From Massalongia carnosa (lineage: Eukaryota), in NCBI GenBank assembly GCA_965645245.1, contig OZ287069.1, positions 2,108,001 to 2,172,000 of the forward strand: 64,000 bases of DNA, written 5' to 3'. The position numbers and the translations under genes were made by a program. Shown here in pieces: positions 1 to 64,000 of this stretch. The notes beneath the pieces were generated by a model that had not been told where the DNA came from, did no database searches, and saw nothing but the letters and a program-made list of their open reading frames with translations. Position 1 is the first letter of the stretch; every line of letters starts with the position of its first letter.

Positions 1-627
1 ATCTTCAATACAAGTGTACCTAAGGTATCTTATGTGCCCATCTATGTATCAGGACACTCCATCAAAGTGGGCCATTTCTTGGTCATTCTTTTCGTCAGAT
101 ATTGTCATGATTTGCACGAACACCATTTACACTGGGCTTGACAGCAAAACATCAGCAACTTTCATTTTGAGAGCCCTGAGATGCCCGTCTATCTTCACTC
201 CTGACAAGTTATTTCATCCTCCGCTACCGCAGTATGCCTTTGCTTCTCAAATTAAAGCCCGTACCAACTCCCCGACTTGGCTCAAAATTACAATTTTTCT
301 TGGTTGTTTCGTCTAGTCTTCAGCATCGCGGCTTCATGATAAATTATGAACTCGTGTCATTGTTTTGACGTGCCAATCAAATAATATCCATTTCCAAGCA
401 ACATCCATCACGGTTTGATACTCCTGTTTTCTTCTTGTAAATAATATCACACTTGACTTTCTCATCTTTATGCTTATCTCATCCACCCGACAGTGCTTTC
501 TAACGGTCGGGCGAGTATTATCTAAACCCTACCTCGTTGGCATTTACCGATGGGATTTCGTGTATAAACGCTTCTCAAAACTCCTGGGGTTGTGTGTACT
601 ACCAATGTATACAATCAGTTTGACTCC

Positions 628-656
628 AAAATGCTGTAAAATGCTGTAAAATGCTG
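628..656 (+). repeat. Short tandem repeat (AAAATGCTGT) x ~3
   Basis: Read directly from the sequence. Confidence 0.8.
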
Positions 657-1024
657 CCCACTGTATTGTTGGTTCCCGGTTCAGCTTCTTCGTAACTTAT
701 TTAAGCAGTGTGGTTGGTAGGGAATGGTGGTTGTTCGATCGAGCTGAGGTTGGTTGTAATAGGTCCCAAAATTGATTCTTATGGCTTCTTGAATATGGAT
801 TGGAGTAAGATAGATCCCTCCGAGGTAGCGCAAATCGATTCCCAGGCAATGTGTGGAGCTGGATGTTTTCGGTTGCCCAACTGCTTGCCCAAGCCATAAT
901 AACTCGTAACCTCAGGATCACTCTGTAATAGAGGACGGAGTTTTACAAGCTTTGGAAAAACAGGTAGGTGGCCGGAATTCGTAAGTGTCATCTCGTCGCC
1001 TCCACATCATCCAACCCACTCTCC

Positions 1025-1718
1025 TTATACAAAGCCAATCTCCTCTCCCACAACCTCCCACACTCTATTCTCCTCATCCTCTCCTTCCACCTCTCCCTTT
1101 CGCCCTTCCCCTAATCTCGTAACCTCCTCTCCGCTACTAACCCCCTCCAAAACCTCCCTCACCCGTTCTCCCATCTCCTGCCAACCACGCACCTCCTCCC
1201 TCCCCCGTGCTACCTGCGCCTCCATCATCGCGATAAGTGTCTCCCGTGCCTGGTGCGGCCGATACTCATTCACGACCGCGTGCGCCTCGGTAAAGAGTGC
1301 ACGTAGCTGGTCCCATAACGGAGCATACGCTGCTGGATTAGTGGCCAGGGCGTGCGTGAGGGAGAGGAAAGTGAGAAGGAGCGAGTGCGTGATTTTTAAG
1401 AGGCGCTGGGGAGTCGGTGGACTGGTTTGCGGGGGGGTGGGGGTAACCTGCACCGGTGGCGTCAGCATTTCGAGAGGGGGTAACGGGACGAGAACAGGGC
1501 AGACGGACATCATGCTGGGTGCCGAACGAGCGGTATTTTCCATCTGGGGGTGGTGGGGGTGGAACAAAGTGGCGGAGTTCTGGCGGGGGGTTCCATGGTG
1601 GGGTTGTGGAGGGGGGTTCTCGGTAGGCGGCAATATTCGCGGGCGTAAATGATTTGTAGAAGGGTGGTGGGGCGGGGAAGGCGGCGCTGATTGCGGCCGA
1701 GGGGATGGGAGCTGCCAT
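1025..1718 (-). CDS. MED7: Mediator of RNA polymerase II transcription subunit 7
   Basis: Exons 1718-1509 and 1447-1025. The 61-nt intron GTCCGT..GCTGAC..TGCAG keeps the frame. MED7 motifs are present: AFPAPPPFYKSFT, F-VPPPPP-DGKYRSFG, HSLLLTFLSL, VNEYRPHQARETLIAMMEAQ. Confidence 0.9.
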
Positions 1719-2027
1719 TTATGTTCTTCTGGTTTATTTTAGGGAAAAGGGAAGATGGGTTTGGAAAGGGAGGAGTATCGAGATCGTTTAGCCCTAGTGA
1801 TAGGATGACTTCAGCTAATGCACGTCGAAGGGCGGAAAACCGACTTCATTAAGCTTATTGATTTGTGATTCCTCCATTAAGCTGACTCATGAATTTAGCC
1901 TTGTTAGCGCTTCATCAATTCTCCCTCCGTCAGCATTTCACTTTGTCTTAGCAATACTTTTCCCCTGAAACGGGGTCTGCTGATCTTCGCGAAGAAGGCG
2001 ACGTACAACCAGACTTTATCTTTAGCA

Positions 2028-3216
2028 ATGCCTAGATCTCGCTCTCGTTCGCGAACGGGCGGAAAGAAGTCTGGCCCTGCGCAGGATTGGGGGTTCTTGA
2101 CCTCGATCTCTCACTACTGGCAGGTTCGGAGCTTGCCGCTACCTTTGCTGAAAGACCCTGCTGATATCTATGACAGCGATCGTACGTCGCTGACTATCTC
2201 GGCTTTGCGCTACTTTTCACGGCCTACATCTTGGTATTCTCGAATATACGATCCTTGTAACCACCGAAGACTGATACGCAACGGCTTGAATGATAGATTG
2301 TGATGATTGTCGAGCCGTTTCATCGTATGTTCTCGCTGGATAACATGGCCATCCAATTCCCTCACGCGGAGGTTGAGCGTGTTCCAGTAAGTATGAAGCC
2401 TGCAGCCCTGTACGGCGTTTCGCTGCAGTTATGCAAGACTAACGGCGTTCACAACTAGGTTGGAATATCGCATACGCTGGAGTCTTGCCGTTACTTATCC
2501 TCGTTCTCTGGGCTGCTATTTTTCAGCCTGGGGCACACAAAACCCACGTCACCGTTCTAGGGTTCTTCATAAGCCTTATCCTTGCCTCGTTCCTCACAGA
2601 CGTCGTGAAAAACTCGGTGGGCCGCCCTCGCCCTGACTTGATCGCAAGGTGCAAGCCGAAGGAAGGTACACCCCCGCACGCTTTGGTCACAATCGATGTC
2701 TGCACCGAGAAGGATCACCATACGCTCCACGATGGGTGGAGGAGCTTTCCAAGCGGGCATAGCAGCTTCGCTTTCAGCGGGCTTGGGTACCTGGCACTGG
2801 TCCTCGCTGGGCAGATGCACGTCTTCAGACCCCACACTGATCTAGCGAGAGTGCTGCTCTCTCTGGCCCCTTTGTTGGGCGCGGCATTGATCGCGATATC
2901 TCGATGCGAAGATTACCGCCACGATGTCTACGATGTCACGACCGGATCTATACTTGGCATGTTTGTGGCGTACTTCTCCTACCGAAGGTACTATCCTGAG
3001 CTAAAATCATGTTTTTGCGATCAGCCTTTTCCGAGTCGCGCAGAATCACCTTCTTCCCGGGTATCTAGAAAGCGCTGGGACGAAGAAGCACGGATTCAAG
3101 GCAGCGGTCCATTTGGGAGTGACGGGTTGGACGATGATCCAGAGTATGTTCCTCTGGGGAAAACGAGGGGAGAAAGTAGTAGACTTGTTAGTAATAGTAG
3201 CGATTCGCACATTTGA
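2028..3216 (+). CDS. DPP1: PAP2-family lipid phosphate phosphatase (DGPP phosphatase, Dpp1-like)
   Basis: Four-exon model with last exon 2459-3216. It has the PAP2 catalytic motifs C1 KNSVGRPRP, C2 SFPSGH and C3 SRCEDYRHDVYD. An upstream exon reads EPFHRMFSLDNMAIQFPHAEVERVPV. The family is secure; DPP1 versus LPP1 orthology is less so. Confidence 0.85.
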
Positions 3217-4543
3217 TGGAACCTTCCAAACTAGTTCGTTACTTCTTATGTACGCATAGCATAATGTTCCCTCTTGCTTTCTCCTTATCTTTCCCCCTTC
3301 TTTTTTAAAAGAAATATTAACATCTTTAAAAGGCAGTCGTGCTTTGAGCTTTTGTCATATCTTCATGATATTTCCATGTTATCTTCAGGATGTGCTTATG
3401 AATTGCAACGGGGAAATGAAGTATCCTTATAACATTGTCTATCCCAGATCTCGCCATGCGTTCAAAAGCGTCCAGCATCGAAAGGTCTAATGGACAAATT
3501 CTCCTCATTTCCCCTCAACTTGAATACTCGTGAAAACGTTTTGCCAATTCCCGATTAATACTAGTCGGATTCCCGCTATGGTGCTTGGATCCAAGCATTC
3601 ATCCATAGATTCCCATTTGCGTCGACAACCTTCCATCTGGGAAACAGTCCTCGCCTTGCTCACAGCCATGCCAAAAAACAAACCAAAGGGGGGCGAACAT
3701 TCCTCCCACCTACGACACCAAAGACGACAACGACGACGACGACGACCAGAACAGTCCGCCAATAGCAATGATGTCCAGCTCCTTTCGGTTTTCTAGCAGT
3801 CCCTAGCTTGGCTATTTTCTCTCGCTGTGTTAGATTGCACTACATATTATCATCATCCCTGTTCCCATCTCTCGCTTTTACCGCGGATTGCGGTCATCTT
3901 TGATTTGTATGGCCGCTTCGTCCTATCAGTGGGCGCCTGGACAGGTATGTATCTTAGTCCTGAAGAAATTAGCCGTGTTTTCACTCATGTGTGGTTTTTT
4001 TGTGGGGGGGGGGGCCTATCCTGAACTATTTTTTTTTGGCTTGTGGCCCTATCCTCCTGAACGAAATGGGCAGGGGGCGATACAGGCTTTGGGGCAAGGT
4101 TGGAATAACTCGACGGTACTGCTGCAGACGGGATCCGGAAGCTTCGGGGCATTTCGCGGGAGATTCGTTTGCGTGCTGGGTTGGGGGGGAGGGGGGGGGG
4201 GCCGTGGTCATGGCCGCGAACATAAGTGTTTTTTGGGAGGAGGGGGGGGTTAGATGACGCTGGGGATTGCGGTGCTCGGCGCGGGCGTTAGCTTGGTGAA
4301 TTATGGGGAAAGCATATTTTTGCATAGGGATCTGGTCGTGAAAGTACGAGTGGTCATCTGTTCAGCGGCCAAATATCTTTCTTAGAGATAATCCTCCCAG
4401 ATGGAAGGGAGAAGCCAAGACAGGCGATTAGAGGGTGAATTATATACATCATGCATTGATCGTTATATCCATTCGTTTCTTCGTTCGTCCTCCTAGATTC
4501 CCACTATACACAAACATCAGTCGCCCTTCATTTTTCCCCACAC

Positions 4544-6082
4544 TCAAACGACCTCCTCCCTCCCTCCATTTCCCTCTCCCAACCCTTTCTTAATCCGCTC
4601 CCACACCTCAGCACACTCTCTCGCCTCCCCCACGACGACCCCTTCCTCCCCCACCCCCGCCACCTTCGATCCCTTCCCGTTCCCTCTCGTCCAAAACCCC
4701 CACATGACCTTTAGCAACCCCCCGATCCCAAGCACCGCCGGCACCAATTGCCCCACGGTCCCCACGTCGCCCATGTGCCTCACCTGGTTCCATCGCACGC
4801 TCAGCTCGACCGCGAGTACGAGGCCCACCACTACGAAGAGGGTGCTCGCGGCCGAAAACACGAGGTAGGGCTTCGGTGTCGTGGCGAGCGGGAGCGTGGC
4901 GGTGCGGAGGGCGATGGCAGTGGTGAGGGCTAGGGGGGGCAGAGTGGGGTGGTGGGGGGAGAGAAGTGCACGGTGGAGGAGGAAGGGGTAGGTGGAAATG
5001 TTGTGGGTGCGGAGGGAGTATATGTGAAGGGCCAAGGGGATTAGAAGGGGGAGGCGAAGGGGGCCCTGGGGGAGGATGATTGGGGGGAGGGAGGGTAAGG
5101 AGAGGGAGATGGGCGTGTAGGGGATGCGGTAGGTTGTGGTTTGGCGGGGTTGACTGTGGTTTAGTATCAAGTTTAGGTAGGCTTCGGCTGCAAGGAGGGA
5201 GGAGAGGGAGGGGAGTTGGGAGGTTGTGGGGTGGTTTGCTGGGTTTTCTATTGGAGACGAGGGTCGTTGGGAACTGGAGGGTTGAGGGTTCATGGCCAAG
5301 AGTGGCGGCACGTCTCCTTTCGCCTCCGTATGGTTCGCTGAGCTCGGGTTCGCTGAGCTCGGGTTCGTTGAGGCGGGTTGCTGATTAAATTCCAGAGAAT
5401 CAGTTTCCTTCCCATCACCACCACGCTCCTGGCTGCTCCCGGTAACCGTCTTCTGGCAGCGCTCGTCGTGCTGCAGCAATTCGTCTCGCAGTCGCCGGTA
5501 GTATTCCGGGGTTAATGCTTTTTTGTCCAACCAATGCTGCACCACCTGGGCAACATGCCCAACCGTCAGAATCGCGTGGAAGCCAATTGCGACAATTGAC
5601 AGCACTTTGAAGGCCGATCGGTACCAGCCGAACAAGTTCACCTTGGCTACAAAAAACATCCACGTGCCGCATGGCGTCGGCTTCATGTGATCGAGCCCCA
5701 CCCACCAGAACCATACGCTGTAGCTCAGCAGGGCGACCAGCGTGCCGTTGCGCACGATCAGTCGCACCGGGCTGAACCGCCAGTACTTCCGACTATAGCG
5801 CGACTTCTCCAACACCCCGACGTACCACGTCGCACATACGAGCTGGAGCAGGACGAAGGCCTCGATGGCGTACAGCTCCGCCGGTCGCCGCGATTGCCAT
5901 GCGAGGCCGATGAACAACGCTAACATGAAAAGCGTGTTCACCTCGCGCAGTGATTTGGACTCGTGCAGCACGAAGTAGTTGGCGATCCAGACGGACAGTA
6001 TTTGGGTGTAGTAACCGATCCGGATGCCTACGCCGTAGATGTCAGGGTTGCCGTCGAAGCCGCATCGCTGAGTGGAATTCAT
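4544..6082 (-). CDS. Uncharacterised fungal integral membrane protein, ~7 TM (paralogue A, 512 aa)
   Basis: Uninterrupted ORF with N-terminal CGFDGNPDIYGVGIRIGYYTQ. Five hydrophobic segments are followed by a long polar loop and two further hydrophobic segments (AVELSVRWN..TVGQLVP). Clear similarity to the ORF at 7741-9555. Confidence 0.85.
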   Translation of the reverse strand: MNSTQRCGFDGNPDIYGVGIRIGYYTQILSVWIANYFVLHESKSLREVNTLFMLALFIGLAWQSRRPAELYAIEAFVLLQLVCATWYVGVLEKSRYSRKYWRFSPVRLIVRNGTLVALLSYSVWFWWVGLDHMKPTPCGTWMFFVAKVNLFGWYRSAFKVLSIVAIGFHAILTVGHVAQVVQHWLDKKALTPEYYRRLRDELLQHDERCQKTVTGSSQERGGDGKETDSLEFNQQPASTNPSSANPSSANHTEAKGDVPPLLAMNPQPSSSQRPSSPIENPANHPTTSQLPSLSSLLAAEAYLNLILNHSQPRQTTTYRIPYTPISLSLPSLPPIILPQGPLRLPLLIPLALHIYSLRTHNISTYPFLLHRALLSPHHPTLPPLALTTAIALRTATLPLATTPKPYLVFSAASTLFVVVGLVLAVELSVRWNQVRHMGDVGTVGQLVPAVLGIGGLLKVMWGFWTRGNGKGSKVAGVGEEGVVVGEARECAEVWERIKKGLGEGNGGREEVV

Positions 6083-7740
6083 CGCCCGCGAGATATAGAT
6101 GGCTTTGGGTTTTTGGGTCCATAGCTTCCATCAAGTACCAGTGAGGACTATATAGGGATCTTAAAGTGCTCCAGACGCCCTGAATGGCATGACTGGCGTT
6201 TCAGGCCTCAGCTTCCTGCTTGGCGCTTGCCATTTTGAACATCATGCAAGCCAATCCCATTGAAATACGCCAACAAGTGACCAAGCATACGGCGGATTGC
6301 AAGTATCAAACCCTTGCAACGAAAAACTCAAGCCGCGATTTCTCACTGAATAAGAACGTATATTTTATAACTTCACATTTTCTTCATTAAAAATGCAAGG
6401 CTTGAAATATCCTACACATATGTAGCAGCCAATCGCAAAACGGTTTTCCTTGAAGGTTATCTCACATAACCCTCCCAGGTAATCAATTAACAATCCTAAC
6501 ATTTTCGCCAAGCCAAGATCTAACCCTTTATCGCTCCCAATTGGCCCTTCACTCGTCTCTATATCTGAATCCTTTTCTTCGTTCCATTGTCTTCGTAGAC
6601 CACAACGTTCTTTCCCGACGACTTTCCGGAATAAGCAGAGAACCTCAATGAAGCCGCCTGCTCCAATCACATATGGTACTAGCAGCCCCACTGTGCTGAT
6701 ACCTATTCGTTCTCCTGAGAATGGTGTTCCAACTCCCAGTGGATGCTTAACTCGACGGTGAGAATAAGGCTGAGGCTGAATGCAAGACTTGTCACGGTTG
6801 CTTCTAGTGTTTTAAGCGTGTGTTAGCTACGCTTGGGTAGCCGGCCAATCCAAAGCCTTATGATGGTTTTTTTTTTGAGGTCGCGCAGATATCCCAGTAT
6901 TGTCTAACCGATTGCAAAGAAAATTATCGTGGTGCAAATTAAGATGGGCTTGTTAGCTAAGCGCCTGGCAGATACGCGCCCCTAGGCTTCACTTGATGAA
7001 CCTGCAGCACTATGGAACTGGTAGATCCTGCCATGCATCTATTGAGGATAAAATGGACTTGGCAGCGGATGTGTTCCTAGAGAACGCATTCATATTCCAT
7101 ACCTACCTTGTACTTTTCAACGCGCCGCACGCCACGAGCCGAGCTACTGACTAGGTACCGGACGGTCAGAACTGGACCAATCCAATCATTCTTCCATTGC
7201 TTGAATATACCTACCTACCTTACCCATCTACTCTGTATCTTTCAAAGGGTGGAAACGGGGTATCACTCAACATACTATCAACAACAAGGAAATCCACGGA
7301 GTACAACAAGTCAAATCATTCCCTGGGCACTTAGTCCGTGGATCGAGGACAGGTACACACTGAAAATGGTGAAACGTGGATCATGCATCAGTATGATGTA
7401 GGTACGGCGTATATCAGAAATGGAGCTTGATGCCTGCAGCGGCTAAGTCCGGTCCTACCACTCTTCTACGCCAGATGCATCAATATGGCAAACAAACCGG
7501 GCGGAGTGGTTTCATTTGCGCGGGATCGTGCCTTGACACTGACTTTTACCAATTGCCAATTCTACAACTTTTTTGTCTTTGTTCAGCGGCCTGACTTCAA
7601 AGCTAGAGTGTAGAGCGTTTCTCGAACCAACTCAGTTTCCGCATATTTACCATTTTAATATATTTAGCCTTACATAATATTTATCCTCGAGTCTCCTCCA
7701 GCTCTCGAGCTTGACGGTAGAGCATCAAAACCTTTACCAC

Positions 7741-9555
7741 ATGCCTTGCGGATTTGATGGTAATTCCGATATATACGGCATTGGTATACGCATTGGCTAT
7801 TATACACAGGCTCTGGCAGTCTGGTTTTCAAACTTTTTCCTGTTACGAGAGGCTAGATCGTTGCGAGCGGTCAACAACCTGTTCTTATTTGCTTTGGTCA
7901 TAGCTGGCTTCATATACGCCCATGATGCCCGAAACATTTTCGCGGTGGAGGCCTTTCTTCTCCTGCAAATTGGACTTTGCCTGGTGTTCGTAAGCATCAT
8001 GGAAGCTACGAGATATAGCACCAGATATCTGAAGGTATCCCCCGAGAGGTTAGCGATCCGGACGCTGGTACTCAACGCAGCACTACTGTTTAATATCGTG
8101 TTTTGGTGGCATGGTTTAGATATTATGCGACAAACCCCCTGCACTGGCGACGAGAACCAAACAGCAGGGACTGATAAACTACCTCATGGCACTTATGCAT
8201 TCTATGTGGTTCCGGCCAATCTCTACGGATGGATGAGAACGGTCATGAAGGTTCTGTCTCTTGCACTTCTCACATGGAGAACTATACGAACGACAATGCA
8301 GGATATATGGAGGACCACGCATAAGCTACGTATGAGGAGAGCCAGAGCTGCCTTCATCCAAACCGCTTCAATGACCAATTCGCCAAAGGGCACACTCACA
8401 CCGAAACAAAACCCTGGAGCAGGGCTCCACCCTAGCACAGGCCCAACAAGTGCTCCTGAAACCTTGCCAACCCGAGTTCAAACCCCTCATTCATCTCATC
8501 CTGACGTAGAGATGGAACTCTGGTCTGGACTTACAAATATAGCAGATTTACCTTCTAGATCCCTTCAAGACGCTCAGGATTCACAAAATCAATGTGGCAA
8601 TAATTACGAACCGATGGGCATTGCCAATGAAACTTCGTACCCAGAGGCAAAAACCAACACTCGATCATCAATCTCGTCAGCACAAAGCTCCAAAGATGGA
8701 AAGTTAACATCTCAAAATCTAGCCATGAAGCCTTCTAGAGAAGCTCCGGAAGGACCTTTGTGTGATCCAGAATCTTGTTCCCCCCCACAGGCAACGTGGC
8801 CACCCAACCCCCCCTCCCAAAGCGAGCCACCAATAGACGAAATTACCTTCGAAAAAGTCCTTGAAGCAGACACCTACCTCTCCACTTTGCTCTCCACCAT
8901 CATCCCCCAATCCTCCGCGTCACCGCCTCCTACCACACTCCGCTCCATCACCTCCCTCTTCTCCTCCCGCCCCCGCTCCCGCCCCACAGAACGCCCTCCT
9001 CCCTACCTCTCCTCGCTACGCACCCTCTTTGTCGCAACGTTTACCAACCACCCCCGTTTCCCCCTTCGCCTAACCCTCTCCCTCCACCTTACCGCCTTCC
9101 AACAAACCTCCCCGCTCCCCTACCCCCACCTGATCGCCCACCTCGCCTCCAGCCGGCCCCCACCCCCTTCCTGGCCGCTCCTCGCCCTCGCCTCCGACGC
9201 CCAGCTCTCCACTATCCCACTCGTCATCTCCCCCCGCGTGTGGACGCTCATGGCCGCGGAGACGCTACTCGTGCTGACCATGCTCGTCTTGCAGGTGGAG
9301 CTGACGATCGCGTGGAACCACGTCAGAGGCCTGCAGCGCTTGGACACGGTGGGCCAGCTGATCCCGTGCATTCTCGGCGTGGGCGGCTTGTTACAGGTGC
9401 TGTGGGGGAAGGGAAAGGGAGTCGTGCGAGGGGTGGATGAGAGGGTCGAGGCGGGCGTGGGGGCAGAGCAGAGGGAAGAGTACGAGGTTGCATTGGGGAG
9501 GTATATTGATTGGAGGGAAGAGAGGAGGCGGAGAAGCAGCGGCGGCGAGGAGTGA
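7741..9555 (+). CDS. Uncharacterised fungal integral membrane protein, ~7 TM (paralogue B, 604 aa)
   Basis: Uninterrupted ORF from ATG 7741: MPCGFDGNSDIYGIGIRIGYYTQ, AVEAFLLLQ, FWWHGLD..TPC, NLYGW, QVELTIAWN..TVGQLIP..LGVGGLL. These motifs are collinear with paralogue A. Confidence 0.85.
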   Translation: MPCGFDGNSDIYGIGIRIGYYTQALAVWFSNFFLLREARSLRAVNNLFLFALVIAGFIYAHDARNIFAVEAFLLLQIGLCLVFVSIMEATRYSTRYLKVSPERLAIRTLVLNAALLFNIVFWWHGLDIMRQTPCTGDENQTAGTDKLPHGTYAFYVVPANLYGWMRTVMKVLSLALLTWRTIRTTMQDIWRTTHKLRMRRARAAFIQTASMTNSPKGTLTPKQNPGAGLHPSTGPTSAPETLPTRVQTPHSSHPDVEMELWSGLTNIADLPSRSLQDAQDSQNQCGNNYEPMGIANETSYPEAKTNTRSSISSAQSSKDGKLTSQNLAMKPSREAPEGPLCDPESCSPPQATWPPNPPSQSEPPIDEITFEKVLEADTYLSTLLSTIIPQSSASPPPTTLRSITSLFSSRPRSRPTERPPPYLSSLRTLFVATFTNHPRFPLRLTLSLHLTAFQQTSPLPYPHLIAHLASSRPPPPSWPLLALASDAQLSTIPLVISPRVWTLMAAETLLVLTMLVLQVELTIAWNHVRGLQRLDTVGQLIPCILGVGGLLQVLWGKGKGVVRGVDERVEAGVGAEQREEYEVALGRYIDWREERRRRSSGGEE

Positions 9556-11060
9556 ACAGCGGCTCTGTGGACGGGCCATGAAGTAGGTTACAGAGTGTCG
9601 AATACATCATACATGAACGCTCAGCCATAAAGAACCGAGTAACAGTCCTCGTTTCTGAGATAATAAAAAGCGACGAAACTTTCGAGTTCTCAAGCGTAAC
9701 AACATCACCCCAAATTGAAACCATGGTAGCCATGGGTAAAAAGCCGAACGCACTTCTAAAGATATAGATATCGATGTCGACCTTCCACTTCCGCTTCCCC
9801 ATTCTCGTTTATCCAAAATTACCTTTCAATACCTACTACAACAACCGCTCCCACCCCCTTCTTACAGTTATATTTTGAACATGAAACCCTATCCGCCATC
9901 CATTTCCATTCCCATTCCCCTCAAACTAGCTACTGCCTCCCGCCTCGTCTTAAGAACCTTCCAGAACAATACCAACAACGCATATATATATATTGGTAAG
10001 ATGCCATTTTCCCTTCCCCTTACCTTTCGTAAGCTTGCCGAATAATAAACAAGTTGCACCAGAAGAAAGGAATGGAGAAAATCCAGAAAAAGCAAGAGGG
10101 AATGTACGTAGACTGTAGTCATACCTATAATAAATAGCAAGCCTAATCTCCCAGATCCATCAACAAAACCACAAAAACACCCAATCAACCACCCACTTCC
10201 TCCTCGAACTCTCCCTCCCTCCCTCTCAAAAGGAACATAAAAACCTGCCCTGTAGGGATGTATGTATTATGAACGAAACGAAACAAAACATTTAACCGTT
10301 TGTTCGTAGTACGCCAGCGGGACTCTTTGCGCCAGCCAAGCTAGACACTTACGCATGTATGTATGGGGTGGGGTGGAGTAACCCCTAACCTAACCTACCT
10401 GCATACCTTCCCTAGTATGCCAATCAAGTTGATCCGCAGGTCAAAACGATTCGATTTAGAGAACGAAAGAATATCTATATAAGTTTCCCAAAGCGGCACA
10501 AACCCTATTCGCTAGAGCCGATCGGTACCTCATCCTAAAGGCCCATGGAACCACGTAATTTAGAAGAGAGCTGGCCATTTATTCCAAGAAAATAAGGAGT
10601 GGAGTAGCGAAGAAAGGTTACGTAGGTATGCAGGCAGGCAAGCTTTGAAAATGAAAATCAAAGCATTGGGATACAGCGGATATCAATGAGTATACTTTCT
10701 CCATTGCCTTCTAATATATGTACAGGACCTATGTTATGTACTCCATCTCTCCTTCTCTGGAGCGCCGGTGTGCCTAAGAAATGGAAACGCAGATGCCAGG
10801 ACCAGTGTGCTGGTTCAAGGCCATGTACTTGCACAACGCTCTCGTTGGGCAGGTATCTTGTGTAGTTCATGTACGGACTACTATGTCGCACTCAACACCC
10901 TCAGAAGCCTTAGAAGAGAGTTTGAGAAAAGAATAACGCCGGAAACATAAATAGGGGGGTATACGCAGAATAAGCGCTTAAAAGCCTTTCAAAAAGTAGT
11001 CAAGTTTGTACAGAAAAAAAGCTGTCAGGAGCAACCAGTAACACAACGAATGCAGAATGA

Positions 11061-14000
11061 CTATTCGCACATCTCGTCGTCTTCACCTGCTGTAGACGCC
11101 ATCGATGACGGAAGGTTCATTTTCTCTACGAAACTAGCATCAATCTCTAACCGATCGACCAACCTGCAGGGAGTAAGCGACTATTCGAGAAACAGACTTC
11201 ATGTAGCAAGCCTACCTCTTTGCTTCACTTAGCATATCCTCATTCATGTCATCTAGCTGCCTGACTTGCTCTTGCAATCCAGCCATCTGCCATCATCAGC
11301 TTCACCGAGTCCAGGGTTAAACTTCATAATGTAGGAAGGAAACTTACATCCCCCTCAATGCGAGATCCTAACTCGTCATTATCCCCTGCGCTGCCGTCTT
11401 CTTGTTGACGGTCATGATCTGCGACTGCCCAGCGGCTTGAGCGTAGGCCGGATTTGGGCGCGGGACTTGCCACATACGAGCTACCGTTCGGTCGTTCGGT
11501 TTGCAGCTCCACAAGTTCGGCGGTGGTAACTTTTAAGGCGGACTCAATCTCTCGAACCCTTGTGGCATGTTTCTCCGAAAGAGCCCGAGCTTCTCGTAGT
11601 TGCTCCTCTAGCTTGGCATTTAGTTTACGTTCTGCTTCAGCAGCTATCTGCAAAGCTTCAAGCTCCTGCTTTGCTCCAGTCGAATCTTCCGTTTGGGTTG
11701 CTAAACTTGCAAGCTTGAGCTTCTCAATCTCGGTATGTGCAGCTATCACCTCCTCCGCAGCCTTCTGGTAGTCATTTATGTAGCGCTCTACTGCTTGACG
11801 CGCGGCTGAGAGCTCATGATTTGCCTCCTGCACTTGGGTAGTTGAAACCTGCATGGCGCTCTGATGCTCCTGGAGTTGGTCATTTACCTCCAACAGTTCA
11901 AGCCTCATTCGTTCCGACTCGGCAACAAGCCGATCCCTGACCTCCGCACCTTGTTTCCTTTCTTTCTCGCGTCTCTCGCTTTCGAGACTCATGGTCTCAT
12001 GAATTTTGGACATCTCGGCTTCATGTTTCCTTATCAGCTCCGACATCTCTTGTCGCAGGCAGTCGAGCTCAGCAGTGTTGATCATGGCTATGCTCGCCTC
12101 CTCAGCTATAGCTACAAGCCTTGTGACCTCATCCTTGGCCTGAGATGCATCAGATTGGACGCTTCCAAGCTGGATCTGGAGCGCCTCGATTTTCTGTTCG
12201 GCTTCCTCTAGCTCGGGGTTGGGCTGATGTTCTTTTGTTTGCCTGGCCTCTTCTAACTGTTTCTCCATATCAGCCACAAGGGTTTGGTGATGTTGCAGCT
12301 GTAAATGGAGGTCTGATAAGACTGCTTCGTGCGCATTCTGCGCCGTCAAGGACCTTTCAGTCTCTGCATCCTCTAGCTCCTTCCGCAAAGAGATATATCG
12401 TTTCTCGTGTTGCTGTTGTAATTCATCAATGTCCCGCTGGAACTTTTTCTCGGCTTTAGAGGCCTCATCGGTATGGCTGGTTGTGATGCTCAGTATATCC
12501 TGGGATCGGCGCCGTTCAGTCTGACATTTTAGCTCGTCAATGTCCTTCAAATGAATTATCCTCAGCTCTTCGAGTTGCTCTACGTGCTTTTTAATAGCCT
12601 CTTCATGGTTAGCCTTCACCCTCTCCAAAGCTAGCGGATGTTCCTTTTCAGCTTCCTGCCAGCTAGCCAGTAGCTTGCTGTAGTCATTTTGTAAGACTTC
12701 ATTGACCCGTGCATTTCCTTCCTTGAACTCTTCCATCTCTTTGTCGTAACTGTCTCGTACCTTCTGCAGTTCTTTAGCCTGCGTCTCGAAAGCTGAGGCT
12801 GCCTCAACGCTCTTATGTTCTAGTAGCTGAGCGGTGGCATCCAGCTTGTCCGTCAAATCCTTGATAGTTGCTGCGTGCTGCTCATCTTTGGTACAACTTT
12901 CATTGCCGATGGTATCTAGGCTCCTCTTCAGGCTCAGGACTTCGCTCGAAGATTGCTCAAATGCCTCGTGAATCGATTGTTTTGCCCTTTCAACTTCTTC
13001 CTTTTCTGATTCAAGTACCCTGAGTTTCTTGTTGAGAGTCTCGATGGTCACACAGGCTGCTGTGCTTGCAAGCTTTGATTCTTCTAGCGCCCTTTCAGAC
13101 TGTTCTAACGAGCGCCCGAGCTCGCTGACAGTTTTCTCAAGCCTGCACTCACATGTTTTGAGGTCTTCATTAAGATGCCGCAACTCTCGTTCATGATTGA
13201 CTACCGCAGTTTCAGTGTCCTCGTGATGTTTTCGATGTAGATCTAAAATCATCTTCTCGTGCTCTTGAATCAAATCGACTTTGGTTTCGTCGATTTCCCG
13301 TTCTTTCATCTCATGAAGTTGCTGCATTTGTGTCTGGAAGTCTTCTATAACCTTACTCAAATGAGTGATTTCACGGCCCTTGGCTTCAAGGTTCTCTTCT
13401 TGCAGACCTTTGTCTAGTTCTTGATCTGATTCAAGATTGTGAATTTTTTCACGAAGAGTGACGAGCTCAGAGGCCAAAGCCAGCATCTGGGCCTGTGAAG
13501 CAGACTCCGCCTCCTCAAGCTTGCGAGTATGAGTAGCCTGCAATTCCTCAATCTCTACTTGAAGAGTCGAAATTATTTGATCCTTCCCGATCATAAGCTG
13601 GTTCTTTTCTTGTAGGAAATCCGCTTGTTGTTGATCAAGCTTGAATTCGTTATTGTTGAGTTTTCGCTGCGTTATAATAAGCTCCTCTTGAAGGTTAGAC
13701 ATTTCGGCCATCAATCTTTGTACTTTAATAGCTTCTTCACGTCCACTAGTTTTCTCGTTGGCTAGCTGTCGCTCCAAGGCTTCGTACTTTGATGAATGCT
13801 TTTGCACCTCTGACTCTAGCAAGCTCGCGGCTTCTTTGGCACGTTTCATAGTAGCTTTATGATTTGATTCGTCTAGATCCTTGAGAAGTTGTGTAGCGCT
13901 ATCTTTGTGTCGGTCTTCTACCTCCTGGAGCAAGCTATGTGCAGCTGTTAGTTCATTCTGATGGCTGGTTCTGAGCTCCTCGATCTCCGAGTTGTGCTTA

Positions 14001-15452
14001 TTGTTACACCTTTCCGCATGTTCTTCGTGACGTTCTAAGAGTCAATATTTAGTCTCACTTCCATGCCGAGCTATAAAATCGGCCATTGAAGGATGTGGGA
14101 CTTACGAAGGACTTCAAGAGTTTCGGTATTCGTTAAGAGAGCATCCTGTGGAGGTATTGAGCGGTGCAAGATACTTGATTGCAAGGCCGAAAGCGCTGCA
14201 TTCAATTTTGCAATCTGCCATTCCGTTATTAGCCAATGAGAACCATGAAACAGCAAAAAACCCAAAGAACTCTAACCTTGCTCTGGCTTTCGAGAAAGCT
14301 AGCCTCGGGATCCTCAACAGCTTTGGAAAGTTCACTGGTCTCTTCTTTACTACCGCCTGCCTCTGCCGCTCTATCGGAGCCGTCATTCTTGGTTACTGCA
14401 CCGTCTAGCCCCTCGCTCCTTCGAGCCTCCTCTAGCTTCGTCCTGAGAGATGCCAGAGATTCGTCTACCTTCCTACCGTATTCCTCTTTCACTTCATCGT
14501 CCTCACCTCCATCCTCGGCCATGGCTATGTGTAGCATCCGATGAACAAGTTCCATCTCCCGTAGTCTCTGCTCTATTGTAACAGACATGGTGGACTTTCG
14601 AGTACCCAGGCCAGGCCTTGCAGATTTTAGAGGAGTAGGAGGTGACAGCAACTGTTCTGAGGGAGCAGACTCAGCTTGCTGTACAGCTGGTGAAGCAGGG
14701 ATGGTGCTGAGTCTTTTCTTCTGACCGTCGGTTTTATTTAGCCCAGTCGTAGTCCGGGTTGAAGATGCTACAGGTCGATTGCTTTGAGAACTTGTTAGTG
14801 CATTGCCAGGACGGGAATTATTGGTTGTAGATTTTAAATATGTCTTTATAGGACTGCTGTTGTTCTGACTTAAAGTAGACTTCTTATCCATGTTATTCAA
14901 TGAAGGCAATGGAGCCTTTCGTGTTGTTGATGGCCATTCCGAAATAGATTTCCTGCTCTCTACTGTGGACAGGCGGCTGTTGGTTTGGTTGGTTGATGGC
15001 TTTTTGTTTTCCTCTGAGGCGCTTGTATCACCTTTATTGTAGGTATCAGCAGAGCTCACAGACGCTCTCTTCTTGTAACCTGGACTTGCAGCTGTGGCGG
15101 CTGTGACTCCAAAGGCAGGACGACGTGCGGTGGATGATGGTAAGGGGCGCGTTGGTGGTTTGCTGAGCCCAGAGCTAGGAGCAGTATGTGAGGTGGACGA
15201 AGGGTTGGATCTCGAAGATGCCGCTGGTGTTGCTGCTGGCCTTCGTTTGACTATCGTTGAAAGACGTTTTGGCGCCACCGCGTTCTTATTTTGGGAGGCC
15301 TGCAGGGAGCTATCTTGTGGTGGGGTAACGCTTGATCTGAGTACTGTTTGCTGGGCTACCAGCTCTTTCTTATTATCTACACTTGGTGAGGTTTCCCCAG
15401 CCTCAACCTGTGAAAGTAACTCAACCGCGGGAGTTTGACGATCAGAAGCCAT
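11061..15452 (-). CDS. Large coiled-coil protein (~1381 aa) with basic Ser/Thr/Pro-rich N-terminus
   Basis: Five-exon model: 15452-14277, 14214-14106, 14034-11348, 11286-11216, 11163-11061. All introns are GT-AG and the 4146 nt total is in frame. It contains a long E/K/Q/L-rich heptad region. Confidence 0.8.
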
Positions 15453-16345
15453 GATGTTGAATACGTAGAAGGTATTGTCGTGGATCGCAGGTTTCGTGCT
15501 CCTGATGGGAGTCAGCTAGCTTGTTCTCTTGAGTCAACGCACAAAGAAAGGAGCTAGCTGGAGGCCTACTAGAAGAGTTGACGCTTGGCCCTAAAGCCGT
15601 GAACAGGGGATAGGTTGAGCTGGGGATAATAAGGCAGTAAAATGCTTGTTATTATAACGTGAACCAAGCATGCATAATTGACAGTGAGCACCGAAGGAAG
15701 TTTTGGAAGATCAAGTTGAGTCAACGTATATAGAAGGTACGAAGTAGACGGGTCCCATAATTATGCTTTGGGAACGTCCGTAAAGTATACTCCATGGGAG
15801 CCCAAGAGGTACATGTACCTAACCCAAGGGAAATAAACGCCCAAAGCTACAGAAGCGATTGTAAGGAGCAACTAATGGTTTGATCAAGCGATGAGCCGAA
15901 GATTAGTAAATGAACTGAATTCATCATTGGATACCTCAACTGAAGGTAGATTGTCTTAACGAAGATATTCGACGCTCAATTCGAGCTTTCGTCGCGTCTG
16001 CGGGTCAACTCTTCGTTTTCACAACCCTTTGTGTCTTTAGTTTCCGCTTAAGCGAGAGCTAGCCGACAAGCCTATCCCTCTTTGGTACCCCTGGTACTTA
16101 AGTGGAGTTTTACACGTGCTTAGCCCTGTGCGGGTGTGATCATGCAACACCTGCTTGCCCCGTGCCAGGTTCGGAGTCGAAAGTTCCTAGAGGCTTTGTA
16201 TGAGGTTTCTGTCAATGAAAGTGTCGGCAGCACTCTGGAAAAATTCTAATGCTAGTACTCAAATAGGCCTCAATAGGGTATCCGAATGACATTCACAGCT
16301 ATCAAAATCTAAATGTGGTATGTATCGTGTGTGCTATCCAAAACA

Positions 16346-18362
16346 CTATTCAATATTCTGCACAAAATGTCGAGGACCCCACAGAAATTCCATGGTGTCC
16401 CTAAAATACAGCGCTCTCTCCCTGATATGTTCTGGGAGTTTGTTCTGTAAAAGGGGGTGGTTCAGGATCGCTAGGTAACGGTCCTCGGCTGGTTCTATAT
16501 CAGATAACGACGTATCGGATAACCTTATCATACATACACATACCTGGTAAAGTCCTAGTGTCTTTATTTTGGAGCTGGACTAACAACTGTAAATCCTCTT
16601 GACGGGTCCAAGGATTAGCCTCGGAGGATGAATGGGTTGGCTGTGTTTGTTGAGTTTGGGTCGGAACTTGACTGCTGATACGACCATGCGGAGTCGAATC
16701 AAAACATTCCTCATGCCTGTGACGAAGATCTTGGTCCAACCTGTGGCAATTTTCTCGTCGTTTCCTTACGTTCTCAGCCTCTTTTTCTCGCCTCTCCTCA
16801 GCTCGTTTCGCGTGGCTTCTGATTAAGTCTGACTGGATTCGACTTTCCCTTTCGTTCCTCCGCCGTTCTTCAAGCTCATTGAAGAACGCCTTCCTCATGT
16901 TTCGTAGGTTGGGAGATATCTTTTGAGTTGTCGCTTTCATGACTGGCGTGGTACTGTTGGGCCTCGGCTTCCATTGGGAGGCTTTTTTACACAACATTAG
17001 AATCGTGTCCATGATGTTTATAATACATACAATAGCACTGGTATCATCTGGCCTTGAGTATTCATCGGTCTCACACAGAAGACCGGAGCATAGCACTTCC
17101 ACAAGGCTTGGGATACCATAAGCATAAATATCCTTGATGACCTCCGACCTTTTTGTGCCGGTTTGAGCTTCATCAAGATCCTCTACGTCCTTCTCAATCA
17201 TTCTCAGTTCTTCAGCTATTAGCTTCTCTAGGTCCTCAATTTGCTCGTGTTGCACCTCTTGCTTCGCCAGGCGTAGACGTGTGAAGTATTTCCGTGCTTT
17301 CCGGGCTCTTTGTACCCAAGTCTTAACAGTCTTCGTCTTTAGGGGGAGCAAGATTTGCTTCCTATCTTCCCCTGATTCGGAAACGCCTACAGATCGCAAT
17401 CCTTCAAGGACGACACCCCAATTCCTCTCTTTTCCAAATAACTCAATGTAGGGACCTTTGGTTTGAAATTCTTTCAAAATCGTAACCGATTTTGGTGCAT
17501 TGCCTTCCTCGCATGGATCACTCGCATGAAGTTCTTGCTCCTGAACACTATCGTCCACAGGGTTTCCACCTCCTATAGGATTCCCATAATCTGAATCTAC
17601 GTCAGCTACTTCAGCATCAACATTTGTGTCTTCTGGTGTTTTGTCACCCGAATCTAGTTCAGGAACGACTGTTGAATTGGCACCTCTAGGTAATTGTGAA
17701 TGATGCTTGAGACGCCTCAAACGACAAGGAGATTGTGTTGGCTCCACGCTATTCTTATCCGCTGTAAGATGAGCTTGTGGTAATGATGAGTATGGTTTTT
17801 TAGTCTTGGAAGATTTAAGGCAAGTATTTCTCAGCGCAACACGCGCTGCGGCAGTTTTAGTGTGGTGGCTTTCACCTTCATCCTCCGTGTTCTCGTGTGT
17901 AGCCATGCTGTGAGAAGGAGCTTCGGGTATAGAATAGATGTCATCATCAAGGGAGTTTTCCCGGTGGACTCGAGTTCGGTCTTGACGAAGCTTTTGAGGT
18001 CTGGTTAACTTCCCGGGCTTATCACCAGCATCCGCTTGCGCTGAGCCGGCTTGTTGAACAACAGTAGAAGGTTGAAATTCAGTGGTTTGTCGTCTCTTTG
18101 ACAATGCCTCCGCGCTTTCGTGTTGTTCACGCTTTCTCTTAGCAATAGGTTTTGTAGAAATTGATTGCGATGGGGCATATCGAAGTTTGTTTGGCGAACG
18201 AGCATTGGCCACGCCTTTCAAGGCAAAATCGTTGAGTAATTTGCATTGCTCTTCGGCAGCCTTGCGCTCCCGCTCACGATCACTCACGGGGGATTCTTCT
18301 GTAAGCTTGGAATGCGATTCTCCCTGTAGTTGCTCAGCCGCGAGCTGATCGTCTGAAAACAT
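16346..18362 (-). CDS. Hypothetical nuclear protein with C-terminal Myb/SANT-like motif
   Basis: A 620-aa ORF splices via a GTATGT intron near 16543 into the 16346 ORF, giving NPWTRQEDLQLLVQLQ..RYLAILNHPLLQNKLPEHIRERA. The basic cluster KRKRE resembles an NLS. The 5' end is uncertain. Confidence 0.65.
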
Positions 18363-18554
18363 AACAGCCTTTCGAGTTCTTAACGAGCGATAAGGAAAAC
18401 TTAGGTATCTATGATGCAGGTTTACGGCTTAAGGAACGCGCCTTATCTTTATGAAGGATGATGATCTACTTTTTAGTATCGCTGGCTGGTACTGAAGGTG
18501 TATTATTCCAGCGCCTAAAGTTTCCACATGGAATAACTATTAGTTAAGCAACTA

Positions 18555-20723
18555 GAAGATTTCCCGAGGAAATGCCGCGCCCGGCGAAATGCCGCACTTT
18601 ACAATTCGGCATTAGAATATTGTTTTCGTCGTTGATCAACAACTACAACGATTAATGGAATGTGTATTAAATATAGTATAAATAGAAAGTATATACACGA
18701 TATCCGACCTTAAAAACCTTACATAGCAAAACGCCCTGGGCGCTGGACCCTTCTTCCAGTCGAGGTAGTTAAAACCACCTCCTCTACCTCTTTAGCGATA
18801 ATAACACGAGTAGGCGGCTTTACCTTCTTCTTTCGAGTCTTTTGAACTTTATTAGACCCTGTATACTGCTTCTGCTGCCCGAGCTGTCCCTTAGGATATC
18901 TGTTTGCTGTTTTACGTAACTCCTTCTGAGCCTGCTTCTTAGCGGCCTTTGCTACCTTTGCTTCTGCAGTCAATCGCCGCTTCTCTAGAGCGATTGCTAC
19001 CTTTTCTAGCTTCTCCTCTTCTTTCTGTAACCTTTTAGCAGTAGCTTGTCGTCGCTTCTCGCTAATATCTAGCTGGCGTTGTGCTTCTTCTTCCTCTTTT
19101 GCTGCTTGAAATTCCCTGGCAGCCTGTACTCGCCTAGGACTAAAGAATTGAGGGCCTGAGTCCTCTTCCCCAACTAAATTAAGCCGTTTACCTCTCTTCC
19201 TCCTCTTCTTTTCGTCCTGAAGGGTATTGCAGAGCCCTTTGATCACGTATTTGTTGATAGAGTCCTGGGCAGCAAGGCGTTCGTTAGCCCGGAAGATCTT
19301 TGCTAGTAATAAATTTGTAGGCGCAATATCGTACGCTCGCTGCGTACGGCGAATAGCACGGCTTGTCATTGGTGTTTTTGGCGACTGAGAAGGAGCCTCG
19401 ATTATCTGTGGTGTGATAACATTTAGTATAAGGCTCGGATTGTAAGGCCAAATACCGGTTTTTTCGAAGGCAGAAGTAATTTTTTCCTCCGAAAATGCCT
19501 GCTGCCATGCAGGGAAGAAAACGCTCCAAAAGGCTCTTTTTGACATGTTTATCATGCCTAGACTCTCGAACATTAGTCTATTCAGCCCATTGGTATAGAA
19601 CGTTGCTAACGGCGCGAATAGAGAAACGTCCAGAGGCTGTAAACGATGCGTAGAGTGCGAAGGTAGAATCAGGAGAAGAATACGTAAGTTATCGCATTTA
19701 TCGATAAACTTAAGATTCACGTGGCTAGAATGACCGTCTACTATCAGTAAACGTCTTCTATTTCTAGCCTTTTGCTTCGTATAACGCTGAAAAACCTGCT
19801 CTAGCCAATTTAGGCCAAGGATATCACAACTCCATCCTTTCGCCGATACTGCAAAGAACGCCTCGTCATTAGGATTTACATCCTCAACCCATGTATCCTG
19901 GAGTATGCCAGAGTCGCCTTTATAGATCAAGGCAGGAGGTAAAGCGGTTCCGTCGGCCCCGATACAAGCAAGGAGGCTGATAAACTCCCTATTCCCGTCC
20001 TGGCTTGCATGTGTGATCCGCCCTGATTCAAGGGCCTCTAGCGACATGATACGTTGCGTGGCGCTTGCTTGGCCAATCACAAAGCCCTTTTCGTCCCAAT
20101 TGTAAAGGTTTTCCCTCGTGATATTGTATTTTTCGACACCGGCGATTAGCTAATAGAAACATTAGTTATTTTCGATCATAATTAATATTCAACAAATAGG
20201 AATGGGTAGTTAACACGCTACCAAATCGTAGAATTGCTTAAATAAAGGCGGATACTCAGATTTTATACGCTGGCTATCCATATTTCGAAGATAAAGACTT
20301 TTAAGCCTATCCTTGTATCGGCGGACAAAATCCCCTGTCCAGTTCTTCCCTACAGGCCCTCCTATCACCTCCTCCGCTAGGTTTCGTACAATTCTGGCGG
20401 TTGGGGGCAGTCCACGATCGACAAGGCGATTGATTTGCTGAATTAAGGCCTCTTCCTGGGCCAAGGTAAGTCGTTGCTTGTATTTTGACGCGGCTGCCTT
20501 TTGGGACACCGTTTGGCCTTTCCAGCGCCTCCGGAGGGTACTTTCGACTAGGCTAAACCTTTTAGCTGTCCCCCTGAGGTTAGGCTGATCTTGCTGATTC
20601 AGATCAGCAATTGCGAGCTCGATACGAGCGTTGAGGGTGGATTTATTCATGTCTGAAAGTAATGGTTGGAAAGTGAGAAGATGCGGCATTTCGTCGGGTG
20701 CGGCATTTCCTCGGGAAATCTTC
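18555..20723 (-). mobile_element. Tc1/mariner superfamily, Fot1/pogo-like DNA transposon, apparently intact (2169 bp)
   Basis: 42-bp TIRs GAAGATTTCCCGAGGAAATGCCGC(G/A)CCCG(G/A)CGAAATGCCGCA with 2 mismatches. TA flanks both sides (18553-54 and 20724-25). Internal transposase gene. Confidence 0.95.
18719..20650 (-). CDS. Fot1/pogo-type DD35D transposase (~619 aa)
   Basis: Exons 20650-20222 and 20149-18719, with a 72-nt intron GTAGCG..CTAAT..TTAG. HTH-psq/CENP-B-like N-terminus. Catalytic YNWDEKGF, IVDGHSSH and LQPLDVS, with 35 residues between the second and third Asp. Confidence 0.92.
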
Positions 20724-20908
20724 TATAGCCGAAGTTGGCCCTTTTCTTGCTTTTGAACTCTCGCTTCTATATTTAATCCAACCAAGATAAGAAAATCTCG
20801 CAATCTGCAACCAGCAACCAGCAATAAGTATCTAAAAAGAACATTCTTGCACATCACAAGAGACCCGTTGAGACCTGATAACTCCAACTTCCTGTCTTCC
20901 AGTCGATA

Positions 20909-22592
20909 ATGGCGGTCATTGCAACGGACACTAGGCTGACCGTTCTGAATCCTTCCAAGCCTCATATGTTTGCTGTTCCAATTAAAAAAATCAACGAAGC
21001 TCATGACGTATCAAGTTTTCTGACCACTAGAGCCCACCATGATATTCTAACCTTCCTAATGCAGTTGAACGCTGCCATGTTCCCACGTTATGTGCAAGAC
21101 TCTCATGGTCACTCCACTAGATTACAGACCTGGGACCTTGATATCCCCCTCAATTCTTTTTCAAGCACTGTGAATAGGTTGCATAATCTGCTGAACGATC
21201 TAGACAAAATAATCGAGGAGGTGCCACCAGATCCTGGACCTCGCCGATTTGGAAACGTGAGCTTTAGGAAATGGTTTGATATTGTTTCGGATCAAGCTCC
21301 GGCCCTTTTGCAATTTCACCTTCCCCGGGAGCTTCTCTCTAAACACAGTACGTCGGAAGTGGGTGCTAGAAGTGAGCTTGAATCGTATCTTCTAGGAAGT
21401 TTCGGAAGTTCTCAAAGGCTAGATTATGGCACTGGACATGAGTTAAGCTTCCTGGCCTTTTTAGGTAGTATATGGAAGTTAGGCGGGTTTGAGAGTACTG
21501 CTTCTGGCGAAGAGGAGAGAGGTATTGTGCTTGGTATCATTGAGCCGTACGTATAGTAGAGTGGAGTGTATGTTACTCTTGTCAAAAGCCTCACTAATGA
21601 CCATTAACAACCTAGATACCTACGCCTCGTGCGAAGACTGATAAATATATACACCTTGGAGCCCGCTGGGTCTCATGGTGTGTGGGGTTTAGATGACCAT
21701 TCTTTTCTTCCTTACGTTTTTGGTAGTGCACAATATTCTCCCGTCATCTCCAGTCCTAATGAACTTCCATCGGAAGGCTCTCTTCCAAATGCTCCCAACC
21801 CAGCCGACGTGGTAAAACCATCAATCGTTCAAAGGGAGCGAACAAAGAACATGTACTTTGGAGCTGTCGGGTTTATTTATGACGTTAAAAAAGGCCCCTT
21901 TTGGGAGCACTCACCAATGCTTTTTGATATTTCGGGAGTACCGGCCGGCTGGGCGAAGATTAACAAGGTATTGTCACCTTATAGTTCAATATACGGTGCA
22001 TATTATTGAGTCGAGACAGGGAATGATCAAAATGTATAATGCCGAAGTACTATCCAAGTTTCCTGTAGTTCAGCATTTTCGGTTTGGCTCCCTCTTCAGC
22101 TGGGATCAACAACCTTCCCCCGCCCAACAACCATTCATTCATTCCAATATCTCGTTAGATCATCCTATAAAAGAGAACAACACTATATTTTCCCCAAGCC
22201 GAGCTTCAACCCCCGGGGAATCCCAAGAATCCGGCCACGCTGCTACGCCACCGGGCTCATCCCATACCCTCGGCAAAACTTCTGTCCGAAGCCATCCCAA
22301 AGAAACCAGCCGTGCCGCAGCCTCCTCATCAACCAATTCCCATCATTCTCCACCCATCACCAAATCCTCCCATGAAACCAGCAAAGTCTCCATCCCAGGC
22401 CTTCCGCTGCACGAAATCGCTAAACCCTCACCTCATCAGCAACCAGCCTATTCTCAAGAAGTCAGCAAAGCCCCCTGGGCAACACAACTTCCCGCAATTC
22501 CCGTCCCGAGCCTGGATACCACCGCCCCCTGGGCGCATCAGCCGGCTGCCGAGATTGGCGCTCCGCCATCATCGTCAGCAGGCGCATCGTAG
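20909..22592 (+). CDS. RRD1: Serine/threonine-protein phosphatase 2A activator (PTPA), Rrd1/Ypa1 type
   Basis: Three exons. Motifs: [81 protein letters not shown]. Confidence 0.92.
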
Positions 22593-23112
22593 CCGGGGCA
22601 CGAAGACCACAGACTAGAGGGACCTATGCCGCCGCCAGGACGGTGAGTTTAGGGAGAATAAGGTTATTCGAGTTTTCTCCCTAGACATGTGCACCTAAAC
22701 AGGGGCCAGAATATATTAAACTCCAATCAAGTTGCGTGGCTTTGATTTTTAGTGCTGTTGGCGTGACTTTAGTCTCAAGCTCGCTGCTTAACCCCTGCTG
22801 TTCGGAATAAAGTAGGATATATCATCCCAATAGCTATCGTTCCCCCGTCCACACCTTAAAGGAGATATGAAAACTGAGGAGCGTCTGCTGGAGCAAGGAC
22901 ATGGAGCAACATTTGGGAAACGGTCTGGGTGGAAGGAGGTCTTCAAGATGATATGGAGGCCTGATGTTTTGGATAGAATATTTACACACAAATTTGGGCC
23001 AAACAGTAAGGAAAAACAGTGGGTATACCAAAAGCCTGAACCCCCGAGCAAATCCAGCCGCCTATTGACATACATTAATACATACACCAACCACATTCTC
23101 TCGTGGCTCACC

Positions 23113-25404
23113 TCAATAACTCTCGCTCAACCCCGCAAAATTCTCCACCTCGGTGCTACAGTTAAACTCTCTCTCCCACGTCCTCCGCGGCAAAATTCCA
23201 GCCTCCATCCCGCCCTTCCAGCTCCACTGCGCCGCGCTCTCCGTCACCCACGTCCAGTAGAACCAGCCCCAGCCGCGCTCGAAACTGGTCATTTGCGCCT
23301 CTGCGTTGAGCAGCAGCCAGCGCTTGTATAGGGCTGAGTACTTGTCCGGAGATGCGTTAGCTTCGGCGCAGGAGCATGGCGCCTTGGGGCAGCGGGGAGT
23401 GAGGATGGAGTCTTGTGGTTGCGGGGCGGTGAGAGTGCCAAGCCAGCGGGAGCCCGTGTTGAGGTTATTGAGATGCGGGGCGCAGTCGGTGTCGGCTTGG
23501 GACCATTCGCCGCAGATGGTGGGGCCGAAGCTAGATTGAAGAGGTTAGGGAAGTAGGGGATTCTTGGAGAAGGGAGGATGTATAAAGGGGAATGAATGGA
23601 CAGGGGTAAAGAGAAATGATGTGAAGAAATCTTGCAACCGGAGAAAAGCGCTGGAAACTTACCCAGTGGAGGTATCAATGCTCTGCTCCATCTGACTAGA
23701 CCACCCGGAACATGCGTATTGGATCTTCTTCTGGTGCGTAAAGGCAATTTGGTCTGGGTTAAAGATGACATACTGATGCGCGTCCAGTACGAGCCTATCC
23801 AGTCCCTGCAGTTTCCCCTGCCACTTCGGCAGGCCTAGGAACCCGTCCCCAAACGCAATCAGCTGACGCACCCCACTCTTACGGACGATACCCACCGCGC
23901 TCGTCGTCCACGCTAGCACAGCCTCGATTGAGAGCGCTGACATCCGCGGCTCGTTAACAAGCCCGTAGATAGCCACCACGTTCTTATATCGTGGCTGTGC
24001 GAAAAAGGTTGACAATTGCGTGTGCAGATCCAGTGAACGCTGAGCGTTCAGTGCGCCATCGGGACCATTGAGCCATTCGATCGCGCCTTGGCGCCCGCTG
24101 TGATTCCAACCATTCTGGCTCCCAGGCAAGGCGTGCAAATCCAGGTTGACACGCAGCCCATATTTCCGTGCGTACTCAATCCCGCGTAGAAGGTAGCGCC
24201 ACGAGATTTTCGGCACGTATGGGTCGCCTGGGTAGGTGATGATGGCCCAGTAGGAAAAGGGAATGCGAACGTGATCAAAGCCGGCGTCTTGCACATCTTT
24301 GAAGGTCTGCTCGTTCATGAAGCGTGCGTAATGCTTTTCCAGCAGCTTGGCCGCCTGGCTGGGACCCAGCTCTTTTGTCAGCGTGTATTCATCCACGATG
24401 CCTTGGTTCGCTTGGTACGAGCTGAATAGGCTCGGTGTGATGAAGGGTTCAATGGACAGCCAGCCACCCAGATTCACACCTCGTATTGGCATCTGTCCAT
24501 ACGCCCAGTTTTTGTCCAGGGCTGGCACATATTCGTTTGCTTGCGTCGTGTCATTCCACGTAGAGTTCAGCCCCATGACGGACAAGCCCCCTACGGTTTC
24601 GCTCGTATAAGTAATGTTGAAATCCGTCGTATCGTACCAAGTGAACGGATCCAGCACGCTGCCTTTGGCCGACGTCGGAATGTCAGTCTCACTGATGCTG
24701 CCTAAATTCGAATTCGATGGGTTATCGCCCGAGGTCGCTCCCCCACTGGATCCGCCTGCGCCTTTTCCCGCATTGCCTCCTTTCTTCCTCGATATCACAA
24801 TGCCAACAGGTATCAAGATCGCCAGTAAAAGGACCAAACTCCCAACCGCCAGCCATAATTTTCTCCTCTTCCGTCCATCATCATCATCCGACAGCGAGCT
24901 TATATACCCTCCTCTCCGTCTTCCCACTTTTCCTTCCTCCGCCAATGGCCCGCTAACCACCCTCCTCTTTTCCTTCCGAACATCCTCTTTTCGCCTCCCG
25001 TGTTTTCCCCGCTCCTTCATCACCCGCCCCGCAACAACCTTTTCCTTCCCTCTTCTTTCCTGCTTCTCTCTCTCGCACACAGTCTCCCACCGCCCTTTTT
25101 CGTTGAGCGCATCAAGTTTCGCCAACGAGTCAATGCTCAGCACATTCGACGACCGCTGCGACTCTAAAGGGCTTTCATGATGTTTGCCCGCTTCCGACCA
25201 CTCCACTTCTGAAGGATCGGCTCTTCGGGTGCGCGCATGTCGATCCTCGCTCAGCGGCCGTCTTTTTCTTCGCTTTCTCTTCTCCCCTTCTGCTGTGGTA
25301 TCTCTCGATCGTCTTTTCTCTCGGTCGCCAGGTTCTCGGTCTTTGCGCGGTCGAGTACGGGGGGATGAGGCGTCCGCACGGGATTCTTGTCGGTGGTTTG
25401 CCAT
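23113..25404 (-). CDS. exgD: GH5 exo-beta-1,3-glucanase, type II membrane-anchored (ExgD-like)
   Basis: Basic cytosolic N-terminus and one TM helix (LWLAVGSLVLLLAILIPVGIVI). GH5 motifs IRGVNLGGWL, HVRIP, LDLH..PGSQNGWNHSG and VNEP. Exon 2 (from ~23530) reads FGPTICGEWSQADTDC..GWFYWTW to a TGA at 23113. Confidence 0.9.
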
Positions 25405-25760
25405 GTAATTGATGATAGCGGGAGCCGCTACATGAAAGAATTAGGTAGGATAGGCTTAGATCATTTATATTATCGCTATAATTGAGGCAGCTAATGGTGA
25501 CGACAACCCCTTGATACTGAGATTCAAGGGGAAGATTTTGGCTGGCCCCACAACTAATGTTGATGGCGCGGGTAGACCGGGGCAACCGGAGAAAAAATAG
25601 CTAGAATCCGGGCGGAAGTTAGGAGATCTATGCAAGCCATAATTAGGCGAAAAATGATGTTGGAATGGAGAGGCTACTATCGGTATCCCATATTTCCATC
25701 AGCTCCATATTATCCATTCACTCACCACCACTCGCTACCCCCATACTCACTCATAAAACC

Positions 25761-26838
25761 ATGTCATCTTCCAACCCCTCCTCATGCCATCACTCATCTT
25801 CCTCTCATCCTCCTCCCTCCAATCTCCGCCACTCCGATCCTCCTTCTCCATCACCTCCAAACGATCTCCCGATCCCCGATTCTCCTCCCGCCACTCTCCC
25901 CCTCCCGCTCTCCGCATCCGTGCTTCTGACGTCTCTTCCCCGTGACGCATCTGCGGCGCTGTCTCAGGCGGTACAGGACATTGATGGCGTTCCTGCTAAG
26001 GGTGAGTAGATGACCGATTTCTTTCTTTAGGGTTTAAAGGCTTTTAGATTAGGAGAGTTTTGCTTATCCACGCTACTTCATTTCCGCTACATATTATCTG
26101 GTTCGGGTGAGGCTGGAATAGAATATCAATCTTTGATTTTCAAACCGGGGATCTGAATATTCTGTCTCTGCTTCAACTGTTTTAAGCCTTCCTCCCCGAT
26201 TCTCAATCCGTCTCCACCGCGCTAAACTCCCTTTTACTCATCTTTCTTTCGTTCTCCCTATTCCCCCACACTCTCATTAACTCACTAACCTCCCCCCTCC
26301 CTTGTACATAAAGTTACCATCCGTCTTCACCCCATCGGCGCCGCCCCGCAGCTGCGGCAGAAAGTCTTTCGAGTCAGCGCTAGCAATCGCTTTGAAACGG
26401 TCGTTACGTTCCTGCGCAAGAAACTTGTTGCGGAGACGGGCGACAAGGCCGCAAGTGTCTTTTGCTATGTCAACAGTGTGTTTGCGCCTGGCTTGGACGA
26501 GGGTGTTGGTGGGCTTTGGAGGGTGAGTTACTGTCACGGTTTCTTCATTTTCTTTGTTTCTTTTTTTGAGAGGTTCCATTTCCGGAGGATTTTGGTAAAC
26601 TATGTCTCTCCTCCCAGGTTTCAGCCAGGTGAACGAGAAGAATGAGATAGAGGCCTGGGAGGATTAGTGCAGGGGAATGGACGAGGGGATAAGATAAAGG
26701 TGGAGATCTTTAACAAATTTTTTCTGGTACAAGTGCGAGGTAAACAGCCAGGAGGGGGCTAGCTGACTTTGAAAACAGTGTTTCAAAACCGACGACCAGC
26801 TCATCGTGGGCTATTCCTTGACGCCTGCTTTTGGCTAA
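25761..26838 (+). CDS. ATG12: Ubiquitin-like autophagy protein Atg12
   Basis: Three exons giving [84 protein letters not shown], ending in the conjugating Gly. Confidence 0.93.
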
Positions 26839-27190
26839 GTCAGGCCCCTCTATGCCTGTTACATATCTCTCCTAGCCTGAAACAGACTTGGGCTAGATGC
26901 CTAGTCACTTAAAAATTCCGTTGCTACGAATGACTTTTAAAGGAGAGTTTAGCTCAAGATACTTCATAGTACATTCATGAAAAAACAAGGATGAAGCTCA
27001 TATAGCTACAGCGTCCTCTCAAGGGGCTTTAATCATGCCAAACGTGTGTATGCCAGTCGTGTGAATATCCAAGGAAGAGAGGCCGAGATGGAGAAACCTA
27101 TTGTATTTGTGCTGATAAGAAATGGGGGTATTCGCCGACAACAGCTAGATCCCAGAAATAGAAACTTGGACACCATATACGAAAAACGGC

Positions 27191-28323
27191 TCAAACTCCT
27201 TTCAATTCAACCAGCCGCTCGAACTCGGACATCTCTTCTACGGGCATAGGATACGTATGCGCAGGAGCAGGGTATGAGCGGCTCTTTACTTCACCTAAAA
27301 TTTGGTTGCTAAGTTAGCTTTGGGACAAGTTCTGAGGTGAGCATGGAAGGCTGTACTTTTGTAGGCTTCTATGGCTTTCATGCTCTCTCCCCATACGTTG
27401 CCGTACTGTTTGACGAATTTCGGGAGGAACCGGCCAGGAGGAAAGTTGCCGGACATGTCCACCTGAACTAGCACTTGGCCCGAGCAGCCGTTGCCGGCCC
27501 CAATACCTATGGTGGGGATCTTGAGCTTCTTGGTCACAAGGCTCGCTACCTCCGCAGGCACAGCTTCTAGAACAACAGCAAAGCAGCCAGCAGCTTGCAC
27601 TGCGAAGGCATCTTCCAGGACCTTGAGCGCCCCGATTGTCGTCTTGCCCTGAACCCTGAACCCTCCGAGAGAGTTCTGCCGTTGGGGTGTTAGGCCAACG
27701 TGTCCGAGAACTGGGATCCCAGCTCGGGTGATACGTTCGATGGTTGATGCCATTTCGAGGCCGCCCTCCAACTTGATACCTTGGACTCGACCTTCCTTGA
27801 TTACCCTGATGGCCGATTCGAGGGCTTGCTCAGGGGCAATTTCATATGAGCCCATGGGGAGGTCTCCAACCTATTGGGAAGCTTTTAGCGAACACAGGCA
27901 ATAATGATCTAGGGAGGGATGGCGCACGGTGAAAGCGGATTTGGTAGCTCTGGCCACGCTTCGGCAATGCAAGATCATCTCCTCCAGCACCACTTCACTT
28001 GTGTCCTCCATGCCTAATGCAACCATAGCTAAACTATCACCGACAAGTATCATATCCATACCAGCGGCATCAGCGACATGGGCGCTCGGGAAATCATGCG
28101 CCGTGATCATGGTTATAGGTTCTTGCTTATGATGCAGGGTGCGGAGCGTATTAATGGTAACTTTTTTGCGAGGATTGGATGTCGTTGCACCCATTGGAGA
28201 ATGCGAGCTCCGCCGTGTTTGATATTGGGACAGCGTGATAGGGCGGATCACAGCAGGCAGCGACAGCTTTGCGCAAAGCAGAGCGGCTTGAAGAGGGTTT
28301 GATCGTGTGAGCCGGTGCGACAT
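27191..28323 (-). CDS. panB: 3-methyl-2-oxobutanoate (ketopantoate) hydroxymethyltransferase
   Basis: Three exons. Motifs ITMITAHDF, ILVGDSLAMV, DLPMGSYE, IKLEGG, GHVGLTPQ, PTIGIGAG..GQVLV and PKFVKQY. The Arg/Ser-rich N-terminus resembles a mitochondrial presequence. Confidence 0.93.
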
Positions 28324-29106
28324 GCTATCACCCTGGTTCTTTCGCAACGGAAGTAGTGGATGAAGGTGGAGAATAGGGATGAGAGAGAGGAGATGAAGAT
28401 GACAGATCCATTGTTTTAGTAAGAAAGGCCAGTTTTTTTTAGTACTCAGCTCGTGATGGTGAGTGCGGCGGATGTTTGGGTACGATGATGGATTTTCTTT
28501 GAAGCCGCAAGTGGGTGAATCGTTCGTCTCCTTTAGGCCTAAGGCTGATTTGGCCGCTAGCCTTTTGGCCGCCGGTTCAACTCCCCAAATTGGGATATCA
28601 CATGACTGGTAAGAGAGGTAGTCAATATTGGCAGTTAATGCAGCTGTATAAGGTACACGTGAACGTACACATATCAACTAAATGCAATCAGTTAAAGCCA
28701 AGTTAAAGCCGAGACTTGATGCATGACCCCGCCGTCTTTGTTGTTGACGCCACAGTCACTTACCCTCGGGTTTTCCAATTAAGGTACTCAATAGGTGTCT
28801 TAGTCTTTCAGATCTCTGTTTTTCTTCCTCAGAGCCTTAACACCCTTTCTGCAAAACTGGATCTCAATCTTTGCACACCACGGAACAAACAAAGGACTGA
28901 GCTCTACGTTCAAGTAGAGTCGACCTAGCCTTTCTTAGATTTTCTAGACTTGATAAGATCTTCCTAGACTCTCGACAAAACACTTCAGCGGTGATTTTGA
29001 ACTCCCAGTACTAGAGTGAGAATACCATTAGAGTTACAATCGGCATTACGCAAGTCCAATAGGATACCAAGGCTATAACTCAACCCGGGCATCATCGGGC
29101 GGCAAG

Positions 29107-30186
29107 ATGAGTAGCCCAAAAAGGAGGATTGAGAGCGATGTGAGTCTAGGTGTAATCAGACTCTATCGCGTGAGGCGAAGCACTCGATTTACATAGGCTA
29201 ATACGATATTCTGTTGGTGGGAATAGGTTATGAAGTGAGTTGGGAAGCTGATTCATATCCTCAAGTTTATGTTGATAGTGTTTAGGATGTATGACGTCCG
29301 CCCGAAATAGCAGCTTCATGCTCTCCAAGATTGTTCGAGAACGTAAAATGAAGTGATTGACTTCTGGTTAGGATGATGAGTGACTATGAGGTGACCTTGG
29401 TCAACGACAATAGTGAGTAAAGTTTATGAAGCTTGGTAGATGCTAGATGCTAACTGTTACCTAGTGTATGCAAAAGAAAGCTCTTAATGTCCTCAATATT
29501 TTGGATAGAAGAGGCTTATCCTCGATTGTTATAAAGGCAGGAGTTCTTCGTCCGTTTCAAGGGCCCTGAAGAAAGTATGACAAAGGAAAGTACTGGAATA
29601 TAAGTGGATAACGCTGATCTGGTTCTTTAAGCACCATTCACCGGCGGTCTTTGGAAAATCCATGTAGAGCTTCCAGATCAATATCCATATAAGAGTCCCA
29701 GCATTGGATTCGTCAACCGAATCTTCCATCCCAACATTGATGAATTGTAGGCCCTTTTTTTTACATTTAAGACCTTTTGTGTTTAAAGGTTTCGTGCTGA
29801 AAAAATTCAGATCCGGGTCCGTCTGTCTAGATGTGATAAATCAAACTTGGTCGCCTATGTACGACATGATCAATATTTTCGAGGTCTTCTTGCCTCAACT
29901 TCTCCGATATCCAAACCCTACAGATCCTCTCAACGGAGAGGCCGCCGCGTTGCTAATGCGAGATTCCAAGACGTACGAAGCCAAGGTTAAAGGTAACACA
30001 CCGTCCTCAGAAATAGGAGCAGAGAGTTAGACTTACAAACTTGTGCATTCAGAATACGTTGCAAAGTATGCGACTAAGGATGCTGCTGATGACGCTGGTG
30101 AAGATAGTGAATCGGAGGACGAAATGAGCTCCGTTGGAGATTTTGAGTCTGAAGATGAAGAGCCTGCAGGACCGATGGAGGTTTGA
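29107..30186 (+). CDS. UBC8: E2 ubiquitin-conjugating enzyme, Ubc8/UBE2H type
   Basis: Eight-exon model: 29107-29139, 29227-29234, 29372-29412, 29465, 29537-29574, 29632-29746, 29811-29992, 30053-30186. It gives [59 protein letters not shown] and an acidic tail. Confidence 0.92.
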
Positions 30187-30987
30187 CGACATCTTTATGA
30201 TTATATGCGCTGCAAGGTGTTGAACGGGATACGCTTTCTTTGCTTAAGTTTCATGATCAAGATGGGATAGGAGTTGTGGAGTTGGGGCATCAGATTTCCC
30301 CTCATCATGTCAATAGTTGAATGAAGAACTTAATTAAGTTAATATTGTATTTTGGTATAGGCCTAAGCCTAGTGTTAGGTGAAGGGCAAACTTGACCAAT
30401 CCTTGCAGGAAATATAAAATAGGCTTTTCTGCCAAAGTATGCTACTGCGAAATTTAGTAGAGGTCCACACAGAGCCGCCCACATTGAAAAGCTTTGCCTG
30501 TTGACACCCTGAACAGGTGCATATAAAAAAAAAACACTTCATGTATAAAAGTGGAACAGTTTCGGGCTTATTTCGGGGGAGGTTGCTCTATGCGACGCCA
30601 ACGTCATCCATTTTGTTATCGTCAACAAACATTCCACCAAGCTGCCTGCATGCAAACTATAATCCCTATTTTACCATATCAGCGGCTCTCTGTACCCCTC
30701 ATGTCTCGGAAGAATTCATAGTTCGCTGAAAAGGTATTTACTGTCTTTAGTACTCAGGTAACCATGAGCATGGTATAGGACATCCACATATTTGTCAGCC
30801 CCAGGGTAGGCACCGCGCCTCACACATTCGATAGAAGCATTGTTCACTTTTGAACCTTATCTACCAGGATCGTACCGTTCTGCTGCCCGCACTTTTTGAG
30901 TTCCCGGTCCGACCGAAAGCGACGAGGAAGAAACATTGCGATACAAGGAGACAAGGACTGAGCATTTAATCTTTCGAACAAACAACG

Positions 30988-33900
30988 TTGGATTCTCAGT
31001 CATCACCATTTTCAAATCTTAGGAGAAACAGCAGCGAACATTTTTCTCAGCTGGGTGATTCTACCTCTTTATTCTTCCCAAATACTTCTTTAGAAGAGTC
31101 ACCTCTGCAGCCTTTCAAGGTTGAACAGATACCATATCAATTTATCGGATCTAGGCCTCATCCCGCGAATTTATTTGTATTTGATCAATCTCAACTCCCC
31201 AAAGAACGAGTTTCTAAAGCTTCACGATCGTTGAACCAAAACCTCAGTGGTTTAAGGAAGAAGCCAAAAGCTATGGTGGTAGAAAGAGAGCCTCCAAAAC
31301 CAGCGGGGAAGTCGCCCGAGAAGCCAAGTACTCCAGCATTTGGAAATTTCAAGCAGCCAGAATTCGGAAAAGCAAGTCCTCTCCAAAGCCGACTACACTC
31401 AAATGTCTTCAATATTCCCAAGCCACGTCAGCCCCGCCCAGAACATCATAGAATAAATGAGAATGGAGACGGTGTGGAGTTCGTGCAAAATAATCCTGAT
31501 CGATCTATTTGGCAACAGCCGGCCCAGCCGAAGCCTAGTCATGACTTGCTGAACAGTGCGGAGGTTGTCGAGATACCTAGACCGGCAAATTTGCCAAGTT
31601 GGAGAAGTCGCCCACCTGCAGTTTCCACGTTCTCATCTCTTGGACCTTCTATAGGAGGTTTCTCTTCAGTTAACCCACGCGACACCATTGGAAAAGCTGT
31701 AGATCTTACGAGCGTTCATGATCCATTTGGGCTTGATAGCGCTCTTCTCAACGATAAGTTTGGAGCTGCAGATCCTTATACCTATGTCGACGCTGGAAAG
31801 GCGACAGAGAATATCAAGGCGCTTCTTGAAGGCGCATTTGAAGATGACGAAGATAAACCTAGAACACGAAGCCGGAAAAAGAAAGTTGAATCCACGCTTG
31901 CAGGACTTGCAGGAAAGTTAGAAAAGCTCGATGTCAAGCTAGAGCATCAGGAAGAGCATCTGGACGAAGAAGAGGAGGAAGACGATGGCACAATTGAAGG
32001 GCTTAATGTAAAGCTTCTACCTCATCAGGTTGATGGCGTTGAATGGATGAAAGATAAGGAAATAACCATGAAGAAGAAGAATGGAGTACTTCCGAAAGGG
32101 GGCATTCTGGCGGACGACGTATGTCTTTCTTTATTCTGAAACCTGATCCAACACTAACGATCTACGTAGATGGGGTTGGGCAAGACTATCCAGTCAATAT
32201 CTCTATTACTTGTTAATCCTCGGCCCAAATGCTCTCCCGAGAGCAATGATAAGAAGGCCTTACCTAAGATTGTCGAAAAATGCACCTTAGTTGTCGCACC
32301 ACTTGCGCTCATCAAGCAATGGGAAGCTGAGATCAAGAATCGGGTTTCAGACAGCCACAAGTTTAGAGTTTGCGTTCACCATGGACCACAGCGAACCAAG
32401 AGATTCGAAGACTTGCGGAAATACGACATTGTAGTCACAACTTATCAGATTCTGGTATCAGAGCATGGCAGCTCTTCCGAAAGAGCCGATGGCCCTCAGT
32501 TTGGGTGTTTTGGTCTTCATTGGTATCGGATTATCTTAGATGAAGCTCATACGATTAAAAATCGAAACGCCAAAGCTACGAAGGCATGCTGTGCGCTGCG
32601 AGCCGAGTATAGGTGGTGCTTGACAGGCACCCCCATGCAAAATAACCTTGATGAGCTTCAAAGTCTCATTCATTTTCTCCGGATCAAGCCATACAATGAC
32701 TTGTCAGTATGGAAAGACCAAATAACGAGACCAATGAGCAACGGGCGAGGAGGGGTGGCTATCAAACGACTTCAAGTGTACCTGAAAGCATTCATGAAAC
32801 GTCGAACTAAGGATGTTTTGAGGCAAGAGGGAGCGTTGAATCCTGGTGGCAAAGCGTCTGTTAAAGGTCAAACAAATGGCTTCAAGATTACGGAAAGAAA
32901 AATTGAGAATATCTCTGCCGAATTTTCCCTTGAGGAACGTGGATTCTACGATCGACTGGAGCAGCGAACAGACAAGAGCTTGGAGCAAATGATGGGTGGT
33001 CAAAAAATAAATTATGCCAGCGCGTTAGTGCTACTGTTGCGTTTACGGCAGGCTTGCAATCATCCGCAGCTGGTTGGTGGGAGCATGGCCAATGACCGAG
33101 ATGCGCTGACTACCGGGCAAGGTTTGGGATCCCAGACTCTGCGTAAGACAAAGGTGGTCGACAAAGAGCTGGATGATATGGCTGATTTGCTGGGAGGGCT
33201 GAGTGTAGAGACGAAGAAATGTGACGTTTGTCAGATTGAGCTTCAGGAAGATCGGATTTCTTCGGGTGGAATTAGATGTATCGAATGTGAGGAAGACTTG
33301 ACGGGGCAAAAAAAAGTGAAGAAGTCTATGAAGAAGCACAAACACAACAAACATTCGTCAGTCAGTATGAAGTCGGAAAAACCGCGAATTCGAACAAAGA
33401 AAAACCGTCCAGTTGTGCTGGACAGTTCTGACGAGGAGGATGAGGGCGACTGGGTAGTACCCGAAAACCAACGTTCTTCCAAAGATCTTGGAGTTGCTGG
33501 AGGAGATGAGGATGAAAATGCCGAGGGAGGGGGTGAATCATTGGCATCCGAAGATTCAGATACAGGAGATGAATCCGACATGAAAATGCTCGGCTCACGT
33601 AAACACAAGGTAGTCGGCCTGAGTAGTTCGGATAACGAAGGAAACCCATCATCATCAGAAGGTGAGGGGGAAACAGCTGAAGAAGATGGTGATTCCGATT
33701 CTTCATCCCTGCACCAACCCTCTCCAACCACTTCCGCCAAAATCCGTCATCTCATTACCATTCTCCACCGCGAGTGCAAGGAGCATAAAATCATTGTCTT
33801 CTCACAATTCACCTCCATGCTCGATCTCGTGGAGCCATTCCTCCACAAAGCCCACTTTGTCTTCACCCGCTATGACGGTAGCATGCGCAACGATCATCGC

Positions 33901-34590
33901 GAAGCCAGTTTGGAACGCCTGCGCACCGATCCGAAAACTCGCATTCTACTCTGTAGTCTGAAATGCGGATCGTTGGGCCTCAACCTTACCGCCGCCTCTA
34001 GAGTTGTCATTCTCGAGCCGTTCTGGAATCCTGTAAGCCTCAGAAAATGCTGATTTTAATCTACTAGCTCCTCAAATCCTCTATCCCTCCCCCAAAACTA
34101 TTCCCCGCTCTTCCTCGTCCCCCTCATGAATTTCTTCATTCGCTAACCTCCCACCCCCCCACAGTTCGTCGAAGAGCAAGCCATCGACCGCGTGCATCGC
34201 CTCAACCAAACGCGCGACGTTGTCGTCTATAAACTAACCATCGCCAACACGGTCGAAGCCCGCATATTAGCGCTGCAAGAAAAGAAGCGGGCCCTAGCCG
34301 AGGCGGCCATCGAGGGTAAAGCGGTCGGAAAGCTGAGCTTAAAGGACATCTTAAATCTTTTCCGAAGAGATGCCGAGGAGGCGCATCATGATGATGATAA
34401 CGTTGGAGGTGTTCAGGGTGGGTTGGGCGTCAAAGTGGGAGTCTTGCGGAGGGACGAGATGATGGATGTGGTGGGTAGTGGCGAGGGTGGGGTTGCAGGA
34501 GGGAAGGAGCGAGAGCGAGAGCGAGAGAAGGTTTCGGAAAGGGGCGGGGGGGCCGCTAGGGAGGAGTCAGTTTGGTCAAGGAAATGGTGA
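30988..34590 (+). CDS. SNF2-family ATPase/helicase (Rad5/Rad16/Uls1-like subgroup)
   Basis: Introns 32119-32169 and 34033-34164. Motifs [50 protein letters not shown] and [11 protein letters not shown], plus a CxxC..CxxC insert. The start is uncertain: the open frame begins at 30988 and the first ATG is at 31273. Confidence 0.9.
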
Positions 34591-35929
34591 TATAGGGGGG
34601 GGGGGGGGGGGGGTCCGTTTATGTATGTACAGGTGTTGTTGGGGAGCAAAGCCGAAAGGTTGCATGCAGGCTTTGGTTGGCTTGCCAAGGGTCGATCACC
34701 CCATGGTGGTCCCCAAAACGACGGGCAGATTTTTTCCTTCATCAATCAATCAATCAACCATATCTAATACTACCCATTAGGTGGACAAGTATATAGATAG
34801 ACAGACAAACGGACGACGGATACTCACTCACTCACTTCTCCTAACCCGTATGTATCGTTCGTTCATTTACTCGATCAATCAATCAACTCCCCCCCCCTTA
34901 CCCCTCTTGATCTCAAGAAAGGAACAAACAACCCTCTTCTCTCAGGCGCCCCCCCTTCTTCCAATCACGCATGCATGCATGCATCCCTCCAACGATTCAA
35001 CCATACATGCATGGATGGGTCGGTCATCTTCTTGATTTCTTGCGTGCATGCTTTCCTGCCTGGGCAGGGTAGGCATGTAAGTAGGGATGAATGGATGGAT
35101 GGATGGGAATGAGCTCTAGTTACAAGGTTTCTTCGGCCGAGAGAAATGGGCATTTGTTTGTTTGGGTGTGTGGTTCTTAGTTTGTCGTGGATAAATGTTA
35201 TATATATAATAGAAGTTTGTGTATATATACCTACTCGAAACGAAATGTCACGTCATGCTTGTTTGATACAGTTGCGTTGTGATCTAGATAGATGTTTGTG
35301 ATCCATAATTTTTCACAAAGACCAAAAAAACAAAAGGCCCTGGGAGCCAAAAGTCGTTGCACGGCGAAGTTAGAGTGGGAAGAAGACATCATGATTTTAA
35401 AAGAATATATACAACGTCCGTTCATCCCTCATTCACACCCTTCGATTCGATTCAATTCACTTCACCCTTTTTCCCCCTCAAATGCAGCAGATAACCTGAC
35501 ACACTCGCTTCGCAAAATCGCACGTCGCAGTCGCAAAGTGAAGTGCATTGAATGCTGTGTAATGCAATGCAGCGTAATGCATGAAGTGCCCAAGAATCAG
35601 AAAAAGAGAAGATAACAATCCATGTATAGCCCGGGGGGGGTTGGGGGGGGGGGGTTGGGTGGGTATAAAGATGGATGGGAGACTCCCCACACCGCTCCAA
35701 GAGAAATTAAAACGACGAGAGAAGAGCCCCGGTTTGATTCCGAGAAACGCCTGTTTTGGTTGAATTTGTGGGTAAAGGGAGATGAAATTTATGTGCGTAA
35801 GGGGTGTGGATAGGATCCTGAGATGGATGGTTCTTGCAACCCCGTAGTCCATAGGGACTGAGGTAGAAGTCGTTTGGAAAGATAGTGGAAGGTTTTGACG
35901 ACATGACGAAGAATGATGGGAAAGAGGAT

Positions 35930-38118
35930 TCAGAAATCATCGGAATCTTCATCCTTCAGTCGTCGGCCAAGTTGCACAAGCAACTTGTCCAGATCCCTCC
36001 AATTGTCCCTCGAGAGCGCAAATTTCTTATGTTTTCTTCCCACGATATGCTACGCCCTCATATTAGCGCGATTGCATATCATATTGATACAGAGCACCTA
36101 CTTCGTCAAAGTCTTCGTACTTGTCGCGGCAATTCTCGCAGTACCCAGGCTTGGGGTCTTTCTTCTCCGCTATACTCTTGCTTGATGGCCTTTCAACCCT
36201 TCGCACTTCATCTGCCCTCCAGATATCTTCGTCCGCTTCGGACTGGGTTGACTCCTCTTCGATGTGAATTAGCTTCTCTTGCGCCTTTGCTCTGGGTTGT
36301 TTGGCAACAGCGATGCTTCTTTCGGTCCTTGTGGGACCTGATGGTTTAGGAACTTTTTGAGAGATCTGAATGTTGCTGAGGCCTGGCCCACTGTTCCTTT
36401 CCAGCACTTTCCGCTTGAGTCCTTGAAACTCCTTGCTGGTTCCAGCCTTGGCACCTGGAGCTGCGGCAGTGGAGGAAATCATCTGAGAGCGTATGGCCGA
36501 TGTTATATTAGAAGGCTGGAGACCCGACGCGGCAGGCTCTCCACCAAACATCTTAGGACCAATAATCGCCGAAAGGTTCCTCAATCCTTTCATTGGACTT
36601 CTTCTACTGGTTGGGACAATAGGAGGAGGCGCACACTCTTCCCAAGCTTTGATTACAGAATTCACCCCGTCTTTCCGTTCTTCCAAAGGTTGATGCAGTC
36701 TCGGTTTCGCCGCCGGAATCTTAGCAGGACCCTGAGATTTCTGCATGGCCGCGGCGGCTCGAGTCCGACGTGGCGATTGAGCTTCCTGCTTGCGAATCGC
36801 TTTCTCCTCCCGAGCTTTGGCTTTATCCATCTCCAATCTACCGGGTGCTTCCTCTACAAAAGGACACTTTCCAGCGCTCACCGACCGAAACTGCGGCCAT
36901 TCGCCGTTTTCGTTTCGTGATACTTTAGGAAATTCTCTGACAATCATCGGTTTGGTTCGTTCGTCCATGTCACGAATATAGATATAGGGCCCTTTGAAAG
37001 TTATCATCTCCACCGATGTGACGGTGGAGTCTCGATCCGACGGTCCGTTGAGCTGTTCATTTCGAAGCATTCGTGAGAGATCGGCCGCTCTTTCATCCTT
37101 CAACCCTGCCACGCTGCGTGTATTACGACCATGCTGAGACTTCGACTCGGATGACGTGTCAAACATGGAATTCATTATCCGCTGAAGTTTCTCTAACTGC
37201 CATATTTTCATTCCCATCTCCTTAGCCTTGGAGAGAACATCAACATTACTCGCATTATTTTTTTTCGGCTCGCTTTCTCGTAAGCTGTTGGGTGGCGGCT
37301 TCCTCCCCAGAGCCGTCTCGAACGTAAATTTGTTTCGTGCCTGTGACGGCTGCACCGACGATGTCGGTTCGGTAGTCTTCTCCAGGACAGAAGGATTGAT
37401 GGTACGAGCGGGGGGGGCTGCCGGTGAGCGTGTGGAGATAGACGGTGGGTTACTATCCGTTGGACTGGTGGACTCGCTTTCTGCAGGAACAACTCGGGTT
37501 GTAATAACATGAGTGACATCTTTGGAAAAAAACTTCTCTTCTCTCTAGAAAACACCCATTGTCAGCCATCATACAGCGTAAGTAATCAAATGCCAGCGCT
37601 AGAACACTCACTGCTCCAAGCACCCGGACAAACTTCGAGTACTTCACCCGAACATCATCGGGTATGCTTTCAAAGTAAAACACAAAGTATGGGAATACCC
37701 TTCGGTAATGCTTTTGCCATTGGCGTATTCCGTTCAACGAAGCGGCCGCCGTCTTTTCTTGTCGCTCGGTATCATAGTTGGTCTGCCGCTCCTTCGCTGC
37801 CAACAGCTTTCGTTCAAAGGCGTTGGGCTGTGAGGCTGTGGGCCGTTTGGCGAACACCCGATCCTCGGAATATTGAGTCGTTTGCTTTCGAGGAGGGGTG
37901 CGATAACGCGTTTGCCCATTGTCTACTGCTAGCCTCTTTGCCGGTGGCTGCTGGTTATATTTCAAATCTTCTTTGGCGTCGAGTTCGAATCTCGACCGCT
38001 TAAAGGCCGCCGATGGAGCAGGCCGGTAAGGGGAATTGACGGCGTTAGGAATGCTGGCAAGGGGAGCTCTCCGGGTTGGCATGCTTTCGAGCTTCTTCGG
38101 GGCAGGCGAGCCAGACAT
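35930..38118 (-). CDS. DBF4: Cdc7 kinase regulatory subunit Dbf4/NimO/Dfp1
   Basis: Three exons. Motif N (WQKHYRRVFPYFVFYFE..FFSKDVTHVITTR..MKIWQLEKL), motif M (FKGPYIYIRDMDERTKPMIVREF..WPQF) and motif C zinc finger (KPGYCENCRDKYEDFDE|HIVGRKH). Confidence 0.92.
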
Positions 38119-39104
38119 GGCTGCCAGCCGTAAAAATAAACCTATTTACACGACCTTAGGACAGGTAGTGGAGGGGCAGCTGCTGCAGCCCACACGCGAC
38201 GTGCAACACGTCGTAAAAGCGCACAACAGGTACTATAATGATATCATACTGATGTAAAGATCTTTACACTGTCAAAGAGAAGAGAACGAGAGCTCAATGA
38301 ATGAGTGTGGGGTATTAAATCGCTGTTGTTGTGACTTTTGGGGCATTTGGAGATGGAGAGACAAAACGATGTTTTTGGATGGCAAGCATGTAGCTCTGTG
38401 TTTGTTGATCGGGGGTTCCCGGCCAACAAGCGCGAATCAACTAGAGCTGCACAGGTACACACAACCAAAACAGCGACATTAGGTCTATGCCCGCACATCT
38501 TTTCATGTATAATGTGCTCTGTGTTCTGTACGCACTTTGGCTCCTGCAGTGACGAGGATGTGGCCGTTGCCTCCTGCCGAGAGAGATGCTATCGCATCAT
38601 TTGAAAATCCAATGAAGGCGATCCGACAAATGCATGAAGCGTTAGAATAGCAAATGGAAGAAGCACTAAACTAACCATATCATGAGACTTTTTCTCCGAG
38701 GCTTCAATTAGCAACAGGGCATGCTCGTTGCGACGCGGAATGATCTGACACTTATGGATACTTTGATTTGTGTTCTTATGTGCTAAGCTATACAAGCTAT
38801 GTGGGTATCAATGAATACCTCTTGTGAAGTAGAGTAGGATAGAGCTGTACACCCCCTCCCCCCCCACAACCGCCCAATTCTTCATAGTCAAAAACTAGGT
38901 ACGACGTTCATTCGCGTCCATAACGCAGAAATGTGGAGCAAAGGCGGAGAAAATCTCCAACCATGGGTTTCATCCAAAGGCGCCATCCACCCCGCCCCCG
39001 CTACTAGAGGAAAAAAAATATCCCCGACTCCAGCAAAAACAGCGAAATGATGAGCGCCTATTTTCCACATGCGCCATGCTTCCTTTTTCTTGAAAAAACA
39101 CACA

Positions 39105-41140
39105 TCACTTTCCTGAGTTTATGACAACGCGCGCTCCCTCCTTTCCCAGCACCCCGGACTCCTTGGGTTTGGGACTTCTTTCCCGACCCGTTTTGCGAGA
39201 TAAGAAACCCAGCATGCCATGGGGTTTCCCTCCCTTATGGATGCTATCCGCGCCATTAGTGGTTTCCGGAGGCATGGTGGCGCTATGGTTCGCCAGCTCC
39301 GACCACGACCCTGTCTCCCCGAGTACCATCTGCACCCCACCTCCTTTGGAAGCACTCCGCGTACCACTTCGTTGCGGAAAGGCGTGTGGAGGTGGAGTCG
39401 CGCGATGTATGGCTGCCGGCGAGACTGGCAAGGGAGGTGGGGAGGTAGCGCGATTTTCGGCAGTGGGAAAGTATTCGGATTGATTAGAGTGAGAAGTGTT
39501 TGATTTCAGGTTGGGGATGGGTGGCGAGCCTCGGGAGGAGCCGCGAGATCGAGGCTGCTCATCTGTACTGGATTTGGATTGTGACGGGGGGTTGGTCCAC
39601 TCCGGTTGCACCTCAACCGATGGAACGATGGAGCCGGCGTATCCGCTAGAATGAATTGGACGTCAGTTGGTATACACGTGTACCGGAGGGCAAGTCGTCT
39701 TACACCACTGTCGTGTAGTCAAACGGCTCAAAGAGCTTTTCTATCATTCGATGTAGCTCATCCGCCCTTTTTTCCTTATCTGTAGCATCGTCTTTCAACT
39801 GGCCCCGAGGCTTTTGCCGCCTTGCTCTCGCCTCCAGTGGGGCTTCTTCTAGCAAAAGTTCTTCCAGATCATATGTTGCGTCAAAATTCGTCTTCTCGCT
39901 CGATGGTATGAATATGGGGGGGATTTGTTTTCGCTCAAGAAGTTCAAAATCAATGTCGCGGAAGAAGGGATTGTCTGTGAATGTTTCGAAACCAGAAGCC
40001 CCTATCCGTTTCCTCCTGTCCTTCTCGAGCAACGAGCTAATGGCATGCAGACAGGGCATCGAAACCGGTGGCTGCGTGACGGGAAAGCTGGGTTGGCCTC
40101 TTTTGATCTCCTTCTCCAATTTTTCATGCCCATGTGACGCAAACGGCCGCTTTCAAGATTGTCAGTGATATAAACCAACACACAACTGGGATGTAGACCT
40201 TGTTGTAAATGCACTCGTAGAACACAACCCCGAGCGACCACCAATCTACCTCGTTCAGATACCCGGATCCCGAATACACTTCTGGAGCGAGATACGCCAA
40301 AGTTCCAGACTTGCTATGTAGCTTCTTGTCTGGCCTGAACTCCGAGGCGACATTCTGCCTACAATCAGTACCCGATGGAGCCAAATGGGTCTGTCTAATA
40401 CGCACAAAATCCGCAAGATGAAGATGACCTTCCGAATCGAGCAAGACATTGTCTGGCTTAACGTCCCTATGTATAATGCCTTGTTGGTGTATATATCGCA
40501 AGGCACAGCCCAGCTCCGCCATCCAGAATCGTACCGCTTCTTCCGTAAAGGTCTTTCGTGAAATGTGAAATCGCAAGTCGCCGCCGTTCATGAGATCTAC
40601 CACCAGATACCTACCGTCTCATTAGCATAGTACAGGTACATAGTGGAAGACAGCAAGCTCACAAGTATTCAATGTCTTGAAAGCTGTACCGCAAATTACA
40701 TAGGAACGGATGATTCAGCTGCTCTAACATCTTCCGCTCCCTGATGATATTCCGGACACTTTCCGACCGAACAACTGTGGTCAAAGTCAGCCATTGGATG
40801 TATAGTATAAGGAAATTCTGTTGGGATTGCTGACCCTCATCTTTGCGGATATATTTGAGTGCAAACGTCAAGCCTGTATCTTTGCGCTCCACTATTCTGA
40901 CTTTGCCAAAGGCGCCTTTGCCCACCACTCGTAGGAGTCGAAAGTGATTTAGATTCACTACTCAGCCAAACATGGATTAGCAGAGGCGTCATCATCAGCA
41001 TGAGGGATCAGCATCTGAGACGACGGTGGGGATGGTGGGGATAGTTAGGAAACATAGTCGATAGGTTGATGGTCTGAGGGTTTGAGCGTACTCGTACCTT
41101 CATCGGTGAAAACGACCTGCTTCCCATTAGAGTTTCCCAT
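39105..41140 (-). CDS. AGC-group Ser/Thr protein kinase, YANK/STK32-like
   Basis: Multi-exon. N-terminus MGNSNGK (possible myristoylation). Kinase motifs VVGKGAFGKV, ALKYI, HRDVKPDN, DF|N, GTLAYLAPE and DWWSLG. The tail NFDATYDLEELLLE is typical of YANK kinases. Confidence 0.88.
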
Positions 41141-43053
41141 CGGGACTCAGTTTCGTTCTGTTTCTGCCAAGCCTGCTACATTTACTTCTCCAACGGTCTA
41201 CGAGAGCGAAGACAGGTCGATCGGGGGGTGTCATTCACAAGGCAAGCGGCAAGTGATAAACGTGGGACGATCTTGATAAAAGTAGTTCTGTCTCGATTGA
41301 TAAATTTATGCACAAACTTCTGAGGCCTAGGATGGCGTAGTCGGTTGCAGCTGGATTCTCGTGCACGTCAGGTCAGGTCATGTCATAGTTGGTGTCGTCC
41401 CGCTTTGCTGGGTATCGTTAAATGGAGGGTGGGAAAGCCCGATGGGTCGATGAAGGGTGTTAGCCCTGAGAATTGAGGTGTGTCAAAGCTGGGGCCACAA
41501 TTTCGACCTATTGATAGGAACAAATTGCCATTGCCTTGAGAAGCCCTTATGTGAGGCTAAAGGTCAATTAGGGAAAAGTACCCCTTCATCTTGGAGCTTG
41601 TGTATTTACATACCACTGGAGCAGCGCAACGTAACGTAGTAATATATACATTAGTCCTTTCAGGTAAGGAGCGGGGAACAGGTCTGACAAGCAAGGCAGG
41701 TAGTTGATCGACTGCCGCGGTATGATTCACTAGGAGGCTCGCAATACAGGTATTCCGTACCATGGCGTTTTACACTAACCCTCTTCTGGTCCGATAAGCG
41801 ATAAGGTACCTTAGCTAGCCTACGGGTGACCACCCCTTTGACCTCCTGCATGGTTCCGTTACGAAATCATGGTTCTGGAAATTGTCGTCTATGGTCATGG
41901 ATTTCGTATGGGTTGTGGCACTGTGGGTGGCGGTAGTAGGGGTACGCTGGAACTGTACATACTTATGTACACCGTCCTCCGCACAAGCAAGGGATGATGC
42001 ATGTCCCACGTGTTTTTGCACCTCGCGCTCGCGCACGCGCACTGCGAGTCTGCAATGTTCATGCAAGGGGGTGGCGGTGGGTTTCGTCGAAGGAAAATGC
42101 CCGATTCTTTCTAGTGGTCTTTCACCGCCGAAAGTAAACCGCATCTAGGTACCAGCTGTTATTGCCCTGTAAAGTATGAACTCGCCCGACAGACCATCAA
42201 TCTCCAGGGATGTTCATGGGGGCCATGAAATTTGGGCCGACTTCTCAATTAAAACATCTGCTCTCCACATTGAGATCAGGCGTCTGTCTGCTCGGCCAAG
42301 CAGCATTAGGTTGTGACGGCAAACAAGAAGAGTGCTTTCGCCAATTTACGTATTCGTTGCTGTCAGATTGGGCGTCAAATCTCAGTCGGGTAAACTGGGC
42401 GGACTTGACCCGTGACAAGTAGCTTACTTCGGCCGTAAGCTACCGCCTTAAACCTGTAGGTAATCTTCTTCCACACTCTCCCTGTCAGGATCAGATCTAT
42501 GATCTTTTGACAACCCACAAGCGAAGTCCTCCGTAAAAGCAAGTCATTTTCAGATGTCCTTAACTCTTTTAAGAATCCCCCTTAGGGTACCCTTAGGGTA
42601 CCAAGATATCACCCCCAACTAGCTGGGACTCTAGAGTGCAGGGGAAAGCTCTTCGTAACCCTCATTTCTTCGATTTGTGTTCACATAATATATGTGTAGC
42701 TATCTGAATTAGGTCACTGACGAAAGAACACAGCTTACTGACATCTTCTTATGATCTTACGTACAAGCTCGCAAACCTTTCCTTTCCATCTGTAGTCCCA
42801 GCCGATCCCATCCTACCATGCGTATGGAGTTACAGCACCGGCCCCCAAAAGTAATACCGTAACCCAAGGATTATGTTTGCATGACCTAGGATGCACGCGC
42901 CCACCCGACTACAGTTCCAACCTCTCACTTCCTTGGCAAACCCTGAAGGAAAGCCTCCGCTTGAACGGGTGAGAGTCCCAAACGTGGCGTTTCCAATATT
43001 CTTCCTTTCACACGTGGCATTTGTTCCTAGCTTTCCCTACAGTCTGGGTCTCA

Positions 43054-43113
43054 TGTAGCCGGTAGCCTGTAGCCGGTAGCCTGTAGCCGGTAGCCTGTAG
43101 CCTGTAGCCTGTA
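43054..43113 (+). repeat. Minisatellite (TGTAGCCGGTAGCC)x3 + (TGTAGCC)x2
   Basis: Read directly; a 7-bp core GTAGCC(G/T) builds a higher-order 14-bp unit. Confidence 0.85.
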
Positions 43114-43953
43114 CAGAGTACCTCGCTTCTGGCTTCCGAATCCCTTGAACATGGGATATTGGATTTGGTAGCACGCTCGCTAAACACCGGATAAGGCTAA
43201 GAGAGAAGTGAACATTTCGGAGATCTCCCTCGGGAAGTCGGAAAGTGATTGAGGAGTAGTTCCTCCAACTTATATACCTACTTCACGCTAGCAATGATGT
43301 CTTGTTCCGCATGAGCAGTTCGCTTGTTGACTGGATGCGTGCTCAGCGCATCGCTTGCAACAGCCTGACCGTAAAAGGGTGGAAGCGATTGGAGGGTTTG
43401 CTAAGTATGTACAAAGTAGGTGGAAGAGCAAAAGCGCCACTGTGTAACCAACCACCCACCATACGTTGCTGTCATCATCATCAGAGCCCGCAATGTCTCT
43501 CCCCCCAATGTCTCTCCCCCCAATGGAGGATTTGAGAAAGAGCGAACAAAAAGTAATAGGCATGCCAAAGTGGGGTACAACTGTCGAGACTTGTTACAGA
43601 AAGGTGCAACGCTGAACCTCCGTTTCTATAATTTTCTATAATGCCCAAGCTTTGGGAGATATGCCCTTTAACGCAGACATGAAGTGGACAGATACAGAAG
43701 CCGGCAGGATTGGCCGGAGAAATCATTCGCAAGCAAGCACTACAAGACACTCAGAACTGTAATGGTCTGATGAGAGTTTTGGAATTTTTGGTAGAAGCAA
43801 GTCATATATGGCCCATCCAGATGAACCATGGCGACGCTGCATCCAGTCTGATGTACAAGAAGGAATTAGGTATAGAGTACTGGGACCATAGAGTTTACCA
43901 CAAAGTTGGGTAGCGGATGCTTTCACAAGACTTGGCGTGGGGTTTCTAGATGT

Positions 43954-46900
43954 TCAGAGGTTTTGGGAGGGGGATCTCGGTGACACCGTATCTGGCCTAG
44001 GGCAATCTAAACGTTCTTGCTCCGCAGTGATGGGGTCGTCGGCAAGCTGGGGAAGGAATGATTTAACCGGTGGAATAGAGCTCGGTGCTTTGCCTGATGG
44101 CGCGGTGGAGGCAGAGAAGACGTCGGGTTGCTGGTGTGCAAACCACCCGCCTCGCTCCCATTCCCCAGGTTTGTAGAGACAAACTTTCCGAGTTTGTTCT
44201 TCAACAATACCGGACAGCAAGGTGCTGAGCCGTTTGAAATCAATAGGCTTGAGGATCCAGCCGTCGAAGCCAGCATCGATGTAGACCTGCCGGTCCCTCT
44301 CGTTTAAAGAGGCAGATACAGCAAAGACCGGGATACGACCGTTGAGGGCTGCGCGATCCGATAAATCAGCCTTCGTGTGGGTTTTCTCAAAGGACCGAAT
44401 CATCTTTGTAGAGGTTAGGCCGTCGACAATAGGCATCTAGTCGAAAGTGAGTCACGTGGGCTTCCAATGGTGTTCATACCCAGCCTCATGGTTATCTTTT
44501 AGGATGGGCAACCCACCTGCATGTCCATCAAAACCACGTCAAAAAATGCAGCTTTCTCCCCATAGGCGCTTGAGCATTCTTCTCCATTGACGGTAAGATG
44601 AACCGAATGGCCTATCTTTTCTAATCGCTTCTTGACGATCTTGCTGTTTATAGGGTCATCCTCCGCAACGAGGATGTGAAGGTCCTCTGTTGTAAGAAAG
44701 GATACCGGTTTAAGGGTTTTGTCGGGAATTTCAAACAGAACTCGTGCGGGGGTACGAGGAGGAAACTCGGAAGAATTTTCTACAGGCATTGGGCTCGATC
44801 TGACTGGGGTCTTCGAACCAAACATAAACAAGTCACCATGCGGTTGTTGGTATGAAGATGATGCAGATACTTTGTTCATCGAATGTGACCTTGAAAGAGT
44901 ACTTAGTCGTCTAGTTAGTGTTCTTGAGCGTCTTTCTGAGCGACTTCCTGATCGCGACAACGAGATTTCGGAATCACCTTTAACAGCTATATGAGGTTCC
45001 TGAAGTGCGTCAATGAGGCGATCCACGTCACTCTTGGCGCTGGTCCCGCTTTTAAAGCTCCTTAGGCTGTTCATGCTCCTAGCACTCTCTATGCTATCGT
45101 TACTTCCACGCCGTGAAACGCCTTTCTTGGCGGTTGAGGGTGCTTTTTGAGCACTTCTATTGACGAGCAAAACCTCTCTGGTGTCTACCGGAGGTGTCAA
45201 TGGCTGGTTCGGAGTCGCAACGCCTGCAGCGATGACAGGTACACCTAAACCTGAAGTTTTGCTATTGTCTGGCAAATCGAACCCAAATTGAATCACAAAG
45301 CGTGATCCTTTGCCCTCTTCGGACTTCAACCTCAGTTGACCATTCATATTTCGAAGAATCCTAGCTACCAAAGCTAGGCCTAGTCCGAGGGTTTTTGTTC
45401 CCTGCGATTTATCGAAGACGGCCTGGGGTTTAGTAGTTAGTTGTTCTTGCAATCCCTCGTCGCTCTCCGACTGGACTTGTTCTAGGTCTCGAAACAAAGC
45501 ATCCAGCTTATCTGCTGTCATTCCAGCACCAGTATCTTCTATGACAATATCAACTTCAACTCGCCTTTCCACACATTGGGCGAGCCACATCTCTATCTTT
45601 ACAACACCGCTCGACGTGTGTTGAATTGCGTTGGCTATAACGTTTGAAATGGCTTGCCTTACACGTCTTTGGTCTCCAATAACATATTGAGGCACATCAG
45701 GGTTCTCGGTCACTTCGTACCCAATTTGCTTTCTCTTTGCATCACCTGCAAACATGTTGGCTGCCTCTCTGACAGTTGCAGGTAAATCGAAGACCTCGTC
45801 CTTAATCAATTCATGGCCCTCCTCGGTTTTCGTAAGATCTAGTAGGTCATTGATGACGTAAATTAGTGATTTGGATGCTGAGTGGGATTTTGAAAGGTTC
45901 TCCCTCGTTTCTTGATCGATTGCCCCCTCCAGCGCGATTTCAAGATAATTGATGATCGCGTTAAGAGGTGTTCTCACTTCATGCGCGGAGTTTGCAAGCA
46001 AAAGCTTGGTTAACTGGCTGTTTTGTAATGCAGCTTCCTTCTGTCTCCAGACTTCGATAAATTTACCGTACACTAGACAGAGCACGGCCGCAGTCTCAAT
46101 CTGCTCTTCGGTCCATTCCCTACATTTTCCAACCACTGTTTCACTCCAAATTTTGAAGCTTCGGCGCGGCTCTAAATACCCATCTGTACCTTCCTTAATA
46201 AACTTTTCATATGGATTCCCGGCCCATTTGACCTCTCTTGTCTGTCCTTTTCGGAAGAAGACAATAAAATCGTTTCCGGCAACGGATAACGGTACAAGTA
46301 GGAGACCGGCAATGACAGTGAAACCGGGGGTATATCTTATGTCGGGAAAATCGAGGCGGATATCGGTTGAGTTGACAATCGAGTTGAACTTGCGAAGTCG
46401 TAAGTACCTAACAAATAAGCTAATCTGGCAAAGGAAATATTTAGGACTAGAGCCTTACTCAAGCATGGCTAAGGCTTCTTGAGTCTGCTCAAGTTTGCCA
46501 AGAATCTTTGTCTCATCCTTTATCGAAAGGAGGCCATAATCAGCATCAAAAAGCTTCAGCAAATCCTCCGACGATGCAACAATATAACCAGAAGGGTTGT
46601 TCTCGGTAGGTGCTGTACTAATTAGCTTCCGTGCCTGCAACCGCGAAGCGTAGGAAAGGCGTTCAATATTCCGCGAAGCCGAGTCGCCAACCAGTCTACA
46701 CATCTTTCGAATGGGGAAAGAAACTCGCATTCCCTTGGAGCCGTACGAATGACAAGCGATTAAGCCCCAAAGCTCATTAAAGGCGTTGATCGAGATAGAC
46801 ATTGAGGCCCGTACGGCCATGTTCGCCAAGTATTTAATATGGATTGGAGACATTGCCCGCAGATACGCAAACGTCAAGTCTAATGGGGTCTCAAGATCCT

Positions 46901-48709
46901 CAACAGTCCGACAGACCAAGCGTGCTGTCTCTTGGTCACGGTCATAAAGCAACCGTACTTTGTTCACTTTGTATAGCTCGCGGGCTTGGCTTGGGATATC
47001 CGAAGCCGGGAACTAAAGAACAATTAGCCAGTTAAAGACCCAATTCTTGCTACCAGTGAAACATTCTATCAATAAATCAATCAATCATCGTTTTGGTGAA
47101 TATAGTAATATTCGATAACTTAGAAGGAATGCTGGAAACTAACATGTAATCCCCGATACAAGTCTTTCGTTGCACGCGGGTCCACGAGTTCTGTCACGAC
47201 TCGTCCATTCCAACTTTGATCGAATTGATAGATCATAACCCGATGGAAACCAGTCAGCTCTTTAACGACACCAACCAGAACCTTTAGAAACCGTTCAAGG
47301 CTTGGTGCACTCGACAACTGCTCTTGAACTTGTGACATTATGTTGAAAACCTCCATCGCGGCTGCTTCCCCTTTTCGTTTCCTAGCATTGCGGAGTACTC
47401 GTAATGGTTTGCTAGAATTCACCGTACTTTCTGCTAACTCTTCTGCTGTCGGGCTGCTGCGCAGAGTATCTTCAGGTGGTTCAGGGGTGGCTTCTTCGAA
47501 TGGCACAAGAGGGTTGAGAGAATCATCTTCCAACTCAAACTCACAGATTATGATATCACGGTTGGCTTCATTGCTGTGCATAGCACACCAGAACTTGTTT
47601 ACCTTGCGTGATGGAGCGCGGATAGCGATGGTGAACACCTCGGGCCCATTTTTTGCCGGATCTGAGTCTTCATCCCGGATAAAGTCGACATGATCTAGAA
47701 GATTATCTGAGTGTTCATCCGAGAGTATGTCACAGAAACTATCCAGTGCAAACAGTTGTTGCGGCGTGTAGCCCAGTATTCGCTTCGAATTCTCGCTGAC
47801 GACTCTGACCTTGAATTTTCCATCGTCATCTTCCTGCAAAGCAATCAACAGCCCGAAACTCTGTACAGCACCTGGAATGTGTATGGGTTCATCCTCGCAT
47901 CTCTGCAAAGTATCCCCCTCTCGACCAATGATAACAGCATGCCCGCCGTCCGTCAAAGTGTGTTTGAAGCGAGCCGTAACAAAGCTAACTGATTCATCTG
48001 ATATATTCGGAATAGATTCTGTAGTGCTATCACCAGAAGCTTCAGTCTCATTCGCATTACTCTTGGGCGTTATCGACGCATTGTCAACGAATGTCTGCAT
48101 CTGCCGCGATCCTCCCATTCGCTCTCTTCCCTCAGAATGCGGCGAGGAGGACTTTATTAATCTACTGAGAATGAGCTTTTCCGACTTATCTCCACCATCA
48201 GTCATAGTGGGACCTTCTATGTCACGACGAGGCCTTAACGCTTTTTCGCTATACTCTAGGGATCTAGCGATTGACGCTGAGCTGGCCATTGATAGGTGAC
48301 GTAATTCAGCCCGTCGTTCTGGCGTATTGCCACCAAGATCATTATTTGGCGTAATCATGCCAGGAAACGCGCCTCCAGATACTTCTGATCGGATTGAGGG
48401 GCTAGGGGATGGATCTACCGAGACTATAGACCGAATCGGAAAGATACGGTCCGTTCCTAGGGGATTGGATTTATCCAAAGGCGACTCTGGCGATGAAAGA
48501 TATGTTGGTCTTTCTCTACCTTCGGTTCCATGTATTGAACGCGAGCCTGATAGGTCTGAGCTCCAGGGATGGGATCTAGATGAACGCGATGAAAATTGAC
48601 TTGACTGCGCAGAAGGTACATGAAAAGGTGCTGGGGTCCGGTCGTCGATACCGGGAGAGGTTGGACAATTTGCTTGCTCCTCGGGCTTTTGGGAAAGACC
48701 AGGCAACAT
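43954..48709 (-). CDS. fphA: Fungal phytochrome (PAS-GAF-PHY-His kinase-receiver), ~1497 aa
   Basis: Exons 48709-47144, 47012-46459, 46407-44517 and 44436-43954. Bilin Cys motif QRCEDEPIHIPG, PASDIP, RAMSPIHIKYL, PRRSF, H-box HEVRTPLN, N/G1/G2 boxes (NAIQHT, EDTGAG, GLGL) and receiver EDD..LMDMQMP..KP. Confidence 0.96.
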
Positions 48710-50487
48710 TGTTAGAAAGGCTGTAATCTATCGGCTGAATGATGCCAGCGAGGTAGGACTGAAATGAACCCAAAGGATCGATGGCTCGGTTTTCGCAGGC
48801 TTCGGAGCGAATAAAAGCTACATCAAGGGATACCAGGCGGCCGCATTGTTGACCTGGGTGTTCCGATCACGTTCGTATGCGACGGAGAATCATAGCAGAG
48901 CTATACACAATCAGGAGGTGCGCTGGCCCTTGCTGATCTCGAACGTGATGAGCCAACCTGCAGGGAAATGGGCGAAATGGAAGTAGGTTTGTCGTTGACC
49001 CGTTAGCATTAAATGTTTGATAGAGAAAGTATTCTGCACAGGGTGCAACTATGTACAGGGGATAAAAAATGCATTATTTAAGGTTTGATCGATTTGCTGT
49101 TTGGGTTTCTGGTTTATCCAGTTCTAGACCGCGAATCACAATTACCACCCTAGACAACACCAACACCAGCAAACCAAACCATACCAACCCTCTGTAAGAC
49201 GTATTTGCAACCCCTGGTGGCTTGAGTTTGATTATATCGCCCATATGAAAACGCTTTGTTACAAACGCAATGAGACTCATAGTGTAAAACTATGAGTGTA
49301 CTGTACTCCGTCGACCGTGAAAACCAAGTGCATGCACTCGCCATCGAACGTGCGCCATCTCCGACAGCTAAACCGTCAACAACTTATCGGTGCAATAAAA
49401 ATTCTTGGCGAACGAAATGATTTGCGGTATATAACTCGTGCGAAACCAGACCCAACCAAGATCATCCCATGAAGAAGAATTATCTTCATATAATTCCTCA
49501 GGTCTATACTTGCGAGACTCAATATTTCAGAGTTTCGGCTTATCCTTAGGATAAAGGCGCTACATGATGAACTGAGGGCATATGTTTTGAATCTTATGCA
49601 ATCATTGCAATGGAGTTCAACTTAGAAGTGGCCTATAATAGCGTGCTACTTCGGAGGGAGTAAAAAAAAGGAGAAGCAACTTCCAGCCCCATTGTGTCTT
49701 TCCCTAACCTGTGGCACTTTTCCCTGTATTTCATATAAAGGGTGGTAGAGGCTGTTCTTTAACCAACTTGATTGAGAAATTTCCCATTAAATGTCCTTGT
49801 TACAAGTACTTGGTACTTGTTGCTACCCATACAGTCCAGCATGGCTAAGACGGCAGTTTTGGAACAGTAAAATGAACTCCATGGCTATAAGGCATTTGCA
49901 TTAAAGGCCTCGCAGAGAAATGATCCCCTAGGTAAGTCCGTCTAAATCATTTTCACCGTACTTGACTGGCTGGTTTCTTCGCGATTCTCCTGGCCTCATT
50001 CCGTTTCCTCTAAACGTGTTAAGCTTAGTGTATTAGGCAGTAATATTTTGAGTTATAGAATGCCCTCAGTATTGCGCACTTAGTTTACGGCTTAAGTAGT
50101 AGAATCTTTAGAAAAGGTCGATGACTCGCCATTCCAACGACTTCAGTAAACCAAACAGAGTTTATCATCGTCGCTTCCTATGAAAACGCTCCCGGAAACC
50201 TCGATAATAGAGGGACAACATATAAGAAACATTGAGTCATAAAACTGATGTACGGGGAAGTGGTCAAGTGATGGAAGTAGGGAAAGGGGTTACGAAGCTG
50301 AATGGAACAACTGCTTACCTCCCGCCTGACACAAATCCGAGCCATCTTGGAAGAATGTGATGACTTCATTGGACTCGATTCACTGGATGTGTTTGCAGCA
50401 TCGACTACTTAATCCGCCAATCTTCAAACTCTCAAGCTGCTTTCTTTATTTCAACTTGTGAACTTTTCTCATTGCCCATCAGCTAAG

Positions 50488-52066
50488 ATGGATTCACACC
50501 TCAACAATCAATACCAGAAAGAGCCCAAAACAAGATATCATTCCAATTCATTTAATGCTCTCGTCAAGTCTGACTTTAGTAAGCTCCTTCAACCACCCTT
50601 GAAAACGATTTCAGATGAATACTTTTCAGCTGGGGAATCTAAATATGCTTGGTACAGCCCTCACGATTTGAGTACAAGCACATACGGGAAACTGACCAAG
50701 GTAAGAATGCCTAACTAATCACAAGCTCAAGCTCATATGTTATAGCCTTACCGTCGCTTCCTTGAAGCGCAGGAAGCTTTCGTGGTCTACTTTGACAATC
50801 AAGGATTACGACCAGTAGACATTCTTATACAATTCAACCGGTACTTTTCCACAGCTTATGAATTGAGTGATTTAGAAGAACTTAGACATGGTGTGGCGGA
50901 TGGATTTATTCAAAGTCTGCTAGTGATTGCCAAAGGCCACGAATGGTGTAAGCCGCCGTCAGCGCCGGACGATTCAGAGACTCGAGACCTTAACACACTA
51001 AGCTGGACGGCAGAGCAGCGCGCCTACCTAATCTTTTGTGACTCTCGTGGTATGCAGAAGAATGCTACACTCTCGGGATATAACGCAAGGTTTCCTTCTC
51101 ACCCTTCAACAGTCTTGGTAAAAGAAATCAATCGTATCAAGCGTAATCCAGCACAACTAGAACGGTTATTGGGAATAATGCCTAAGTACCCTTGGTGGAC
51201 GCCGGAGCTAAAGCCAGGGGAACGTGGCTATTCTCAAGGGGAAAGGACTAAGAGGCAGAATGAAGCGAGAGAAAGGAATCATCTGAAAAAGACTCAATTC
51301 AGACACATCATGAGAGACATAGAGGATGACAATCCTTTTGATAAGGAGGAGGCGATGAGGTGGGTTATCTCATGCTAAGATTGTGAATCCGCATGGACCG
51401 TTTCGCCTACTCTCGGTTCCATCCTTGCCACCGTGAGGCGCTAATACTATATTGTTATAATCTAGTTCAGCCCTCGCAGGAACCCATTCTCCGAGCTTCT
51501 TCAAGGATCCGGGCATCGAGTTACGCACGTCACCCCCTCTGTCAGTGCTTCCACCAAGGCCTTTGGACCCCCAGCCCATGAGTTCAGACGATGATGGTGC
51601 AGACCACTCTCCGAACCGTTGTCAACACTCGCTTGCACTTAGCTCAAAGATTGCTGGAGCATCCCAGCAACTCCAAATGCCAGAAACTCTGCCATATCTC
51701 AATATCGGTTCCCAGTTGATTGTTCCTACTAAGTATTTCTACCCACCTCTCGAAAACCTTAACAGGTACAGCTCTTCCTTCGACGCGCGCAAGATCTCCA
51801 GACCTAGCGTTGCACCTTCTCACCCCAACAGCACCAGTTTCCCAAGCTCGCTTAGCGATCCGATTATTCCTGCTGCGCGCACCAATCTCCTACGTGATCA
51901 AAACTCCCCACCCTCCAGGCCCCGCCAACCAGATTACCGCTATCGCGAAAGGCGCGATACTTACTGGACACCGCCATCCCTTCATCTACTCTCGCACGCC
52001 CAACCTTCTCCAAGTTCCTCGCCTGCCCAAGCTATTTTCCGCTTGCCCCGAACCCCGGAAAACTGA
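50488..52066 (+). CDS. Hypothetical protein with two short Myb/HTH-like repeats
   Basis: Exons 50488-50700, 50746-51359 and 51466-52066. Introns GTAAGA..TAG and GTGGGT..GCTAAT..TAG join three listed ORFs in frame. Confidence 0.6.
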
Positions 52067-53064
52067 CGGACCGATATCCGGTTCGGCGACCGGCGCAGCG
52101 CGAGCCCTTCTCGCAAGCAGGATCCGATATATTTCGAGCGAAGGGGATAGAATGGTGGGAAGCGTTGAACATCCAAAGTCGAGAGGGGGGGGGAAGCACG
52201 GAACGGGCTTAAGGCATGTGAGGAAATGGGGAAGGGATGCCGAAGCAGAGGAACGAATGTATGGTGATCGCCAACGGGAAGTCTGTGTAGTTTAAGATTA
52301 AAATAGGGAGGGTTTTTACCAATAAGCGTAGAAATCCAGGGGAACGGAGGCGCGGGGGAAGAGACTACGCCTGCGCAATGCTTGAGCGAGCGAGCGAGCA
52401 AGCAAGCGCGCCTTTCGGTTGCCTGCTACTTATCCGGGACCTTGCACTTTAGCAAACTCCGTGCTTCTTCTAGCGTTTCCCCCCCTCCACCCCCAAAAAT
52501 CCTCTCGTCATATGTTGCCATCTGCTTCACATCTCCCGCTCCTCTCCCGCCCCAAAAAAAATAAGTGCTACATACATACGCAGGTAGGTACCACCTCGTC
52601 GTGGACAAAGGCCAAGAAACCGTAAAAAAGGGCGAGGAAATGTATAATTGAGTATGGAAAAAGTAGGGGGATCTTTGAAAGAATAAACATATACCCCCCC
52701 TATACGGGTCCCATACCCGAGCAACAAGCACCACGCCACATCGTCGAAGAGATAGGTATGTACCATATCCTTACAAACCCTTCCCCCCTGGCAAAAAACC
52801 TTCCTAAACCCGCCTCTATCTCCTTTCCCCTTCCTCCCCAAACCCTCCCTCCAATCCTTCAATCCTGTCGGGGAAGTTCATCCCCTTGGCTCGGGCCTAT
52901 AGCCGGCGAAAATTTCGTCGAGGTCCGAAGAGTATGAGGATGATGATGATATAAGTCTAGAAGGGGTGCGGAAATGGTCTAAATTACGCGTTGTCTCGTT
53001 TTGTTTCGTTTCGAGACGATGGGGGTTTTCTGATAGGTGGTTGGGTGGGATACTCCGGGATAGG

Positions 53065-53088
53065 TTGTGTGTGTGTGTGTGTGCGCGC
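53065..53088 (+). repeat. (TG)n microsatellite followed by (CG)n
   Basis: tgtgtgtgtgtgtgtgtgcgcgcg read directly. Confidence 0.8.
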
Positions 53089-53775
53089 GCTTTTTGTGTC
53101 ACATTGATGGGTGATTTCAGTTGGTTTTTTTTTCGGCTGGGGGTATTCTCTGCTTACTTTTCTTGCTGGCATAAATACAATCGTTTGGGGGGATGAGGGG
53201 ATGAAACCCCTTCTGCGTGTAGCTTCTTGCACTGCCCGCTTCACAGGTTTTCTCACATCGTGGCGAAATGGAGGTATGGTCGTTTCTTGGTATGGTGGTG
53301 GAGCCTGCCGTCGCAGGTTGGAAGCTAGGATCTCTGGCTCATGGGGTAATTACGGGCTTTTTCATGATATGAGAGGTGGGGAGCATGGAAAGCTTGGTCC
53401 GATACAGGACTTGGGAACTCTGAGATCTTGATATTTGCGGGTCGCGTTCTAGAAGGAACGTTAGTTGTCGGAGAGGATTCTAGCTGTTCGTACATTGGGG
53501 CGAAAACGAGGAGAATCAACGAGGGGGCTTTGGAGATTGCTATACTATATAAGTTACATAGTGTAAGAGAAATAGACATGTAATGAGCGGAAAGAGAAGC
53601 TATTATTGGTGTTCATTTGAGACCTAAGAGCAAACAGAGAGCTAAGCTTGACGCCAAAGGAGAAGTTGCGTAGCAGATAGATTAGACCAAGCGATGATGG
53701 GTTTCAGCGGATTGGACGGGGATTTATAACCATAGCGTTTATGGATAGAGATCAGTTTTGAACATTTACGGCAAC

Positions 53776-56209
53776 TAGGGCTAGGATATGTATTAAACAT
53801 GTTTATTGACTAACCCGATCGGGAAGTGTTTAATACGTGTCAGTTGGCCCAACTGACAGACATAGGGATTAGCTACAGGGGGGGAGGGGGGGGGGCGGAA
53901 GAAGCGGGAAGATAGAAAGTGGGGAAAAGATACTTTATTTTGTTAGCAATTTGCGTACAATTTTATGTATCTCCTACTCTACTAGCTAGGTGTTTATCCA
54001 AGCTCTCGTCGCATCAGCAAATATCGTTTGACTCGCCGGTCTTTTCGATGATGACATGGACGTATCAGATAAAGAGATCTCTTCTTGCAGTAGTCTATCC
54101 TCCATCTCACAAAGATCCGTCTCATTGATGTCGATGCCAGCAAACTGAAGCTTGCTTTTGAAATCTGTTGGCCGATTAAGAGTACGCTCATTCATGTAAA
54201 TAAACATGAGTTTATCGACATTGATGGAATGTAGAGAGTTCCGACTTTTGGTCATGATCAAATTCATGACCGACCAATTTCTTTCTGCCAGCACCGAATT
54301 AGCAGGCAGCATTATTACCTTTCTAGCTATGTTGCTGAGATCAAAAGCAAAGCTTCTGGAAAAGTTCCAAAACAGCTCCGAATCCGTTTGATATGTCCAG
54401 CATTCGGAGGCAGGATAAAAACCGTCTTCTTGATTTCGAAAAGAAAGCCATTGCTTCATTGCCGACTTTGCTTCTTCAACGTTCAGATATTCAGCAAAGA
54501 ATCTATGCATGATAGAGAAAAATGCCTGCGACGTGGATACTCCAATCACCTGAATGTTATGATTCTGAGGAACCAACAGAGCTGCTACCACATGAAGTTC
54601 AGTTATTTGACTGAGATATCGATCTTCCCAAACTATCTCTGCAATGTGATGCAAATCCATCTCAGAATCTTCATCCTCTTTGGCCATTGTATATAGGTGA
54701 GATCGAAGCCTGTTCCAATTGGCAGTCACCGCGTACAGTTTATGCCCCTCGGCCTCGGACATGTATTGTGCTTTATGTATGGGATCAAGAATTTTCTGTA
54801 CGATGGCCAGCTTTTTCCAAAACGAGAAGTCGTTGACGAATGTTCCTAAAGGATGACTTCTGCCCTGATCAATGCCCGGAGCATTTTGCTGAAAATAATC
54901 CAAAATTGCATGCTTGCTTTTTAGCACCGAGTTCAAAAGGCCTACAGTCGTACCCCATCTGGTCAAACCGTTGAGAATCAGTGATTGACGTTGATTGTAT
55001 GCCTTTGAAAGTTAGAAATTAGCAATGACGTTTTGATGCCGCATTGAAATTTCATTCCTACTTACCTTCATCTGAAAATTCCATAGAATGGCCAATTCTT
55101 TATTCGATCCACGAAAAGCTATCACTATCGACTGAGCTTTTTGCATGATGTCTGCAAAAAAAGGAAGCTTCAAAATGTCTCCCAAAAGAAGCTGTAAACC
55201 GTGACTGTCGCAAGGAACGAAAAAGACGTGTCTCATCTCAGGAAACTTTCGAATTTCAGACCACATGGCCTTCATAGTAGAGCAAGTATCTGTTCCTATA
55301 CAATTGACTCTCCAGAGCTGATTATTGGTCGCTTCTCTACAGCCTTTTATCATCCACTCAGCTTGAACAGCTGCAGTCATCGTCTCAGCGATGCCGGCCA
55401 TTGCTTTTAAATGAAAGCCCCCCCCTCGAGAGGTAGCTGATGAAGGGACATGACAACAGAGATTAATAACCCGTTCCTTCTTAATGTTGGCCGTTTCGTC
55501 GGTAAAGAAGTTGAGATAACTGCAGGCATCTAACTGCTGATTTACTTTCAGTTTAACCGTCTCATAGGCGTCGTCCAATAATTTCCCGCCAACGAGCTTA
55601 TGATGTGGAGGTTTATATCCAGGATGCAGTGCTTGATGATGAGCAATCACATAGGGATTTTCGAAGTGGTTAAACGGAAGATTGCTCATAAAGACGGACA
55701 TTGCAGCAGCGCGATGAGCATGCGCAACTTGGGCTTGATTTAAGGGACGAATCAAAGGGGTGATGGGCAATTGAATCAAAGGTTTGCTGCTCCTAGAAGA
55801 CGTCTCTTGCTGTCTTCTTTCTTGCACTTCTTGAAAGGCATTGCATGTCTGCAAATGCTGCTGACCCCTGGTAGCAACTTTGGCAGACTGATATCCGCAA
55901 TGCGTACAACGATGCTGAGGGTATTTCATGCCTTCAATGATGACATCAACGAAATTCTCATCTACCAATGCATTTTTCGGTCGACCGCCAGAATGTCCAG
56001 ATTGTCGAGACATGATCAATGTATGTATAGAGATAATAGGAAGGTACCTCAAATTAGGTAGAAATGTCTAGTAATTTCAGGTATTGATCTATGAGAAAGA
56101 TAAATTTGACATGCTTAAGTAATATTATACCAAAAAGACAGGGTCCAAGTCTGCACGTGACGTATAATACGTGTCAGTTGGCCCAACTGACGTATTTTTC
56201 CTAGCCCTA
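53776..56209 (-). mobile_element. hAT-superfamily DNA transposon, apparently intact (2434 bp)
   Basis: 11-bp perfect TIR TAGGGCTAGGA. Perfect 8-bp target-site duplication ACGGCAAC at 53768-75 and 56210-17. Internal hAT transposase. Confidence 0.95.
53986..56013 (-). CDS. hAT transposase (BED-like zinc finger, DUF659-type core, C-terminal dimerisation region), ~654 aa
   Basis: Exons 56013-55066 and 55002-53986, with a 63-nt intron GTAAGT..CTAAC..AAG. Motifs CTHC..HLQTC, FFTDET, IGTDT, CDSHGLQL, TRWGT and PANSVLAERNWS. Confidence 0.9.
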
Positions 56210-57054
56210 ACGGCAACATCAAATGGCTTTAGAGCCATATGCACCAAGCTCCAGTTGCCGCCTCTCGTTTCCGGTTTATCTAGCCTCTCCTAACTTGTGG
56301 ATTCTGAGCGGAGCCAAGGTTGATTGCGTGGTTGCTTAAGGCTAAGTTCAACCTAGTGGATGCTCTGCGGCATGCCACGCGCTTTAATGGTCGCGTGTTC
56401 ACATTTTATCATTTTTTCCTAGCGGGCTTTTCGGCATTCTCAGAGGTTGGAAATAACTAGAGTTTTAGGTCTGGAGTCTGATTCGCTTATTTAGGCGATA
56501 AAGACAATCTTCAAATTCTGTCGAGTTTGTACTTTTTCTGATTGCAAGGAACGTAAGACGTTTTGACATATAGCAATTTTAACCACTCCCGAGGGGGCCC
56601 ATCTTTCAACCAAGGATTGTGTGTTAAAAGATAGGGGGCATTGATCAGAAGTGAAACTTGAATCATCAAAAACACGGCGGATTTCCTGAAGAATCAAAAG
56701 AGCTAGAAAACTCTAGCGCATAGACTTCTGAAACTGAGGTAGGAGGAGATTGACTTGAGGACCTGCCGTGTGGCACGGAAGCGAAGACCCTGCAAAACAA
56801 AATAGGTATCTAGACGAAAGTATAACGAGCGAAACCCAAGGGATAGCGGTACAACTCAGGCTTCCACCTAAACTAGCTATACAAAGAAGACACAAAAACA
56901 TCCTATCTCGATTCTGATACCTGCCGTGCGTTCCCGTCCATCTGTTAAGTCTGCTGATGCACCTCATAAACTGTATAGGCATCTGTTGGGATGGATACTT
57001 TGTTTAGTAATGAGTTGTTTCTCTTTCCTTTTCCTCATCTTTGAATTTTTAGAA

Positions 57055-58027
57055 ATGCATTCTTCATTGACCATACCAGTATACACTCTGGCTTTCGTGA
57101 TCAGCGGTCATTCGCTTGTACTCAGTGACCTTTCTTCTCTGGATGAGAGTTGGCCTTCGTTCACATCCAACGAAATTGGCACGTCCAATCCAGCCGCAGA
57201 TTATGTTGTAGATTCAAGTGTACCTTTAGATGCGTCGACCGAGCCAAATGCATTCGCCGTTCCAAATGGGGTTATCAAGCCTGATCCGTTCGATCAGGCC
57301 TTGAATGGTCTCGCAGATTCAAGTTGGCCTGTTCTAGATGATGAACTGGGCTTGAACTTCATCGGCAATAGCGGAAATGCGCGCTGCTCCGGTGCTAATC
57401 AAGCGAATCGTAAAACTCGAGCACGAGAAAATATATTTTGTCCGAAGCCAGGAACAGATACAGAAATAGAGACAGAACCAGAAACGAACACGGGAACCCA
57501 AGGCCATGGCGGGAGGGTATACGAGGAGGGCGATCATCCTATGGACTCGCCCAACCATCCGGTCAATAAGCCGGTGCCCAAAACCGAAACGCAACCCAAT
57601 GCAGACGCTCCAACGAACCCCCCTAAAGATATACATGATGAGTGCAGCCGTTATATGAAGGGTATCTTCAACTACGCCGTCTGTAGCTCGAAAGACCCGG
57701 CAGACATCGTGCTGGCCCCGGTTCTAGGCATGGTGTTCTACAATTTAAAACATTGCTCTCTTGGTACGTGGCTTCGTGCTTCAGGCAATTGAAATAAGAT
57801 TATTTCATGGCTGATAGTGATGGGTAGTTATCACCCAACTGGGCACCTGTCCGGCTGAATCATCAACGTGGTGCTGCGTGATCCACAAATCAGACAGGGA
57901 AAGTACGGCGTATGGTTGCCTTAAGCTCGACGATCTCCGCCACCGTAAGTCATTCACGTAAAGCAATAATGTAAAGTGAAACACACCTAATGTCTCTACA
58001 GAGAATACCCATCCGCAGAAACAATAA
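57055..58027 (+). CDS. Putative secreted protein with Cys-rich C-terminal domain
   Basis: Signal-peptide-like start MHSSLTIPVYTLAFVISGHS. Exons 57055-57763, 57828-57944 and 58002-58027 have GTACGT/GTAAGT donors and branch sites. The C-terminal ~85 aa contain 7 Cys, including a CC pair. Confidence 0.6.
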
Positions 58028-59141
58028 CGTTTCCGGCGGGAATCGAGAATCTGGGATGGAATTCCTGAGCGTGAATTATCAATTGAACATTTCGATTCGT
58101 CCCCTTAAATAGCGCCTAAGTCGGCTTCCGAAGACTTAGACCATCAAGTTTCTCACTATCAGATCTTTTTGATTCTCGTATCTTCTTTGTATCACCCTGA
58201 TTAGAGTGAGGTGTTCCCCCCGCTTAAAGTTCTGGACAAGCTTTGGAATTCCCGGAATCCTCGGGGAGGCTTTTGTGATCTCTGGCTCAAGATCCGGATG
58301 GTGTGTAAAGAGCTACCCATGGCTGAACCTCCAGGCTCGAATCCAAAGGCTTCCTAAGTGCATCTTTAGGTTGGTTGAGATTCATAGCTCCTTTTGCCCG
58401 AAGCTCTGCCTGTACAAGCCCCTCGTTTGTAGCCTTCTGTGTTCTATGAAATCAGCGTTACCTCCCGTTATGTTACTGTAAGCAGGTAATGTCCTTGTTC
58501 ATATCGCCGGCCCTAAATCGCACTTCTCAGCCAATGCTTTCATTCACGAGGCATCTTATTTAATATAGAATCGATTGCGAAAATACTGCAACTTCTCTGA
58601 ATCAAAACGTAATTTAAAGGATACAATTTAGTAGGTGAAGGGTTACCTCTCTTTTTGGCTCGAAATAGAAGATATAAGCAAAGGTTACTTCGTTCTAGTC
58701 CAAGGATGGAAAGATGGTGAACGATGAAGGAGTCTTGCTTGGGTGGTAGGTTACGAGGTCGAGTAGTACGCTATCAATATAGCCCTCATGACGATCCTTA
58801 CATGATTATAGGTGTTTATGGGAGAAGCACGAAAGAGGGTAGCCGAATCGTTCCGCTCGACTGTTGGTCTAAGCGCCTTAGTAAGTGAATACTTCAATAT
58901 AAACATGATATAAATCACTGCTTCAACATAGGAAGGATTCTTCCTTGCTTCCCTCATATCTTCCAACCCATCTTATGCAAATCGCATGTACGAAGCACAT
59001 CCAGGCAGTATCTTCAACGATAAACATTCTACGAACGCACTGCTCACTCATCCGCAAGCCTTTACCCGCTCCCAGTCTTCTCACCCTACATATCAACGCC
59101 AATGCCCCCCATGCCACCGTACAGCCTCCATCCTTCGCTCG

Positions 59142-59561
59142 TCAGGATGCCTTCTCGTGGCATGATGATATCGAATGAGTGCTAGATGCCGCCTCCCCTG
59201 GCCTTGGCTTGTTCGCCCCATACCTCTGCCTACCATAATCAAAACCAGCTCCAGATGCTCGTGGGGCATCGTCCTGGTAGCGCCGTTGGTCCTGCAATCG
59301 TTGCACCTCTTGGTGCCGATCCTGGATGCGCCTTACCTCCCTGTAGTCACGCTCCGCATCATTGTAGCCATGGTGGTATCCGCGAGCGTGGCTGTCGCGC
59401 AGGGACCGGAAAGCTTCGCGATTTTTAGACTGGCGCCGGTACCGCTCCTGGAGGTAACCGTCCGCGTACCGATCAAGCTGGCGAGATGTGGCATAAGCTG
59501 CGTCGCGTTCTTTGTGGTAGGCGCGCTTATATTGGTCTTTTCTTCTTGCGTCCATGTTCAT
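59142..59561 (-). CDS. Hypothetical small hydrophilic Arg/Asp/Tyr-rich protein (139 aa)
   Basis: ATG-initiated ORF with biased helical composition and an internal near-repeat (EVRRIQDR/EVQRLQDQ). No recognisable family. Confidence 0.4.
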   Translation of the reverse strand: MNMDARRKDQYKRAYHKERDAAYATSRQLDRYADGYLQERYRRQSKNREAFRSLRDSHARGYHHGYNDAERDYREVRRIQDRHQEVQRLQDQRRYQDDAPRASGAGFDYGRQRYGANKPRPGEAASSTHSISSCHEKAS

Positions 59562-60369
59562 GTCCCTAAGCGTATCAACAAGGCTGCTAGGCCATAATTT
59601 AAATCGTTCGTTCTTGAATCTTCAGCTCGATTGTGGCCGAAAGCAGTTCTGAGGAGATTTCCGAAACCCATTTCCAGATAGTTTTTGAGGTTTTGAAAAG
59701 CGCCGTCTTTAAATGTAGCGTGTTTACTGGTTAGAACCTATGTTGAAGATAAAGAAACGAAAATCGCAGAAGAAAGAATTTAACGAGGCCAAAGCTGATC
59801 AATCCTTGATTTAAAAAGTGACTCATGAACAAAGCATCATCATCGTAGAAGTGCACAAAAAACAGGTCATCGTGTCATGTTGATGCTTCGCATCAATATA
59901 TATGTGTCTAAATGGTGAGTCTGGTAAAAAAGACAACTGACTATAACGCAGCGAGTACCGATAGCGTTACTAGCATCATATTTGGTGATGCCATCTGGCG
60001 GGCCTTGTTGTAGAGGTGTTAGAAAGAGTTATATTAGAAATAGGAGGTTTCAAGACCCGCATGACCAATATTTGGGAGGGCAGTACACATAGCCCCAATG
60101 CCTCTAGTGCTTCCCAAACTACGCCATATTAGATTCCCAGAACGGTCTCAAAGGAACCATGTATCTGACAACGACACGACCTGCTGAAGCAGAGTCATTC
60201 TTAGCAGACAGTCGATGAATAGCAAGCAGATGCGATGGATGAGGATATATCAGTTGCCTCAGTACCTCAGACCTGCCTTGCCCTCGCCACAGCTAAGCCT
60301 TTTCGGATTAGTATATAGCTAGTCAGAAGCTAAGTTAATGTTTAGGATAAGATTCTATTTAGCTTACTA

Positions 60370-60606
60370 CACTACCAGATCCGTGTCATATTACCCAACA
60401 TTACAGCATGGGTCACCTTGGGTAATGATGTGGGTAATGATTACCCAACTTCAGTTTTAACGTCCAATATTACCCAACGTTACAGCACCGTCTTCTTGGG
60501 TAATGATGTGGGTAATGGTTACCCAACTTTAAGTTTAACATCCCATATTACCCAACGTTACAGCACCGTCACCTTGGGTAATGATTACCCAACATTGAGT
60601 TTAAGT
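60370..60606 (+). repeat. CACTA-initiated terminus followed by ~2.7 x 78-79-bp tandem units built from TTACCCA/TGGGTAA inverted motifs
   Basis: CACTACCAGATCCG at 60370. Units start at 60391, 60470 and 60548. There are 11 copies of the 7-mer across both orientations. Confidence 0.75.
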
Positions 60607-60679
60607 CAATAATATCGTACCCGAGCGAGAGGTTAGTAAGCAAACATTGACAAGCCATGCGTACATACACAACGCGCTA

Positions 60680-62550
60680 ATCGTCGGCTCGCTTACCTCC
60701 GGGATCCGACTTGAAAAAATGTCGACCGCATTTTAGTCGGGGAAAGCGGTTGCATCCCGGAAAGCGGTTGCATCCCCTCAAATTCAAATTTCTTCATCTT
60801 TTTGATCATTGACCAACAACCACATTGATTAAAAATCAGTCGCTACCGTACATAGCTTGAAAATCATCGCCGTCATCATCACCGTCGTCAAAATCATTTC
60901 CCTTGACCCCCCTGACCCCCTGACCCTCGTGATTCTCCGCTTACTCCGCATACCCCGCATACCCCGCATACCCCGCATTCTACCAATTATTCGCATCTCC
61001 TGGTTGAAAAGATGCTTCTAAATCGAATTCTTTCAATAATTCTTCCAAATCGAAAGATACGAAATCATCTCGTAGCCATGTTTCTCCTTCTAGAAGATCT
61101 GGAAGGATTGAATTATCTCCATGACCAGTGCTATCTACGATAAACGTGACATCTTCCTCATTGACATTGACACGCGGATTCTTTCTAATTTCCTTCTTCG
61201 CTTCCTCAGCTATCCATACCTCATTCGTGGCCTTCCATAATGCCTCGGGGTCAGGAATCTTCTCATACATCTCAATTGGAATGGGACCGAGCATTTTCTG
61301 CATTTCTTTCAGCTGTTTGACTCGATCTCTTTCTGTTTTTCGAGCAGCCAATCCCTTGACATGCATTTCGTCTCTTTCTATTCGCCATAGCTTCATGAAG
61401 CTATTATTCGCTCGTTTCTCCTCAGCCTCTTGATCCTGTTGTAGTCTGATGGCTATAGCCTGCTTTGCATCTTCCGCTGTGATTCCCAATCTTCCGGTTT
61501 CTGGTCTCAGACGTTTACGAGACATTCGTCTGTTATTTAACTGACTTCTTCTTGATTCTCGATGCATTTCCAGCTCCATGCCATCGATAAATCGTATTCG
61601 AAACAACTTCATTTGTATTGTCTACAAATGAGTCCCATTCCTCAGCCCGAGCGGGATCACTCCATTGCATGGATTTTCTGATTTTCGGTCCCCATTGACT
61701 CAAACCATACTCAATGTCAGCTACTTTTGTCGGTTGGATTTGACGAGGTGGGGGTAGAGGTAATGAGGGCTCATTATTCGTATTCAGACTGTTTAATGAA
61801 TCATTGGGATCATTGGGCTTGAAATTTTTCATCACATCTGATTCTTGGGCAGCTTTATAACGAATCATTGCTAGTGGTTTTGTCTTTATTTTATGAAGTT
61901 TGTTATATTTCCACCAGCTCCGAAACTATCTTCTTGACGGGCCTACCTCGAGGGGGTTATAGGCCTTTTTCAGACTTACAATAGCCTTGAAAACCATCTG
62001 ATGTGTAGGAAGAATTCCATGAATCAATAAGAACTTAATAAAGCCAGTAATTGACCTTGCCTCATGCTCCCTCGTATCTGATTTTGTCCTCCAATTTTCC
62101 TCCCTTCTGGTCGACGAATGGAAGACGTCAAAGTTTTGACGTTGATATTGTAGATTCTAGCTGCAGTCGTTTTACTTTCTTTGGGATGATTTGTCAGAAA
62201 TTCCTTCGCCTTTTTCAATCTTTCCATAGGGTTGAGAGTGGAGACAAGGGAGGCGTCGTTATCCATGATTCGAAAGGGGAGATTGGTTCGGGGGATTGAT
62301 TCGAAAGGAAAGGATTTGAATTGATAATCAGTTGGGTCGGAGAAATGATTTTCAAGCTATGTACGGTATCGGCTGATTTTTAATCAATGTGCTTGTTGGT
62401 CAATGATCAAAAAGATGAAGAAATTTGAATTTGGGGGGATGCAACCGCTTTCCGGGATGCAACCGCTTTCCGGGATGCAACCGCTTTCCCCGACTAAAAT
62501 GCGGTCGACATTTTTTCAAGTCGGATCCCGGAGGTAAGCGAGCCGACGAT
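60680..62550 (-). mobile_element. Non-autonomous pogo/Fot1-like element with long TIRs (1871 bp)
   Basis: TIRs at 60680-60867 (188 bp) and 62345-62550 (206 bp, one extra 18-bp GGGATGCAACCGCTTTCC unit). TA flanks both sides (60678-79 and 62551-52). Confidence 0.92.
60980..62266 (-). pseudogene. Internally deleted, frameshifted transposase remnant
   Basis: HTH-psq-like start (AARIYNINVKTL..GGQNQI), then a frameshift near 62070 and a CENP-B-like stretch with an in-frame TAG at 61926-28 (SRR*FRSWW..IKTKPL). It then jumps to a charged C-terminal region with no DDD core; a further frameshift lies near 61600. Confidence 0.75.
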
Positions 62551-62717
62551 TATTGTTTTGTTTGTTAATTTTCTTTTAATTTCCCAGATCATGTCTTGAA
62601 GAAAAAATTCTCCTTGCTTTCTCATCCTTCCATCTCTCGCATCCTCTTCCCTCTTCACAACCTCTTCTATCTTCCATCTCTTTCATCATTTGTTTCTATC
62701 TTTACACTCAATCAACA

Positions 62718-64000
62718 ATGGCTCCTCCCAATATTCATAAGCGAAAAGCAGTAAGATCTATTCCGACCAGGTCATATCGTAATTGCCTACCGCATCAAAA
62801 ACATCTGGCTCTCACCTGCTTGATTTCTACACTGGCAATTTGCGCCCATGCATGTCCCTGTCTCTTAGTCCGTACAGACTATGCTTCTATGATATGATAT
62901 AAATAATATTACATGTGGCCGGTGCAGATGCCAAGCAGGTGGTGTTTCTGATGCGGTAGCAAATCATAACATGACCTAACGGTTTGTTCAGCCATTATCA
63001 TATATTGATCTTTGAATATTTAGACTCATGCTGGCTTGAACAATCTAGAGCTTTCAAATACGGCACCTTCAATGCGAAATGGAGACCCTTCGGCTTTTTT
63101 GGAGACCGGTACATCCGCATGGGGACCTAGCCCTGGCAAGAATCATTTCCATGTTGATATAAGTAATTTACCATTCTAATTAAATTGTTAAAGGCACTTC
63201 TCTGGGTAATGCACCGTCATCGTCGTCTTCAAATAACCCGCATCCTCGATCAGCAACCGATTCTACGCGATTACCGCTTGCTACGCAAGGTCCTGTATTT
63301 ACATCAGAGCAAGCCGCTATCTTTCGATCGATTCAACGGGAAGATCCTTTGGATCACGACCTCGTCGAAACTTTTATCAAGGTATGGCATGAACTTGTTT
63401 TCTCTCTTAATATGTATGTAATCGCACCACGTTCAATGTCTCATGTTTTATTTAGAACATGCTTTTTAATGATACATATTAGAGTTCCACGGGGTACCAA
63501 CTAGCATCTATATACAAGCTTCAGTTGCAAAATAGGAAGGAGATCACACGGATTAAAAAGGAAGCCAAATCTACAAAATATGCCACAGAGCTACGGGCGG
63601 TTTGTGTAATCTTTCAGCACAATACTTGTGGCTCATATTTGCAGATAATCAGACCCATAATACGCCGACGCTTAACTTTGGAACGATACAAAGAAAGCAC
63701 ATGGAGCGATCCCAAGCAAGTATTAGTACGTTATCGTTAGGCTCGTTTCGTATTCCATAGCTAATACTATCGTTAAGACCTCATTGCGAGGTCATTTTCC
63801 TTCCGACCTAATACTTCCAGACAATGCTGTCGCTTTAGTGGGGAAAGTCCGCATAGAGGAAAAGGCTAAACTAAAAGAACGACTCCTCAAGTGTCAAGAT
63901 GTTGTCGATAAACCTCTTGCGGATTTTGCCGAATGCCTAAGGTCAGAAGTGGACTCGGAGACCAAACATGTGGACAATGATATGTCTTTGTGGGAAGCAG
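62718..64000 (+). CDS. Partial multi-exon hypothetical gene running off the window
   Basis: A CT-rich tract at ~62610-62705 precedes ATG 62718. Downstream segments splice in frame: ~63193-63381 (..VFTSEQAAIFRSIQREDPLDHDLVETFIK), ~63483-63599, ~63645-63719 and ~63778-64000 (open to the end). The earliest exons are uncertain. Confidence 0.5.

Follow-up and report, generated by a model that had tools for sequence, protein, structure and literature searches.

Position 29465 of the window (the whole analyzed stretch of 64,000 nucleotides, contig OZ287069.1 of Massalongia carnosa, positions 2,108,001 to 2,172,000) is a T that, with high probability, is best read from the surrounding sequence as a constitutive one-base exon between two complete, canonical short introns. 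It lies in a UBC8/UBE2H orthologue encoded on the + strand at 29107-30186, between the codons for ..NDN and QEF.., where the sequence runs A-GTGAGT..CTAG-T-GTATGC..AAAG-G (hyphens mark splice junctions). Joining A, T, and G across introns 4 and 5 gives a Met codon, and the complete frame is then open through ..VNDN-M-QEFFVRF... The UBC8 one-base exon appears to be widely conserved among related fungi.

The UBC8 gene and its probable very short exons

Splicing nine exons in silico and translating the product (555 nt) gives a complete 184-residue E2. The predicted protein identifies the gene as a UBC8/UBE2H orthologue, as the original prediction had it, and Pfam, homologue, and solved-chain comparisons agree. 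The Pfam profile UQ_con (PF00179) matched the translations of exon 7 (29632-29746, 115 nt; E value of 2.5e-12, profile positions 41 to 77) and exon 8 (29811-29992, 182 nt; E value of 1e-14, profile positions 78 to 137), as well as residues 12 to 141 of a full-length close relative, P0126 (E value of 2.8e-40). These two exons encode the UBC core and translate to ..IFHPNIDEL and SGSVCLDV.., with the HPN motif in exon 7 and the cysteine in exon 8; both are catalytic motifs of E2 enzymes. For exon 8, a protein search returned 4756 homologues at an E value of ≤1e-10, which carry the database names E2 H and E2 8. The best solved chain for P0126 was “E2-24 kDa” (8pmq_E; E value of 2e-68), the UBE2H chains 8pjn and 2z5d followed at about 1e-65, and the first match from another named E2 class (E2 13/E2-17.5 kDa) came at 1e-26; this comparison of UBE2H with other E2s was made with the relative P0126 and with individual exons of the window. 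Exon 9 (30053-30186, 134 nt including the stop, TGA) encodes an acidic C-terminal extension rich in D, E, and S. In a protein search with this tail, the closest match was a genomic open reading frame (P0121, 98%), and the nearest transcript-sized relative was P0126 (84% identical). The last four exons are separated by introns 6 (29575-29631, 57 nt, GTATGA..TTTAAG), 7 (29747-29810, 64 nt, GTAGGC..ATTCAG), and 8 (29993-30052, 60 nt, GTAACA..ATTCAG). In the GID/CTLH ubiquitin ligase, UBC8/UBE2H serves as the E2, and this ligase has a link to the breakdown of proteins regulated by glucose.

Dense introns cut the 5′ half of the gene into exons of 33, 8, 3, 41, 1, and 38 nt. Exon 1 (29107-29139) runs from the ATG to ..GAT and encodes 11 residues, and related loci share its end, ..E-x-D followed by GT. 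Beyond intron 1 (29140-29226, 87 nt, GTGAGT..AATAG, phase 0) lies the 8-nt exon 2, GTTATGAA (29227-29234), which encodes V, M, and the first two bases of a K codon. The original prediction included this exon; its flanks, AG before and GTGAGT after, were confirmed, and relatives have it in their loci and in transcript-like contigs. Under a strict pattern, GTNATGAA/G between AG and GT, 34 other loci carry it as an 8-nt exon of its own; manual reading of the pattern output added 7 more, in which the 3-nt exon differs, and the transcript-like contigs L017 and L071 also carry it.

The single 137-nt “intron 2” of the original model did not hold, as it contains a missed 3-nt exon, GAT (29286-29288), which splits this atypical intron into introns 2 (29235-29285, 51 nt, GTGAGT..GTTTAG) and 3 (29289-29371, 83 nt, GTATGA..GGTTAG, with a branch-like ATTGAC at 29356). 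GAT supplies the third base of the K codon and the first two bases of an M codon. Because the original model lacked it, the protein of that model was one Met short (VMKMM.. versus the 11 residues from V to V, VMKMLMSDYEV, in relatives); including GAT restores the 11-residue segment found in transcript-sized relatives. AG-GAT-GTA.. occurs at the matching place in 34 other loci, and GAT is also contained in an exact match between genome and transcript (L025 and L017, described below). The UBC8 gene as modeled here has exons of 8, 3, and 1 nt.

Exon 4 (29372-29412, 41 nt) ends in ..AAC GAC AAT A, and its final A is the first base of the Met codon. Intron 4 (29413-29464, 52 nt, phase 1) runs from GTGAGT through GCTAAC (29449-29454) to CCTAG. 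Exon 5 consists of the T at 29465 and fills the second position of the Met codon. Intron 5 (29466-29536, 71 nt, phase 2) has the donor GTATGC, a nonconsensus branch-like motif, GCTTAT, at 29514, and the end ATAAAG. Exon 6 (29537-29574, 38 nt) supplies the G of the Met codon, 12 residues, and an A. On either side of the T stand a canonical acceptor AG and a canonical donor GT, and the introns that these sites delimit are both complete. All coordinates and motifs put forward for a one-nucleotide exon in the original prediction were found, and the layout is conserved in relatives.

The T is needed for the frame and for the conserved Met codon. Retention of intron 4 or intron 5, which had been predicted to hit a stop, gives NDNSE-stop and NDNMYAKESS-stop, respectively, in translation. 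Splicing exon 4 from the GTGAGT donor to exon 6, with the T omitted, and use of the GCAG acceptor (exon from 29541) both shift the frame into stops. The earlier claim to this effect is correct for the GTGAGT donor; it overlooked two other canonical routes that stay in frame, and these alter or delete conserved residues. The idea that RNA structure brings the splice sites together was rejected, as the fold of 29405-29545 scores no better than those of shuffled sequences (z = +0.50). As for sequence quality, contigs of three DNA runs (word depths of 120 to 850), which are possibly the window's own source and so do not count as independent support, matched 29000-30400 with 0 differences and 0 gaps and give no sign of the assembly indel that would have undone the original prediction. 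Contigs of four sequencing runs were all DNA-like. Those of organism B (0.52 of words) were considered as transcripts and rejected: they are low-depth genomic fragments that include introns, and they leave 29376-29469 uncovered.

Conservation of the layout and transcript-like sequences of relatives

We compared 81 sequences, comprising 80 related metagenome loci and the window. The layout A-GT..AG-T-GT..AG-G between NDN and QEF was present in 54 of them (53 of the 80 loci plus the window); 20 read plain ATG with no intron at the junction, one (L038) has a single intron, A-gt..ag-TG, and 6 are without a flanking motif. At ≥80% identity, the 54 sequences with the one-base layout form 38 clusters with a median between-cluster identity of 0.585, and the introns of these clusters are otherwise barely alignable. 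The conservation of AG-T-GT that the original prediction proposed to look for by alignment is borne out among the metagenome loci and the window: AGTGT with both flanking introns of ≥40 nt occurs in all 38 clusters, versus AGTGT anywhere in a mean of 2.8 and a maximum of 8 of the 38 clusters over 1000 shuffles. The layout is more than chance. Intron 4 equivalents measure 46 to 87 nt in every cluster, with NCTRAY near the 3′ end in 34 of 38, and GCTTAY recurs at the branch place of intron 5 in several clusters other than that of the window.

Eight genomic loci that lack both introns read ATG, and L038, which lacks only intron 5, reads A-..-TG; these eight loci and L038 fit precise intron loss. 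Met also occupies the junction outside Pezizomycotina, in Acaromyces, Neolecta, and a plant model. The coding sequence of exon 6 is strictly conserved at the protein level in every locus that has this exon, and all other UBC8 exons of the window are intact and highly conserved. On 291 coding nucleotides, nearest neighbors are mostly 80 to 85% identical and synonymous sites have reached saturation, and either gain or loss of the introns may underlie the present distribution. Taxonomic labels for the metagenome loci by best named-protein match were rejected for excessive noise, since the protein varies too little and read-through introns are included in many of the named models. Few named matches are close, among them L020 to Cenococcum (98%) and L016 to Alternaria (96%).

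Contigs such as L017 and L071 were called transcripts from the absence of introns, a size of 1.0 to 1.6 kb, and collinearity with genomic loci; a poly(A) end is present in none of these transcript-like contigs. When the exons of 33, 8, 3, 41, 1, and 38 nt of locus L025 are spliced in silico, the 124-nt product is an exact substring (124/124) of L017, an intron-free contig of 1,199 nt. L062 spliced in silico matches L071 at 122 of 124 positions with no gap. NDN-M-QEF is read by all 11 intron-free full-length contigs and by 15 unnamed database proteins, most of them on contigs of about 1 kb. The protein P0077 (contig of 1,217 nt) differs from the Lepidopterella palustris model at the two micro-exon sites and nowhere else. 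The mRNA of close relatives that share the genomic layout evidently carries the T.

Alternative routes and the proposed removal of two abutting introns

A single 120-nt intron that starts at an overlapping donor slightly downstream, GTAAAG (29417), and uses the acceptor at 29536 is likewise canonical (GT-AG) and in frame. It would extend the exon by 4 nt and give NDN-SE-QEF, a protein one residue longer with no Met. Any first donor of the form GTNNGT (28 of 38 clusters) allows the equivalent +4 route, and annotators chose it in five named species, of Dissoconium, Cenococcum, Aureobasidium, Eremomyces, and Coccidioides (NDN-SK/ST/SM-QEF). However, NDN-S-x-QEF is read by 0 of the 11 intron-free full-length contigs and 0 of the 15 correctly reading unnamed proteins, all of which have M, and the exact L025/L017 match contains ATG, not the +4 route. 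The +4 donor lacks a conserved hexamer, 120 nt is long compared with the other introns of UBC8 (51 to 87 nt), and a single intron would leave the AG-T-GT conservation in 38 of 38 clusters unexplained; we consider this route very unlikely. Joining exon 4 straight to exon 7 is extremely improbable, even though the frame is kept (A + CA.. = T) and 9 of 60 named Pezizomycotina models, including that of the closest named relative, Sticta canariensis, make this choice. It would skip the T and exon 6 (39 nt) and lose 13 residues, but exon 6 is present in all transcript-like contigs and is strictly conserved wherever it occurs. The UQ_con match of P0126 (residues 12 to 141) takes in the residues that exon 6 encodes, so their deletion would remove part of the core fold.

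An assembly indel would produce a one-base discrepancy of just this size, and a pseudogene could have its frame broken at the T. Against such an artifact or dead gene, the three DNA runs (depths of 120 to 850), perhaps the window's own source, are identical over the region, the one-base layout stands in 37 other sequence clusters, and the remaining exons are intact and highly conserved; we find this explanation scarcely credible. Compatible with a one-base exon, yet unlikely, is the idea raised in the original prediction that inclusion of the T is regulated, with the skipped mRNA going to nonsense-mediated decay and Ubc8 levels being tuned in this way. Skipping the T would bring in a stop some 25 codons further on, with two more introns still to follow, and intron 5 has weaker signals than intron 4 by the counts for donor position +3 and branch motif. 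On the other side, a T-less transcript was found in 0 of 12 ATG loci without N-terminal introns and in 0 of 15 proteins, which weighs little because assemblies drop rare forms; a pyrimidine at +3 also occurs in intron 6 (9 of 35), so it is not special to intron 5, and we gave up treating it as a distinguishing mark of that intron.

In the proposed mechanism, each short fungal intron would be recognized as a unit consisting of a 5′ site, a branch site, and a 3′ AG, and therefore no exon-spanning signal would be needed. Positions -3/-2 of the intron 5 donor are the acceptor AG of intron 4, which makes simultaneous use implausible and suggests removal in two rounds. Introns 4 and 5 would be removed successively, and either order would yield ..AAT ATG CAG..; the sequence does not force an order, since all splice signals are unbroken. 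An mRNA in which exon 4 runs straight into exon 6, without the T, would have a frameshift and an early stop. For Massalongia carnosa itself, we infer the splicing as such, two-round removal, and constitutive use of the T. The original prediction of ordered, stwintron-like removal survives in part: successive removal is a plausible inference, and the likeness to stwintrons fails, as no signal is interrupted.

A pyrimidine at donor position +3 is found in intron 5 in 15 of 38 clusters versus 4 of 38 for intron 4, and a strict branch motif in 18 of 38 versus 34 of 38; Fisher tests of these differences overstate significance because the clusters are related. If the weaker donor and branch signals of intron 5 enforce an “upstream intron first” order, the locus would be a genetically tractable natural model of the way in which a spliceosome that defines introns deals with two that abut. 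Taken jointly with that order, it is conceivable, although we lean somewhat against the full proposal, that no one-base exon known to date is conserved as widely as the T of UBC8, which lies in a series of exons of 8, 3, 41, and 1 nt, that this T was present in an early leotiomyceta ancestor and persisted in Lecanoromycetes, Eurotiomycetes, Dothideomycetes, Leotiomycetes, and Sareomycetes, and that it was lost only by precise intron loss.

Annotation of UBC8 and comparison with known systems

Among 60 sampled named Pezizomycotina models of UBC8, 49 are wrong at or next to the T junction and 5 read it correctly; the named models with telltale errors come from at least five classes. The fault in public annotation is systematic here, and an explicit AG-N-GT rule should be built into gene-finding and alignment programs. 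That a conserved housekeeping gene has a one-base exon, beside 3-nt and 8-nt exons and across 38 divergent lineages of fungi, indicates that intron-defined splicing tolerates abutting introns stably over long evolution, beyond a one-genus curiosity, and it makes the UBC8 locus a test case for removal order and splicing fidelity.

One-base exons as such are already published, with known examples in Arabidopsis APC11, in Fusarium CYP621A, and, numbering 13, in Coprinopsis; the UBC8 case adds a new one. No prior report of a UBC8 one-base exon was found in the literature searched, which covered few subscription journals and main-text passages of PMC12230235 and PMC12940212. In the cited sections of the work on Arabidopsis thaliana APC11 (Guo and Liu, 2015; PMC4674806), a mutation in the base of the one-base exon reappeared in the mRNA, and deletion of that base caused a frameshift. 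As in UBC8, a single base required for the frame lies between AG and GT in what was annotated, wrongly, as a single intron. Unlike UBC8, with its T and comparative evidence, APC11 is a plant gene with an annotated intron of 422 nt, the base A, and experimental proof. Rice orthologues are without the intron, and those sections do not report wide conservation, whereas the UBC8 layout is found in 38 clusters.

The one-base exon of the Fusarium P450 gene CYP621A is supported by an intron-free relative and RNA reads (Nelson and Syed, 2026; PMC12940212). Like UBC8, CYP621A is a nuclear gene of Pezizomycotina with AG-N-GT inside an overlong “intron,” the exon supplies the second position of a conserved codon, and hardly any public model is correct. 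CYP621A differs in its base, G (AGGGT), in being a rarely expressed P450, and in its 20 orthologues within the Fusarium group; UBC8 has T, is a housekeeping E2, spans 38 divergent clusters, and has 3- and 8-nt exons in addition. The cited passages on Coprinopsis cinerea, annotated with long reads (PMC12230235), count 13 exons of one base, each in a different gene, along with 57 two-base exons and 27 three-base exons, and omission of such ultrashort exons often creates premature stops. These counts show that fungal spliceosomes handle ultrashort exons routinely. They are genome-wide and come from a basidiomycete, and the passages leave the genes unnamed.

Stwintrons of Pezizomycotina, as described in the cited sections of PMC5639578, PMC5587772, and PMC6616335, resemble the UBC8 arrangement in that two introns of filamentous ascomycetes are in contact and are removed by separate splicing reactions. 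In a stwintron, according to the same sections, a donor, acceptor, or branch sequence of the external intron is split by the internal one, the order is therefore obligatory, and nothing is left between the two. The analogy drawn in the original prediction lacks this defining feature, as GT, branch-like motif, and AG are intact in both UBC8 introns. With both introns complete and no signal interrupted, either order would work, and one coding base remains. Recursive splicing ratchet points, known from long introns of Drosophila and vertebrates, place an acceptor directly before a donor, and removal proceeds in two steps. A ratchet point leaves zero bases and belongs to very long introns, whereas UBC8 keeps one coding base between introns of about 50 to 70 nt: rather than a zero-length exon, the window and all 38 clusters have the T between AG and GT.

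UBC8 gene structure and reading frame

To define the gene, we read positions 28700 to 30500 of the window, with coordinates verified by script. The UBC8 gene runs on the + strand from ATG at 29107 to TGA at 30186, by direct reading. The translations of its two large exons match Pfam UQ_con, and a query with the 60-residue exon retrieved 4,756 homologues at E ≤ 1e-10, of which the named ones are E2 H or E2 8. A full-length relative, database protein P0126, matches the solved chains of "E2-24 kDa" (8pmq_E) and UBE2H at E ∼1e-65 to 1e-68, and the first match from another named E2 class appears only at 1e-26. These matches identify the gene as a UBC8/UBE2H orthologue. The closest named protein, from the lecanoromycete Sticta canariensis (97% identity over the 60-residue exon, 86% over the tail), is a weak pointer to kinship. 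Upstream, on the - strand, an open frame at 27871 to 28677 resembles ketopantoate hydroxymethyltransferase over profile positions 1 to 80 only (Pfam PF02548, E 3e-26) and probably represents a single exon of a panB-like gene transcribed divergently.

The original prediction was that UBC8 requires a one-base exon and an 8-nt microexon, and every coordinate and frame statement made for this locus was confirmed as written. On the + strand, the 41-nt exon 4 ends with ..AAC GAC AAT A at 29412 and is followed by a GTGAGT donor (intron 4, from 29413), a GCTAAC motif (29449 to 29454), and a ..CCTAG acceptor (to 29464). A single T at 29465 abuts the GTATGC donor of intron 5 (from 29466), which ends in ..ATAAAG at 29536; the next exon, G CAG GAG TTC.., begins at 29537. 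Joining A + T + G in silico rebuilds the Met codon (..VNDN-M-QEFFVRF..) and gives an unbroken reading frame. As predicted, skipping the T shifts the frame, with a stop ∼25 codons further on, and the GCAG acceptor shifts it too; retention of either intron hits a stop (NDNSE-stop for intron 4, NDNMYAKESS-stop for intron 5). The nonsense-mediated decay switch that the original prediction derived from T skipping is a hypothetical role. The 8-nt exon, GTTATGAA, lies at 29227 to 29234 on the + strand, between AG and GTGAGT.

Conservation and transcript-like evidence in relatives

Metagenome contigs searched with the 60-residue exon yielded 80 loci (L001 to L080), or 81 sequences with the window, in each of which we read the DNA between the peptides ..SDYEVxLxxD[NS] and [QS]EF[FYH]Vx[FL]xGP. 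The layout A/GT..AG/T/GT..AG/G, with both introns at least 40 nt long, was found in 54/81 sequences (53 loci and the window), a plain ATG in 20/81, and a single intron, A/gt..ag/TG, in 1/81 (L038, where intron 4 is kept, intron 5 is absent, and the exon begins with TG); one or both flanking peptides are missing in 6/81 (L010, L026, L027, L050, L055, and L077). Grouping the 54 sequences by ≥80% identity over the interval gives 38 clusters, which share a median identity of 0.585 with one another (maximum, 0.752); their introns are therefore barely alignable. A conserved AG-T-GT among UBC8 loci, which the original prediction had suggested looking for, is present in 53 of the 80 metagenome loci, with AGTGT in place in 38/38 clusters; after 1,000 shuffles of the interval interiors, AGTGT occurred anywhere in a mean of 2.8/38 (maximum, 8). 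Across the clusters, intron 4 measures 46 to 87 nt and intron 5 measures 50 to 95 nt.

Contigs from three DNA runs span 29000 to 30400 with 0 differences and 0 gaps at word depths of 120 to 850, which argues against an assembly slip; because these runs may be the window's own source, this identity is not an independent confirmation. Independent support for the DNA comes from conservation of the layout across loci, as judged by sequence. In run X4, labelled organism B and from another study, six short contigs (depth 2.5 to 4.4) are identical to 29160 to 30102, introns included; therefore, the same or a very close fungus is present there at low abundance.

Among the 20 plain-ATG loci, 11 are contigs of 1,039 to 1,574 nt that are intron-free throughout and carry a full-length unbroken frame (L014, L017, L029, L030, L033, L036, L056, L067, L071, L073, and L079). 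From this structure we infer that they are assembled transcripts; none of the 11 has a poly(A) end. Eight others are genomic, with introns elsewhere but none at the Met codon (L044, L048, L057, L060, L065, L070, L072, and L080), and L066 is ambiguous. Intron-free L017 shares 98.3% identity over 291 coding nt with L025. In silico splicing of the six N-terminal exons of L025 at the predicted sites yields a 124-nt sequence (33+8+3+41+1+38) that occurs without mismatch within L017. L062, spliced likewise, matches L071 at 122/124 positions without a gap. The L025 genomic sequence allows no other canonical decomposition of ..AATATGCAGGAG.., and TGCAGGAG is not contiguous in its DNA. In addition, 15 unnamed database proteins read ..NDN-M-QEF.., and those checked are mostly on contigs of ∼0.9 to 1.8 kb; over the aligned positions, one of them, P0077, differs from P0055, a genome model of Lepidopterella palustris, only by insertions at the two microexon sites. 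These data show that the T is present in the mRNA of relatives, with the mRNA status of the contigs read from their structure. Two transcript-sized proteins and one model (P0126, P0154, and P0050) lack one residue exactly at the ..IDEL/SGSV.. exon junction (IDE-SGSV, IDEL-GSV), a possible sign that intron 7 has an alternative splice site, acceptor or donor, displaced by 3 nt.

The one-base and 8-nt exons of the original gene model are supported, but that model placed one 137-nt intron between the 8-nt and 41-nt exons and lacked a 3-nt exon, GAT, at 29286 to 29288 on the + strand (..GTTTAG[GAT]GTATGA..), recognized from sequence and conservation in relatives. With GAT included, the frame is preserved and the protein reads VMKMMMSDYEV, equal in length to VMKMLMSDYEV of transcript-sized relatives; the 137 nt then become two introns, of 51 and 83 nt, similar in size to the others of this gene (52 to 87 nt). 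A further 34 loci carry the pattern AG/GTNATGA[AG]/GT..AG/GAT/GT..AG/GNNNATG, and the exact L025/L017 match also includes GAT. The window gene therefore has nine exons, of 33, 8, 3, 41, 1, 38, 115, 182, and 134 nt. By manual reading, seven further loci have another 3-nt exon (GCT, GTT, or ATT; L062 is pattern confirmed), nine have a single 11-nt exon that combines the 8- and 3-nt ones, six have only the intron after the 11-nt stretch (..GAT/GCT), and 14, transcript-like contigs included, have no intron in this region. Across the 80 loci, the five N-terminal introns occur in many presence/absence combinations: all five are found in the 34 loci and window with GAT and the seven with another 3-nt exon, and none in L060 and L072. 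In named models, the 3-nt exon is often skipped (VMK-LMSDYEV; Venturia, Wetmoreana) or read through (VMKMY..; Pseudogymnoascus, Monilinia, Emmonsiellopsis, Paecilomyces).

Rival splice routes and public gene models

When all GT/GC..AG routes between 29373 and 29574 were enumerated, 7 single-intron and 109 two-intron routes proved open; only the one-base route retains the two flanking peptides and also restores Met. A canonical single intron from the donor GTAAAG at 29417 to the acceptor at 29536 also keeps both peptides, reading NDN-SE-QEF: the +4 donor shift and omission of the T add a net 3 nt, and the same option exists in every case with GTNNGT as first donor (28/38 clusters). Joining exon 4 to the 115-nt exon 7 is likewise in frame, because the skipped T and 38-nt exon 6 total 39 nt. 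Gene finders use both routes in public models, yet no transcript-like sequence, whether intron-free contig or unnamed protein, backs either. We consider it very probable, on sequence grounds, that this organism has the one-base exon along with the 8-nt exon.

The scale of the resulting misannotation is apparent from 64 named models (60 Pezizomycotina, 2 plant, and 2 outside Pezizomycotina) classified from protein-match listings. The M is read correctly in Acaromyces and Neolecta, outside Pezizomycotina. Among the 60 Pezizomycotina models, NDN-M-QEF is right in 5 (Psora, Bacidia, Tothia, Thermoascus, and Delitschia), the region is missing in 6, and 49 are wrong at or beside the junction. The errors comprise skipping of the T and 38-nt exon (9 models), the donor+4 route (5), read-on from the T into intron 5 (5; e.g., NDN-MY.. 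in Salinomyces), NDN-R-QEF (3), other insertions (8), loss of QEF (5, including Paecilomyces and Emmonsiellopsis, which also start NDN-MY..), and loss of the SDYEV exon (14). The affected species include members of Lecanoromycetes, Eurotiomycetes, Dothideomycetes, Leotiomycetes, and Sareomycetes (one species per class verified), indirect evidence that the one-base layout may exist in these five classes.

Splicing order and comparison with known one-base exons

With introns of ∼50 to 90 nt, spliceosome assembly would span the intron, and an exon could then be of any length. The acceptor AG of intron 4 occupies positions -3/-2 of the intron 5 donor; because of this overlap, the two sites would hardly be usable together, and two successive reactions would be needed. 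Because both introns carry a full set of signals, either order of removal would yield the same mRNA. The signals of intron 5 are weaker than those of intron 4: it has a donor +3 pyrimidine in 15/38 clusters versus 4/38 for intron 4 (Fisher P = 0.007) and a strict NCTRAY branch motif near its 3' end in 18/38 versus 34/38 (Fisher P = 0.0001), although the clusters are related and both tests inflated. The +3 pyrimidine is not unique to intron 5, since it occurs in 9/35 cases in intron 6 (1/84 in introns 1 to 3). These weaker signals could cause intron 4 to be removed before intron 5. Folding predictions show no special RNA structure around the sites.

The proposed likeness to stwintrons does not hold: in a stwintron, one intron interrupts the other's signal and the order is forced, whereas neither UBC8 intron interrupts the other and the order would be free. 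A one-base exon was proved by mutagenesis in Arabidopsis APC11 (PMC4674806), a Fusarium CYP621A paper describes its own exon as the second known and the first from a fungus (PMC12940212), and a long-read annotation of Coprinopsis had already counted 13 one-base exons (PMC12230235). The literature searched contained no description of such an exon in UBC8. Judged by the loci and gene models compared here, what sets the UBC8 case apart is how widely it is conserved, how many models it has led astray, and its position beside 3- and 8-nt exons in a housekeeping gene.
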